A stretch of 63,065 bases of DNA, the filler included, from Octopus bimaculoides (lineage: Eukaryota), in NCBI RefSeq assembly GCF_001194135.2. It is 5 parts of 4 records of this genome, joined end to end, with 100 filler letters (N's around TTAATTAATTAA, not from the genome) between each part and the next. Parts side by side here need not be neighbours in the genome. Positions count along the whole stretch, not along the records: positions 46,805 to 60,068 come from NC_068982.1; 4 more parts are not named here. One strand, 5' to 3'. Within the stretch, counting starts at the first letter, position 1; the number at the start of each line of letters is the position of its first letter. The position numbers and the translations under genes were made by a program. Shown here one piece after another: positions 1 to 63,065 of the stretch. Under the pieces are notes generated by a model. The model was not told the DNA's origin. It saw only the letters and a list, made by a program, of their open reading frames with translations, and searched no databases.

Positions 1-40
<40 letters not shown>

Positions 41-76
41 TACATACATGCATGCATGCATACATACATACATACA

Positions 77-108
<32 letters not shown>
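1..108. repeat. (CA)n followed by (CATA)n microsatellite
   Basis: Direct reading of the sequence. Confidence 0.95.
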
Positions 109-109
<1 letters not shown>

Positions 110-324
110 TATCACAGTAATGAAGGCTATTGAACCAGAAACACGTGTCCCGGATTGTCCTTTTCTCTCTTGGCAACAGGCTTGTCCCTTTCTTTAAAAA
201 TATGCCAATTCTGGAGCCCAAAGATTACCTGCCTTTGTCAAGTGGTACTAATCATAATCAGCATTTGGTAATTACGGTTCATCCACTTGAGTTCAAGACA
301 ATGTTACGGAATTACTATCTGTGG

Positions 325-530
325 GGCGTTGAATTGTTAGCCCGCCGGGCAGAATAATTAGCGGAATTTCGTCCCTCTTTACGGTCTGAGTTCAAACTCC
401 ACCGAGGTCGGCTTAGCCTATCATCATTTCAGGGTCAATAAAATAAGTACCTGTTGAGCGCTGGTTTCAATGTAACCGATCTAGACACATCCACAAAACC
501 TGCTGGCCTTGTGCCAAAATTTGAAATCAA
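325..530 (+). mobile_element. SINE family C copy (diverged)
   Basis: Contains gttagcccgccgggc...ctgagttcaaactccaccgaggtcg...aataagtacc, shared with the copies at 14233, 16400, 31100 and 42136. Confidence 0.75.
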
Positions 531-572
531 TATTTTTGTTTCTGTATATATTTATGCATGCTTTTATATATA

Positions 573-1752
573 TTAGATTGTTTCACATGAAACGTCGCAT
601 TTTTAATTACTTCTTATTTCAGTCATTTAAAAATTCAATTATGTATACCTTGCATTTAATCTTGATTCTTTTTCTTTCCCAACAATATTGGTATACAAAT
701 ACCCACAGAAAATGATGACAAGCAAACTACGTTGAGTGATTTTCTCCTATGAGTACAAACTAGTTCACTCTGCCGCAGAATCTCTACGGAATATCAAGCG
801 TGGTTTGGTAATGGTTTTGGTGACGTCATATTCAGAAATTGTTCCAAGGCTCTCGTGCAGGAGATGATAGCCTTGAAAATAAATCAAGGGGTAGTTCAAA
901 ATCAGTTATTCGGCATGATGGATTAAATGCTTTGGTCGAACAAAATCCGAGAACAAAGGTTCGAAATCTTTCATCAGAACTCCAAACATCTCGCAAAACT
1001 GATTTTGGACACCTGTAAGAAATTGAAAAGTCAAGAAAACGGATATGTTTGTTCCACATCATATGAACAAGATTTAAAAAATCAAACGCCTCAAAGCGGG
1101 CTCCTTATTGCTTTTTCGACTGGAAAAAGACTATTTTTGCATCAAATCATTATTTGTGAGGAGAACTGGATACTCTTTGATAATAGCAGAGTCACCTAAA
1201 CACTACCCAAACCCACCATTGCACCCTAAAATGTTAGCGGTCACTATATGGTGATCTGTGAAGGGAGTTATTCATTATTCATTTTCGGAAAAACGGTAAT
1301 AACAAACATCGTATGGCCAGGAAATTGGAGGTATGCACGAAAATTTGAAAAAAGAAGCAACCCAGACAGGGGAATAGATTTGGCCCAATTTTGCTCCACG
1401 ACAACGCACACTCTTCAAGCTACGGTCCAAAAGTTGCAAAGCCTGAATTATGAGACATTGCAACATCCTCCCTATTCCCCTGATATCTCGCCTACTGATC
1501 GTCACTTATTTAAGCATTTTGAGCTTTTCATAAACAATAACACGTTCTTAAATAGAGAAGAGGTAATTGAAGCATTCGGACAGTTTATCACAGCAAAAGA
1601 TGAAATTTTTTAAAAGATGGAATATATGACATAAAGAAACGTTGAGTAAACGTCAGAAATGAACATGGAACATACTTTGATTTAATAAATCAGTTCTCTT
1701 CTAACAGTTCTGAAACATTGTTATCTTTCAAATACAACATTTCATGTGAGAC

Positions 1753-1754
<2 letters not shown>
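573..1754 (+). mobile_element. Decayed mariner (DD34D-type) transposon with both TIRs
   Basis: TA at 571-572. Left TIR core ttgtttcacatgaaacgtcgcattt matches the reverse complement of the right end (ttgtctcacatgaaatgttgtattt) at 21/25. Frameshifted transposase motifs WILFDN, LLHDNA and HPPYSPDISPTDRHLF are present. The right tip is lost in (CA)n. Confidence 0.88.
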
Positions 1755-1787
<33 letters not shown>

Positions 1788-2497
1788 NNNNNNNNNNNNN
1801 NNNNNNNNNNNNNNNNNNNNNNNNNNNNNNNNNNNNNNNNNNNNNNNNNNNNNNNNNNNNNNNNNNNNNNNNNNNNNNNNNNNNNNNNNNNNNNNNNNNN
1901 NNNNNNNNNNNNNNNNNNNNNNNNNNNNNNNNNNNNNNNNNNNNNNNNNNNNNNNNNNNNNNNNNNNNNNNNNNNNNNNNNNNNNNNNNNNNNNNNNNNN
2001 NNNNNNNNNNNNNNNNNNNNNNNNNNNNNNNNNNNNNNNNNNNNNNNNNNNNNNNNNNNNNNNNNNNNNNNNNNNNNNNNNNNNNNNNNNNNNNNNNNNN
2101 NNNNNNNNNNNNNNNNNNNNNNNNNNNNNNNNNNNNNNNNNNNNNNNNNNNNNNNNNNNNNNNNNNNNNNNNNNNNNNNNNNNNNNNNNNNNNNNNNNNN
2201 NNNNNNNNNNNNNNNNNNNNNNNNNNNNNNNNNNNNNNNNNNNNNNNNNNNNNNNNNNNNNNNNNNNNNNNNNNNNNNNNNNNNNNNNNNNNNNNNNNNN
2301 NNNNNNNNNNNNNNNNNNNNNNNNNNNNNNNNNNNNNNNNNNNNNNNNNNNNNNNNNNNNNNNNNNNNNNNNNNNNNNNNNNNNNNNNNNNNNNNNNNNN
2401 NNNNNNNNNNNNNNNNNNNNNNNNNNNNNNNNNNNNNNNNNNNNNNNNNNNNNNNNNNNNNNNNNNNNNNNNNNNNNNNNNNNNNNNNNNNNNNNNN

Positions 2498-2533
<36 letters not shown>

Positions 2534-2560
2534 CATTCATATATTTGTGGTATCTGAATG

Positions 2561-2878
2561 TTCATGGCTTAGTGGTTAGGCTATTCGGCTCAAAATTGTA
2601 AGGTCGTGAGTTCGATTCTCGGCAACGCGTTGTGTCTTTGGGTAAGACACTCTATTTCTCGTTGCTCCAGTTCACGCATCTAGCAAAAATGATTTGTACC
2701 TGTATTTCAAAAGGCCAGCCTTGTCACATTCTGTGTCATGCTGAATCTCCCTGCGAACTACGTTAATGATACGCATGTCTGTGGAGTGCTCAACCACTTG
2801 TACGTTGACTTCACGAACAAGCTGTTCCGTTGATCGGATCAACTGGAACCCACGTCGTCGTGACCGACGGAGTGCCAT
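2561..2878 (+). mobile_element. tRNA-derived CORE-like SINE (family A body, alternative head)
   Basis: A box tggcttagtgg and B box gagttcgattc. CORE-like tgtgtctttgggtaagacact...gcaaaaatga. The 3' body is shared with 39441, 41349 and 62396. Confidence 0.8.
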
Positions 2879-3484
2879 ATATGTGGTCTATTAGCCATGC
2901 TTGCAGACTATGTCAGATCGGACTGTATGACGACCGTTGTCTGAAAAGTTGAAATGACAGTGTATATATGGCAGTTAAACGGATGGAATAATTGAGACGT
3001 CAAAAAATCTACTGTGTAAGGGCAGGTGTTTATGAGGAACAGACACCGAATTAGACGTGTATATTCAAATTTGCTGCGTAATTACTTTATTAAATTCATT
3101 TTTGAGAATTTATATTTCGTGGCGATCTTTCGAAAATCATACACTTATATGGCAGGCAACATCGATTGAAAACGAAAGGAAGATAATAATTGTCATCGTT
3201 TATCTGTACCTACTTACAGCTACATGTACCTATATGTATGAATATATATATGTGTGCGTATGTGTTTGGGAGTGTATGTCTGTATGTATGCGTGTGTGTG
3301 TTTGGGAGTGTATGTGCATGTGCGAGTGTACAGCGTTTTCATTTTTTTTTTTCTCATCTTCTGACATGAAAATTTAATCATTTTTGAAATTTAAAGCATT
3401 AAATTACTTATCCATCCATCGTTTTCTATGATTAGAACTTTTATTATTTTTTTTGCTGCCTATTTTTGCCGATTGTTCACGATT

Positions 3485-3960
3485 ATGGTAGTGTTTGTGG
3501 TGATGGTATGGTGATGACGGTGGTGGTGGTGATGATGATAGTGGTGTGGCGGTAGTGATTGCGACGGTGGTTGTGGTGGTGGTGGTGGTGATGGTGATGG
3601 TGGTAATTGTGGTGGTAATGGTGGTGGTGGTGGTGATTGTGGTTGTGGTGGTGGTGATNNNNNNNNNNNNNNNNNNNNNNNNNNNNNNNNNNNNNNNNNN
3701 NNNNNNNNNNNNNNNNNNNNNNNNNNNNNNNNNNNNNNNNNNNNNNNNNNNNNNNNNNNNNNNNNNNNNNNNNNNNNNNNNNGATGATGGTGGTGATGGT
3801 TGTGATGGTGGTGACCGTGGTGGCGTTTGCGGTGATGGTAGTGGTGATGGTGGTGATGGTGTCTTCGGCGGCGGTGCTGCTGCTGATGGTGATGGTGAAT
3901 TCGGCGGCGACGGTGTTGGTGGTGGTGGTGTTGGTACTGGTGTTAGTGTCGGTAATGATT
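3485..3960. repeat. (GGT/GAT)n low-complexity trinucleotide tract with internal gap
   Basis: Direct reading; it explains the Thr/Pro/His/Val-rich ORFs in the track. Confidence 0.9.
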
Positions 3961-4029
3961 CTGTTGCTACTGATATTGACAATGGTAATACCATTCTTAG
4001 TCTTACTTCCTCTTGTTCTTAATGGAACA

Positions 4030-4480
4030 TTGGGCAAGGAGTTGGCTCCACTGAGTGAGCTCTGCAGCGGCCGTTTACTCTTTTTTGTTTTTTGTTTTTG
4101 CATCAGTTCAGGTTAATTGCACTTCTTTTAAGCCCTCTCCCTAATATTTTCACCCCCAGCCGGTGTCCATTTCAATGCAGTATGTGGCATCCTGTATTCC
4201 GGTAGCCGTTTCATATGTCCGATGAATCGTAATCTTCACTTCTTGACCGTCACCGGATAAATGGTCTTACCCTGACCACAGCCTGACCTCCTCATTACTG
4301 ATGTAATCTTTCCACTATATTCCAAGTATAACACGAATGCATCGCTTATAGAAGACGTCCAATTTGCTGATGATGCTCACTGAGCTTTTCCAATTAGGTT
4401 ATATCCTTAGTGTTTAGTAAATCCGTAGCGGCAGGCAGTGACTCTAGAAATTCTTGTGGCGGTAATAATTGTAGCTCTAA
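4030..4480 (-). mobile_element. RTE-clade LINE ORF2 C-terminal fragment
   Basis: Minus strand translates to RLRFIGHMKRLPEYRMPHTALKWTP, the typical post-RT region of RTE elements. Confidence 0.7.
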
Positions 4481-4984
4481 TGTTTTAGAGACGTTCTAGT
4501 AATCATTCAGTGATTAACACAACCGAAAGTGGTGCCCTGCTGTTGTTAATATTCTTATTCACACTCTCTCTTCTCTCAGTCGTCGTGGAAATCTTTACCA
4601 CTTTCTTGAGTGAGTTCTGATCAGCTTTGAATGCAACGGTAAACGCAACTTGTAATTAATTATTGGCACATATAATTATGTGAGAGTGTTATTTTTCTTT
4701 TTTCTTCAAAGTTAATTGCTGTAATTGAAATGAACCAAACCAACATTCAAGTTAACGATCTGCATCCCATTCTTACTGTTGATATTGCTACTGCTGTTGT
4801 GGATGCAACTTTTTTTTCATTGTTTCTTTCTTTTTTTTTTTTTTGCACACAACTACCGTTCTAGGGTATTGATGNNNNNNNNNNNNNNNNNNNNNNNNNN
4901 NNNNNNNNNNNNNNNNNNNNNNNNNNNNNGGGGGGGTGGATAACTAGCAATACGTTATCAAATGTAGCGTTCTTTACGTACTAA

Positions 4985-5055
4985 AGACGGTTGGATGAGT
5001 TCGAGTAAGATTTGACTGCTATTTCTAGCTACAGGACCAACAACACACCATGTAG
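4985..5055 (-). mobile_element. Short repeat family F fragment
   Basis: agatttgactgctatttctagc is the reverse complement of the motif seen at about 32140 (ctagatatagcatccaaatct). Confidence 0.5.
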
Positions 5056-5716
5056 AGCGAGAGAGAGAGAGAGAGAGCGGGAGATAGTGAGAGAGGGAGA
5101 CAGAGAAAGAGAGAGAGAGAGAGAGTTGATTGGTACCGATGATTGTCTAATTTGGTAAGACTTTATGTCATCAATTGTAACGCGTGTTGTTGACCTATTA
5201 AAGGTTATACCGACTCCACAGTCATTATAACTTAAAAGCTAATTGGTTGCTATATCACTTGTCCAAGGTGAAAACCCAGACTATGGAGAAGAGAAAGGAA
5301 AGGCGGGCGACGAGTGATTACTTCCCCTTCTCGATATTGTATTTCAATAGAGCCATTATTGTTACGTCTCTCTTCAGTTCAATGAAATCTCATAGGTGTA
5401 TGTCTACTTAAAACGATAATCATACATGACAGTGACTGATAGCTAGGCATCTTCCTATGTCTATTCACATGAGTCAGTCTATGTATGTATGTATGTATGT
5501 ATGTATATATGTATGTATCAATCTGTCTATCTATCTATCTACTTATCTATCGAATCTGTCTATATATTTATCTCTCTATTTATCCATTCTTTCTCACCGT
5601 CTCTCTTTCTCACACACGCACACACATACACACACATATATATGCATATATGTCTAGTGTATGTATATATATATGTGCATATATATGAATGTATATATAT
5701 ATGTGCATATATATGA

Positions 5717-5759
<43 letters not shown>

Positions 5760-6165
5760 NNNNNNNNNNTATATGTCTAGTGTATGTGTGTATGTGTGTG
5801 CGTGTTTGAGAAAGAGAGACGGTGAGAGAGATTGGGTATATAGAGATTCGAGATATAGATAGATATATAGATAGATAGATAGTTACATAAATATATAACA
5901 TATAGAGAAAAGGAGCGAGAGAAATAGAAATATATGTCAGTTCATGCTGCAGTGCATGTGTTGGGGGGCGTTTGGCTGGGAGAGCGCGTTTGGGTGGTTG
6001 TTCTGTGTGTGTGTGTGTGTGTGTGTGTGTNNNNNNNNNNNNNNNNNNNNNNNNNNNNNNNNNNNNNNNNNNNNNNNNNNNNNNNNNNNNNNNNNNNNNN
6101 NNNNNNNNNNNNNNNNNNNNNNNNNNNNNNNNNNNNNNNNNNNNNNNNNNNNNNNNNNNNNNNNN

Positions 6166-6225
<60 letters not shown>

Positions 6226-6689
6226 GTGAGTGAGAGAGAGTTAATTAAAACTTTGTTCGTTTGTTTTGCTGCATTTTGTTTCTTTCTCGAAGAACGCACA
6301 ACGACTTGCTGCAATGATTACGATACGTGTTGTAATAGATTTCTTTTTTCTTATTTGATGATTGTGAGTGTAACACATAAAACTTTCAGATCACAAGATT
6401 TCGTACCGATATTTATTTTCATATTTGCAGATATATAGGCGCTGGAATGGGTATGCAGTTCAGCTGTAGAGTAAAGTACGCTGAGAGAGATTCTTTAATT
6501 GTAAGCCTTGAGCGGACGAATTATTGATTTGTGAAAGAAAGTGGTTGGTGAAAGCAGCAAGATCGTCTTCTTTCTAACTATACACACATACGTACACACA
6601 CACTCACTCACACACACGCACACACACACACACACACGCTCACGCACATACGCACACACACACGTACACACACACACGTACACACACAC

Positions 6690-6836
6690 ACATATACGAC
6701 GGGCTTCTTTCAGTTTCCGTCTACCAAATCCACTCAAAGCTTTGGTCGGCTCGAATCTGTAACAAAAGACACTTGCCGAAGATGGGACTGAACCCGGAAC
6801 TATGTGGCTGAGAAGCAAACGTCTTACCACACAACC
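6690..6836 (-). mobile_element. SINE family B, 5' half
   Basis: gggcttctttcagtttccgtctaccaaatccactc...ttaccacacaacca is the reverse complement of the B head at 10896 and 40710. Confidence 0.85.
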
Positions 6837-7944
6837 AGTAGATTTATAAACAAGGCAAATTTTGCTCTTTTTCCGTAGACCGGTAAAAGAATTATGGATA
6901 GCCTTGATCGAATTTCTAACCTCATTGAGTTCTCATCAGAGTGTCTACAACATTTGACCAGTCCATGAGAAGCAAGCAGACATTTTGTTTATATACTCAT
7001 CAAATCCTGTAGCTACAGAGAAGTGAGTCTACTAATTTGCATACCGTAAGGGTTTAACATTTTATTTAATGGCAGGGGCCTCCCAATCGGGTAGTCAGTC
7101 CACAGAGTACCATGGTGTGATATAATATATAGTAGATATATAACTATTTCTCCATAGATTGACAAACATGATTAAGAGTCTTAATGAAGTTTCGGACCTT
7201 ATTGCATTTTCATCAGCGGTATGTGTTCCAATCTAACCAATCCCTTGCAAGTTACCCCTAGACAATAAATGTGCTTTATGCTTTTGGTATATGTCTATGT
7301 CCTTTGGCTTCTGGAGACTAGTTAGGACCATTATTTGACTGATGACACCTATGAGAGTTAAAATTTGCGCCCTAAAACGGTCATCTTACCTCTAGACAAT
7401 ACACTGACACTTGGAATATCACCATTGGAAGATTTTTGATCCTTCAGATTTATCTCATCTTTTTATATGGAACAATTCACAGTTGCATTTCAGTAACTGA
7501 CACACCATTCATTGGCAGAGATAATTTAAATATTTCAAGAATTTATGCTGATGGAACTTGACATATTTATGTTATATATATACCACTATATATATCATTG
7601 GTAACATAAAGGTAATTTCTTTAGCAGTGTGGTTAAGAAGCACATTTTATCATCAATTGGTTTCGGGCTTAGTCTCACTGCATCGCACCTTTGGTCGATC
7701 AATTATTTGTAAGTGAATTTAGTACATGAAAACTATGTAGAAAGCCGTGATGTTTAGATAATTGCGGCCAGGCTGGGGTAGCGCCTTGAAAAGATTACTC
7801 TTTCTTATTTATTTTAAAGCCTGGTACATATTTTACTGAGCCGATCAGTTACTAGAATGTAAACTAATCATCACCGGTTGTCGATCGATGTCGGGGTGGA
7901 AAACACAACAAGCAGAAAGAGATATGTACATATACATATGCACA

Positions 7945-8165
7945 TATATTCTTTCTATTCTTTCAATTCATGCAGACATTTAACTGCGGCCATGCTGGAG
8001 CACCACCTTAAAAGGTTTTTTTTTTTAGTCGAAGAAATCGACTCCAGGACTTACTGTTTGCAAGCCTAGTACATAATCTATCGGACACTTTTGCCGAACC
8101 ACTACATTATGGGGACGTAAACACACCGACATCAGTTGTAAAGCGATGGGGTGGAACAGACATAG
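7945..8165 (-). mobile_element. SINE family B, 3' half, running into (CA)n
   Basis: ctgcggccatgctggagcaccacc...ccaggacttact...ggggacgtaaacacacc matches the B 3' half in reverse. Confidence 0.85.
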
Positions 8166-8176
8166 ACACAGGAACA

Positions 8177-8248
<72 letters not shown>

Positions 8249-8275
8249 NNNNNNNNNNNNNNNNNNNNNNNNNNN

Positions 8276-8313
<38 letters not shown>

Positions 8314-8465
8314 AATGAATATATGCACATATACGTACAGGTATATATATATATATACCTGCTTGTTGTTTATACACCTGTCTTCGTTTTTTTGTTTTTC
8401 TGTAAATTTAAATTATATAAATATATGTGTGTGTTCCTGTGTCTGTGTTTGTCCCCAACCCCATC

Positions 8466-8505
<40 letters not shown>

Positions 8506-8689
8506 TACTCACACACAGACATATATGTATATACACACATACACTTATATGTAAGAGCTCCGGTAGTTTGTGTAAGGCATTGTTTATGTATTTACTTTTT
8601 GTCCGATTCATCTTAATCGTATCAGTGATATTCCAATGGTGATATTCCAAGACTCTGTCTATCACTTAGTTATTCTATGGCTATTATAA

Positions 8690-8860
8690 AATGTCCTTCT
8701 CTTACCAAAAACATTCCAGCCGCGACCATTCCATTTAAGTAGTTATATATCGAGTTTTACAGTATCTAAAACATCTTTCTTTTAATAGTAAGTCATCTGG
8801 GATAAATTCGGTTTATCATTCTAACATGTCGAGCTACCACATGGAGGTCATATCGCTGCT
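8690..8860 (-). mobile_element. Short repeat family F copy
   Basis: Reverse complement contains ggaatggtcgcggctggaatg, matching gatgggatagttacggttgaaat at about 32238. Confidence 0.5.
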
Positions 8861-9555
8861 TGTTATTTCTCGTCCAGTTGCATGCAACGAGAAAAAAAAA
8901 TGTAAAACGTTTATCTTTCATTTATTTATTTATTCATTTATCTATTTATTTATTTATTTATTTATTGTTAACATTCCTTAAATTTCCCCTACACGTTTAT
9001 TTGTAACTTGTACATTCCAGTATAATCACATTTAGATACTGGAAGACAGTTCTGAATTAATAACATTTTGCGCGTCTCTATATTTCGGTGTTTACTTTTG
9101 CGACTTTTGTTTCCTTCTCATTTTTCTGTTCTTCTCTCTCCCCCCTCCTCTCTCTCTCTTTCCTGAAATCTGTTAATTTCATTAAATATGCACCACAGAA
9201 AATATTTACTCGGGGGAATGGAAGAGGTATCATGCCATTAATGCTTACACCAATTATATTTTCGTTCTATCTTATATAAAGTCTCTTAGCCTTTTCTTTC
9301 ATACTTTATAAACGTGTTTTGTCTTCATTTTTGTTTTCACACTCCAGTGTTACCCTTCCTTTCTTTCTAAACCTCAAGTGAAAGTTTCGCATTTTTCGTA
9401 ATACCAATACATACATGTAGATATGTATGCGTGTGTATGTATGTGAGAGCGGTTCTATGTATGAATGTATGAACGCATGTGTATGTACATGTCTGCCTGC
9501 ACGTATGTATTTGTATGAATAAGCAAGTGTTTGAATTTACTAAATGCAGAAAATG

Positions 9556-9596
<41 letters not shown>

Positions 9597-9603
<7 letters not shown>

Positions 9604-10506
9604 ACAAAGGATTGTGGGTAAGGTCAAAACAATGCGAAGTAAATGCAAGGTAAATCACAAGAGAACAAATATGTGAATTAACGTAGACGTACCTTGTATT
9701 CAATATTTTGGGGTTATGACCCCATTTTCAAGAAATTGACGATTGTTGCCGATGTGCGTGGGTGTGATTGTGTGTGGAGTGGACATGAACGGAGAGGTGT
9801 TCCTATAGCAACCAGCTAGCTTCCTCTATAAATCTTTTCTATTGTTGAACTTAGGTTTCATTTGGTGTATGAGGATGGCCTCAGAGATTCTAATGTTGCC
9901 CCTGTTCCGCTGCGTTGCCTTGATGTGCACTGTGACTCGACATACACATAGTGCACACCGACCCTTCCCTGTGAAAATCTCGGTCCAAGAACAACACCTG
10001 ACCCTGAATTGTACCAGAGGACCTATGCTTTTTATGAGTTCATCTGTGGCAAATGTGGCGCATCCTACATATTAAGCACGACAAGAAAACTGCATGTACG
10101 CATTAAGGAACACATGTAAGCAAACATTTCCGTGAAGAAACATCTACGGAAATGCCAGATCCAGGAATTCACAGTGCACTTCAAGGCAACACAGCGGAAC
10201 AGAGGCAACCTTAGAATTTTTGAGGCCTTCCTCATACACCAAAAGAGACCTAAGATCAACAACAGAAAAGAGTTACAGAAAGCTAGCTGGTTGCTCTAGC
10301 AACACCTCTCTGTGCATGTCCAATCCACACACGCTCACACACACGCACATCGGCAACATTCGTCAATTTCTTGAAAATGAGGCCATAACCCCGAAATATT
10401 GAATACAAGGTAAGTCTACGTTAATTCACATATTTGTTTTCTTGTGATTTGCTTTGCATTTAATTCGCATTGTTTTGGCCTTACCCACAATCCTTTATGC
10501 AATATA
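9597..10506 (+). mobile_element. Penelope-like element remnant: GIY-YIG endonuclease 3' end with inverted pseudo-LTR
   Basis: 9961-10299 reads in one frame with one internal stop: ...AFYEFICGKCGASYILSTTRKLHVRIKEHM*...LRIFEAFLIHQKRPKINNRKELQKASWLL*. 9597-9935 is an inverted copy of 10169-10506. Confidence 0.85.
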
Positions 10507-10542
10507 CTCTACACGATGCTTCATAGTAATTATATGTATATA

Positions 10543-10880
10543 GGCGCAGGAGTGGCTGTGTGTTAGGTAGATTGCTTTCCAGCCACATGGTTCCGGGTTC
10601 AGTCCTACTGCGTGGCACCTTGGGCAAGTGTCTTCTGCAATAGCCTCAGGCCGACCAAAGCCTTGTCAGTGGATTTGGCATGTGCTTGTGTGCATGCGTT
10701 TGTCCCCACCACCATCGCTTGACCACCGATGTTGGTGTGTTTACATCCCCGTAACTTAGCTGTTAGGCTTACAAATAATAAGTCCTGGGGTTGATTTGTT
10801 CGACTGAAGGTGGCGCTCCAGCATGGCCACAGTCATATGACTGAAACAAGTAAAAGAATAAAAGAATAAAAGAAAGAATA
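10543..10880 (+). mobile_element. SINE family B, near full length
   Basis: Head ggcgcaggagtggctgtgtg, B-box-like gggttcagtcc, ccttgggcaagtgtcttc, tail gactgaaacaag(taaaaga)n. Confidence 0.9.
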
Positions 10881-10895
10881 CATACATACATATAT

Positions 10896-11058
10896 AGGCG
10901 CAGGAGTGGCTGTGTGATAAGTAGTTTGCTTACCAACCACATGGTTCTAGGTTCAGTCCCACTGCGTGGCAAGTGTCTTCTGCTATACCTTCTGGCCGAC
11001 CAAAGCCTTGTGAGTGGATTTGGTAGACGGAAACTGAAAGATGCCCGTTGTATATATG

Positions 11059-11107
<49 letters not shown>

Positions 11108-11253
11108 ACGTCCTCTTAACTTAGCAGTTCGGCAAAAGGGACCGATAGAATAAGTACTAGGCTCACAGAGAATAAGTTCTGGGGTCTATTTCTTCGACTA
11201 AAGGCGATTCCCCAGCATGGCCGCTCTCAAATGCTGAAACAAGTAAAAGAGTA
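10896..11253 (+). mobile_element. SINE family B, second copy head-to-tail, with internal (TA)n(TG)n
   Basis: Same head and tail as the previous copy, starting about 15 bp after its tail. Confidence 0.9.
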
Positions 11254-13289
11254 NNNNNNNNNNNNNNNNNNNNNNNNNNNNNNNNNNNNNNNNNNNNNNN
11301 NNNNNNNNNNNNNNNNNNNNNNNNNNNNNNNNNNNNNNNNNNNNNNNNNNNNNNNNNNNNNNNNNNNNNNNNNNNNNNNNNNNNNNNNNNNNNNNNNNNN
11401 NNNNNNNNNNNNNNNNNNNNNNNNNNNNNNNNNNNNNNNNNNNNNNNNNNNNNNNNNNNNNNNNNNNNNNNNNNNNNNNNNNNNNNNNNNNNNNNNNNNN
11501 NNNNNNNNNNNNNNNNNNNNNNNNNNNNNNNNNNNNNNNNNNNNNNNNNNNNNNNNNNNNNNNNNNNNNNNNNNNNNNNNNNNNNNNNNNNNNNNNNNNN
11601 NNNNNNNNNNNNNNNNNNNNNNNNNNNNNNNNNNNNNNNNNNNNNNNNNNNNNNNNNNNNNNNNNNNNNNNNNNNNNNNNNNNNNNNNNNNNNNNNNNNN
11701 NNNNNNNNNNNNNNNNNNNNNNNNNNNNNNNNNNNNNNNNNNNNNNNNNNNNNNNNNNNNNNNNNNNNNNNNNNNNNNNNNNNNNNNNNNNNNNNNNNNN
11801 NNNNNNNNNNNNNNNNNNNNNNNNNNNNNNNNNNNNNNNNNNNNNNNNNNNNNNNNNNNNNNNNNNNNNNNNNNNNNNNNNNNNNNNNNNNNNNNNNNNN
11901 NNNNNNNNNNNNNNNNNNNNNNNNNNNNNNNNNNNNNNNNNNNNNNNNNNNNNNNNNNNNNNNNNNNNNNNNNNNNNNNNNNNNNNNNNNNNNNNNNNNN
12001 NNNNNNNNNNNNNNNNNNNNNNNNNNNNNNNNNNNNNNNNNNNNNNNNNNNNNNNNNNNNNNNNNNNNNNNNNNNNNNNNNNNNNNNNNNNNNNNNNNNN
12101 NNNNNNNNNNNNNNNNNNNNNNGGACTTATTTAACTGGAACTATCCAAACAATAGTAATCAATTTACATGAATAGAAGCTTTTTTTTTTCACAATTTTTT
12201 TTCCTGAAAATCACTTGTTACTTTTGTTTTAAAGTGAGAGGAGAAAGTGAAAGATGTATGAATATATATATGAAATTGACGTGTTGGTGCATGTATGTGT
12301 GTGTGTGTGTGTATGTGTGTGTGTGTCTGAGAGAGAGAGAGGGGGGGAGAGAGAATGTGTCACTTTCACATACATGAGAACTCACACGATCACTCACTAA
12401 TACACATTCTCTCTCTCTTTTTCTCTCTCACACGCAGATGCACACATACATACAAGAAAGATGTACGCATATGTATTGATGTATGTACGTATAAAGGACA
12501 ACGCAACCTTCACTCACTCTTTCTTTCTTTTTTCTCTTCTTCTCTCCCTCTCCCTCTCTCTCTCTATCACACACACACACACACATACGTCCATTTCATA
12601 TACACGTACATACATCTTTCACTTTCTCCTCTTTCTGAGATATTTAAGTTACACACAAACATCCCCTACAGTTTTAGTATTATCAAGATTTGTTTATTTG
12701 AATTAGAATCTTTACCTCGGAAAGGAGATAGTAATATTGATAAGAAGTGCATCTCTTAGACTTTTGACTGCTACATCACAATTCGAAGGCAAAAGAGACA
12801 AGCCAAAATATCCAACACATAGAGAGAGCCAGCATGAAATAAATTATTGACAGTTATGAATCAATGATGTTTTTTTAACAACTGTAATATATTCTCGTGA
12901 TCATTTGCTGCCTACTGCAAAGCGTATGTTAATGTATTTAGGAGTGATATTCTTCCAAAACCTACAGGACTAATAAATAAATAAACACTTTAAAATCTTT
13001 AACAAAAGAAGCTGAAATAGAAAACCTTTGTGTCTACATTATAAATGTAAAGACATTGTGTTCTTGAGCAGTACACTCCATTTAACATTGCCCCAGTTAA
13101 ATGAGCGCATACCGATGCTTGGCGCAGCCCCTTCTCTCTCCCTTTCCCCCTCCACTTTCTGTCTCTCACAAGCTGTCAAATCCTGGATCACAGCGACGAG
13201 GGAGTGTCACTCCACTGACTACTATGTATATATTTAATAGAATTAGCGATAGTGTGTGACAAGCTACCAAATTATACACATAATTATTC

Positions 13290-14200
13290 TGAACCTGTTG
13301 GTAAAAAGAAAAAAAAGCAACAGATGTGAAGTCATCATCACTGCGATATTGGTTCTCAGTCAAGTAGTTTTTCATGTTGGGAAACAGATAATAGTCAGAT
13401 GGGGGCCTAACCAGGAAAGTAAGGAGACTGATCAACCAGTTCAAAGCGAGACACGCACCACAACTATTGAAATCAAAGACGTGCGTACTGGAGCATTGTC
13501 CTGATGAAACAAGACCCCTTTCATTTAGTCTTTCTGGGAGTTAAGTCTTGATAGCCTTTTAGTAACTTCCACAAAACAAAGTCATAGTACAATTCATTGA
13601 TGGTGTGGCACTTTGTCTGCAGATGAAACAATCTCGTCCTTCTTTGGAGCAGATATAGAGGATTGTTTCCATTGAATGGATTGTCTCTGTATATGTGATG
13701 AAGCCAACACTAATCTTGGGTTAGAAAAGATTCAAAGAAACTACCTGGATGTGCCTGAAATAATGTCAGATTTTCTGATGATATGATCAGTCTGGTGCAC
13801 TTTCGATAAGGTGCCAGAAGATATGGCACCCGCGGAGCGGAATCTTCGTCATGCCAAGTTTCTTGTGCAAAATATTCTCAACACTTTCAAGATATATGCT
13901 ATTAGCATGGCTATTTGATTTATAGTCAATTGCCCCTCATCCATCAGAATGTGGTTTATACCATTAATGCTTTTATTGTGGTGGTAGTTGCAGGACGTTC
14001 AAAACTTGGGTCATCGTCCACTTTTGCAATGTTGATAATGCTGGTGCGTCATGTAGCAACCATGTTAGCATGAATGTCCTTAAAGTCTAAACTAATTTTC
14101 AGCGGGTACTTGATAATACCACGATGCCAAATTTTCTCCATTATCGAGAGAGGTTACTACTACGTATTCTTGAAGTGCTCTTTAATGAGTCAGATGTCAG
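13290..14200 (-). mobile_element. Decayed mariner transposase
   Basis: ATG at 14141 (MEKIWHRGIIKY...). Also ILHKKLGMTK, WIHH...QSIQWKQ, GVLFHQDNAPV and PSDYYLFPNMKNYL...YRSDDD, with stops and frameshifts. Confidence 0.85.
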
Positions 14201-14232
14201 TTTACCTGGTCAGAAACAACACAATTATTGAA

Positions 14233-14460
14233 GGCGGGGAGCTGCCAGAAACGTTAGCACGCCGGGCGAAATGCTTAGCGATATTTCATCTGCCGCAACG
14301 TTCTGAGTTCAAATTCCGCCGAGGTCGACTTTATCTTTCATCTTTTCAGGGTCGATTAAATAAGTACCAGTTACGCCCTGAGGTTGATATAATCGACTTA
14401 ATCCGTGTCTGTCCTTGTTTGTCCCCTCTGTGTTTAGCCCCTTGTGGGTAGTAAAGGAAT
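14233..14460 (+). mobile_element. SINE family C, full length
   Basis: ggcggggagctgccagaaacgttagcacgccgggcgaaatgcttagc...tttgtcccctctgtgtttagccccttgtgggtagtaaa. Confidence 0.9.
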
Positions 14461-14618
14461 AAGAAATAATACAATAATAAATAAGAAGGGTTGAAATTAC
14501 TGCTGCAAAATTTCACAGCCCTAGCATCACTCCTTCATAGCCAGCCTGTGAACTTTTCAGCGCACATTTGTTTATGTGTGTGTATATGCTTGTGTGTGTG
14601 TTCATGTAAGCAATAAGC

Positions 14619-14675
<57 letters not shown>

Positions 14676-14761
14676 ACGTATAAATATAAACATTATATTC
14701 ATACAAAAACACAAACGTATACAAAAATACATACATTCATATTCATCAAAGTACAAACACA

Positions 14762-14935
14762 GTCGCAGGAGTGGCTGTGTGGTAAGAAGCTTGTTTCTCA
14801 ACTACATGATTCCAGGTTCAGTACCACTGCGTGACACCTTGGGAGAGTGTCTTCTACTATACCCTCGGGTCGGACAAAACTTTGTGAGTGGATTTGGTAG
14901 AAAGAAATTGAAAGACACCGTCGTATATATATATA
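14762..14935 (+). mobile_element. SINE family B 5' half ending in (TA)n at a gap
   Basis: gcaggagtggctgtgtggtaagaagc...ggatttggtagaaagaaattgaaagacaccgtcgtatatat. Confidence 0.85.
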
Positions 14936-15914
14936 TATATATANNNNNNNNNNNNNNNNNNNNNNNNNNNNNNNNNNNNNNNNNNNNNNNNNNNNNNNNN
15001 NNNNNNNNNNNNNNNNNNNNNNNNNNNNNNNNNNNNNNNNNNNNNNNNNNNNNNNNNNNNNNNNNNNNNNNNNNNNNNNNNNNNNNNNNNNNNNNNNNNN
15101 NNNNNNNNNNNNNNNNNNNNNNNNNNNNNNNNNNNNNNNNNNNNNNNNNNNNNNNNNNNNNNNNNNNNNNNNNNNNNNNNNNNNNNNNNNNNNNNNNNNN
15201 NNNNNNNNNNNNNNNNNNNNNNNNNNNNNNNNNNNNNNNNNNNNNNNNNNNNNNNNNNNNNNNNNNNNNNNNNNNNNNNNNNNNNNNNNNNNNNNNNNNN
15301 NNNNNNNNNNNNNNNNNNNNNNNNNNNNNNNNNNNNNNNNNNNNNNNNNNNNNNNNNNNNNNNNNNNNNNNNNNNNNNNNNNNNNNNNNNNNNNNNNNNN
15401 NNNNNNNNNNNNNNNNNNNNNNNNNNNNNNNNNNNNNNNNNNNNNNNNNNNNNNNNNNNNNNNNNNNNNNNNNNNNNNNNNNNNNNNNNNNNNNNNNNNN
15501 NNNNNNNNNNNNNNNNNNNNNNNNNNNNNNNNNNNNNNNNNNNNNNNNNNNNNNNNNNNNNNNNNNNNNNNNNNNNNNNNNNNNNNNNNNNNNNNNNNNN
15601 NNNNNNNNNNNNNNNNNNNNNNNNNNNNNNNNNNNNNNNNNNNNNNNNNNNNNNNNNNNNNNNNNNNNNNNNNNNNNNNNNNNNNNNNNNNNNNNNNNNN
15701 NNNNNNNNNNNNNNNNNNNNNNNNNNNNNNNNNNNNNNNNNNNNNNNNNNNNNNNNNNNNNNNNNNNNNNNNNNNNNNNNNNNNNNNNNNNNNNNNNNNN
15801 NNNNNNNNNNNNNNNNNNNNNNNNNNNNNNNNNNNNNNNNNNNNNNNNNNNNNNNNNNNNNNNNNNNNNNNNNNNNNNNNNNNNNNNNNNNNNNNNNNNN
15901 NNNNNNNNNNNNNN

Positions 15915-16305
15915 TATATATATATATATAACGATTCATATAGATACATTATTATATGCACATATATATATATGTATATATTTGCATACATGCATACATA
16001 CATACATACATACATACATGCACACATACATGCATACATACATGCATGAATACATACATACATATATACATACAGGCAAATAGACAGACAGACAGACATG
16101 CATGCATAAATTCGTACATACATGCATACATACATAGATACAGGCATGCATACATACATATATGCATGCATGTATGCATACATGCATACATGCATACATA
16201 CAGACAGACATGCATACGTACATACATACATGCATACATACATTCATGCATACATACACATATACACACATGCATACATATATACATACACACGTACGTA
16301 CATAT
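15915..16305. repeat. Imperfect (CATA)n/(CATG)n tetranucleotide array
   Basis: Direct reading. Confidence 0.9.
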
Positions 16306-16399
16306 ATGAAATTCTTAGTAGGTTTGGTGATGCTGACAGGAATAATAAATTTCAAAATATTAGTATATGTATATTTTTACTAATATTTAGGGTTAAAAA

Positions 16400-16620
16400 A
16401 GCGGTGATTTGGCAGAATCGTTAGCTCGCCGGGCAAAATGCTTAGCGGCATTTCGTCCGTCTTTACTTCTGAGTTCGAATTTTGCTGCGATCGACTATGC
16501 TTTTCATCCGTTCGGTGTCGATAAAATAAGTACCAGCCGAACACTGGGGTCGACGTAATCGACTTACCCACTCCCCCGGACTTACTAACCGTGTACCAAA
16601 ATTTGAAACCAATATTTAGG
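16400..16620 (+). mobile_element. SINE family C variant
   Basis: ttggcagaatcgttagctcgccgggcaaaatgcttagcggcatttcg...accaaaatttgaaaccaatatt. Confidence 0.85.
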
Positions 16621-16918
16621 GAAAGAAACAGAGTGACTGACGGTCCGTGAGTTTCGTGCGTTAGCACTTATCTAACAAGTTACAGGTCTAAGAGGTGTGG
16701 ATTTATGTTGTTGGTGAATAATATATTTTCCTCTGGATTACTCTAGATCGAATTTTGAAATCATAACAATATCACGAATTTTGAAATCTTAACAAAATCA
16801 TAACAATGTGTATTCATAATTTTCAGATAGTCTGCCCGTTATGTCGTTCAATATGTAAATACGTGAATAAATAAAGGAATAAAGAAATAGAGAGAAAGAA
16901 AGAAAGCTAGTGCATATC

Positions 16919-16967
<49 letters not shown>

Positions 16968-17121
16968 NNNNNNNNNNNNNNNNNNNNNNNNNNNNNNNNN
17001 NNNNNNNNNNNNNNNNNNNNNNNNNNNNNNNNNNNNNNNNNNNNNNNNNNNNNNNNNNNNNNNNNNNNNNNNNNNNNNNNNNNNNNNNNNNNNNNNNNNN
17101 NNNNNNNNNNNNNNNNNNNNN

Positions 17122-17183
<62 letters not shown>

Positions 17184-17613
17184 TATATACATGAGAAACA
17201 AAAGCATGTAGATTTACATATACATATATATAGATTACACACACGCACGTGCGCACATCTATATACATACATGCATAATGCATACATACATACATACATA
17301 CATATATACATACATACATACATACATACATGCATGCATACATACATACTTATACATATACATGCACACACATACGCATGCATACATGCTTCTACATATA
17401 CTTAAACCGTTAATCCCTAAACATTTTTTCTCTCTCGGTTTTTGTTGTTGTTGTTGTTTTTTTGGTTTTCCCTCTAATTTATCCCTCTTATTCCTTTCTG
17501 TCGAAGAGCGTAGGCGCGAAACGTCAAAGATTTTTTTCGTGCATCAAAGTAATACGTTTGCTTGTTGTCCTCTCACCTGCCTTCGTCTTCTCTTCTCTTG
17601 TAAATTTAAACTA

Positions 17614-17825
17614 CAGGGTGCCCACAAAGTCTGGGTACATGGGGATTAACACATACTTTAAGAAATTATTATTTCTTACATTTAATTGTTTATGTTATGA
17701 TCTTATTTACTCCATGTACCCACATGGGGATTAACACATACTTTAAGAAATTATTACTTCTGATATTTAATTGTTTATGTTATGATTGTATTTACTACAT
17801 GTACCCAAACTTTGTGGACACCCTG
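17614..17825. mobile_element. Tc1/mariner-type MITE with 28-bp TIRs, TA TSD and internal 85-bp tandem duplication
   Basis: TA|cagggtgcccacaaagtctgggtacatg ... catgtacccaaactttgtggacaccctg|TA; TIRs match at 26/28. Confidence 0.9.
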
Positions 17826-18399
17826 TATATACACAGTAAGTTAAACGGGTGTGCTGGGAGAGACTAAATGGAAGTATAAAATAAATATGAATCTGTCCTA
17901 AATTTCTTTCCTATCTCCTTGGTAGATGTATATACGCACATATACATATACATATTCATATACATACACACATAGATATACGCACTCACACACACGCATG
18001 CACAAGTGTACATATACGTGTATATATACACATACTCTCACACAAGTGTGTGTGTGTGTATGGACAGATGCTTGTGGAGACACATGTATCTGTTAAGGAT
18101 AGGATATGATATGTTATGGGTGTAGAGGAGTGGGGGTAAAAGAATAGAGTAATCAGGTTTGTATACTCTCTTGTATGCATTTACATGCACATACGTATAC
18201 GTATACATACGTAGACAATCATAAATACATACATATACGCGCATTTATCCGGAAGAATTAATGGAAGCCAGATTGACATTCCAAATTGGCTGTTATAATA
18301 CGGACAAATTTTGTAACCGAGAATGAAATTACCGAGTTGGCAAAATATACAGGTTCATTGGTTGCTTAAACATTATGTAAAAATAGTACACAAACTGCC

Positions 18400-19480
18400 A
18401 GAGAATTCTTCCAGGATCATTGTCAGTCTAACAACATAGTGAATGATGATCAGGCAATGGAAAGAAGGGAGTGTAGAGATGTGCCAGACAAATTTTAATA
18501 TAGAAAGTAATACTTTCTAAAGTAGGAAAACATTTTTAGAAATCTTGCGACACTATAATTTCATTATGAGAAAGCATTCGACTCAATTCCCCATAGCTGA
18601 AGCCTCTGCACAAATGTATCTGCTTTTGTAGGTGCTGCCATTGAAAGGCTCATGAAGACTTTGGCAAAACTACTCATACTTATAACTGAGCACAGAAAAA
18701 CTGTTTCCAACATTATATATATTCAAAAGGAATAATCCAAAGAAGTAGTCTTTCTGTAATTCTGTTCATTTTGCTACTAAATCTATTATCATTTCCGCTA
18801 CAAAAGTGAAATGGCTGCTTGCTAGAGTCTGCAATTGCGAGTGATAACAACGTAACTGATAATTTCTTTGTGAATGATTTGAAGATTTATGTTTAAAATG
18901 ATGGTGATACCAAAAAAAAAAAAAAAAAAAGCTGGAATTAACATTTTCATGTAGCCTAGAAATGGAATTGGCCAAAGAAATACTTGTAATTGATTGTTGA
19001 ACGAAGAGAATCAGTGTCCCAGAACCAGAACTTGTGTGGATCAACGGTCTAACTACCTCTAACTACCACCCTTGTACCCCACAAAAATATTCTATAGAAA
19101 TCTAGGCATTGATGAAAATATCATACGCAGGTGCTGTGAATAAAGTTGGAGCAACCCGAAAATATAATATACCAGATTTAGAAAAATATAACAGTTGGAA
19201 TTCTCCTCTTACAAGACAACACTCAATTATGCATTTGCAGTTACAGCGTTGATACTAGCATTTAGCATACTTGACTGGTCTGAAGAGAAGATCCACAGCA
19301 TAGACATTATAACCCGCAAGATCATGACATCACCTGGTATCTTCCAGAGAAACAGTAATATCGACAGACTCTGCCAAAAAAGTATTGGAGAGAAAGGCTT
19401 AAGAGCAATGACGACAACCTCTGTAATAAACTTAGATCGAAAACGAAGAGAACAGTAACCTACGTTTTGACAGTGCACTT
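18400..19480 (+). mobile_element. Heavily decayed R4/Dong-like LINE RT region
   Basis: YKTTLNYAFAVTALILAFSILDWSEEKIHSIDIITRKI parallels 24529-24810 (YNKTISHNAFAVSVLTPTFGILDWSEEEIHSIDIKTCKI). Confidence 0.75.
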
Positions 19481-19519
19481 TTCTGACTAGCTTTCATGCA
19501 ACCCCAAACAGCTGGACTA

Positions 19520-19740
19520 ATATATACTCTTTTACTCTTTTACTCTTTTACTTCTTTCAGTCATTTGACTGTGACCATACTGGAGCACCGCCCTTAGTCG
19601 GGCAAATCGACCCCAGGACTTATTCTTTGTAAGCCCAGTACTTATTCTATCGGTCTCTTTTGCCGAACCGCTAAGTTACGGGGACGTAAACACACCAGCA
19701 TCGATTGTCAAGCGACGTTGGGGGGACAAACACAGACACA

Positions 19741-19795
<55 letters not shown>

Positions 19796-19935
19796 GTATG
19801 GGCTTCTTTCAGTTTCCGTCTACGAAATCCCCTCACAAGGCTTTGGTCGGCCCGAGGCTATAGTAGAAGACACTTGTTCAAGGTGCCACGCAGTAGGACT
19901 GAACCAGGAATCATGTGGTTGGTAAGCAAGCTACT
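19520..19935 (-). mobile_element. SINE family B, full length with internal (CA)n
   Basis: (tactctt)n tail at the left end; reverse complement of both B halves. Confidence 0.9.
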
Positions 19936-22029
19936 TTATTTCGCCATTAAATTCGCCATTAACGGCGATACATAGAGGGGACAAACAAAGACAGACAGAC
20001 ATAAAATAGCTGCGGGCTGGACATGCACATTAATGAGATGAGGGTGATATGGGCTAAACAAATAATGAGAGACGCACCAGCGCCCTTCGACTGACAACCC
20101 CTCGAAAACATTGTTCTTGTTTTTTCCTTTAAAAAACACTTATAAGGTTGCAAACCTCTTACATATCTATATTACAATTTTTTCACAATTTCAATAAATT
20201 AAAAATTCACAATTTTTATCACTCCAGATATGCTGCCCCTGACAAACAAGTATCTATTGTTAAGCCTGAACTTGCGGTGAGGTAGAAGAAATCTTTTTGG
20301 TTACATTTTTCTATGACTTTTGTCATCATGTTGTCATTTATAACCTCTGCATCCGCCTGAGGAGGCCATGTGGAACTATTCGCACACTCCGAGTAGTTCA
20401 TATCTTGGCCGCACTCTCGGTCCAAGAACTCATTTACAGTCCCTCCCTCATGGTACAGGATAACTTAAAAATCAGGATCCTCACCGGGAAGGACGTCATA
20501 CCACGCTGTCATCGGCACAATTCTCGCTGACAGAGTCTTCCTCTCCGGTGGCACACTTCCTACCGGAGCGGCCTTGGGTTCGCTCGGCGGCGCAGTGACT
20601 TCCGTCGACCGTCTCCTATTTCTNNNNNNNNNNNNNNNNNNNNNNNNNNNNNNNNNNNNNNNNNNNNNNNNNNNNNNNNNNNNNNNNNNNNNNNNNNNNN
20701 NNNNNNNNNNNNNNNNNNNNNNNNNNNNNNNNNNNNNNNNNNNNNNNNNNNNNNNNNNNNNNNNNNNNNNNNNNNNNNNNNNNNNNNNNNNNNNNNNNNN
20801 NNNNNNNNNNNNNNNNNNNNNNNNNNNNNNNNNNNNNNNNNNNNNNNNNNNNNNNNNNNNNNNNNNNNNNNNNNNNNNNNNNNNNNNNNNNNNNNNNNNN
20901 NNNNNNNNNNNNNNNNNNNNNNNNNNNNNNNNNNNNNNNNNNNNNNNNNNNNNNNNNNNNNNNNNNNNNNNNNNNNNNNNNNNNNNNNNNNNNNNNNNNN
21001 NNNNNNNNNNNNNNNNNNNNNNNNNNNNNNNNNNNNNNNNNNNNNNNNNNNNNNNNNNNNNNNNNNNNNNNNNNNNNNNNNNNNNNNNNNNNNNNNNNNN
21101 NNNNNNNNNNNNNNNNNNNNNNNNNNNNNNNNNNNNNNNNNNNNNNNNNNNNNNNNNNNNNNNNNNNNNNNNNNNNNNNNNNNNNNNNNNNNNNNNNNNN
21201 NNNNNNNNNNNNNNNNNNNNNNNNNNNNNNNNNNNNNNNNNNNNNNNNNNNNNNNNNNNNNNNNNNNNNNNNNNNNNNNNNNNNNNNNNNNNNNNNNNNN
21301 NNNNNNNNNNNNNNNNNNNNNNNNNNNNNNNNNNNNNNNNNNNNNNNNNNNNNNNNNNNNNNNNNNNNNNNNNNNNNNNNNNNNNNNNNNNNNNNNNNNN
21401 NNNNNNNNNNNNNNNNNNNNNNNNNNNNNNNNNNNNNNNNNNNNNNNNNNNNNNNNNNNNNNNNNNNNNNNNNNNNNNNNNNNNNNNNNNNNNNNNNNNN
21501 NNNNNNNNNNNNNNNNNNNNNNNNNNNNNNNNNNNNNAAAAAGGATAGTTCAGAAATAAAAGAAAGTCACAGGCACAGAATTCTGTTTCTTTGGTGAGGT
21601 TCCCCAAAAATGTACTCCAACATTTTCGGCTGGACGGCAAACACAGAAAAACTTCACTGCTATGGTGAAGCGAACACGCCCGCCACAGATAGACAATACA
21701 CAATTTTGTTCGTATAACGAACACACAAAAAATTCGCCGGATGCAAGCGAAGATGCCACACAGCTGGACAACAATCTACTGAAAAAATGAAGATAAGCAA
21801 TAAATTATTGCCCAGCTGAGCAACAAAACCGACTTACCCCGGCGAATTCTTCAAATTGATATTTTTGGACAGAGCCAAAACTCATGTCCACTTTGGTCGA
21901 CGGCAAGCAGCAAGACTGACGCACATGCGCAATGGGCAAGGTTATCAAGCTACTTACCACACAGCCACTCCTACGCCTATATCTAAAAAAAAGAACCGAG
22001 TGTGAAACGCTCAAAATAACAAAAAGGAA

Positions 22030-22865
22030 AAACTGTGCGTGGGTATGTATCATGAAGACTTGAAGAAGAGAGTAATATTGTTAAGGTGTAGTGCACCTCT
22101 TGGACTTGTGACCACTACACCACAATTCGAAGGACATTCGTTTGTAATCCAAGAACAGGAGATTGCTAAAAAAAACAATAGTAAGCAAAAGAGAGTGAAG
22201 AGTCATTGGTGCCAAACGTGCAACCGAAAATGTCGATTAATCCACATTTCTGTGGAAGAAATCACACGTGATTAGTGACTGCTCAAAATAATCAAAAACG
22301 TCATTTCTACGCGAAACGACATTGTCACCAAAGCAATATACAGTGCCTCTTGTAAAAAGGCTGTCCTGGAATAAATATAGAGAATTCTGCTGTGATTGAG
22401 TACCTAAGCATACATCAGCACAAAAAATATAGTTGAGACATTCCATTAAAGATTTTATCAAGCCGGATATTGTTTTTTCGGACAAAAGCAGAAAAGCATG
22501 TATCGTCATGGAAATCAACTGCCCTGCTGATGTAAATATCTCTTTGAAAATGAACGAGAAAGAGGATAACTACAGACAGCTGCTTCGAAATCTTTAGTCA
22601 CTAAAGATATTATAAATTCATAATTAAATCAACAATAATTGGTGCGCTTAGTTTTCTAAATGCCAAAGTGACATTCTAGATAAGTTAGGGTTTTCAGAAA
22701 AAGAAATCAACCATCTCATATGACCATTTCAAATATAATTTGTAAGAGGAACAGTAAAAATAGGTAAGAATTTTCTCAAGTTCAAAATATGAATTCGTTT
22801 CTTTATCTACATTCCAACGAAGGGGCTTTTTCTCTTTGTTAAAAATCAGCTCCTTCTGCAAAAGA
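22030..22865 (+). mobile_element. R4/Dong-like LINE 3' fragment (zinc knuckle, RLE remnant and 3' UTR)
   Basis: HFEGHSFVIQEQEIAKK...CRKCRLIHISVEEITR parallels 25200-25420. The PDI/VIMEI/CPADVNI remnant is at 22440-22550. Confidence 0.7.
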
Positions 22866-23099
22866 ACACTCACACACACACACACAATTACAGATAGACA
22901 TGCAAACATACATACATAGCTTCACACATACACATGCATACATACGTACGTACATACATACATACATACATACGAGACATATATACTTGCATACGTAAGT
23001 CCGTTTTGAACGTTTAAAATGTCTGTTTTGAACGCCTTCATCTAGAAATATACTGACTTTTCCAACCTAAATCGGCAACTGGTTTATTTCTTGAATAAT

Positions 23100-26000
23100 T
23101 AATAAGAGAAACACCATTTACTCATCAACATAGCGCTATCCTGAACAGATCTTAAAATATACATCCACACAACATGGAATGTCCCTAACACAATTATGGC
23201 TGAAACTAACACCACCACAGAAGAAACTAACAACGTCACCACCGATGAAAACAGAACTACTTCCTCAGTAAGTTATTTAAGAAGACGTAAGTACTCCTCT
23301 CATTTATCTTTGGATCTAGCAACTAAACCAAGATTTACTTCGGTGCAATGAAAATGCCCGAGATGAACCATCCATCGGAAACATGAAGGGGTTAAAATAA
23401 TACTGGGACGAAGGTCATCCCAACTTAAATGTCTTCGTGGCGAAACAGCTCCGACAACAAACATCTTTTGTAAAAGAAAACAAATCAACTGGTCCTTGAT
23501 CCTCCCAAAACACCGAGAATGGGCCAAAATCTGCCAGATGTGGCGTAAAAAATAATGTAAAAAAACCACTGCTCCCACCATCGCTAAATTCGAGTCGAAA
23601 TTTAGCTTACTCAGTAGCGAAGACTTGCGGAATGCATCCAACTCAAAAATATTTTTAAATTACAATTTGCTACAAGTTTGCTACTTTCTTGAAGCTTTCG
23701 TTGAGCAACAGATCTATTTCCAACAAGAGTGAGGAAAAATCCAACCGATTTAATGCTTAAAGTTATCAACGATGTCGTTGGAGAACACATGGAATCCTGT
23801 GATGATAATTACTGGAATATAAATACAGTCGAACAACATTGTGACTGATGAACAGGCTAGTGGAAAGAAGGAAGTGTGGGGGATGTGCCGAACGACTTTT
23901 AATAAATAAAGCTGTACTGTCTGAAGCAAGAAAACAACGCAGAAAATTTGTGACAGTATGGCTTGACTATAAGAAGGCATTCAACTCTATCCCTCATTCA
24001 TGGCTGTTGAAGTGTCTACATCCGGCAAAAGTATCTACTACCTTAATTGCTGCTATAGAGAGACTCACAAAGACATGGACAACTATTCTTACCCTTACAA
24101 CTGAGAACAGAATAATTATTTCTGATAGTATAAGCATTACAAAGGGAATACTCCAGGGAGGTAGTCTTTCTGTACTTCTTTTCATTTTGATACTGAATCC
24201 ATTATCGTTCCTACTTCAGAAAACAAATGGTTACATGCTAGGATCTTCAACTGCTAGAAATATCTATGTTACTCGTAATCGCTTTGTAGACAACCTGAAG
24301 ATTTGTATTAAAAGTAATGCCAAAAACTAACTGGAATTAATAACATTTTCAGCTGACATAGGCATGGAATTTGGCCAAAAGAAATGTTCATATTTCATTA
24401 TAGAACGAGGAAATTCAGCCCCACCAAACCCAACACCTGTACATCAACGGTCTCTCTATCTTCCCATTCCACACAAAGAATGTTACAAGTAACTAGGTAT
24501 AGACGAAAATGCATCATATGAAGGCACTGTGAATAAAGATAGAGTGACCCGAGAATATTTCACCAGACTTAGGAAAATATGGCAGTCGAAACTCTCCTCT
24601 TACAACAAAACAATATCCCACAATGCATTTGCAGTATCAGTGCTGACCCCAACATTTGGGATACTTGATTGGTCTGAAGAGGAAATCCACTCCATAGATA
24701 TTAAAACCTGCAAAATCCTGACTACAACTGGGAACATCCACAGAAATAATAATGTTGACAGGTTCTACCTAAAAAGAAATGAAGGTGGTAGAGGGCTCGC
24801 AAAATCCTGACAAAAACTGGGAACTTCCACAGAAATAGTGATGTTGCAGGGGTCTACCTAAAAAGAAATGAAGGTTGTAGAGGCCTAAAATCAGTGCAGA
24901 CGGCCTCCGAATGCCATATGGTATCACTCAGGCAGCACCTACTAAACAACAACAGCAGAAATAAGTATATAAATGCAGTGCTGAAAAGTGAAGTGAACAA
25001 CATTGTACGAGTTGACAGTGAGCTCCCCAAGAAGCACTCTCTTCCTGATGATCTCCTATACAGCCCCAAAACAGTGGGGCTCTCTTACCTCAGAGAAGAC
25101 CTGGATGGAAAGCACTCAGCATACAAAAAAGACAATGCATGGGTATGTTGTCCGGAGGCTTGAAGAAGACAGTAGAATGAACATTAAGCGCAGCCTCTCT
25201 TGGACACAAGACCACTACATCACATTACACTTTGACAGCTATGCGTTTGCAATCCAGAAACAGGAGATTGCCACAAAGTACCTGGTGAACAAGAGAGACA
25301 TTGATGCTCTTGTAATCCCAAGGTAGAACTGCATGTGGAGGCTACGTCATGTTTCTGTGGAAGACATCACACATGTGATTAGCAGTAGTCCTAAAATTTC
25401 ATCACAATACTATCTCCCTATGCGGCACGATGTTGTCGCTAAAACAATTTACAATGCCATCTGCAAAAGAGAATGTATTGAAATAAACTTAGAAAAACCC
25501 TCTCTTATGGAATACATTCATAAACAAGGAATACTGGTGGAATATTTCCATCAAAACTTCTGTCAAATGCAAACATAACAGACCGGATATTGTTGTTTGA
25601 GACAAAGAGGTATGTACCGTCATAGAGGTTAGCAGCCCTGCAGATATAAATATCTCTTTCAAAATCTAAGAAAAAGAGGATATCTATGGACAACTGCTTC
25701 GAAACGGCCAGCTTCTATATTCAGATTATGAATTCCTATTCATACCAATAATAATTGAAGCACTAGGTTTTGTTAGTAAATGCTAAAAGGCGAAGCTGGA
25801 TAAACTGGGATTTTCAGAAAGAGAAATTGACCGGCTGATTCGTACATTACAAGTGTTATCTGTGAGTGGAACAGTAAAAATATGAAAGACTTTTCTCAAG
25901 TTCCAAATGTGAAGTTGTCTGTGTTAATTACATCCCAAAGATGGAGCCTTATATCTTGTTGGGAACCGGCTCCCTCCTCAGTGGAAGATTTATGATAATT
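23100..26000 (+). mobile_element. Largest R4/Dong-like (RLE-clade) non-LTR element, decayed
   Basis: RT motifs WLDYKKAFNSIPHSWL, GILQGGSLSVLLFILILNPL, RFVDNLK and GMEFGQK. Then EDITHVISSSPK...MRHDVVAK (knuckle remnant), RPDIV...IEVSSPADIN (RLE) and IPIIIEALG. Multiple stops and frameshifts. Confidence 0.88.
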
Positions 26001-26126
26001 AAAAAATAAAATATATATACATACATAAATACCGTGTGGTTGATGTTGAAATTCTAATGAAGCAGCCTTAGACCTAGGTTAGAAACCAGCTCTTTCACTA
26101 TTTGCAAGAAATTTTAAAGTAAATCT

Positions 26127-26356
26127 GAATAACGACGTACATACATACATACATACATACATACATACGCATGCATACATACATACATACATACACAGAT
26201 ACATACATACATACATACACACACAGATACATACATACATACATACACACATACATACATACACACATACATACATGCATACATACATACATACATACAT
26301 ACATACATACATACATACATACGTGCATACATACATACATAATACATACATACATT
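26127..26356. repeat. (TACA)n array
   Basis: Direct reading. Confidence 0.95.
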
Positions 26357-26690
26357 ATGGATGTTGAAACTCCAATGAAGGAGCTCTGGATCTTGGTTAG
26401 AAATCGGCTTCTTCTTTATTGGCAAGAAGTCTTGAAACAAAACTGAATAATGGCGTACAGGCATATAAGGCACCGTCGTTACGGGAACGAAAGTTGCAGT
26501 TGATCGGATCAACGGAACTACTTGCTTGTGAAAAAAAAAAATAATAAAATAGCGTGCAAATGGCTAAGCAATCGTCAGGCACGGGTATCTTTTATGTAGT
26601 TCTCAGGTAGATTGAAGCATGACACAATGTGACAAGGGAAATACAGTTACTACTCATTTTTGCTAACTGAGTAGTCTGTGTGACCTATTT
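26357..26690 (-). mobile_element. Diverged family A/CORE-like SINE with 3' extension (extension also present alone at 26030-26130)
   Basis: gttgatcggatcaacggaac, gacacaatgtgacaagg and ctcatttttgcta are reverse complements of A-body motifs. Confidence 0.65.
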
Positions 26691-26854
26691 TTGTGTTTAG
26701 GGTTATACCGCTTAAAAACCGCTTCCCTGTGTATGTTTTCTAACATAGCGTTTCGCAAAAACACAATTCGATAAGATTCAAACATCAGTACGGGAGCTTA
26801 TATGAACGAGTACAGCTCTTGAAGGATATATATACTTTTTGTACTTTATTTTCT

Positions 26855-27062
26855 ATTTTACTCATTTCAGTCATTCGACTGTGGCCATGCTGGGGCACCG
26901 CTTTGAAGAGTTTTAGTTCAACAAATCGACCCCAGGACTTATTCTTTGGAAGCCTAGTACTTATTCTATCGGTCTCTTTTTGCCGAACCGCTAAGTCACG
27001 GGGATGTAAACAAACCAGCATCGGTTGTCAAGCAATATTGGGGGACAAACACAGACACACAA

Positions 27063-27105
<43 letters not shown>
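26855..27105 (-). mobile_element. SINE family B 3' half ending in (CA)n at a gap
   Basis: tttcagtcattcgactgtggccatgctggggcacc...ggggacaaacacagacacac. Confidence 0.85.
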
Positions 27106-27185
27106 NNNNNNNNNNNNNNNNNNNNNNNNNNNNNNNNNNNNNNNNNNNNTTAATTAATTAANNNNNNNNNNNNNNNNNNNNNNNN

Positions 27186-27400
27186 NNNNNNNNNNNNNNN
27201 NNNNNGTGTTATATTGCTACTTTTAACTAATTTTCCTCTTTTCAGGGTTGCTTTGGCACATTTTTCTAATCCGAATTTCATTTCTATTTCCCTGGTAAAG
27301 CCGTGTACTGTCTGTAGTAGTGTTTCTAGCTCTTTGTCGTTTTTTGCATATAATTTTAGGTCATCCATATATAGAAGGTGGCTGACTGTTTTTCCATAGC
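27186..27400 (-). mobile_element. R4/Dong-like RT fragment abutting (TTA)n
   Basis: VSHLLYMDDLKLYAKNDKELETLLQTVHGFTREIEMKFGLEKCAKATLKRGKL. Confidence 0.9.
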
Positions 27401-27401
27401 A

Positions 27402-27946
<545 letters not shown>

Positions 27947-27949
27947 TAT

Positions 27950-28410
27950 TATTGAGTGAGAGAGCTGGGCATGTCACCAAAGTGACACTGGGGTAAAATA
28001 TACGAAACGCAGTATATCCATCATGACTACCCGACTGATAAGAGTACAACAGGCACATGCATCACAACCATATGTGCGCGACATAATGGTCTCATATTAA
28101 GATAACAGCGCATGAACTTGCAGGTGGGGCCCAGTTAGAATGTTCTTCCGGTCGAGTAGCCCATCCCGCTCAAAAGGTCCTTGAATAAAAGTTGTTTGAG
28201 GATGTCGAACGAAATACCCATGTTTCCAAAGGTGAATTATCCAAACCCCAAAGAATTCCTCTCAACAAATGACTATGATGCTCCCCCACTACTTCTGCTT
28301 GTGATTAGAGATGCACATATCGTCAGCCACTAAGGGACATGCTCAAGCGGTCAAGGGCAAACAACTAACAAGCAAATCTGTGGTATTGAGCAGAATATTT
28401 ACTGTAGCCC
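27950..28410 (-). mobile_element. Non-coding family E element, 5'-truncated, in (TTA)n
   Basis: Colinear with 28573-29010; on its sense strand it ends ...ctctctcactcaat(aat)n. Confidence 0.75.
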
Positions 28411-28411
28411 A

Positions 28412-28461
<50 letters not shown>

Positions 28462-28462
<1 letters not shown>

Positions 28463-28562
28463 GGCAGCGAGCTGGCAGAATCGTTAGCACGCTGGACGAA
28501 ATGCTTAGCAGTATTTCGCCCGTCGCTACGTTCTGAGTTCAAATTCCGCCGATGTCGACCTT
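28462..28562 (+). mobile_element. SINE family C head inside the (TTA)n array
   Basis: ggcagcgagctggcagaatcgttagcacgctggacgaaatgcttagc. Confidence 0.85.
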
Positions 28563-28572
28563 NNNNNNNNNN

Positions 28573-29118
28573 TATTGAGTGAGAGAGCAGTCCTTGCCAT
28601 CAAAGTGACACTTGGGTAAAATATATGAAGCCCATTATACCCATCATGACTACCCGTCTGATAAGAGTACACCAGGCACATGCATCACAACCATATATGG
28701 GCGACATGGTGATCTCATGTCAAGATAAACAGCGCATGACCTCGCAGGTGGGGACCAGTTAGAATTTTCTTCAGGTCGAGTGGCCCATCCCGCTTAAAAG
28801 GCCCCTGAATAAGGTTTGTTTAAGGATGTTGAGCAAAACACCCATGTTTCCAAAGGTGAATCATTGAAACCCCAAAGAATTCCTCTTAACACATGGCTAT
28901 GATGCTCACCTACTACTTCTGCACATATCGTCAACCACCAAGGGATCTGCTCAACTGGTTACGGTCAAACAACTGACAAGCAAATCTGTGGTATTAAGCA
29001 GAATATTTGCTGTAGCCCATCTTTTATACCTAGACAAAACGACGTACATGATAATACTTCCAATCAATTAAAATCAGAAGCCATGAGAGCCACTGTCTGG
29101 TACTGCATCCGGGCATTT
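28573..29118 (-). mobile_element. Non-coding family E element, longest copy (~545 bp)
   Basis: Homologous to 27950-28410 and 36600-36790; (TTA)-type repeats beyond 29118, left edge at a small gap. Confidence 0.75.
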
Positions 29119-29155
29119 ATTATAGCTATTATTATTATCATCATCATCATCATCA

Positions 29156-29188
<33 letters not shown>

Positions 29189-29257
29189 NNNNNNNNNNGA
29201 TGTAAGCGACTATCCCCCTCTCCTCGAATTCAAGGCCTTGTGCCTATAGTAGAAAGG

Positions 29258-29319
<62 letters not shown>

Positions 29320-29320
<1 letters not shown>

Positions 29321-30115
29321 GTAGACGTCGTACAGTATGCAGTATCGTGAGATTGCTGAATGAAGATTTTGTGTCTACCAAGTATTTGTACTGTTTGTCA
29401 AATCACAACAAGGACATCAGACAACAGTAATCTACCCAATATGCGTGCAGTTCCAAGTAATGCCAACTTTTGCAATACACCTAGATTGTAGGGCATTTCG
29501 AAAGTTTTCAGATATTTTTTCAGATTGGTGGCATTGAACCCAGTGCTCCGATGACAATAGGGATAACCTTTATGCTTGACTCTCGTAGCGATCTCAATTC
29601 TTAACGATCTCAATTCTCAGGTCTCCGTATTTATTAACCTTTTCTCTTTCTTTCATGATATGTTGATCTCTTGGCACTGCCACGTCGATTATTAGGCTCT
29701 CTTGTTTGTCCCTCCTAAAGGTTACTATATCCGGTCTTCGGTGCTCTAACACCCTGTCTGTCTGGAAATCAAAGCCCCAGAGGATCTTTGTCTTCCCCTC
29801 TTCGTCCATTACATTTTCCACTGTATGTTGGTACCAAGCACCCGTAACCTCATATCCATACTTGCAGCATAGTAGCCAGTGGCGGATTTGGGTTACCTTG
29901 TCGTGTCTACGCTTGTACTCTCTCTCTGAGCAAAACTTTCACAAGAACTAACAATGTGAGTCACGCTTTCGATCCTCTTTCCACACATTCTGCAGAGGTC
30001 CGTTGCACTTGTGTGGTATATATTCTTTTTCAATGAGTTGGTATACACAAGTTTTCAGTAGTCTTTCACGTGTTTAGGACCCCCCTGATAATCCTTACTG
30101 TCCCTAAGAGACAAA
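29320..30115 (-). mobile_element. R4/Dong-like 3' fragment with CCHC knuckle and RLE, flanked on both sides by (TTA)n
   Basis: CRMCGKRIESVTHIVSSC...RRHDKV; WGFDFQTDRVLEHRRPDIV...IIDVAVPRD...EKVNKYGDL; LQKLALLGTARIL. Confidence 0.9.
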
Positions 30116-30116
30116 C

Positions 30117-30185
<69 letters not shown>

Positions 30186-30944
30186 ATATTAAAATTTACT
30201 ACTTTTATGCATTCTTGTGCATTATGTTATTTCTCAAATAACCCAAACTCTGAACCTAATAAGTAACAAACTAGCAGGTGACACTTTCAAGTTTCATTAT
30301 CACAGAAAGAGGATTAGAGATTATGCCACTTTTTCACTTTGGTGTTTCTGGTATGCCAAACGTCCACTCTCTCAACGTGCATTCCAAGTATTTTGGCTCC
30401 TTTTGTGAAGGCTCGCTCATGACATCTGATACTTGGTGAACATTAATTTTTCTATGTTTGGAAACACGGAGTAGTCTGAAACTGTTCTTAATTTTATTCT
30501 GCTTATTTGTTGACATCCATTTAATGGATGTCTCATAAACAATTATTTTGTTTCTTTATTTTTGCTTGCAATATCCCACTAGATATTAGGTGGGATAAGG
30601 CTAGCCCACAGGTAAAGATTATTAGTATTAGTTGGCCTAATTCAACCATTTCTTTATCAGCAATAGCGACAATTTTCGAATAAAGAGACGGGATAACAAG
30701 TATGATTTCACACGAATGTTTTAGAAATCAAGATAATATTGATTTCTTGCTTACACATGTTTCATTGTGAAATGAAAGAAGTAAAGTCGATTGGATTGAT
30801 TCCAGTACATTATTGTGAATCGCTGATGATACGAATATTGAAAGGTAAATTCTAACCTGGCCGCATTTAAACTTGAAAATATGAGTGGAAGAATAATTCT
30901 TAAATTTCATCAAATTTTGACTTGAAAATATGAAGGGTAACACG

Positions 30945-31060
30945 AATTCTTCAATTTCGACTTCGGCTGAATTTGAACCCAGAACATAAAGAGCCGGAAG
31001 AAATGCCGCTAAACATTTTGTTGGACCCACTAACGAATTTACCAGCTCCACTTTTGAAGT
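30945..31060 (-). mobile_element. SINE family C head fragment
   Basis: cttcggctgaatttgaacccagaac...aaatgccgctaaacatttt. Confidence 0.7.
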
Positions 31061-31099
31061 GTAAAGCATAATGATATATAATAATTATAACAAAATGTA

Positions 31100-31295
31100 A
31101 GGCAGCGAGCCAGCAGAACCCCTAGTGGGCCGGACAAAATGCTTAGCGGCATCCCGTTTGTCTTTACGTTCTGAGTTCAAAGTCCGCCGAAGTCAACTTT
31201 GCCTTTCACCGTTTCGAGGTCGATAAAATAAGTACCAGTTAAGCACTGGGATAATCGACTCCTCCATCCGAATTTGACCTTGTACCAGAATTCGA
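31100..31295 (+). mobile_element. SINE family C copy
   Basis: ggcagcgagccagcagaacc...ttctgagttcaaagtccgccgaagtcaactttgcc. Confidence 0.8.
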
Positions 31296-32109
31296 AAGTA
31301 ATATTAATTCTTGTTTTTATTTTAATTTTAAAGTGATTTTGTACGAACAAAAAGAGGTTGGACTCATGTTTATTAACAGAACACTGCTCAGTAGTCTCAT
31401 TCCTCAATCGGATGATTTTATTGTATTTAAATAATTAGAATAAAAATCAAATTATGTGGTTGGATAATTAAATCGTAAGAGGATATTTTCCTTGGCCGTA
31501 GACCGAGTCACTTCAGAACGTTTAAAACTACCACTTGAAAGTGAGCCAGACGCTTACTCTTGTTAACGAACATCTTATGCTAATAGTAGATTTATACACG
31601 TCCAATATTTTGTTGTAAATATTTAATCAGTATTTTCTTCAAGCAAAACAGAACGGTCTTGATTTTGTCTCTGTGGAGAGGCTTCCCAACAAAATATAAA
31701 CATTAATTAATGTTTACTTCTTTGGAAATTAGCCACATCTGGACAATCAATAAATGAGCTATTCGTGTTGGGAAATACTTTATCATTAGTCTGCTCTTTG
31801 GAATATATTTAAAACAGCTGATGATGGCGGATGATTTTCTACTTATGTACGTTCAGTCAATGAAATATTAGCTTACACAATTAAATCAAATCTATTTTTT
31901 AATTTTCAACGTCTATAATGTACTGAACTTATTGTGTTCATCAGAACTTGTGTGGAGAAATTATATTTGAATAACCACAAAACTAACAAACAAATACATG
32001 CGGAAAATAAATATGTCTGATTAATTATAATATAGCCATAGCAAATTAATAATAATTTCTTGCTTTATTAACCGCTTATTTATTCATCTATTTATTACTT
32101 GAATATACT

Positions 32110-32325
32110 AGTGAATCTTTACGTGATCGTTCGACATACTAGATATAGCATCCAAATCTTCCTCAAAACACAGTTCACCGTATAAAAAGGTTGAGAGACG
32201 CATATAAGATAATATATTCCTAAATATTCTTAAAGTGATGGGATAGTTACGGTTGAAATATCTTTTATCATAGGTCTGCTCGATCAGAGATAACCTAAAG
32301 CTAAAGAAACATCAACAATCACACT
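32110..32325 (+). mobile_element. Short repeat family F copy
   Basis: tacgtgatcgttcgacatactagatatagcatccaaatct...ataggtctgctcgatcagag; related fragments lie at 4985 and 8690. Confidence 0.6.
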
Positions 32326-33265
32326 CTTCCACGAAGCAGAATCAGAAAGGTGCGAGGAAAACATTGCTTACAGTAATTATATTATTTTACGTTTAGAGGT
32401 CAGATCATAGCAGATTCAAAGTTTCTTTTTTTATCATTCAAGGAATCATTGCATTAAACATATGGATTACATTCTGTTGATGCGGGAATTGAATAATGTT
32501 TAATGCCAAGTTTAGTGTTATATGCCCTAAATGCATATTATTAAAATCTTTTTTTTTTCATAAAAGGGTTGAATTGGCTACAGTTTTTTTTATTTATTCC
32601 TTTATCCTTTATGCAATAAAATACTTAAATAAAACATTATGTACATCCAAAATAGCAGTCATTAACTGTGTGGTTCAGAATTTACTTTCCAGCTATACAA
32701 TCTCTATCTCATTGCAAAGCACCCTGGATAAGTGTGTCCGACTGTGACTTCATGATTATCAACATTTTGCGAGTGCATGGGCCTGTTTGTGTATGTATGC
32801 ATTAATTGAGGCAATCGATATTGCCTGAGGATCGAATTTATCAGAACAGTAAGTGAACTTAGTAACCAAATATAAACTGGGTTGTTTAAGTAAAAAATAA
32901 ACTGGGTTGTTTAAGTAACTGCAATGCATTGGTAGAATAACCTCTTTTGCGACAGTATCTATGAAGGGAGCACACGAATCCACTTTTTATCTGCTGTAGT
33001 TTTGGCTGATGTAACGCAATCGCTCATATGTAATGTTGGTATACATGTCAACAATGAACTGGTAGAAGAGCTAACCGAATCTCTTAACATGCTCCTCATC
33101 TAGAGTAACTAACAATAAATCTGGAAGTAGAAAAACCATTGGCAGGCATGTTTTTTTTTTTATCAAGACTTCGGTGTTGACTATGATTTCCAATCTCATA
33201 TTTTTAGAATATAAGGATACTGCAACGTATCATAGGTCTTATTTCTCTCAAATTTATAAAATACA

Positions 33266-33960
33266 ATGTGTATTCCAGAAGTTTTCAGACTTTCTCAGGT
33301 GGGACATTAATCAATTTCAAAAATGTACAAAACTCTAATCCTTCTTAAAGTAGGATCTTCTGACTTCAATGTACTTTAAGCCAGCCACTTCGTGAATGCT
33401 CTCTGGAAGTCATCTAATGTGAAGGTGCCCAAGACCCTTGTCACACCCCCTTCATCTTCAAAACTACTGCTTCTGATGTTCTCTTTCAGCTTGGGGAACA
33501 ACAAAAAGTCACAGGGACCAAGATATAGACTGTAGGGAGGGTGAGGGACAGATCGTCTCTGCCACGACGATGGTTACTCGGATACTCGTCAGAGAGCACT
33601 CTGGGAATAAACTTCGCACAAATTTTGCGTATGTTCACGAATAATTCTTTATACAGTTTTTACACCAACCTGCTCCAGCTCATTCCTGAAAAAGCGGATC
33701 GGAAAAATTTACCTCCTCATTAGGAAGGAACCAACCAGATTATATGCTTATTATTTTTATAGCCATACGACGGTCTTCATCTAGAAAATTTCAAATTTTC
33801 TCAACCAGCTCGGATGTTGCGATGTCTCTCTCGCTCCTAAGTCATTCATCGTCTCTCACCTCCACTTTACCGTCTCTGAATTTGCTGTTGCGTTTGTGTG
33901 CCAGTTTACCACAACACTTATTGCACAGCGAACTTCCATACGTTCTGACAGAGAGGAAGT
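33266..33960 (-). mobile_element. Internally deleted mariner transposon
   Basis: N-terminal SERMEVRCAI... remnant; NIRKICAKFIPRVL joins almost directly to PHPPYSLYLGPCDFLLFPKLKENIR, so the catalytic core is deleted. Confidence 0.8.
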
Positions 33961-33964
33961 GAGT

Positions 33965-34395
33965 CTAATTGAAAGCCAACAATGGCTCAAAAGCACTAGA
34001 CTAAAAGCTGAAACGGAAGGATTGATTCTCGCTGCTCAAGACTAATGCCTTAGTTATAAAAGCAAAATGATGGAAACAAGCCCAAACACCAAATGCAGAA
34101 TCTGCAACCAGCACATGATACCCAGGTTGAACAACATGAGGGAAGTGCAGCAACTGTAGTTGCAAAGAAGGTGAAATCAATAGCAAAGCAAAATACGCTT
34201 GAACTGAAAGGTGGGAACAAAAACCTCTGTATGTCAAATATGTGGCCGGTATCAAACAAGCTGATGTGAACCAGAAGCACACTCATTAATGGCTACGGAG
34301 CTCCGGGCTAAAGGCAGAGAGTGAAGGCTTTATCTTGGCTGCCCAAGATCAGAGCTTATTGACCCAGAACTATCAAGCCAATTTGATGAAATATG
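33965..34395 (+). mobile_element. Two successive R4/Dong-like fragments of the same pre-knuckle segment
   Basis: SQQWLKSTRLKAETEGLILAAQD*...KCRICNQ at about 33971 and WLRSSGLKAESEGFILAAQDQSLLTQNYQA at about 34290. Confidence 0.8.
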
Positions 34396-34399
34396 GTGT

Positions 34400-36570
34400 A
34401 TTTCCGCAGTAGTGGCTCTAGAACCATCACATACAGGAGAGACAAGAGGAGATACCCTTGACGGACCGAACGCATGATGCTAAAAAGTTCCGATAGGTAA
34501 TCATTCACCGGAGCCACCGAGCAGATGTTTGCTGTACATTGCTGCGATCCAGCCACGGAAAACGGGACCGAAACCAGCTGCCGTGAGGAAGGACGCCAAG
34601 TATTGGTGGTGGACCCTATCAAAAGATTTAGACTTATCTAAATTGATCAATGCCGGCTTCTTTCCTCACCCTGTCTATGATGTGTCGCATGAGGTGGATA
34701 TTGTTGTGAATGGATCTGCTTAGGATGGCGCATATTTGCGCATCACCAATCATTTCCACAACGACAAGTGCCAGCTTCTTCGCTAGCACCTTGGCCAAAA
34801 CTTTGAAGTCTGCGTTGAGCAGCGTTAAGGGACGAAAATTTTCTATTTGATCCCCCTTGTTTGAGTCTTTTCTAAGTAGTTCCACCACTCCTTGGCTCCC
34901 AGGCAGGAATTGTCCCGTTCTGCTGCCAGTTGCGGTAGATATTTGCTAAGAGGTTGCCAAACAAGTCTGGCATTTAATAGTAAAGCTCGCAGGGCAGACC
35001 ATTCAAACCAGGCGATTTGCTCGCCGTGCAGCTCATTATCGCATCCCGTATTTCCGCGGCTGTTATCGGCATTTCGCAACGCATCGCCCAACCTGACGAC
35101 AGTCATGGAATGCCGTCGAGGTAAGCACTAAAGTCCATCCTGCGTTCCGGATTGCCACTCGTCTTAAACAGTTGGACGAAATGCCGCTGAAATGCCGCAC
35201 ATATCCGCTCGGGCTCAAGTATCGTGCGCCCATCTGGGTCCACCAAAGATCGAATTGCGGCTTTGTTGCCACGTTGAGCCTCTGACACTCGGGCCCATCT
35301 AGCAGCTTTAATTCCTTTGTTCTTTAGAGCACGTGTCTTAGCTTCTAAGTTCCTAACTAGCCTCTATTTTATTTGTTTCTATCGCTGGTGCCTTGGTAAA
35401 CCTAAGCGATTATATTCTAATTGCCCTTTTCGAGGTGTATCGCCGTTCAGTACTGACCACATTAGTGCTAGCTTAACTAATTCACTAATCCTGTCTCTGT
35501 AAGCTTGGCACGCCAGGAGTAACGCGTTCAGCTTCCAGTAACAGGGGCCCTACCTACGTAGTGTATCCAAGTCGACCGTAAAGATCACAAATTTATGGTC
35601 TATGTAGGCAACGATTTTGAAAAGTGGACAGCTTATACTCTTCCTTTCTACAGGCCTACAGAAAATTCTATCTAAATACGACCTGGATGACCCGCTGCGG
35701 TTAGACCAGGTCCACACTGGTGCATTTGGGAAATCCAGCCAGCACCTGTCAGACAGTTGAAAACGTCTGAGCAGGCTTGCGTAGCTTTAGTACCCACCTC
35801 TTCTATCCGCTAGCCCCACACGGTCCAAACGTGGGTTTAAGACCGCGTCCCGTCGCCCATAAGCACTAAAAGACGAGATATTCACAGGAAAAGTTCAAGA
35901 CGTTTGAATAAGTCCGGCTGCTCTACTTGTGTCACTAGCCTGAAGGCATCCCTGTCACTACTGCTCACATTCAGGACCACCAACTTACCTTCTGGGTCCA
36001 GGAAGATAGTTTTTATCTCGAGATACAGGCTTCTCTGGAACAACACAGCAGTTCTGCTACCATTCCCGGCTGACATGGAGATAAATAGGTTTCGTATCCA
36101 CCGAAAATAGGCATGAACGCTCGTCGGTCGGAGAGTCTGGTTTACCTGATGGCCACCACATGAACATTTAGTGACCTGCGGTCGTTGAGTAGATGACCTT
36201 GTTTCCAGGCCACATGCATTTATACTGCCTATCGTAAGCATGGTCATATAGGATGAAGGTATAGAAGCGGAAAAAGCCACTTACTGCGATTTTGTTGGTG
36301 AGGTGGGGACGATTATTCTGTCCCCAAGGTTACTTGTGGCTGTTTCCACGAGCAGTTCGTTGTGAAGTCTTTTGTTGATAACTTTACCGAAAGGCCGAAC
36401 TCCTTCAGGATATTTTGTTTTTATTTTGTTGTATGCGTTTTGTGATGTTAGCAGGAATTTTATGTGTGGCGGTGTGGTATTTGGTGTTATGAAATCGATG
36501 TCTCTGAAAACATGGGTAACATCCTTAAACAACCCTTTTTGCAGGAACCTTTTCAGCAGGATGGACTACT
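34400..36570 (-). mobile_element. Tx1/L1-clade LINE: ORF1 end, APE endonuclease and RT N-half, 3'-truncated
   Basis: LTIGSINACGL, DPEGKLVVLNV, DAVLNPRLDR, SYLDRIF, IDHKFV, YWKLNALL, ENFRPLTLLNADFKVLAKVLA and SVRQGYLLLSLLYVMVLEPLL. Confidence 0.88.
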
Positions 36571-36599
36571 GAACCCGAAGAAAATTCTAACTGGATCCT

Positions 36600-36790
36600 A
36601 CCTGTAAAGTCATGCCCTGTTTATCATGATGTGAAATCATCATGTTGCACGCATATGGTTGTGAAGCATGTAGTTCGTGTACTCTTACCAGACGGATAGT
36701 CATGATGGGTATACTGGGCTTCGTATATTTTACTCCAGTGTCACTTTAATGGCATGCACTGCTCTCTCCCTCAATAATAATAATTATTAC
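36600..36790 (+). mobile_element. Family E element 3' fragment with (AAT)n tail
   Basis: Reverse complement of 27950-28120; ends ctctctccctcaataataataatt. Confidence 0.8.
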
Positions 36791-36809
36791 TATTATCATT
36801 TCAATTTGT

Positions 36810-37022
36810 TGCCACAAGGGCAGCTTGGGGGAGGTGGAGATAAGTCGATTACATTGACCCCCCCCTCTCCGCCACCAGTCTTCAACTGGTCCTTATTTTA
36901 TCGACCCCAAAAGAATGAAAGGCAAAGTTGACCTCGGCGGAATTTGATCTCGGAAGGTATCGACGGGCGAAATGCCGCTAAGTATTTCGTCCAGCGTGCT
37001 AACGGTTCTGCCAACTTGCCGC

Positions 37023-37025
<3 letters not shown>
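36810..37025 (-). mobile_element. SINE family C copy followed by (CTA)n(TAA)n(GAT)n
   Basis: ggcaaagttgacctcggcggaatttga...gtgctaacggttctgccaacttgccgcc. Confidence 0.85.
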
Positions 37026-37079
<54 letters not shown>

Positions 37080-38299
37080 ATAATAATAATAATAATAATA
37101 ATAATGATGATGATGATGATGATGGTGGTGGTGATTTCTTTATTCTTCCACCAGCAACAAATGAGACAGATCAGGCAGGTTAAAAAATGTGAGGGTTTTG
37201 AAAAACAAAGAAAAAAAAAAGGAAGCTCAGTTTCAGAATGTCTCGATGAAAGATAGAAGGAAAGCATTTTACTTACATCTAGTTATGAATCACACAAACC
37301 CTGTAAAAACTTATATTTAGAATTATATATTAAAAGAGCAGAATTTCTTATAAAAAGTGAAATTCTCTGGCAATTATTTTAGATACTTTCAGCGTTAGTT
37401 AGTGTGCCAGAAGAAATGTATTGCCGAACTCTTAAAGATATCTATCGACTTACCAGTGATCGTTTGACGTCAGTTGTTTTGGTAGCCAATAAACAATCGT
37501 TACTAATCTACTGTAAATGATATATGTTTTTTTATTGGTTAGTGGAAAATTCTTCAAAAATATTACTTAGAAAAACAGTTTACTATCGACATTCTAAATA
37601 AACATCAATAACACGCCTTTGATTTACATTTAATGATTAACAACCTGAAGAAAGTTTGGCTGCTTACCAAACACTATCTTGAAAGTTATTAGAAAAAACA
37701 ATGATCCTTTTTCTTCGCTTATATTTTCTAATAACTACCTGTTAATTTTATTCATTTTAGTTTGTCAGATTTTGTGATCACATTAATTAGTCTTGGTTTA
37801 TACGTTTATACATATCACTTCATAAGCGTATTATTATTTTGGTTCTAAAGAGTTGCATGTGGATAATCAACTTCTTTAGAAAGTTATCTATTCAAGTTCC
37901 TTGAGAATCTTTTGACAAAGTCTCTCATATTTTTGATTCTCTTCTGACTATGAGCAAAGAAGTCTCATATACATAGCGTCATTAAATATAGAACTTTGAA
38001 TTTGTTAATGGAAGTTTGACACCATTTTGTATTCTGTCAGAGACTGAATATCACTTGTAATTAATTATAGTGTAAAACAATATTAAAATTTAAAGACTAC
38101 ATACATAATATAAGTTATTCAAGGAAAAAGCATCATAAACATGAAAAATATTTATGGAAGTGTAATTATAATCCCTGGACACTATTCTGTGTGCAATATT
38201 GAATTTGCCGAAGCAGATGATTATGGTGCTTACTTTACAAAAACAAGTTTTATTTGTGTGTGAGAGTGAGTGAGCGAGCGAGCGAGTGAGTGAATGTGT

Positions 38300-38348
<49 letters not shown>

Positions 38349-38789
38349 NNNNNNNNNNNNNNNNNNNNNNNNNNNNNNNNNNNNNNNNNNNNTTAATTAA
38401 TTAANNNNNNNNNNNNNNNNNNNNNNNNNNNNNNNNNNNNNNNNNNNNAACATCTTAAGGCCCCTTTCATCTTAAGACCATAGTCGTCAACCCCAACCTA
38501 TGGGATGGGGTGAGGGTAGTCGTCCCTTGCACCACTCCCTTCCAGGAACCCTCCAGTTTCACCCTCCTGTTCTTCTCCAGTTGTCTGTGTGTCCCCTATC
38601 AACAACCCGACCTTTTTCTCATCTCCTCCATCAGACACAATAACATCTTAAGGCCCCTTTCATCTTAAGACCATAGTCGTCAACCCCAACCTATGGAATG
38701 GGGTGAGGGTAGTTGTCCCTTGCACCACTCCCTTCCAGGAACCCTTCAGTTTATGAAACAACACTGTCAACCACGTAGCGGTCATACTT

Positions 38790-38857
<68 letters not shown>

Positions 38858-39440
38858 TATTATGTCCTCATGTCTCATGCCACCCTTTCGCCTTTGTACA
38901 CGGCCTTAGGCTCAATTCAGATGGTCATATGTAGCTGCTGGAGACTGTGCACAATCCCTGGCTGGAGAAGGTGGCTGCTGCAAGGCCATATGTGTCATAG
39001 CAGGATTCAGGTCCTTGTCATACTTCCGGGTTTGTCAGAGAATTTCTACGACTTCACCAACCCCGATTTCTCCCCTCTTCATTCTTGTCATTGTGATCCC
39101 TTGGGTTATTTATGTTGGGTACGGTTGAGAAAGACCCCAACCACTCTGCTTGCAATATCAAGGCTAAGCTGGGACCCAAGAGCAAGGAGGTTGCTGCTGG
39201 GAGACCATATGTGTGGCAGCAGGATTGGGGCCCTTGCCATTACTTCCAGCTCCAATTCCTCTGATTGTAATCCCATAGATTATTTGTGTAGGGTACAGTT
39301 GAGAAAGGCACCTACTGCTTTGCCTGCAACATCAAGGCCAAGCTAGTGGCCAACATTAAGGAGATATTCAATCATCTTCCCAGGGATCCAAAGTGATGAA
39401 TGCATGCAACAGATTCTGAAGCCATATTGAGGCCTTGGTT

Positions 39441-39826
39441 GTGGAGGCGCAATGGCCCATTGGTTAGGGCAGTGGACTTGCGGTCATAGGATCGTGGTTT
39501 CGATTCCCAGAACGGGCGTTGTGAGTGTTTATTGAGCGAAAACACCTAAAAATATCCACGAGGCTCCGGCAGGGGATGGTGGCGAACCCTGCTGTACTCT
39601 TCCACCACAACTTTCTCTCACTCTTACTTACTGTTTCTGTTGTGCCTGTAATTCAAAGGGGCCAGCTTTGTCACACTCTGTGTCACGCTGAATATCCCCG
39701 AGAACTACGTTAAGGGTACACGTGTCTGTGGAGTGCTCAGCCACTTGCACGTTAATTTCACGAGCAGGCTGTTCCGTTGATCGGATCAACTGGAACCCTC
39801 GTCGTCGAAAGTGACGGAGTGCCAAC
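39441..39826 (+). mobile_element. tRNA-derived SINE family A, full length with 15-bp TSD
   Basis: TSD tattgaggccttggt at 39425-39439 and 39827-39841. A box tggcccattgg, B box ggtttcgattcc. Confidence 0.92.
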
Positions 39827-39883
39827 TATTGAGGCCTTGGTGGAAGCCGAGAGCAGCTACCTTGNNNNNNNNNNNNNNNNNNN

Positions 39884-40270
39884 NGTGGAGGCGCAATGGC
39901 CCATTGGTTAGGGCAGTGGACTTGCGGTCATAGGATCGTGGTTTCGATTCCCAGAACGGGCGTTGTGAGTGTTTATTGAGCGAAAACACCTAAAAATATC
40001 CACGAGGCTCCGGCAGGGGATGGTGGCGAACCCTGCTGTACTCTTCCACCACAACTTTCTCTCACTCTTACTTACTGTTTCTGTTGTGCCTGTAATTCAA
40101 AGGGGCCAGCTTTGTCACACTCTGTGTCACGCTGAATATCCCCGAGAACTACGTTAAGGGTACACGTGTCTGTGGAGTGCTCAGCCACTTGCACGTTAAT
40201 TTCACGAGCAGGCTGTTCCGTTGATCGGATCAACTGGAACCCTCGTCGTCGAAAGTGACGGAGTGCCAAC
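39884..40270 (+). mobile_element. Apparently identical second copy of SINE A (probable assembly duplication)
   Basis: 39884-40307 repeats 39441-39864, including the flank, across a 19-N gap. Confidence 0.6.
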
Positions 40271-40709
40271 TATTGAGGCCTTGGTGGAAGCCGAGAGCAG
40301 CTACCTTGAGTAAACTGTTATTTCCCAGCCAAAATCTAGTTCCTTGGTTCCCAAACTATTTCAACCGCCATCCCCTTGGCATCCAGGCCACATTCCTAGC
40401 GCTGCTCCCCCACCTCACTCACCACCACCACCAGATTCACCTCTTTCCACAGCAAATTCAAAGCAACTGTATTTCACAAACAAAACTTAACCTAATTAAA
40501 CCATTATTTTGTTGTTTTTATATCCATTGCCTCCTTTTGGTCATCCCATTATTGCCCCACTTTTCTGCAAGTCCCCCCTAGATCTTTCCACCGCTCCCAG
40601 TTTGTGTGTGTGTGGAGATGGGTGGGGAGTACCACTGAAATAGTTGGTAATTCATGATTTTTGAAAATACTTTTATTTTTGGCTTGGATATTATCGTTTT
40701 TATGCAAAC

Positions 40710-40910
40710 TGTGAAGGAGTGGCTGTATGGGGTAAGTAGCTTGCTTACCAACCACATGGTTCCGGGTTCATTACCACTGCGTGGCAACTTGGGCAAGTGT
40801 TTTCTACTATAGCCTCAAGCCGACCAAAGCCTTGTGAGTGGATTTGGTAGACGGAAACTGAAAGAAGCCTGTTGTGTATATGTATATATATATATATATG
40901 TGTGTGTGTG
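40710..40910 (+). mobile_element. SINE family B 5' half ending in (TA)n(TG)n at a gap
   Basis: gaaggagtggctgtatggggtaagtagc...gacggaaactgaaagaagcctgttgtgtata. Confidence 0.88.
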
Positions 40911-41348
40911 NNNNNNNNNNNNNNNNNNNNNNNNNNNNNNNNNNNNNNNNNNNNNNNNNNNNNNNNNNNNNNNNNNNNNNNNNNNNNNNNNNNNNNNNNN
41001 NNNNNNNNNNNNNNNNNNNNNNNNNNNNNNNNNNNNNNNNNNNNNNNNNNNNNNNNNNNNNNNNNNNNNNNNNNNNNNNNNNNNNNNNNNNNNNNNNNNN
41101 NNNNNNNNNNNNNNNNNNNNNNNNNNNNNNNNNNNNNNNNNNNNNNNNNNNNNNNNNNNNNNNNNNNNNNNNNNNNNNNNNNNNNNNNNNNNNNNNNNNN
41201 NNNNNNNNNNNNNNNNNNNNNNNNNNNNNNNNNNNNNNNNNNNNNNNNNNNNNNNNNNNNNNNNNNNNNNNNNNNNNNNNNNNNNNNNNNNNNNNNNNNN
41301 NNNNNNNNNNNNNNNNNNNNNNNNNNNNNNNNNNNNNNNNNNNNNNNA

Positions 41349-41585
41349 CAACTTTCTCTCACCACAACTTTCTCTCACTCTTTCTTCCTGTTTCTGTTTG
41401 TGCCTGTAATTCAAAGGGTCAGCCTTGTTACACTCTGTGTCACGCTGAATCTCCCCAAGAACTACGTTAAGGGTACATGTGTCTGTGGAGTGCTCAGCCA
41501 CTTGCACGTTAATTTCACGAGCAGGCTGTTCCGTTGATCGGATCAACTGGAACCCTCGTCGTCGTAAGCGACGGAGTGCCAGCAA
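41349..41585 (+). mobile_element. SINE family A 3' body
   Basis: caccacaactttctctcactc...gttgatcggatcaactggaaccctcgtcgtcgtaagcgacggagtgcc. Confidence 0.9.
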
Positions 41586-41944
41586 CCCCCATCAAGAATT
41601 TTGCAGTTTATGAAGTGACTTCATTAACCACACAGCAGTCATATTCCTTTTTATCATGTTGCCATGCCTCTCGTTAGTTCTCTCAGAAGATACAATATTC
41701 ATTAACGCTTCAGGAATAATTAATAACAATGTATGGCAATGTCTCCTCACGTTTGTCTTTTGGGATTTCTTTATTGTTCTTCTAAAATCAATAAACATGA
41801 TTGGGAAGCAGACCACTTTTATATACACTTCCTCCTCACTGGCCACTTTGTACATACATGCACACATATACATGCATACATATCTATGTACATGATATAT
41901 ATACATGTATTGACATACATAATTTGCCACTGGCATATATGCAT

Positions 41945-42135
41945 ATATCATCGTTTAACATCTGCTTTCCATGCTAGCATGTGTTGGACGATTTGACTGA
42001 GGACTGGTGAACCAGATGGCTACACCAGGCTCCAATCTGATTTGGTAGTTTCTACAGCTGGATACCCTTCCTAATGCCAACCACTCCGAGAGTGTAGTGG
42101 GTGCTTTTACGTGCCACCCGCACGAGGGCCAGTCA
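41945..42135 (-). mobile_element. Repeat family D (3' end with GAT-type tail; RTE-like 3' end or SINE)
   Basis: Near-exact reverse complement of 44380-44556. Confidence 0.8.
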
Positions 42136-42368
42136 GGCGGCGAGCTGGCAGAAACGTTAGCACGCCGGGCGCAATGCTTCGCGGTATTTCGTCTGCCACT
42201 GCGTTCTGAGTTCAAATTCCGCCGAGGTCGACTTTGCCCTTCATCCTTTCGGGGTCGATAAATTAAGTACCAGTTACGCACTGGGGTCGATATAATCGAC
42301 TTAATCCGTTTGTCTGTCCTTGTTTGTCCCCTCTGTGTGTAGCCCCTTGTGGGCAGTAAAGAAATAGG
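42136..42368 (+). mobile_element. SINE family C, full length
   Basis: ggcggcgagctggcagaaacgttagcacgccgggc...gccccttgtgggcagtaaagaaatagg. Confidence 0.92.
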
Positions 42369-43548
42369 TACTGGCAACGGCCACGCTCGAAATGGTGTAT
42401 TTTACATGCTACCTGCATATATATACATTTATACACAAACATACACACACACGCACAAATGCATATACTGTGTGTGTTTCTCTATGAACATATGTATGTG
42501 TATGTGTGTACATATACATATATCTTTTGACAAAATATACATACATATATACATATATATAGTTCCAATTTACAGAAAAACAAACGGTGAAGATTGGTGT
42601 AGGAATAACATTATAGAAAAGAGGGTTTATTTTTACCCTCATAGCATTTTTTGATAAATAAAGTTATTGTAATTATATATCTGTTTTTTATAAACATAAA
42701 TCTGTCCTCAAATATCTTACACGCCCTGTATATGTATGTATATATATATATANNNNNNNNNNNNNNNNNNNNNNNNNNNNNNNNNNNNNNNNNNNNNNNN
42801 NNNNNNNNNNNNNNNNNNNNNNNNNNNNNNNNNNNNNNNNNNNNNNNNNNNNNNNNNNNNNNNNNNNNNNNNNNNNNNNNNNNNNNNNNNNNNNNNNNNN
42901 NNNNNNNNNNNNNNNNNNNNNNNNNNNNNNNNNNNNNNNNNNNNNNNNNNNNNNNNNNNNNNNNNNNNNNNNNNNNNNNNNNNNNNNNNNNNNNNNNNNN
43001 NNNNNNNNNNNNNNNNNNNNNNNNNNNNNNNNNNNNNNNNNNNNNNNNNNNNNNNNNNNNNNNNNNNNNNNNNNNNNNNNNNNNNNNNNNNNNNNNNNNN
43101 NNNNNNNNNNNNNNNNNNNNNNNNNNNNNNNNNNNNNNNNNNNNNNNNNNNNNNNNNNNNNNNNNNNNNNNNNNNNNNNNNNNNNNNNNNNNNNNNNNNN
43201 NNNNNNNNNNNNNNNNNNNNNNNNNNNNNNNNNNNNNNNNNNNNNNNNNNNNNNNNNNNNNNNNNNNNNNNNNNNNNNNNNNNNNNNNNNNNNNNNNNNN
43301 NNNNNNNNNNNNNNNNNNNNNNNNNNNNNNNNNNNNNNNNNNNNNNNNNNNNNNNNNNNNNNNNNNNNNNNNNNNNNNNNNNNNNNNNNNNNNNNNNNNN
43401 NNNNNNNNNNNNNNNNNNNNNNNNNNNNNNNNNNNNNNNNNNNNNNNNNNNNNNNNNNNNNNNNNNNNNNNNNNNNNNNNNNNNNNNNNNNNNNNNNNNN
43501 NNNNNNNNNNNNNNNNNNNNNNNNNNNNNNNNNNNNNNNNNNNNNNNN

Positions 43549-43640
43549 GAATAAGTCCTGGGGTCGATTTCCTCGACTAAAGGCGGTGCTCCAGCATGGC
43601 CGCAGTCAAATGACTGAAACAAGTAAAAGAGTAAAAGAGT
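43549..43640 (+). mobile_element. SINE family B 3' end
   Basis: aagtcctggggtcgatt...aatgactgaaacaagtaaaagagtaaaagag. Confidence 0.85.
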
Positions 43641-44059
43641 ATATATATATATATATATATATACATACATACATACATATAGATAGATAGATAGATAGAT
43701 AGATAGGTAGATAGATATCAATTAGCAAGAAAGAAACCCCCAATAATGAGGTGTTTTTCAAACTCAACCCCCTGAGACGTTTGTTCTGCCCTTGCACCAC
43801 CACTGCATCCCTGAACCAGCTCTCGGTTTACAAACCACATCTCCTAACCACCCGGTTATGCCTGTTCCAATAACACAAATAAATGAATAACACAAATAGA
43901 TAAATAATTAAATATCATACTGACATATATCGTTAGCAACTAATTACAGCCTGCAGTGACCTTCTGTAATTAGCTGGAGATTTGTGAAACTTAATTCTCT
44001 GGAATGGTTTCTTAATGTCTGCCAGAAGTGTGTACTTAGTTACTTGATGACACCCCACT

Positions 44060-44320
44060 TCACATCTCTCTCTCTCTCCTCCTCTCTATCTTTCCTTTTT
44101 CTCTCACTCTTTCTCTATCTCTCTGTCCTCTCTCTCTCTCTATCTACTCCTCTCTCTGTCTACCCTCTCTCTCTCTCTATCTACCTCTTTCTCCCTCTTC
44201 TCTCTCTATATTTCACTCTATCTTTCTATTTTGTTCTTCTCTATCACTCTTTCTTCTCTCTCCCTCCTCTCTCTTGTCTCTCTCTTCTCTCTCTTTTCTT
44301 TTACCTCTTTTTCTATCCCC

Positions 44321-44381
<61 letters not shown>

Positions 44382-44730
44382 CACCCACTACACTCTCTGA
44401 GTGGTTGGCGTTAGGAAGGGCATCCAGCTGTAGAAACTCTGCCAAATCAGATTGGAGCCTGGTGTAGCCATCTGGTTCACCAGTCCTCAGTCAAATCGTC
44501 CAACCCATGCTAGCATGGAAAGCGGACGTTAAACGACGACGATGATGATGATGATGATTTCTACCTCTCTCTATCTCGCTCTGTATCTTTTTATCTCTCT
44601 TCTCTCTATCTCTCATTCTTCTCTCCCTATCTTTCTACATCTCCCTACCTCTCTGCTCCTTTCTCTCTCCCTTCCATTTCTCTCCTCTCTCTCCCTCTCT
44701 CTTCTCTCTCCTCATCTTCTCTCTCTCCAT
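44060..44730. repeat. CT-rich low-complexity tract split by a family D copy
   Basis: Direct reading. Confidence 0.85.
44380..44556 (+). mobile_element. Repeat family D with (GAC/GAT)n tail
   Basis: cacccactacactctctgagtggttggcgttaggaagggcatccagc...catgctagcatggaaagcggacgttaaacgacgacgatgatg. Confidence 0.85.
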
Positions 44731-44879
44731 CTGAGGTAGCCATGTATCTCCTCTACCGCAAGGCACCCGTTTCTGTCCCCCTACTCATAGTTTAACCCCT
44801 TATCACCTGGCACACAGCTACCTCCTTTAATACTCCTTCCCCACTCAGCTGAAGGGTCTTGTCTTGTCCTGCAAGCTAC

Positions 44880-45070
44880 ATGGCAACCTTACCAGTGCTG
44901 GTGCCATATAAAAAAGGCACCCAGTACACTCTATAAAGTGGTTGGTGTTAGGAACGGCATCCAGCTATAGAAACTGTGCTAAAGGAAAGAATGGAGCTCA
45001 GTGTGGTTTTCTGGATTGCCATCATCTGTCTAACCATCTGACCCATGCCAACATAGAAGGAGGACATTCA
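44880..45070 (+). mobile_element. Diverged family D-like copy
   Basis: cacccagtacactctataaagtggttggtgttaggaacggcatccagctatagaaac...acccatgccaacatagaa. Confidence 0.65.
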
Positions 45071-46309
45071 ATAGTGTTAATGATGGGGTCTCTACCCCAT
45101 TGTATTTATGTAACATTGTTCATTTTTTTTTCCGTCCTCGTTTTTATATACATTCGCTGCTATCTTCCAAGGAATCTAATGCTCTTAGCTTAGTTTTATC
45201 TAATATGTATAATATAATGCATCTAATGATAATATATAGACATTTATGTATGTACATTTAAATGTACATACATCAATGTCTATATATGCACACAAAGGAA
45301 TCAATTATTATTATTATTATTATTATTNNNNNNNNNNNNNNNNNNNNNNNNNNNNNNNNNNNNNNNNNNNNNNNNNNNNNNNNNNNNNNNNNNNNNNNNN
45401 NNNNNNNNNNNNNNNNNNNNNNNNNNNNNNNNNNNNNNNNNNNNNNNNNNNNNNNNNNNNNNNNNNNNNNNNNNNNNNNNNNNNNNNNNNNNNNNNNNNN
45501 NNNNNNNNNNNNNNNNNNNNNNNNNNNNNNNNNNNNNNNNNNNNNNNNNNNNNNNNNNNNNNNNNNNNNNNNNNNNNNNNNNNNNNNNNNNNNNNNNNNN
45601 NNNNNNNNNNNNNNNNNNNNNNNNNNNNNNNNNNNNNNNNNNNNNNNNNNNNNNNNNNNNNNNNNNNNNNNNNNNNNNNNNNNNNNNNNNNNNNNNNNNN
45701 NNNNNNNNNNNNNNNNNNNNNNNNNNNNNNNNNNNNNNNNNNNNNNNNNNNNNNNNNNNNNNNNNNNNNNNNNNNNNNNNNNNNNNNNNNNNNNNNNNNN
45801 NNNNNNNNNNNNNNNNNNNNNNNNNNNNNNNNNNNNNNNNNNNNNNNNNNNNNNNNNNNNNNNNNNNNNNNNNNNNNNNNNNNNNNNNNNNNNNNNNNNN
45901 NNNNNNNNNNNNNNNNNNNNNNNNNNNNNNNNNNNNNNNNNNNNNNNNNNNNNNNNNNNNNNNNNNNNNNNNNNNNNNNNNNNNNNNNNNNNNNNNNNNN
46001 NNNNNNNNNNNNNNNNNNNNNNNNNNNNNNNNNNNNNNNNNNNNNNNNNNNNNNNNNNNNNNNNNNNNNNNNNNNNNNNNNNNNNNNNNNNNNNNNNNNN
46101 NNNNNNNNNNNNNNNNNNNNNNNNNNNNNNNNNNNNNNNNNNNNNNNNNNNNNNNNNNNNNNNNNNNNNNNNNNNNNNNNNNNNNNNNNNNNNNNNNNNN
46201 NNNNNNNNNNNNNNNNNNNNNNNNNNNNNNNNNNNNNNNNNNNNNNNNNNNNNNNNNNNNNNNNNNNNNNNNNNNNNNNNNNNNNNNNNNNNNNNNNNNN
46301 NNNNNNNNN

Positions 46310-46415
46310 AAATCTGACTTTCAAAAAAAAAAATAATAATCTGACTTTTAAAAAAAGATCTGACTTTAAAATAAAGAAATCTGACTTAAAAAAAAAAAAA
46401 ATCTGACTTTCAAAT
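46310..46415. repeat. AATCTGACTTT plus A-tract minisatellite emerging from a gap
   Basis: Five units of (a)atctgactt separated by A runs. Confidence 0.8.
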
Positions 46416-46804
46416 GTTGAAAGACTCCCGAACGCATGAATGAGGATATTCAATCATTGTGGTTGAATCATATATATTTGTACACATCAGCATAGATCAT
46501 GCGTGTAGAGGCATAAAGATTCTCCAAAGGTATAAAGAATAAAACCAAACGTAGAGAAAAACAGAGAAGAAATATGGACACTAAACCCATCTTTGGACAC
46601 TAAACTCCGCTTGCGAAGACCTGTTGAGGCAAGTGAAATCGAAACCGAACTAAATTCGACGACTGGCACCCATGCCAACGTCGTCTCCTTCATTGGACAC
46701 GAAANNNNNNNNNNNNNNNNNNNNNNNNNNNNNNNNNNNNNNNNNNNNTTAATTAATTAANNNNNNNNNNNNNNNNNNNNNNNNNNNNNNNNNNNNNNNN
46801 NNNN

Positions 46805-47150
46805 TACACTTTCAGCGCACCTACCGCCACTACTAACTTGGTCACCCAGATAGCGGAAGCTATGAACTACCTCTAGTTTTTCTCCCTGGAATGAGACAGA
46901 AGTTGTTTCCTGTTTGTTTACAGTGTTTATTGCACCTGAACATCTGCCACATACAAAAACTAAATTCCTAGTTAACCTGCCTTTGATATTGCTGCACCTC
47001 TTATGTGTCCATACCTTGCACTGGGTACATCTTATAGAGTTACTACCTACTCCTTTTCTACATATTGAGCAGGGCCATCTACCTGAAGGGGTTTGTGTTT
47101 TATCTACCTTCCTACTTATTTTAGCTAAATCTGATATTCTGGACACTTTA
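46805..47150 (-). mobile_element. RTE-clade LINE ORF2 fragment with C4HC3 PHD finger
   Basis: WPCSICRKGVGSNSIRCTQCKVWTHKRCSNI...FVCGRC followed by EKLEVVHSFRYLGDQVSSGG. Confidence 0.85.
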
Positions 47151-47230
47151 ATATATTAGGAATCTAAGTTACACCAGATGGACTATATATGCATATAGAA
47201 TCCTACAGACATCAGGAAACATCTACAGGT

Positions 47231-48159
47231 GGGTACGAATTTCTTTTTTGTTGATCAGAGTAAATTTCAATACATTTACCCACATGATTTTCACTAAGAA
47301 AATAGCTTAGATTTTTTGCGTGGAATCAAGTGCCCTGACCTCCTAATATGCTGCAGATCCCTTATTTTTGTTCAGAAAAGTGGTTGGGGGTGGGCATCCC
47401 GAATCAATGGAAATTTTTTTTTTTCCGTTGAATGAATTATAATGATCTCCTAATATGCAACAAACCCCAATATTTTGATCCGGGAAACAAAGAAAGTGGG
47501 GGAAGAACCCGCGGAAATTTCACCCCCGCCATTTTCAAATATTCTTTGCTGTGTTTTTCTTTACCCATATTTTTAGATAACATTTCGCAGAAATACATAT
47601 GAGAGATTTGTTTTTCAAATCTATTCTGCAATCTGGAATTATTATATATTATCACGGATATAATTATCCAGTGATTTTAAGAGGTATGAAAAAGATATTT
47701 TGTTTAATATTATACTTTTACTTGTTCCACACACATACACAACTTCTTATGTGTTTTCCTAGATGACTTCTTTATCATTCTTTCTCTCTCCACAGACTTC
47801 GTTACCACTAACTTCTATAACCTCTGCATTTTCACTTATTCTTTTCAGTATTCTTTTCAAACTAGTTTGGATATTCAATCTAATGTAATCCACACTATCT
47901 TGAAAACGTATTTCTGCAATATGTCGTCTAAAATTATGGGTAAAGAAAGAAACAGCAAAAAAATTTGAAAATGGGGTGGGGGTCCGAGGGTTCTCAACAC
48001 TCCCCTCCTCCACCCCGTTTTCCGGACTAAAAAAAAAGGTAATTCATTCAACGGAAAAAAAAAAAATTCCCAATGATTCCGGGATTCCACTTTTTTTCCG
48101 AACAAAAATAAGGGATTTGTGGTTAAAAATATCGAAATTTACCGATTTAAATTCGTCCC
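47231..48159. mobile_element. Non-autonomous element with long imperfect terminal inverted repeats
   Basis: Three colinear inverted blocks: gggtacgaattt..gtaaatttcaatac; atcccttatttttgttcagaaaa; ttttttccgttgaatgaatta. Their reverse complements lie at 48037-48159. Confidence 0.7.
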
Positions 48160-48754
48160 AAAAATGCAGCGAAGACATTTCTGCTTATCATGACCTGCGA
48201 GTTGGGGGTTCTTGTTTATTTAGACTAAAGTCGTTGGTTAGTTGAGTTGATGGTTAGACAACGAGTGAGTTTACGCATACATGAACGGACACACGTATGA
48301 GTGTGTGTGTACACATATGTATGCAGGTATGTGTAGGTACTGGCTGGCATAAGCTTCACAACTAATCTAGGAAGAACAGACTGTAGTCCCACGACTAGTT
48401 TAGTGTTTAAACATGAAAATATATCCGCTGTCTTCCAGTAGTGTAGCTAGAGTGTGTGTCGCCCGAGGTAGCCCCGGAGTTTGCGACTCCACACCACTCA
48501 AAAGTGCTGTCCCTGTAAAAGCGCCGACAGGGACGGACTACCCAACTCTTCTCCACTTTATTTATGAAGTGGACCCTATCGTCGCTAAATTTACTCCGAG
48601 CATTAAACTATTCAGGTTACAAGAATATCTGATTTGTCGAAAGGGTTGTTTTTTCCAAATCCTTTTTTATTTCCCACACTCAATAGGGTTAACACTCACG
48701 CTTGGGGTTATACACCACTCATGCGCGCTCTCGTGTGTAAGTGCGTGTAATACG

Positions 48755-48808
<54 letters not shown>

Positions 48809-49124
48809 GAGAGAGAAGAAGAGAGTTGGTTATAGATTGGCAATGTTTTTGAAAATACCGTTTTAATCTGCTTTTTATTGTATGTCATATTTTTCCCTTT
48901 TTAAATCAAGGAAAGAAAAGACTAGTGATGGTAACGTTAAAATATTCGTGATGGAGAATTTTGCAGCCTTTAGTTTCACTCTTCCATCCTTTTTGTTGAA
49001 ATGCCACTGAGGTTAACATTGCTTTTCATAATTCTAAGTTGATAAAATGATTATCAGTAATATCAATGTGTTACAATTGAAATAATTGTTGGATATTAAA
49101 ACTAAAAAGATAATTTTACAGTAG

Positions 49125-49143
49125 TTTATTTAACTTCTTTATT
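49125..49143 (-). terminator. Two AATAAA polyadenylation signals downstream of the phosphorylase stop
   Basis: Plus-strand tttatt at 49138-49143 and 49125-49130, about 50 and 63 nt past the TGA. The region is AT-rich, so chance is possible. Confidence 0.5.
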
Positions 49144-49192
49144 AATATTCTTTTGTAAATGATGAACATTTATATAAACCAATCATTTAAGA

Positions 49193-51688
49193 TCAATAGA
49201 ATTTTGTTTGAAGTAAGTCAGCACTCCATATGTGAGCTGCATATTCTTTGATAGCTCGATCACTTGAGAATTTTCCACAACAGGCTATGTTCAACAGGGA
49301 TTTTTTTAGCCATTCTTTAGTATTATTATAAAGATTTTCTACATCATCTTGAGCTCTAATGTAATCTTCATAATCTTCAAGAATCAAATAATGATCGCAG
49401 TGGTATAAACTATCAAAGATTTCTATAAATAGAGTGGGATTGTCAGGACTGAAGTAGCCATCTTTAATCATGTCCATTGCCCTTCTTAACTCATCATTAC
49501 TATGATAATGGCGTGATGCTGTATAACCGGATGATCTCAAATTATTAACCTCTTCAACGCAAAGACCGAAAATAAACATATTTGTTTTTCCAACTTCTTC
49601 AGCTATTTCGACATTGGCACCATCCATTGTACCTATTGTTAATGCCCCATTGGCCATAAATTTCATGTTTCCTGTACCAGAAGCTTCTGTTCCAGCTGTT
49701 GAAATCTGTTCACTAAGATCTGTTGCAGGTATAATTTTCTCAGCCAAAGACACAGAATAATTTTCCAAATAAACTACTTTAAGTTTGTTTCCTATATCAA
49801 CGTCATTGTTGATAACCTTTGCAACATTATTGATAAGCTTTATAATAAGTTTAGCCATCCTGTAGCCGGGAGCAGCTTTACCACCAATTATGACGGTACG
49901 AGGAACAACAAATTTCTTTTCGTATTTAATACGACAGTATTTTGTAACTATATGAAGACAGTTCAGTAGCTGGCGTTTGTATTCGTGTATACGTTTTACA
50001 TGGACATCAAATAACGATGCTATGTTTATATTAATAAGATATTTCTCTTTTATATATTCTGCCATTCTTTTTTTGTGTTCCATTTTGACTTCCATTAAAT
50101 CCCTTAAAATATGGCCATCATGCTCAAATTTTCTAAGGTCTCTTAAATGGCATAACTCTGTTATCCACGCATCTCCAATTCTTCCCGAAATCAAATCTGC
50201 AAGACATGGATTACTCTGAAGTATCCACCGCCTTGGTGATATTCCATTGGTTACATTTTGAAATTTGTGTGGCATCATCTCGTAGAAGTCTTTAAATAGT
50301 TGTTGTTTTAGTAAATTTGAGTGTAATGCGGCTACGCCATTAACTGCATGCGAACCGACTATACACAAGTAAGCCATATTTACTTTTTTGTAAGGCTCTT
50401 CTTCGAATATGGACAGTCTCTTTATTCGATCATCATCATTCGGCCAAATTCTTGCAACTTTTTCTAAATGTAAATGATTGATATGGTAAATAAGCTGCAG
50501 ATGTCTCGGAAGTAATGTTTCCAATAATGTAACTGGCCACCGTTCAAGAGCTTCTGGCATCAATGTGTGGTTTGTATAAGCAAAAACATTGCAACTAATA
50601 TCCCATGCATCATCCCAGTCCATGCATTCATCATCAACAAGTATTCTCATAAGTTCTGGTATTGCCATTCCAGGATGGGTATCATTCAATTGTATTGCTA
50701 CTTTTTCTGGTAATTGATAAAACATGTCTCTTCCCCTTCTTTGTCTTCCATATTTATCAGCTTTGAATCTTCTTATAATATCTTGTAAAGTTGCTGCTAC
50801 TAGAAAATATTCTTGTTTGAGACGCAATTCTTGTCCTTCGAAGAAAGAGTCATTTGGATAAAGAACACTAGAAATATTTTCAGCTAAGTTTCTTTCTATA
50901 ACTGCTCTGATGTAATCTCCGTTATTGAAAAATTGCAGCTGAAATTCTTTGGTACATCTAGCTGACCACAATCGCAGAGTATTTACTCTGTTGTTCTTGT
51001 AGCCAGGAATTGGATAATCATAAGGTGTTGCAATAACATTGTGTGTGTCCAGCCACTGAAAGCGACCTTCTATAACTTCCACTCTTCCTCCAAAACGAAC
51101 GGGAATTCGGTGTTCGGGTCGGGATTTTTCCCATGGGTTCCCGTATTCTAACCATTCATCTGCCGATTCACATTGCCATCCATTGTTGATTTTTTGTGTA
51201 AATATTCCATAATTATAACGAATTCCGTATCCATATCCTGTTACGCCAACTGTAGCCATGGAATCCATATAACAAGCTGCTAATCGACCAAGACCACCAT
51301 TTCCTAATCCTGCCTCCTCTTCTATTTCTATGAGATTGCTCAACTTCAGATTCATTTGTCTCAAAGCTTCTTCGTTAGAATACATATTTCCAAGACATAA
51401 CATGGCATTCTCTAAAAATTTTCCCATATAAAATTCCATAGAAAGATAATAAACCCTTTTTGGATCAGTATCATAATTAAATTGCTGAGTTCTGATCCAA
51501 CGTCCGACAAGTTGATCTTTAACAGAATGGGCTAAGGCTACATAATAATCTCTTCTGGTGGCTACATTTCTATCTTTCATACATGTGAAGTGAAGATGTC
51601 GATTGAAGGATTTTTTAATGTTTTCTGTACTCATCTCGTCTGCCAGCCCTGTCATTCCACACAGTGTAATTTGCTGTTGCAAAGGCAT
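49193..51688 (-). CDS. PYG: Glycogen phosphorylase (GT35, PLP-dependent), metazoan type, intronless, 831 aa
   Basis: Uninterrupted ORF colinear with animal phosphorylases: [57 protein letters not shown] and [11 protein letters not shown] (PLP Lys = K676, nt 49661-49663). ATG context aacATG with an in-frame TAA 15 nt upstream. Confidence 0.98.
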
Positions 51689-51840
51689 GTTGTTGTTTTT
51701 TTACTAAAGTTTTCTATTATACTTTTGTTATTAGAGTTTCTTTTCCTTTAGATTTTGTCTAAACACTCGAAATATGTAGCTCGGTAAAGTCAGGATGTTT
51801 CTTTTTTGATACTTTCAACATGGCTATAAATTACATTGTA

Positions 51841-51848
51841 TTACGTCA
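51841..51848. promoter_or_regulatory. CRE-like element TTACGTCA about 150 bp upstream of the phosphorylase ATG
   Basis: Octamer seen directly; function is inference only. Confidence 0.25.
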
Positions 51849-52169
51849 CTGCACGGGTTTGCATGACCATTTTATGACATAATATTAATGGTGGATATAG
51901 ATTCTGCTTTCTACCTTTATTTAAGCAAACATGTTCAGCTTTCGTTATAATAAAAAAAATAATTAAAGGCTCCACCTCTTCGATTCCTACTTTAAAGTGG
52001 GAAATATAAAATCCTAAGGTATATTATGTGATAATGTCACTTAATCGTATAATTCATCTATACAATAATGATCCAGTTTTCTTTATTTTAGGGTCCAGTG
52101 TAGATTGTTTAGGCAATCAGGATTTTATATGTAATATGACTGTGAATTCAAATTTGCTACTGGCAAATT

Positions 52170-52760
52170 GTTTCTATTTCAGTTTTATACTTGGTCAATT
52201 CACTTCACTGTTGGGGCTATTCACGAATAGTGCAGGCAAAATCTACATTCTCAAAATTGTGTAACATTTTGAGAAACCGTATTCCGAGCATGAAGGCTAA
52301 TACCTGTATATTGAACTGCTATGTCTACCTTGTGTTTATGTACTTCTGTAAAGCTTGGTCTATAACATCAGAAATGAGAAGGTGCTTAGAGAGCTGTGAA
52401 ATGTGGTTCTTAAGGGAAATATTGAGGATAGCATAGACAAATAAAGTGTCTAATGAAGAAGAGATGACCCGGGTTGCGGTAAATAGGAAACTGCTTCCTG
52501 AGATAAGGGCCAAACAACTGAGATTTTTCGGTCATGTGATAAGGAAAGAGGGTCTGAAGAAGTAAGCGATGACCGGAAAGATTGGAGGGAAAAGAAGTAA
52601 ACGAAGGAGAAGGATGATATGGATGTCAAGCTTGATGAACTGGTTGCAAAGAGGCATTAAACATCAGGAATTGGAACTGCTACAGAAAACAAAGAACAGA
52701 GAATTGTGGCAGAACATGATCGCCTTTGTCCTACATTCTAGATATGACACTTAAAGAAGT
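52170..52760 (+). mobile_element. RTE (BovB-like) LINE 3' fragment
   Basis: AKSTFSKLCNILRN...CLESCEMWFLREILRI...RAKQLRFFGHVIRKEGL...TGKIGGKRSKRRRRMIW...NRELWQNMI. Confidence 0.88.
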
Positions 52761-52899
52761 TATTGGGGTTACGTACGAATTTACCTGGGAATGCTGGCTG
52801 CAATTAATTGTATATAAATTCTAGGTGGTAATTTTTATTTCACATTTGTATCATGCCATTGACATTTCTGCGGGTTTGAAGTCACCCAAAGTTACGGTA

Positions 52900-53555
52900 C
52901 TTCTTTCCTTTTCATCTGCCACTTGTATTTTTAGCATCAATGCCTCTGAAGATGATATAGTTCGACAATCATCTTAATCTTCTCCTCAATTTATTATTTC
53001 TTTCGTAAACAGGTCTTCGAATTCTGTTTTGTCAGCGTCAAAATACCCACTTCTTCGCATCTTCTATGATGATCGAGTATCGTATAATAGCGGAAAAACA
53101 CATAAACGGTATTCAGATTCAAAATTGACGAATTAGTCAGTGAATTGTGCTTTTGTCGACTCTTCGTTAACCACATCATCTTTATACCTTCAACATTGCA
53201 AAACATCATTGAATTTACGGAACTTTACTGGTAATGGTAAAAATTATTTTCATCCCTTTAACTGAATGTAACCCAGTATAATCCATCTTTGAATAGTGCT
53301 TTTTCGATATTCACCCTATCAACTAAAACAGATTTCACCCAGAGTTACAATACTTCTTTTCTTCTCATCTGCCACTTGTATTCTTAGCATCAATGTCTCT
53401 GAAGATGATACAGTCCGACAAAAACACATAAATGGTGTTCAGATTCAAAATCGACGAATTAGTTAGTAAAATGTGCTTTTGTCGACTCTTCGTTAACCAC
53501 ATCATCTTTATACCTTCAACATTGCAAAACATCATTGAATTTACGGAATTTTAAT
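52900..53555. repeat. Local direct duplication of an ~200-bp segment; the first copy carries an extra ~130 bp
   Basis: tcatctgccacttgtat...catcattgaatttacggaa occurs at about 52912-53222 and 53364-53548. Confidence 0.85.
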
Positions 53556-53578
53556 CCGATGCAGTTGCTGAAATTATA

Positions 53579-54425
53579 GAGGGTGTTCGGGCTAAACTTG
53601 ACATTTTGCTTAAAAGGTAAAGAAAACACAACATCCCATCTTAAAATATACATTAAAAAATATCAACTAGATTAAACTGGGAGATAACAGTTTACTCACA
53701 TTAACCGCCCTCAGCTTCCACTACGGTCTCAAGACGACTCCGTTTCTCATTGTATGCTTGGGAAGATCTTCGAACACCTTGATCTTGGCCCAGCTCGACC
53801 TTGGTGTCGTAGGCAGAGCGGTTGGTGTCTTTCACACTCAGTAATCTTTAAAATTATAATCGGAGGAATAAGGAAGCTAGAAATTGGGACTGATGAAATG
53901 GTAGAAACTCTCTGACAACCACTTATGATCTTTCAGGAGGTATGGGAACCGAATCCTGCTGTTATACATATGGCTTTCCAACAGCAACCCCCTCTGGTCA
54001 GAGATTGACCACTGTCTTCAGCAGCTTCACATAGCCGTCTGAAAATAACCTAAGGTTCTGTTCAAAGGTGTGGGGATGAATTCCGACGCGCGGGCACAGT
54101 CAGAACGCCTGCTGTGTCCCAGTTGGTCACGACTTCGCAGTCTCCGTTGCCTCTATGCATATCATATCTTATAGCTTTTACAGTGTACACAGAGCATTGA
54201 ACAGCAGTCATAACGTTGGCATTTTGACGCCCGATGCAAATCATGATGTCACAGGTAACTCTTCCAATATTCAGATGGCTTCTAGTTCTCCATCTCAGCT
54301 AACTTTTTGCCAATTCCAACTTTAATGTTCATGCTCTCCAATGCCGCTCACTGCCCACCATACATCAAAATGTTCTCGAAAAAAGGAGACATAAAAAAAT
54401 CGTCAAATTTAGCTCGAACACCCTG
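53579..54425 (-). mobile_element. Deleted maT/Tc1-like transposon with ~29-bp TIRs and TA TSD
   Basis: TA|gagggtgttcgggctaaacttgacatttt ... aaaatcgtcaaatttagctcgaacaccctg|TA. Minus-strand GKPYV*QQDS...KWLSESFYHFISPNF...SSDYNFKDY. Confidence 0.85.
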
Positions 54426-54736
54426 TACAGGGCCAAACTGAGTAAGATAATACTAGTCACTCAACAAATATACATTAGAGTGTATTCATAAAAAAGGGAA
54501 AGCACTTGCCTGTTTGTTATGAACATCTACTGTTTTTGTTACAATATTGACTCAGTTTCCTCTTTTCAGGTAATATTTTCCTAAAATTTATCTTTCCCTC
54601 TATTTATCTTCTGCGTACATACTTGCCTTCTCTAAATTCTTTTTCCAGCCATTCTATGTGATTTTATCATTAGCACTTCAAGAATGGGTATAGTGGCAGA
54701 CACGTTTAAATTGGGGTATTGAGAATTTGTGACATT

Positions 54737-55792
54737 TGTAGTGAAACCTCTCTCTCGGGCATTCAATCACAAATGATAACGACGCGGCTAACATCTAGCC
54801 TTCGGCTGCCTTGGACCCTTGTGTCCACCACCCTGATTGGTTCTTATTTGCGCGGCAATTATCACCAGTTCTGTTTCGCGCCAGGGTGCATACCATCCAA
54901 TCGTGGCCTTCAGATAAGGTCACGTGAAAGAGTGTTTTTCTGCTGTTCCGGTGAGCCCCTGTTCATCTATAAATAAGCCTGCTCCAACTACGCCAGTCGT
55001 CGCGACCACAGACCTTTTCAGGTCTGGTCGTTTGACCACATACCAACCAGCCAGTTTCTAGCGCCGATGTCATCACCACCAATGTACTGTCTACCACAAT
55101 GTCGTCGCCAGCAACACCACCACCAGAGTACACACCAACAACGACAAACGCGGTTTTATCTCGACACTGTATGAGTGGATTATTTCCACCACGAAGTTAA
55201 CAGTCAGAACCAACTTGCGAGAATCTTCTGTACCAGGTAACCGGTCGCAGCATCGACGCTCAACACACACAACATGTGACACCACAGCTCTGCTCTCCGG
55301 CCACAACTTTCTGCGTATGAACATTCTATCTCTTGTGTAACTCTTATACGAACTGGTATTTTCTTTATTATCATTCAGGACGCTTATCTACTGTGTTACA
55401 GACACTCTTTCAATGCTCCGTATTTCTCATTCACACATTATTGTATACACACATATTGTACTCTCACATATTGTACACACACTCTTACTTATACGACGGT
55501 CCGTCATTCATATTGTTGTATACGTACTCTTGTTCACACGAAGGCCTGACTTATGTATTGTGTTATTTATATATGCCGCATGCACGCACACACAGGCACT
55601 TCAGTTTTACTATGTTAATAAACTTGTCTGTCACTCTCTTGTTCCTTTACTGGCACTTGGCTCGCATCTCTCATTGCGAGCCCATTTTATGTCATATATC
55701 ATGTTTTTTGTGTTCGACCGTGCGACGTGTTTAAAGGAGTCATCTTCCACTTCGTCGCCATCTCCTTTGGTTCGCACGGTCGTTCTATTACA
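54737..55792 (+). mobile_element. Candidate solo LTR
   Basis: TGTAG...TTACA ends; flanks CATT/CGTT (3 of 4 match); CCAAT motifs, TATAAATA at 54968, Inr-like ccagtc at 54993 and AATAAA at 55617. Confidence 0.45.
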
Positions 55793-57149
55793 CGTTCATA
55801 CCTGTGCCGGATAGTGGTGTAGTGCTAAAAAAGAATTGCAAATACGCAGCTTGAAAGTGTTTTTTTCAGATGGATATGAGGAGCAACGCAAGAGCAGCAA
55901 ACCTATAAAGTTGTTATGGAAGGCAATGTAAGCTCAGGTAAATATTTTATTAAACTGATTTTAGTGGTAGATGGAAAGTGGTGTAGGTGGGAGCTTCAAC
56001 ACAAAGGACGTCAGTGACAACATCAGTGACTAGCTGACCTTTACATAAATTTAATGAAAATATGATGTAATTCTGTTTACAATTGGCCCCATACTGTCAG
56101 AGGGATATCATGACAAACGGACCATATACCTATACTGTACTATAGACGCAAGCAGCATTTTTTTTTTTATCAGTTTCGATAACAAACCCTACTTCATAAT
56201 GGTGATGTGTAGCTATTTAGGATTTCACACGCTATAAGCAATACAGTACATTAAATGCAATTTTAAAATACCTTGAACCTTTGCATTTGGAGAGAAGTTT
56301 TAAGAGAATTTCCAAACTGGATTCACTATGACATCTTTGGATCTTACTATTCTTGCTTGTGTATCAGTTGCTGAACAATGACACCTTTGTCATGTGAATA
56401 GATAGTCATCCGGTTTCCAGATTGCGACATTCAATTCTTGCAATTGCAACAAATCAAAATGGTCAGGGTCCGGTCTATCATTTTTTGGCATGAAAATATG
56501 CAGTTCTAAATATTTTGCAGGCGACCGCTACGTCAGATTTGTTTAAACGATCTATGATAGTTTCAAGTTGACGTTTCCTTGCGCCCGCGTTTGGTTAAAC
56601 ATTTTTTGCCCATACGAAATTCATATATTCTTATTCAAGTTATCTATCTATTATATCCTTATAAAAAGCAAAGTTTGTTTATTTGTACGTTGAAAACACT
56701 AAATAAAATCAATAATATTTCAGGCTTTTCGTGTCATTTAAATTAATTTGACCATTCCACAGATAACTGTGCACTTATTTTCCAAAAACGGAATGGGGTA
56801 GGGGTGCAGTTGGTGGTGTATTGGCTCCTATTTCTAGCAATCCAGGTACTGTCTATTTCACTGTAATGCTTTTTACAGAGTGGGAAAATACTTCACTCAG
56901 TCCACTTTTAACTTTCTCTGTGTTTTTATCATAAGCACTTCTTTACATTTATTCTTTTTAAGTCGCCGCCGGACCTCTGCTTTCTCTCTGTCTATATGTC
57001 GCTCTCTGTGTCTCTATCTCTCTCACTACCTCCTTCTTCTTCTCTCTCTGGTTGTAAATGTGTCTTTCTCTCTTACTATCTCTACTTCTTTCTCTCTCTG
57101 GAGAAAAATATGTAAGACAGATAGAAAGGAGATTAGCAAGAAAAAACAA

Positions 57150-57743
57150 GTGAGACAATCCTAGCCCCCTAAAACATTACAGTAAATGCCATCAACAAAA
57201 ATCTTACAAATGATCTCTGGAGACAGCCATATCTATAAACCTATCGACAAAGTTGTTGACGTGGACGATGCTGTTCATTATCCTGTTGAATTCCTCATCA
57301 GTCTGGAACCGTCCGGTATGCCGCCATACAATCTTGAATTGAAGAAGGGCGCAGTCACCATGCTTCTCAGAATCTTAGATCAGCTAAGATTGTGCAATGT
57401 ACAGGTATGGCTGTAACTGAACTACAGCCTCACATTATCGAAGCAAAAATTCTCACTGAATATGGTAAGGGAGATATCGTATTTATACCTAGAATAGTTA
57501 ATACCAACAGATGTCCCCTTTCATTTCAAACGATTGCAATTCCCAGTGAGAGTCAGTTACGTAATGACCATTAACAAGTCCCAAAATCAAACATTACAGG
57601 TTGTCGGTTTCCACTTTGAAGATGGCTGGTTCTCACATGGTCAATTGTATGTAGGTTGTTCCAGAATAGGAAACCCACAGAAACTCTTCATATATGCTCC
57701 AAAGAAAAAAGTTAAAAACATTGTATATATTGAAGTTCTGTAA
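57150..57743 (+). mobile_element. Helitron PIF1-type helicase C-terminal fragment (frameshifted)
   Basis: ILAP*N, YPVEFLISLEPSGMPP..L.LKKGA..MLLR.LD...LCN, QFPVRVSYVMTINKSQNQTL and FSHGQLYVGCSR...KNIVYIEVL*. Confidence 0.9.
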
Positions 57744-58049
57744 ATGTTTTATAGTTTTCATACAATACATTTCTCTATTAATATCTATATTACTTTCTGT
57801 ATTTAGATACTATTAATAAATTTTCAAAATTGCTATTTATCCCAGTGCCCCAATAATTACAAATATAAACCTGAATTTGTAAACTGGGTTAAATAACTAT
57901 AGATTTCTCAATAGTTCAGCGTAGGTACTTTGTTTTTCGTTGACCTTTTAGCTTTATGTTAACATCCGCTGAGCAGCTGATTTCCACAATTGTACACGGT
58001 TTCCTTTCTCTATCTTAAATCACTATGTCAGGTCGATCATGTTTACGTT

Positions 58050-59722
58050 TTATTAAGGTTTTCACTGGAACATTCCATCAGTACTCCTTCTTATTCAAAG
58101 TGACTATAGCTTCTATCATACTGTGGGTTCTTTTTTCTTTGGCTTTAAGGTTATCCTTCTGACGGATCTCATTATACAGTGTCTTAGCTACAGCATCATG
58201 TCTCTTCGGTATATAGTGTAGTGATGATATTTTCGGACAACTGCTTATTATGTGGGTGATATCTTCGGTGTTAACTACACAAAGTCTGCCCTGGTTATTA
58301 TATTTTGATATTTTGCCTGCGTCTCTGCTCCTTTTGTGCATCGGGTATTTGGTTGATATTTCCTGTTCCTAGATTGCACCCCCCCCCCTCAAAGTGGGAG
58401 TTAGTAATCCGGTTGTTAGTCCATGATAGACTGCTTTGATGATCAATGTTACTATCATCTCGGAGCTTTCTGCTAACATAGTCGTGCATTGTCTTCTGGT
58501 CATATACGCTCATCCTTTCATCTGATTATATGTTGCGGTAAAATCGTGCGATTTCTTTGAGCAGGTATTTAAGGTTATCAGATAATGAAGGAATGCTGCT
58601 CAAGGAACTGCATTCCAAGACTTATGATGTTATCAGTCTCATGTATGCAAACTTGGTCAAGAGATACACTTTGACACTTGGTGGTTAAAAGATGTTGCCG
58701 AAGGAAAATTCAAAGGCAGTTTGGAACGATGTCAAACCTCTGCCGCCTTGTTTTCGTTTTAGGTAAAGGAGGTCTACTTCACTGTTGATGTGGAAATTAC
58801 ATGTGCTTGTTAGTATCTTCCGGGTTTTCACATCAATGAATCAGATCTCATCAAGCGTCCAATCAAGCAGCTCAAATGTTGGTATGAGTACTGGCACTGC
58901 AGACACATTGTGGGCAACCGTTTTATTGAATGCAGACGTCCAAATTTTCTTTATTCGGCTGTAATATTCTTTAGTGACACATGTTTTACTACAGGTGACA
59001 TTGTAAGGTACGTTTTCATCCACCCCTAGGTACCTGTAACATTCCTCATCAGATATAGGGGAAACAGTTAGGTCATTGATGGAAATGTTGCTTGTCTGGT
59101 TTATAGCTTTCCCTCTTTTCACAACCATATAACAACTTTTATCCTGATCAGACTCCAGCCCTATATCCTTTGAGAATGTTGTAATCATGTCGAGGCTCTT
59201 TTTCATCTCGTGCATATTCTTTGCATATAGTTTTAAGTCATCCACAAAGAAACAGTATGGAATTATGGTATTTCTGTTTCCTTATGAACCAGTGAGATAT
59301 CCTTCAGATTTCCTTAACATGAATGACAAGGGGTTTACAGAAAGTATAAACAACATCACAGAGAGGCTGTCCCCTTGGAGTATGCCTCTACAATACTGTA
59401 TTCTATTAGTGATAATACAGTCATTCCTTGTGTTTAATTTCAAGATGATAAGTCACGATGAAGTCAGATCAGCTATGGCTTTGACTATTCTCACTGGAAC
59501 TTTAGCAAGTTGAAGGGCTTCTAGCATCCATGAGTGGGGAACAGAGTCAAAGGCTTTCTTGTAGTCAAACCACATTGAAATTTGGTTCCTTCTATATTCC
59601 CGCTCCTCTGACATTGCAGTTTTGCTTATTAACAATTACTCAGCACATCCCCAGACTCCCTTCTTCCCAGTTGCTTGTTTTTCTGTGATGATGTTACTGT
59701 ATAGGAAAGTTGGTTATACATC
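58050..59722 (-). mobile_element. R4/Dong-like LINE, RT to knuckle region, decayed
   Basis: WFDYKKAFDSVPHSWMLEAL, VDDLKLYAKN and EDITHIISSCPKISSLHYIPKRHDAVAKTLY; same lineage as 23100-26000. Confidence 0.88.
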
Positions 59723-59765
59723 ATTAGATGTACACCTGACTTTCCTATATAAAATTTAAAAAATA

Positions 59766-60063
59766 TATAACGGAACGCTGAACTCCAGACTATCAACTTA
59801 AACAACATTTATTCAGGTGGTAAATATATACATCTTTAGCTCTTGTTGTTACAGCTCTTCTATGTGTGTGAGCATAGTTGTTGGGACGTTGTTATGTAGA
59901 TGTAAGCGAGCTGTCGAGTGTAAGTCCGAAAGATGGAGAGTGACAACTAAACACGTCCATGCTCTATTGCTGGCCATCAAGAAAGAGAATGAATTGAGCG
60001 GGAACGCTTGGTTGTTTAATTCCACGCATGCGTGAGACTACGCATGCGCACGGCGTTACTACA
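59766..60063 (-). mobile_element. Candidate short solo LTR (~300 bp)
   Basis: Minus strand begins TGTAGTAAC, carries gcgcatgcg motifs and AATAAA, and ends GTTATA (possibly decayed GTTACA). No TSD found. Confidence 0.4.
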
Positions 60064-60168
60064 ACTGCNNNNNNNNNNNNNNNNNNNNNNNNNNNNNNNN
60101 NNNNNNNNNNNNTTAATTAATTAANNNNNNNNNNNNNNNNNNNNNNNNNNNNNNNNNNNNNNNNNNNN

Positions 60169-60305
60169 CCACCCCTGCCACTGCTGCCATCCCTACCACT
60201 GCTGTCACCGCCGCCACTGCTGTGATCGCTGTCATCGCTGCCACCGCCACTGTCACCAACGCAACATCACTGCTGCCAATGTCATACCACTACCACTACC
60301 AGTGC
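60169..60305. repeat. (CAC/CTG)-rich low-complexity tract
   Basis: Direct reading. Confidence 0.7.
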
Positions 60306-60694
60306 AACTGGTAGTGAAAAGACGAAATGCAAAGTCGTTCTCGGTGGTGTTTGAACTCAGAACCCGAAGACCGACGCAAGATCGCGGTAATAATTCTGCC
60401 AGCTCATCACCATGGTAATAACGGTGGACGTATGAGCGTTCATTTTTTTGCCCGAACTACCTGCACAAATGATTTTGTTTATGGTGATCAAATGTATGTG
60501 CCGTACAATAGCTCACTCCATCCATCAAATCACCATTGCCTGAATAGATGCACAGTGTACCACTCATCAGGTGTCGAAGTGATTGCAGAGCAAGGTGTGA
60601 TCAGGTGTTATTCTCAAGAACACAACACACCACTCGTCAAGTAATTGAAACTACGATTACGCGACCGTGAATGCACTATGCCATGCATCCTCAC

Positions 60695-60758
<64 letters not shown>

Positions 60759-60764
60759 GCTGAA

Positions 60765-61030
60765 GGCTGAAGTTCAAAAGATAGTGCTCATGGGAAATGC
60801 CCATATCCTACGTAAAATACTGTCTATGTGATCTCAAAATTTAAAACAAACACATCATTTTCTTATGGTTTCTTAAACATTCTCTAGAATAACACTATGT
60901 AAAAATCCAAATATTTTGTACCCTAGGTATAACGCCTACATGAACTTCTGACTTGTTGTCTCTTGAGGTCTCTCGGTGAGACTTGGATCCAACTTGTACA
61001 AATGCAAAGCAAAAGTCAAACATACAATAA
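60765..61030 (+). mobile_element. R4/Dong-like extreme 3' end between (AAT)n arrays
   Basis: EVQKIVLMGNAHILRKIL plus a 3' UTR homologous to 27460-27710 (reverse complement). Confidence 0.85.
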
Positions 61031-61059
61031 TAATAATAACAACAACAACAATTTCAAAT

Positions 61060-61460
61060 TTTGGCAAATCAGCGAGTTGGGAAGAGGGGGTTAAATGGAT
61101 CACATTGACCTCAGGTTCAACCGGTACGTTATTTTACCGACCTCGAAAGAATGAAACACCAAGTCGACCTCAGAATGTGAAAGACAGGTCAAATGCTGCT
61201 ACCATTTTTCCGGTATGCTAACGATTCTCTTAGTTCACCATATTTCCCGCCAACTCAATGCTTTCGAGTTTTGGCACTGGGCTAGCAGATTTTGAGGTGT
61301 GGTGGCTATTTAATTACTTCGATCCCCAGTAGTTGATCTGTATATAGTTTATCGACCACGAAAGGATACACGGAAAAATCGGGTGGAATTTGATCCCAAA
61401 ACTTAATGTCGGACAAAATGACGCTAATCACAATGTTCAGAGCGGCAACGACTCTGCCAA
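61060..61460 (-). mobile_element. Two diverged SINE family C copies
   Basis: Each carries reverse-complement gtcgacc/ggaatttga...gctaacgattct/actctgcca motifs. Confidence 0.6.
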
Positions 61461-61504
61461 AACAGCACCTTAACAACAACAACAACAACAACAACAACAC
61501 CAAC

Positions 61505-61945
61505 AACAATGGCCAAAAGGCCTGATATAGTTATCAGAGATCATCAAGAAAAATGCTTTCTAATCGATGTATCAATACTAACAGATGACAATGTTTCCCT
61601 AAAAGAAACGGGGAAACATACAAAATGCAAAGATCTGGAAATAGAGGTAACTCGAAGGTGGAGTCTAAAAACAGAAACAATTCCTATCATAGTGGGCGCA
61701 TTAGGTATGATAAAAAAAATATTCAGACAAATACATAACAAAACACCAGGACTAACAGTATATGCAACATACACAAAACAGCACTATTAGGCACCGCATA
61801 CATCCTACGTAAAACACTTTCAATACAGTAAACATAAGAGCATCACAATAAACCACAGTACATACCCAAGGCACAAAGAGCTGAGCTCGGTAGTGCATTG
61901 AAAGCACGTGATAAAAATCAAACCACTGAATAATAATAATTGCTG
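61505..61945 (+). mobile_element. R4/Dong-like RLE domain and 3' UTR between (AAC)n and (AAT)n
   Basis: AKRPDIVIRD...FLIDVSI..DDNVSLKE..K...KDLEIEVTRRWSLKTETIPIIVGALG. Confidence 0.9.
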
Positions 61946-62395
61946 CTAANNNNNNNNNNNNNNNNNNNNNNNNNNNNNNNNNNNNNNNNNNNNNNNNNNN
62001 NNNNNNNNNNNNNNNNNNNNNNNNNNNNNNNNNNNNNNNNNNNNNNNNNNNNNNNNNNNNNNNNNNNNNNNNNNNNNNNNNNNNNNNNNNNNNNNNNNNN
62101 NNNNNNNNNNNNNNNNNNNNNNNNNNNNNNNNNNNNNNNNNNNNNNNNNNNNNNNNNNNNNNNNNNNNNNNNNNNNNNNNNNNNNNNNNNNNNNNNNNNN
62201 NNNNNNNNNNNNNNNNNNNNNNNNNNNNNNNNNNNNNNNNNNNNNNNNNNNNNNNNNNNNNNNNNNNNNNNNNNNNNNNNNNNNNNNNNNNNNNNNNNNN
62301 NNNNNNNNNNNNNNNNNNNNNNNNNNNNNNNNNNNNNNNNNNNNNNNNNNNNNNNNNNNNNNNNNNNNNNNNNNNNNNNNNNNNNNNNNNNNNNA

Positions 62396-62625
62396 CTCTT
62401 TCACCACAACTTTCTCTCACTCTTACTTCCTGTTTCTGTTGTGCCTGTAATTCAAAAGGTCAGCCTTGTCACACTGTGTCACGCTGAATATCTCTGAGAA
62501 CTACGTTAAGGGTACATGTGTCTGTGGAGTGCTCAGCCACTTGCACGCTAATTTCACGAGCAGGCTGTTCCGGTGATCGGATCAACTGGAAACCTCGACG
62601 TCGTAAGCGACGGAGTGCCAACAAC
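62396..62625 (+). mobile_element. SINE family A 3' body
   Basis: Same body as 41349-41585. Confidence 0.9.
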
Positions 62626-62789
62626 AATATTAATAATGATGATCATGATAATGATGATTTCTTTATTTGCCACAAGGGCATCAAATGGGGGAAATATTGC
62701 AAAGACAGGTTAGAATTTCTGTGGAATAAGACAAAAGGTTACTGATCTGGGCACAAAAAACGAAATTTCGGGGCCATTTGGGTAGTCAT

Positions 62790-62950
62790 TATCATTCAGT
62801 TAGGTTTTGATGGATACTTTATCTTGTCTATTCCGAGCAAGCGAAAGTAAATTCAACTTCAGTGGGATTTGAACTCAGAGCTTTTTGAACCAGGACAAAT
62901 GCTGCAAATTAGTATTTTCTTCTGACGCTCTAACGATTCTGCTAATCCTA
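62790..62950 (-). mobile_element. Diverged SINE family C copy
   Basis: gggatttgaactcagag...gacgctctaacgattctgc. Confidence 0.6.
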
Positions 62951-63065
62951 ACCAAAGCTGAACATTGAAACAATAAGAAAACAAAAAAAACAAAAAACAA
63001 AAATAAAACCCCAGCAGCAAAAGAGCAAGCGAAAGAAGAAGAAGAAGAAGAAGAAAAACAATATC

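Follow-up and report, generated by a model that had tools for sequence, protein, structure and literature searches.

A single-exon gene of Octopus bimaculoides, here called copy A, encodes a glycogen phosphorylase and is, in our best reading (probability about 0.8), a functional isozyme gene that goes back to a processed copy of the canonical phosphorylase gene of cephalopods, which has multiple exons. This processed copy would have formed before the octopods and decapodiforms separated, and would later have been duplicated locally. The gene lies in a 13.3-kb piece of the window (the whole stretch of DNA that was analysed, 63,065 nucleotides in length):

49193..51688, minus strand: copy A, glycogen phosphorylase, single-exon coding sequence of 831 amino acids plus stop (from the ORF listing, profile matches and dN/dS)

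The initial annotation had described an intact, intronless frame among broken ones, divergent in sequence and shortened at both termini, and each of these features is borne out. The frame starts at an ATG and spans 2496 bp, stop included, on the minus strand (CM046602.1:87233835-87236330), and the identical protein and locus are present in GCA_001194135.2. According to the family profiles, the product is a full-length GT35 glycogen/starch phosphorylase: the PF00343 match spans the whole profile but its last position (1-712 of 713) and scores 1073 bits (cut-off 27), and the TIGR02093 score is 1162 bits (cut-off 553), compared with 1192 for the canonical octopus enzyme. In an alignment with human brain phosphorylase (5iko), residues 4-824 are aligned with no frameshift, and the same frame is intact as a single exon in O. 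bimaculoides, O. sinensis, and a third octopod species. Copy A is about 60-62% identical to every canonical animal phosphorylase, whereas the canonical enzymes are 72-80% identical among themselves; its N-terminus is 8 residues shorter than that of the canonical octopus enzyme, and its C-terminal tail about 14 residues shorter. The second-longest ORF of the piece in the ORF listing has only 140 amino acids, the remainder consists of decayed retroelement fragments, and no tRNA or Rfam feature was found within the piece. Contamination or an assembly artefact was considered and rejected, the locus being syntenic between O. bimaculoides and O. sinensis, both of which are assembled at chromosome scale.

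The canonical octopus phosphorylase (XP_014774569.1 in O. bimaculoides and XP_029634504.1 in O. sinensis) has 850 amino acids and is encoded by at least 17 coding exons across 42 kb, on a chromosome other than that of copy A. The intronless and canonical loci are located on chromosomes of 192.5 Mb and 147.8 Mb, respectively, in O. bimaculoides, on CM016860.1 and CM016862.1 in O. sinensis, and on OX597815.1 and OX597817.1 in O. vulgaris. The multi-exon parent for which the initial annotation had advised a search thus has a candidate, and copy A is not the sole phosphorylase of this genome; we presume that the canonical gene is the parent. The two share their family, domain layout, PLP lysine, catalytic and AMP-site residues, and Thr14. 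They differ in that the canonical gene is multi-exon, shares only about 60% identity with copy A, changes at a 3.6-fold lower rate, and encodes an enzyme that keeps LRKQITIRG around Thr14, together with N284, K289, and R649.

Copy A had been taken for a lone retrogene. It is indeed an intronless copy, but in octopus it belongs to a head-to-head pair, and a third intronless lineage exists elsewhere. Its partner, copy B (XP_052834373.1 in O. bimaculoides and XP_036356237.1 in O. sinensis), is an intronless gene of 835 amino acids, located 23.9 kb away in divergent orientation. The head-to-head arrangement is conserved in O. sinensis with a spacing of 15.3 kb, and copy B has also been placed on an O. 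vulgaris chromosome. With the canonical gene and the two intronless ones, the octopus has three genes for phosphorylase. Copy B resembles copy A in lacking introns, in its chromosome, in its membership of the same fast clade with the same rate, in the loss of N284, and in having a CRE upstream; it differs in its sequence (71% identity), its length, its basic phosphosite context, and the absence of a 3-residue insertion that copy A carries after position 20. The third lineage, C, was found on a 190-kb contig, and the samples that bear it are probably cephalopod.

The 3' flank of copy A contains two AATAAA hexamers, as had been noted earlier:

49138..49143, minus strand: first AATAAA, candidate poly(A) signal, 50 nt past the stop (read from the sequence; its use is putative)
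49125..49130, minus strand: second AATAAA, 63 nt past the stop (read from the sequence)

The first recurs in the 3' flank of the gene from the third octopod species, and the second is not conserved there, AAATACA standing at this position. No A-tract or poly(A) remnant is seen downstream of these signals, and copy A is not flanked on both sides by any direct repeat of at least 11 nt, in agreement with the initial annotation, which had reported neither a poly(A) remnant nor a target-site duplication. Decay of the poly(A) tract is to be expected because the synonymous divergence between the paralogs is saturated. The absence of both marks is therefore what an old insertion would leave, and no direct hallmark of retroposition remains; the lack of introns is the one feature from which we infer that mechanism.

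The sequence comparisons place A, B, and C in a single clade. This clade has 100% bootstrap support (82% for A+B), its members have in common a 1-residue deletion as well as 20 replacements at positions where the canonical enzymes do not vary, and a history of independent retropositions scores 335 lnL units lower and is rejected. The rate of evolution of the clade is about 3.6 times that of the canonical gene; a relative-rate test counts 187 unique changes in copy A and 52 in the canonical gene (p ~1e-18), and A and B of the third octopod species are about three times faster again. Neighbour-joining with Kimura or gamma distances recovers the clade and puts it basally beside the vertebrates, with backbone bootstrap values of 6-38%. 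We judged these trees unreliable because of long-branch attraction and therefore replaced them with maximum-likelihood topology tests (our own code, a Gonnet-derived matrix, and 20 taxa). A placement within the crown coleoids is rejected by 51 lnL units (KH p 0.005). The best placement without horizontal transfer is as sister to the canonical cephalopods (RELL 0.54), which is not significantly better than the others. The tree that the initial annotation had recommended is thus compatible with a cephalopod origin but does not settle it.

Characters of individual sites were also compared. A strict count of clade-specific states, the criteria for which were later relaxed because so few characters qualified, finds one of four cephalopod states and two of five vertebrate states in common with the A/B/C clade. 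Of 12 cephalopod-diagnostic residues, the clade has five, including Thr14 and Leu9 (Fisher p 0.08 for the excess), and Thr14, Leu9, V307, and Y771 are common to the clade and the canonical cephalopods. No indel links A/B/C with the canonical cephalopods, the sole informative indel being the 1-residue deletion of the clade itself.

A different history, in which copy A descends from an ancient DNA-level paralog older than the cephalopods (perhaps from the molluscan or bilaterian stem), with its introns removed later, for example by recombination with cDNA, and with the gene lost elsewhere, seems improbable to us. Placements as sister to all molluscs, as sister to the Lophotrochozoa, or at the base of the bilaterians fall no more than 5-8 lnL units below the cephalopod-sister placement and are not rejected, and both the very long stem of the clade (0.415 substitutions per site) and the missing hallmarks of retroposition would suit such an age. 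Nevertheless, the strong rate acceleration accounts for a long stem without great age, the four residues held in common with the canonical cephalopods speak for a closer origin, and the clade is confined to three lineages among 8000 scored homologs, its named members all being Octopus. Many independent losses, as well as complete intron loss, would be needed to explain this distribution.

Very improbable is the horizontal gain of a processed transcript from another animal, even though the placement with the highest likelihood is as sister to the vertebrates (RELL 0.51) and A179, M692, and A700, which are diagnostic of vertebrates, also occur in the A/B/C clade. The advantage of this topology over the cephalopod-sister placement is only 2.7 lnL units (KH p 0.41), and it is the classic long-branch pattern, because the vertebrates form the longest canonical branch. 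Moreover, copy A is no more identical to vertebrate enzymes (62%) than to those of molluscs, the closest candidate donor reaches at most 63%, and two residues of the N-terminal peptide, Thr14 and Leu9, are specific to cephalopods, with B and C also having the mollusc-type Ile15.

The initial annotation had stated that all catalytic and PLP motifs are kept; this holds for the catalytic set and the PLP lysine, but N284 and R649 have both become Ser. Copy A keeps K680, K568, R569, K574, H377, N484, Y573, E672, S674, G675, T676, and G134/G135, and the catalytic and phosphate-site residues of the O. bimaculoides protein are identical to their equivalents in rabbit and human numbering. The Schiff-base lysine K680 lies in the EASGTGNMK motif, and the pocket residues T676, G677, Y648, W491, Y90, and K568 are all present; the replaced R649 is invariant among the canonical enzymes. 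At the AMP site, D42, N44, V45, W67, Q71, Q72, Y75, R193, R242, R309, and R310 are conserved, as are the phosphoserine-binding R43 and R69, and the glycogen-storage-site residues are retained. Near the AMP site, Y196 is replaced by His and E76 by Asp. From these residues, we would expect the enzyme still to phosphorolyse glycogen with PLP and to remain sensitive to AMP.

The control sites have changed more. Thr14 is retained as in the canonical cephalopods, and the replacements R10Q, K11Q, and R16C turn its surroundings into QQQITLCG, so that the recognition context of phosphorylase kinase (R10/K11 and R16) is missing. K11 and R16 have this role in the specificity of the kinase. Because R10, K11, and R16 are now Q, Q, and C, copy A is likely to be largely free of phosphorylase-kinase control. 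In copy B, the same context is basic, KRRITIRG, with an R-R-x-T motif. In the 280s loop, which gates the T state and contacts glucose, N284 is Ser in copy A of O. bimaculoides, Thr in that of O. sinensis, and Ala in copy A of the third octopod species as well as in B and C, whereas D283 and F285 of O. bimaculoides copy A are kept; K289 is Gln in all A, B, and C copies. The loss of N284 may alter the gating of this loop and the inhibition by glucose. In the third octopod species, catalytic or PLP-pocket residues are themselves replaced, with H377Q and Y573H in A, and H571N and Y90N in B.

Judged from their substitution patterns, all A, B, and C copies are under purifying selection. For A, dN/dS against its orthologs is 0.11-0.31; the values for B and C are about 0.24 and 0.05, respectively, and the coding sequence of copy A is 98.0% conserved, compared with about 94.5% for its flanks. 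The low ratios and the better preservation of the coding sequence therefore point to purifying selection rather than to a pseudogene, and it is from dN/dS that copy A appears to be functional. The ortholog comparison proposed earlier has thus given a clear result, and the idea of an old retroduplicate under purifying selection is upheld, with its retroposition read from the missing introns. Short Logan contigs with A, B, or C were examined as possible transcripts and rejected: they read through AATAAA and have microsatellites or repeats at their ends, for which reason they were treated as genomic. In contrast, transcripts of the canonical gene end directly past AATAAA.

That copy A is a decaying or non-functional retropseudogene, its frame open by chance or youth, is scarcely credible: such a status would fit its evolution at 3.6 times the rate of the parent, the altered residues and further threefold acceleration of A and B in the third species, and the finding of no transcripts among public short contigs that look genomic, but the 831-codon frame is preserved in three species, as are the frames of both paralog lineages, dN/dS is 0.11-0.31 with saturated dS between the paralogs, O. 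bimaculoides copy A keeps every catalytic residue but N284, and the next-longest ORF in the piece has 140 amino acids.

Two candidate elements were located in the upstream region:

51841..51848, minus strand: CRE-like octamer TGACGTAA, candidate promoter element, 160 nt 5' of the ATG (sole match in the 22.5-kb locus; its function is putative)
51871..51883, minus strand: degenerate second CRE-like site ATTATGTCATAAA, aligned to the perfect CRE of paralog B (ATTATGACGTCATAAA)

All A, B, and C copies have a TGACGT(C/A)A motif at 150-260 nt 5' of their start codons, where about 0.01 would be expected per 300 bp. The second site is weak evidence because the upstream homology with B is short.

We suggest the following course of events for the processed-copy origin. 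A retrocopy of the canonical cephalopod phosphorylase would have formed before the octopod-decapodiform split, undergone an early burst of amino-acid change, and gained a promoter with CRE-type elements. Later, in the octopod lineage, a local inverted DNA duplication would have produced the head-to-head pair of A and B.

In mammals and flies, there is ample documentation of retrogenes that encode isozymes of core energy metabolism. Like the mammalian PGK2 and PDHA2, copy A is an intronless copy of a multi-exon housekeeping gene of energy metabolism and is kept as an additional isozyme under purifying selection. PGK2 has testis-specific expression, and its X-to-autosome logic is established; copy A differs from PGK2 in its much greater divergence from the parent and in having been duplicated again locally. 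The octopus set also resembles the vertebrate PYGM, PYGB, and PYGL, where several isozymes with different regulation coexist in one genome, and copy A is about 62% identical over its full length to solved structures (e.g., 5iko, 1fa9, and 1z8d). However, the vertebrate isozymes arose through DNA or genome duplication, are multi-exon, and all keep Ser14 and the kinase-recognition residues, whereas the extra octopus copies are intronless and copy A has lost this recognition context. In the searchable literature, we found nothing relevant on intronless or retrogene phosphorylases in cephalopods or on links to testis or sperm. A squid paper reports pygb expression in photophores and does not give the gene structure.

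A bolder proposal, which we offer tentatively and consider rather unlikely, is that A, B, and C form a cephalopod-wide isozyme family that predates the octopod-decapodiform split and has come under direct cAMP signalling through a rewiring of its control. The sequence features that suggest this are the CRE lying 150-260 bp upstream everywhere, the change of RKQIT to a PKA-type RRIT in B and C, with A presumably lacking covalent control, and the loss of the N284 glucose contact in all of them. Such a family might serve as a module that mobilises glycogen in some specialised cells (e.g., long-stored sperm) and bypasses the phosphorylase-kinase cascade.

Copy A neatly illustrates a type of gene birth that is already known, and it does not represent a new type of system. 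It should be annotated as a real gene and not flagged as a processed pseudogene. The A/B/C clade, if older than the octopod-decapodiform split, would be a dated marker for the evolution of cephalopod gene families. In the intronless copies, the catalytic machinery is kept, and the residues for hormonal and glucose control of the textbook muscle phosphorylase are changed; in other words, they would provide a natural experiment on the rewiring of this enzyme.

One long reading frame occupies the piece at window positions 46805-60068: an intronless glycogen phosphorylase gene, here designated copy A. The second-longest open reading frame of this piece encodes 140 amino acids.

49193..51688, minus strand: copy A coding sequence, 2496 bp, 831 amino acids from the ATG
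49138-49143, minus strand: AATAAA hexamer, +50 from the copy A stop
49125-49130, minus strand: AATAAA hexamer, +63 from the copy A stop

The initial annotation described this sequence accurately: the frame is intact, AATAAA signals are present, and both termini are shortened. Measured against the canonical octopus enzyme, 8 residues are missing at the N-terminus and about 14 at the C-terminus. No A-tract follows the two hexamers on their 3' side, and no direct repeats bracketing the gene were found. The protein covers positions 1-712 of the 713 in the Pfam profile PF00343 (1073 bits), scores 1162 bits against the NCBIfam model TIGR02093, where the canonical octopus enzyme reaches 1192, and can be aligned over residues 4-824, without gaps of consequence, to human and rabbit phosphorylases of known structure. 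About 390 nt past the stop codon is a (CA)26 microsatellite (48755-48806), and farther out on the upstream side of the gene a 15-nt unit is repeated in tandem 3.3 times (55432-55482). Two decayed mobile-element fragments are also present, a PHD-finger ORF cut by the edge of the piece (46805-47146, minus strand; PF00628, E 1e-6) and a weak reverse-transcriptase match under the curated cut-off (58841-59245, minus strand; PF00078, E 5e-4).

The copy A protein is identical to that of the gene at CM046602.1:87233835-87236330 in the O. bimaculoides assembly GCA_001194135.2, and RefSeq already models it as "glycogen phosphorylase, brain form-like". The O. sinensis ortholog (XP_036356236.1) is 98% identical and also intronless, and copy A in a third octopod species, represented by sequencing runs only, shows 89% amino-acid and 93% nucleotide identity. 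The O. vulgaris model (CAI9717427.1, P0122) has 736 amino acids, begins at O. bimaculoides residue 96 and is 98% identical. With a canonical abalone enzyme as the query, we recovered an Octopus phosphorylase of 850 amino acids that shares 77-78% identity with its counterparts in other molluscs. The gene has at least 17 coding exons, occupies about 42 kb of the O. vulgaris and O. sinensis genomes, and is not on the chromosome that carries copy A; in O. bimaculoides it is XP_014774569.1, on a 147.8-Mb chromosome. The multi-exon parent that had been postulated for copy A thus has a candidate, and copy A is not the sole phosphorylase of the genome.

Copy A belongs to a family. A second intronless gene, copy B (835 amino acids, 71% identical to A), lies 23.9 kb away in a divergent, head-to-head orientation, an arrangement also seen in O. 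sinensis with a spacing of 15.3 kb. A third intronless lineage, C, shares 68-70% of its residues with A and B; its sequences come from an ENA contig of 190 kb and from two sequencing runs, and its divergence pattern and absence from annotated Octopus proteomes suggest a decapodiform source. All three lack the same single residue near position 590 and have in common 20 replacements at sites invariant in all sampled canonical enzymes. Their identity to any of the canonical phosphorylases of animals is only about 60%, below the 72-80% that canonical enzymes from different phyla share. The short public contigs carrying A, B or C are probably genomic, because they continue past the poly(A) signals and break off in microsatellites or repeats, whereas canonical-gene contigs end just past AATAAA and are clearly transcripts. 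An interspersed repeat (about 180 nt, 72-80% identity) also recurs in the flanks of A and B (L001 15972-16148 and 20944-21109; L002 22284-22461), and a 292-amino-acid gene model without a Pfam match lies between the two genes, 3 kb upstream of copy B (L002 5997-6875, minus strand).

The dN/dS ratios of copy A are 0.11-0.12 between O. bimaculoides and O. sinensis and 0.19-0.31 against the third octopod species, which bears out the purifying selection proposed in the initial annotation; those of copy B and lineage C are 0.23-0.25 and 0.05. The copy A coding regions of O. bimaculoides and O. sinensis are 98.0% identical, their 1-kb flanks 94.1-94.6%. Ratios of 0.05-0.31, together with coding sequence better conserved than the flanks, rule out a pseudogene reading; judged by their divergence, these are maintained protein-coding genes. 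In a relative-rate test, unique changes number 187 in copy A and 52 in the canonical octopus gene product (p about 1e-18), and the rates of A and B are equal. In the third octopod species (SRR11869385/390/391/394), A (L005) and B (L012) have evolved about three times faster than in O. bimaculoides. Their frames are intact in all four runs despite catalytic or PLP-pocket replacements (H377Q, Y573H and D339E in L005; H571N and Y90N in L012), and this could be relaxation or altered function in that lineage.

In the numbering of rabbit muscle phosphorylase, copy A retains the PLP lysine K680 and the PLP pocket, the phosphate and catalytic residues (K568, R569, K574, H377, N484, Y573, E672, S674, G675, T676, G134/G135), the purine-site pair F285 and Y613, the glycogen-storage-site residues, the AMP-site residues (D42, N44, V45, W67, Q71, Q72, Y75, R193, R242, R309, R310), and the phosphoserine-binding R43 and R69. 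We infer that it would be catalytically competent and AMP-responsive. Altered in A, B and C are N284 (to S/T/A), K289 (to Q), R649 (to S/C/G), Y196 (to H/I/T) and L380 (to M), and changes cluster between residues 93 and 128. In copy A alone, the phosphorylation site has lost its basic neighbours (LQQQITLCG versus the canonical LRKQITIRG). Phosphorylase kinase recognises muscle phosphorylase chiefly through K11 and R16, and N284 of that enzyme sits in the 280s gate loop, which contacts glucose in the inhibited T state. Given these roles, copy A may be a poor phosphorylase kinase substrate and less inhibited by glucose. Residues 10-16 of B and C (P0125, P0008, P0126) read K/Q-R-R-I-T-I in place of the canonical R-K-Q-I-(S/T); as a lead only, RRIT would match the protein-kinase-A-type consensus R-R-x-T. 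All three canonical cephalopod enzymes (P0166, P0229, P0162) carry Thr at phosphorylation site 14, which is otherwise invariably Ser, and Leu in place of Lys/Arg at position 9, a cephalopod-wide change that we did not meet in the literature searched.

Every A, B and C copy carries a TGACGT(C/A)A octamer 150-260 nt upstream of its ATG; about 0.01 matches per 300 bp are expected by chance.

Window 51841-51848, minus strand: octamer of copy A, the sole match in the 22.5-kb A locus
L002 9747-9754: octamer
L004 9865-9872: octamer
L005 127-134: octamer
L011 116-123: octamer
L012 239-246: octamer

The octamer suggests a conserved candidate cAMP-response element (CRE). The remaining upstream DNA cannot be aligned between paralogs, apart from a short A-B homology around this element.

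Neighbour-joining trees group A, B and C (bootstrap 100%; A+B, 82%) and leave the backbone unresolved. We therefore compared fixed placements by maximum likelihood (20 taxa, 843 sites), using self-written code with a Gonnet-derived exchange matrix, empirical frequencies and four gamma categories. Placement as sister to the vertebrates (lnL -15424.7, RELL 0.51) and as sister to the canonical cephalopods (lnL -15427.4, RELL 0.37) are statistically inseparable (KH p 0.41). In each, the long stem of the clade (0.415 substitutions per site) is attached to one or other of the two longest branches among the canonical enzymes, the signature one would expect of long-branch attraction. With the vertebrate placement left out, the cephalopod-sister tree is best (RELL 0.54). 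A, B and C share 5 of 12 cephalopod-specific residues (Leu9, Thr14, Val125, Val307 and Tyr771); the vertebrate figure is 3 of 15 and that of the six other control groups 0 of 12, a suggestive excess (Fisher p 0.08) that would favour a cephalopod affinity. The clearest case is the N-terminal peptide, (L/M)xxxIT(I/L) in the intronless copies, in which one residue is specific to molluscs (Ile15) and two to cephalopods (Thr14 and Leu9). Deeper placements lie 7-15 units under the best tree and are not rejected by the SH test. Making the clade sister to the canonical genes of octopods, or to that of decapodiforms, costs 51 units relative to the best tree (KH p 0.005), and independent retropositions, with A+B beside octopods and C beside decapodiforms, are rejected at 335 lnL units. 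Because nesting inside crown coleoids is rejected, the A/B/C split predates the octopod-decapodiform divergence of the canonical genes.

Among the 8000 homologs that were scored, no A/B/C-type members turned up beyond the sampled A, B and C sequences. Since the clade is confined to these samples, introns are completely absent and a multi-exon gene exists elsewhere, the most economical scenario is a single retroposition on the cephalopod stem, which would have founded the intronless lineage, followed by a DNA-level inverted duplication that would have produced A and B. The short promoter homology around the CRE fits such a duplication. Retroposition is the probable, not the proven, mechanism, because no poly(A) tract or target-site duplication survives. 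Our literature search found no paper describing these genes. The initial reading of a probable functional retrogene was essentially right, with the amendment that copy A has a local partner and that the two belong to a larger family, probably spread across the cephalopods. Copy A is most likely an old, selectively maintained, intronless retrogene copy of glycogen phosphorylase, and as such it falls in the well-known category of retrogene-derived metabolic isozymes.

Follow-up and report, generated by a model that had tools for sequence, protein, structure and literature searches.

Octopuses carry an intron-less glycogen phosphorylase gene, here called copy B, in which the basic residues around the regulatory phosphorylation site have all been lost. 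It is probably a functional paralogue, predicted from its sequence to be catalytically active, regulated by AMP and not recognised by phosphorylase kinase. The gene was found in a stretch of 63,065 nucleotides (filler included) of the Octopus bimaculoides genome, referred to below as the window. Regulation by protein phosphorylation has its founding example in the control that phosphorylase kinase exerts on glycogen phosphorylase. Across animals the KRKQIS[VI]RG tail is near-invariant (~215 of ~215 canonical sequences compared), and Lys11 and Arg16 are reportedly the determinants of kinase recognition, according to peptide studies by Graves and co-workers and to Lowe et al. 1997. In cryo-EM structures of phosphorylase kinase, a Lys-Gly pseudosubstrate occupies the -3 and -2 substrate sites (PMC10978961, PMC11950179).

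The gene and its start codon

The minus-strand reading frame from 51688 is unbroken for 831 codons up to a TGA at 49193-49195 (Table 1), and the encoded protein is identical to that of O. bimaculoides CM046602.1 87233835-87236330, an exact chromosome match. It scores 1073.3 bits against PF00343 (cut-off 27; profile positions 1-712 of 713), 1161.7 bits against TIGR02093 (cut-off 552.9) and 1186 bits in the HMMER comparison with the human brain phosphorylase structure 5iko. By this full-length family-profile match, copy B is a glycogen/starch/alpha-glucan phosphorylase of family GT35.

Table 1. Copy B and its flanking features, in positions along the window.
Feature	Position	Strand	Evidence or remark
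Conserved upstream block, likely promoter and 5' UTR	51689..51946	-	Collinear with contig of another octopus species
CRE-like octamer TGACGTAA, 160 nt 5' of ATG	51841..51848	-	Within conserved upstream block
TATA-like TTTATAG, ~10 nt downstream of CRE-like site	51824..51830	-	Three-species conserved block; putative TATA box
In-frame TAG TAA just 5' of start codon	51701..51706	-	Translation; TAA begins 15 nt before ATG
Complete single-exon glycogen phosphorylase paralogue CDS, 831 aa + TGA	49193..51688	-	ORF translation, chromosome match, profile scores
Codons 1-24, degenerate regulatory N-terminal tail without Lys or Arg	51617..51688	-	Translation, HMMER, MAFFT, codon alignment
Codons 4-6, CAA CAG CAA (Gln-Gln-Gln), at Arg10-Lys11-Gln12 positions	51671..51679	-	Codon alignment, residue table
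Thr8 codon ACA, Ser14 equivalent	51665..51667	-	Thr in all coleoid phosphorylases examined, canonical included
Cys10 codon TGT at Arg16 position	51659..51661	-	Codon alignment; one CpG transition from CGT of canonical gene and copy A
3-codon insertion ATG ACA GGG (Met-Thr-Gly) between Gly17 and Leu18 equivalents	51647..51655	-	Specific to copy B
Arg40, Arg43 equivalent, retained	51569..51571	-	Residue table
Arg66, Arg69 equivalent, retained	51491..51493	-	Residue table
Ser281 at Asn284 position, 280s gate loop	50846..50848	-	Residue table
Lys676, Lys680 equivalent, pyridoxal phosphate Schiff-base lysine, in EASGTGNMK	49661..49663	-	Residue table
Two AATAAA polyadenylation-signal matches, 50-70 nt past stop	49125..49143	-	First one kept in other species' contig

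The ATG at 51688 is the true start of an intact gene. No alternative in-frame ATG lies between the upstream stops and this position, and in-frame stops precede the ATG in 8 of 8 intron-less copies examined; those of copy B are found 12-96 nt 5' of the ATG across all three octopus species. The N-terminus of a third group of intron-less sequences (C3), MS[LM]QRRITIHG, is collinear with that of copy B, and no intron is expected near the start, since exon 1 of the canonical octopus gene already spans approximately residues 1-85. An upstream coding exon, or a longer N-terminus, is very unlikely, because in-frame stops occur in every copy, the N-terminus is collinear with those of the paralogues and promoter-like conserved sequence lies directly 5'. 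A previous reading of the window, made from the sequence only, had held that a stop 15 nt upstream bars a longer N-terminus in this exon; the stop is in place, and the word "exon" does not fit, the gene being a single-exon, retrogene-type paralogue.

The N-terminal tail

Translation of the minus strand bears out the earlier observation that the first 24 residues contain neither Lys nor Arg. Two alignments of this tail had been offered, one pairing QQQITLCG with the motif and requiring a 3-residue insertion, the other ungapped and placing Gly at the Ser14 position. The former stands and the latter is ruled out by HMMER, MAFFT, the codon alignment and the paralogue sequences. Against the human brain and liver phosphorylase structures, HMMER pairs QQQITLCG with RKQISVRG and puts the insertion just after it; MAFFT and the codon alignment place the MTG insertion after the Gly17 equivalent and before the conserved Leu-Ala; and the tails of the paralogues read RRITI[RH]G, which settles Thr8 as the equivalent of Ser14. 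The flanking basic residues are indeed gone, with Gln replacing both Arg10 and Lys11 and Cys replacing Arg16 (residue table, codon alignment). The codons for Arg10-Lys11-Gln12 are CGC AAG CAA in the canonical octopus gene, and in the third group the Arg16 codon has changed independently to His (codon alignment).

Among 228 phosphorylases compared, the canonical animal enzymes all have [KR][KRH][KR]QIS[VI][RK]G or a close variant, and only copy B and its orthologues have no basic residue left in the motif. Arg10, Lys11 (P-3) and Arg16 (P+2), the basic residues on either side of the acceptor, are present in ~215 of ~215 canonical sequences and absent from copy B. The comparison with orthologues proposed in the sequence-only reading found this state in three species of octopus, where it is kept under purifying selection: all three have the same MTG insertion and the same replacements of R10, K11 and R16, and their 11-residue N-terminus is the same, with synonymous changes only.

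The replacement of Ser by Thr, listed earlier among the changes in this tail, is not peculiar to this isozyme. The canonical octopus and cuttlefish enzymes read ...KQITIRG (LRKQITIRG in the octopus), so Thr at position 14 is a coleoid-wide trait that is not special to copy B. Leu9 together with Thr14 of the intron-less family is shared, among the 228 sequences, only with the canonical octopus and cuttlefish enzymes. The coleoid substitution at the switch predicts a matching change in coleoid phosphorylase kinase.

Functional sites outside the tail

Of 30 catalytic and PLP positions checked, 29 are unchanged in copy B, the exception being N284S; position 284 is Ala, Ser or Thr throughout the intron-less family and Asn in 13 of 13 canonical enzymes compared. 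G134, G135, L136, H377, N484, R569, K574, Y573, E672, T676 and Lys680 are identical to those of the canonical enzymes, and R43, R69, Y75, Q71, Q72, R81, R193, R242, R309 and R310 are all kept. The earlier statement that the R43 and R69 equivalents remain is correct (Arg40 and Arg66 in the residue table); in the rabbit enzyme these two arginines are phosphoserine ligands. The nucleotide-site residues Tyr75, Gln71, Gln72, Arg309, Arg310, Arg242, Arg193, Asp42', Asn44' and Val45', known from the rabbit structures, are all retained, with differences at the periphery of the AMP site (V40M, Y196H, C318R). The AMP/glucose-6-phosphate, purine and glycogen storage sites and the catalytic centre of copy B are intact. 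The catalytic, PLP and AMP-site residues, R43 and R69 are intact in copy B of both O. bimaculoides and O. sinensis. Copy B of the third octopus species has H377Q, Y573H, R69K, L136I and D339E, and its copy A, the sister gene described below, has H571N, R43K and R309K.

Selection and expression

Copy B is kept under purifying selection in octopus, as judged from codon comparisons. Between O. bimaculoides and O. sinensis its dN/dS is 0.124 (16.5 non-synonymous and 32.5 synonymous changes; P=1e-11), and against the third species it is 0.31 (P<=1e-11). On the longer branches the values are 0.24-0.31. The dN/dS of copy A is 0.24, above the 0.12 of copy B. The reading frame of copy B is intact in three species though synonymous sites have reached saturation relative to copy A (dS>2). 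A protein search with the first 132 residues returned distant fragments only and no B-like fragment. Contigs of SRR11869385-94, ERR12921340 and ERR12370324 were rejected as transcript evidence, as they end in microsatellites or repeats, reach into non-coding flanks and look genomic; no paper was found for these run accessions.

The upstream region

The block directly 5' of the start codon is contained in a 371-column, three-species alignment with a mean column identity of 90%, and it probably serves as promoter and 5' UTR. A CRE-like sequence, TGACGTCA or TGACGTAA, occurs 150-260 nt upstream in each of the intron-less copies. The last base of the TATA-like TTTATAG shows a G/A difference in the Logan species.

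Origin of the intron-less family

The canonical octopus gene is broken up into at least 16 coding blocks spread over 42 kb and is located, in three species, on a different chromosome from copy B. Copies A and B and the third group, the last taken from ENA ERZ21867824 and runs ERR12921340 and ERR12370324, are each one uninterrupted reading frame in genomic DNA. They form a monophyletic family (100% bootstrap) on a long branch, are ~61% identical to every canonical enzyme, whereas identity between canonical enzymes is 70% or more, and evolve about twice as fast as canonical phosphorylases. Copies A and B are arranged head to head, and the distance between them is 23.9 kb in O. bimaculoides and 15.3 kb in O. 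sinensis; nucleotide comparison of the two loci, made to define the duplicated segment, detected no similarity of the flanks outside the coding sequence.

The family most likely began as a retrocopy of the mRNA of a multi-exon cephalopod phosphorylase; the single reading frame, set against at least 16 coding blocks, and the unlinked locus suggest that it apparently arose by retroposition. No poly(A) remnant or target-site duplication is visible 3' of the copy B stop, and their absence is expected of a very old insertion (dS>2 between the copies). Counting of shared residues gives modest support for cephalopod parentage: of 13 residues specific to coleoids the family shares 5, compared with 3 of 20 when the nine control clades other than the all-mollusc set are taken. 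Placement of the family beside the cephalopod canonical enzymes by distance tree failed (6% bootstrap), the long branch going elsewhere, and that long branch is probably the cause of the low value. With no such grouping in the distance tree, the case for a cephalopod parent depends on parsimony and a handful of shared residues. In the literature search no paper was found that connects glycogen phosphorylase to retrogenes or to paralogues in octopus.

Proposed loss of kinase recognition and its alternatives

The proposed course of events would start from a retrocopy of a cephalopod phosphorylase mRNA that already bore Thr at position 14. This retrocopy would later have been duplicated in octopods into the head-to-head pair of copy A, with KRRITIRG, and copy B. 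After the duplication copy B would have lost its basic residues by the three replacements given above, that of Arg16 by a single CpG transition, and would have gained MTG just after the motif. The product is predicted to be catalytically active and to have kept its response to AMP, since the catalytic centre, the PLP lysine and the AMP/glucose-6-phosphate, purine and storage sites are intact, and to be permanently "b-like" and controlled by effectors, since its tail offers phosphorylase kinase no basic residues at P-3 and P+2. Any cAMP input to copy B would then act through transcription, by way of the conserved CRE-like promoter site, and not through phosphorylation of the enzyme. Constitutive operation, which had been suggested alongside allosteric control, is less likely than AMP-dependent operation because the AMP site is intact.

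It is unlikely that covalent control persists in copy B, with Thr8 phosphorylated by a relaxed octopus phosphorylase kinase or by a different kinase that is non-basophilic, docking on Arg40 and Arg66 and activating the enzyme. Thr8, Ile7, the hydrophobic P+1 residue, Gln at P-2 and Gly11 are all kept, and the R43 and R69 equivalents, which would be needless if nothing docked on them, are maintained under selection in O. bimaculoides and O. sinensis, which leaves some room for phosphorylation by some kinase. As all coleoid phosphorylases use Thr at the acceptor, the kinase of the octopus must already be unlike the mammalian one with its preference for Ser. However, the basic residues at positions 10, 11 and 16 are all gone, and the 3-residue insertion alters the distance to helix 1. 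All ~215 canonical animal enzymes, copy A and the third group retain two or more basic residues beside the acceptor, which argues that such residues are needed. The identity of the 11 N-terminal codons over three close species is statistically indistinguishable from the gene-wide rate.

It is decidedly unlikely that the tail has changed without regulatory meaning, in a redundant copy under relaxed constraint whose Arg codons decay at CpG sites and which is heading for loss or a non-catalytic role. The R16C replacement is a plain CpG transition, made in a codon that went independently to His in the third group, and the doubled rate of the family, the dN/dS on the longer branches and the outcome of the N-terminal protein search, which yielded no B-like fragment as evidence of expression, would be in keeping with such decay. 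The substitutions in both copies of the third octopus species point the same way, and H377Q, Y573H and R69K suggest that in at least one lineage copy B is either not needed or taking on a different function. Against this stand the low dN/dS of copy B between O. bimaculoides and O. sinensis, which is below that of copy A, the 831-codon frame preserved in three species despite saturated divergence, the full set of catalytic, PLP and AMP-site residues that both O. bimaculoides and O. sinensis retain, and the conservation of the upstream region over three species.

Very improbably, the protein differs from the genomic reading, either because an upstream exon or alternative start supplies the canonical motif, as the different and shorter O. 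vulgaris model starting at Met96 might hint but the in-frame stops in all three species, the lack of a further in-frame ATG, the collinear starts of the paralogues and the extent of canonical exon 1 contradict, or because A-to-I editing recodes Gln codons 4-6 to Arg. CAA and CAG codons become Arg when their middle A is edited, and coleoids edit extensively; as a rarer twist, editing of the three Gln codons may conditionally restore basic residues, but the TGT codon of Cys10 is not editable to Arg, and RNA structure in the 271-nt region around the start is nothing unusual (z=+0.78), giving no hint of an editing substrate around the Gln codons.

An enzyme that is AMP-controlled and outside the reach of phosphorylase kinase thus remains the preferred reading of copy B. 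The sequence-only reading had proposed an isozyme uncoupled from hormonal cAMP/Ca2+ control and had called this the most system-level novelty in the window. Such uncoupling may hold for copy B but does not hold for the animal, whose genome also has the canonical gene and the sister copy A; since both keep the basic residues, copy B is a modest evolutionary variant without rewiring of the whole system. Its practical importance is limited, and the octopus keeps the canonical enzyme. A wider proposal is possible, if doubtful: coleoids would carry an old, previously undescribed family of intron-less phosphorylases with CRE-type promoters, in which the motif is kept (copy A), weakened (third group) or erased (copy B). 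Copy B would then be a first among animal phosphorylases, off covalent a/b control and yet controlled by AMP, and the cAMP input would have moved to the promoter. The canonical enzyme, copy A, the third group and copy B form a natural mutagenesis series that could reveal which tail residues serve recognition and which the T-to-R transition; in copy B the kinase determinants are lost and the acceptor, the phosphate-binding arginines and the AMP site are kept.

Comparison with known systems

MalP and GlgP of E. coli and the plant starch phosphorylases are competent alpha-glucan phosphorylases without a Ser14-type switch, and yeast Gph1 has a different N-terminal phosphorylation site; these enzymes lack the animal N-terminal tail or have a non-homologous extension, and mostly have no AMP site. 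Copy B is predicted to act much as they do, outside the control of phosphorylase kinase; unlike them, it keeps the tail, the phosphate-binding arginines and the AMP site, and is a secondary loss inside the animal phosphorylase family. Mammalian PGK2 and PDHA2 are functional retrogenes of metabolic enzymes, and copy B resembles what is generally known of them: it lacks the introns of the multi-exon housekeeping gene of which it is a copy, lies on a different chromosome from that gene, is under purifying selection and probably has a compact promoter of its own. It differs from them in that its family is very old, with saturated synonymous divergence between copies, and has since been duplicated.

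Canonical animal phosphorylases (rabbit and human PYGM/PYGB/PYGL; octopus XP_014774569.1) share the fold and length of copy B, with 61-62% whole-chain identity, identical catalytic, PLP, AMP, purine-site and storage-site residues and a homologous tail (Ile-Thr/Ser-hydrophobic-x-Gly). Copy B departs from them in having no basic residue at positions 9-11 and 16, three extra residues after Gly17, Ser in place of Asn284, a single exon instead of at least 16 coding blocks and an approximately twofold rate.

The neighbouring paralogue, copy A (XP_052834373.1 in O. bimaculoides, XP_036356237.1 in O. sinensis), is 70.5% identical to copy B and is its head-to-head partner 24 kb away on the same chromosome, likewise intron-less and with Thr14, Ala/Ser at 284 and a CRE-type promoter site. 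Unlike copy B, it has Lys-Arg-Arg before and Arg after the acceptor and lacks the 3-residue insertion; by our reading of the motif, KRRITIRG would also fit the protein kinase A consensus R-R-x-T-hydrophobic. The tail of the third group reads QRRITIHG. Copies A and B group as sisters with 81% bootstrap. Codon 12 of copy B is Gln (CAA), as in the canonical gene, and Arg in copy A and the third group, a match that sits awkwardly with the sister grouping.

Identity of copy B

Copy B, an intron-less paralogue in Octopus bimaculoides, belongs without ambiguity to the glycogen phosphorylase family: its protein matches PF00343 from end to end (1073 bits) and TIGR02093 with 1162 bits, and the human brain, liver and muscle phosphorylase structures align to its full length (HMMER, 1166-1186 bits). 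The exact protein is encoded on chromosome CM046602.1 at 87233835-87236330 (GCA_001194135.2), and its 90%-identity cluster includes O. sinensis XP_036356236.1 (“glycogen phosphorylase, brain form-like”), the shortened model of O. vulgaris and, from four sequencing runs, a protein of another octopus species. Public annotation already lists the intron-less genes as “brain form-like” phosphorylases, and a literature search found no paper on the intron-less family, its origin or its degenerate tail. Annotation of copy B is inconsistent across three octopus species; the O. vulgaris model, CAI9717427.1, named “muscle form-like isoform X3”, has 736 residues starting from the internal Met96 and wholly lacks the regulatory N-terminus.

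Features of copy B and its surroundings (positions in the window)
Feature	Position	Strand	Detail
Copy B coding sequence	49193-51688	-	831 codons, unbroken; TGA at 49193-49195
Codons 1-24	51617-51688	-	translation: no Lys or Arg
In-frame TAG TAA	51701-51706	-	TAA begins 15 nt before the ATG
Codon 6 (Gln12)	51671-51673	-	CAA
Arg16 codon	51659-51661	-	TGT (Cys)
Asn284 position, 280s gate loop	50846-50848	-	Ser; Asn in 13 of 13 canonical enzymes compared
CRE-like TGACGTAA	51841-51848	-	within conserved upstream block
Probable insertion	47977-49040		about 1 kb
(CA/TG)n microsatellite	includes 48740-48810		long; within the probable insertion
Mobile-element fragment	46805-47146	-	
Mobile-element fragment	57186-57743	+	
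Mobile-element fragment	58841-59635	-	
Direct repeat, first copy	53094-53227		134 bp
Direct repeat, second copy	53420-53553		134 bp

Loss of basic residues from the tail

Among the 228 phosphorylases fetched for this analysis, the tail of every canonical animal enzyme surveyed conforms to [KR][KRH][KR]QIS[VI][RK]G, or nearly so. The sequence-only reading had found no Lys or Arg in the first 24 residues of copy B, which translation bears out, and had aligned the tail either as QQQITLCG with a three-residue insertion or, ungapped, with Gly at the Ser position; HMMER pairs RKQISVRG with QQQITLCG, as in the first of these, and places a three-residue gap directly after it. In the codon alignment, the canonical octopus tail CTT CGC AAG CAA ATT ACA ATT CGT GGT corresponds to TTG CAA CAG CAA ATT ACA CTG TGT GGA in copy B. 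The changes specific to copy B are Arg10 to Gln, Lys11 to Gln, Ile15 to Leu and Arg16 to Cys (rabbit numbering), together with an extra ATG ACA GGG (Met-Thr-Gly) ahead of the conserved Leu-Ala. The proposed loss of the flanking basic residues is thus visible codon by codon at Arg10, Lys11 and Arg16, and copy B alone among the 228 sequences has no basic residue beside the acceptor (the Ser14 equivalent, Thr8 in copy B). In the Arg16 codon CGT, a single transition at the CpG yields the TGT of copy B; in the third group of intron-less phosphorylases this codon has separately mutated to CAT/CAC (His). Comparison with orthologs, which had been suggested as a check, agrees, all full-length members of the cluster having the same 11-residue start. 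Flanking basic residues are a defining feature of kinase-switched animal phosphorylases that copy B lacks; it keeps Arg43 and Arg69, the phosphate-receiving arginines of this subclass.

Among the 228 sequences, Thr at position 14 occurs only in the intron-less octopus family, in the canonical octopus enzyme (LRKQITIRG) and in the canonical enzyme of the Acanthosepion pharaonis PYG cluster (LKKQITIRG). Canonical coleoid tails therefore read L[RK]KQITIRG, with Leu at position 9 and Thr for Ser at the kinase site, and Ser is the acceptor in all of the other canonical animal enzymes of the survey, about 215 in number. Because Thr14 is also found in the canonical octopus and cuttlefish-cluster enzymes, the Ser-to-Thr replacement appears, from these sequences, to be coleoid-wide and older than the putative retrocopy; the replacement noted earlier in copy B is real but not peculiar to this isozyme. 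From Thr at the canonical coleoid kinase site one would predict that the phosphorylase kinase of cephalopods tolerates Thr. A divergent “glycogen phosphorylase-like” protein of Uloborus diversus (1153 aa; MRERRLTIKD...) likewise carries Thr at what is probably the acceptor, within an altered motif (ERRLTIKD), and may be a separate instance of a paralogue whose switch is modified.

Predicted regulation

Phosphorylase kinase selects for basic residues at P-3 and P+2 and hydrophobic residues around the acceptor, an established preference that Lowe et al. 1997 is reported to describe. According to two cryo-EM papers (PMC10978961, PMC11950179), the kinase has a Lys-Gly pseudosubstrate of its own that fills substrate sites -3 and -2. 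Since copy B has Gln at P-3, Cys at P+2 and an altered spacing to helix 1, it is expected to serve this kinase poorly as a substrate, or not at all, and should be permanently “b-type”, governed by AMP, other effectors and transcription. Arg43 and Arg69 are retained, as the sequence-only reading had held. The retained arginines and the conserved 11-residue start would both fit phosphorylation of Thr8 by some kinase, which we consider unlikely though a genuine possibility. Copy B represents a neat natural experiment on the textbook switch, the weight of which is limited by the octopus retaining the canonical enzyme and a motif-bearing sister, copy A.

Selection and functional residues

Neutral decay of the tail in a redundant copy is a rather improbable account. 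Between O. bimaculoides and O. sinensis, dN/dS of copy B is 0.124 (16.5 non-synonymous and 32.5 synonymous changes; P=1e-11 for the synonymous excess), and the reading frame is unbroken despite saturated synonymous divergence from copy A (dS>2). The ratio is 0.26-0.31 for copy B against a third octopus species, 0.22-0.24 for copy A and 0.05-0.10 for the third group.

With rabbit numbering transferred via an 843-residue vertebrate reference and checked at landmarks, 29 of 30 catalytic and pyridoxal-phosphate positions are unchanged in copy B, including Lys680, Arg569, Lys574, His377, Asn484 and Glu672. The AMP/glucose-6-phosphate site is intact (Tyr75, Gln71, Gln72, Arg81, Arg193, Arg242, Arg309, Arg310, Asp42, Asn44, Val45), as are the purine site (Phe285, Tyr613), the glycogen storage site and the tower helix. 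The sole exception among the 30, Asn284, is replaced by Ser in copy B, by Thr in its O. sinensis ortholog and by Ala in copy A, the third group and third-species copy B; throughout the intron-less family, stabilisation of the T state or inhibition by glucose may be changed as a result. Glu120 and Glu505, reportedly among the acidic residues that receive the basic tail in the rabbit phosphorylase b structure, are Ser and Gly in copy B. In the third octopus species, represented by runs SRR11869385-94, substitutions hit otherwise invariant active-site or regulatory residues in both copy B (H377Q, Y573H, L136I, L139V, D339E, R69K) and copy A (H571N, R43K, R309K), the reading frames being intact; this suggests that constraint on the two copies is relaxed in that lineage, or that their function has changed.

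Start of the coding sequence and flanking signals

The proposal that an in-frame stop 15 nt upstream bars a longer N-terminus in this exon holds: in every one of the eight copies examined, in-frame stops precede the ATG by 12-96 nt, a search of these eight for another in-frame ATG upstream found none, and the third group starts at a residue collinear with the copy B start. About 260 nt upstream of the copy B ATG are collinear with an other-species contig, and the three-species alignment containing this block has a mean column identity of 90%. No intron is expected inside the tail, because the first coding block of the canonical octopus gene already covers about residues 1-85. Restoration of the motif via an upstream exon or RNA editing is accordingly highly improbable; the RNA near the start lacks unusual structure and the Cys codon cannot become Arg by editing.

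In the upstream block, the CRE-like octamer is followed by a TATA-like TTTATAG. A CRE-type octamer lies 150-260 nt before the ATG in every intron-less copy, as TGACGTAA in B and as TGACGTCA in A and in the third group; a look at the 1 kb ahead of the canonical ATG found none. With AATAAA about 50 nt after its stop, copy B looks like a compact, self-contained single-exon unit.

Origin of the intron-less family

The closest relatives outside the copy B cluster (68-70% identity) form two groups: copy A (XP_052834373.1 in O. bimaculoides, XP_036356237.1 in O. sinensis; N-terminus MDESAVMKRRITIRG), and the third group (N-terminus MS[LM]QRRITIHG), known only from one ENA contig and two sequencing runs. 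All three are single uninterrupted reading frames in genomic DNA. Copies A and B lie head to head on one chromosome in opposite orientation, 23.9 kb apart in O. bimaculoides and 15.3 kb apart in O. sinensis, and nucleotide similarity between the two loci ends where the coding sequence ends. The canonical octopus phosphorylase (XP_014774569.1, a protein identical in O. vulgaris and O. sinensis; 78% identity to the abalone enzyme) is encoded in at least 16 separate coding blocks across 42 kb, on a different chromosome from the intron-less copies in all three species.

The intron-less groups form a single clade (bootstrap 100%) in which A and B pair as sisters (81.5%); the branch that carries it has about double the length of any canonical lineage. 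Members of the clade share about 61% identity with each canonical animal enzyme, and comparisons among the canonical enzymes of molluscs, arthropods and vertebrates give 70% or more. On the simplest account, the cephalopod phosphorylase mRNA would have been retroposed long ago and the copy later duplicated locally, in inverted orientation, in the octopod lineage; a search after the copy B stop found no surviving poly(A) remnant or target-site duplication. Since the distance tree fails to place the clade beside the cephalopod canonical enzymes (bootstrap 6%), which we attribute to the long branch, parentage rests on Leu9, Thr14 and the 5 of 13 coleoid-specific residues common to the family, against 3 of 20 shared for nine control clades outside the all-mollusc set. 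The Gln12 codon of copy B is the canonical one, and copy A and the third group have CGT (Arg), in conflict with the A and B sister grouping; reversal, a wrong branching order or gene conversion are possible.

Genomic surroundings

Downstream of copy B, the segment 47977-49040 has no counterpart in the other-species contig, the alignment of which skips from 49041 to 47976, and is probably an insertion in O. bimaculoides. The mobile-element fragments flanking the gene comprise a PHD finger ORF cut at the piece edge, Pif1-type helicase pieces (Helitron-like) and reverse-transcriptase fragments with RVT_1 matches under the Pfam cut-off. Between B and A, the two copies of the direct repeat are 94.8% identical and about 330 bp apart.
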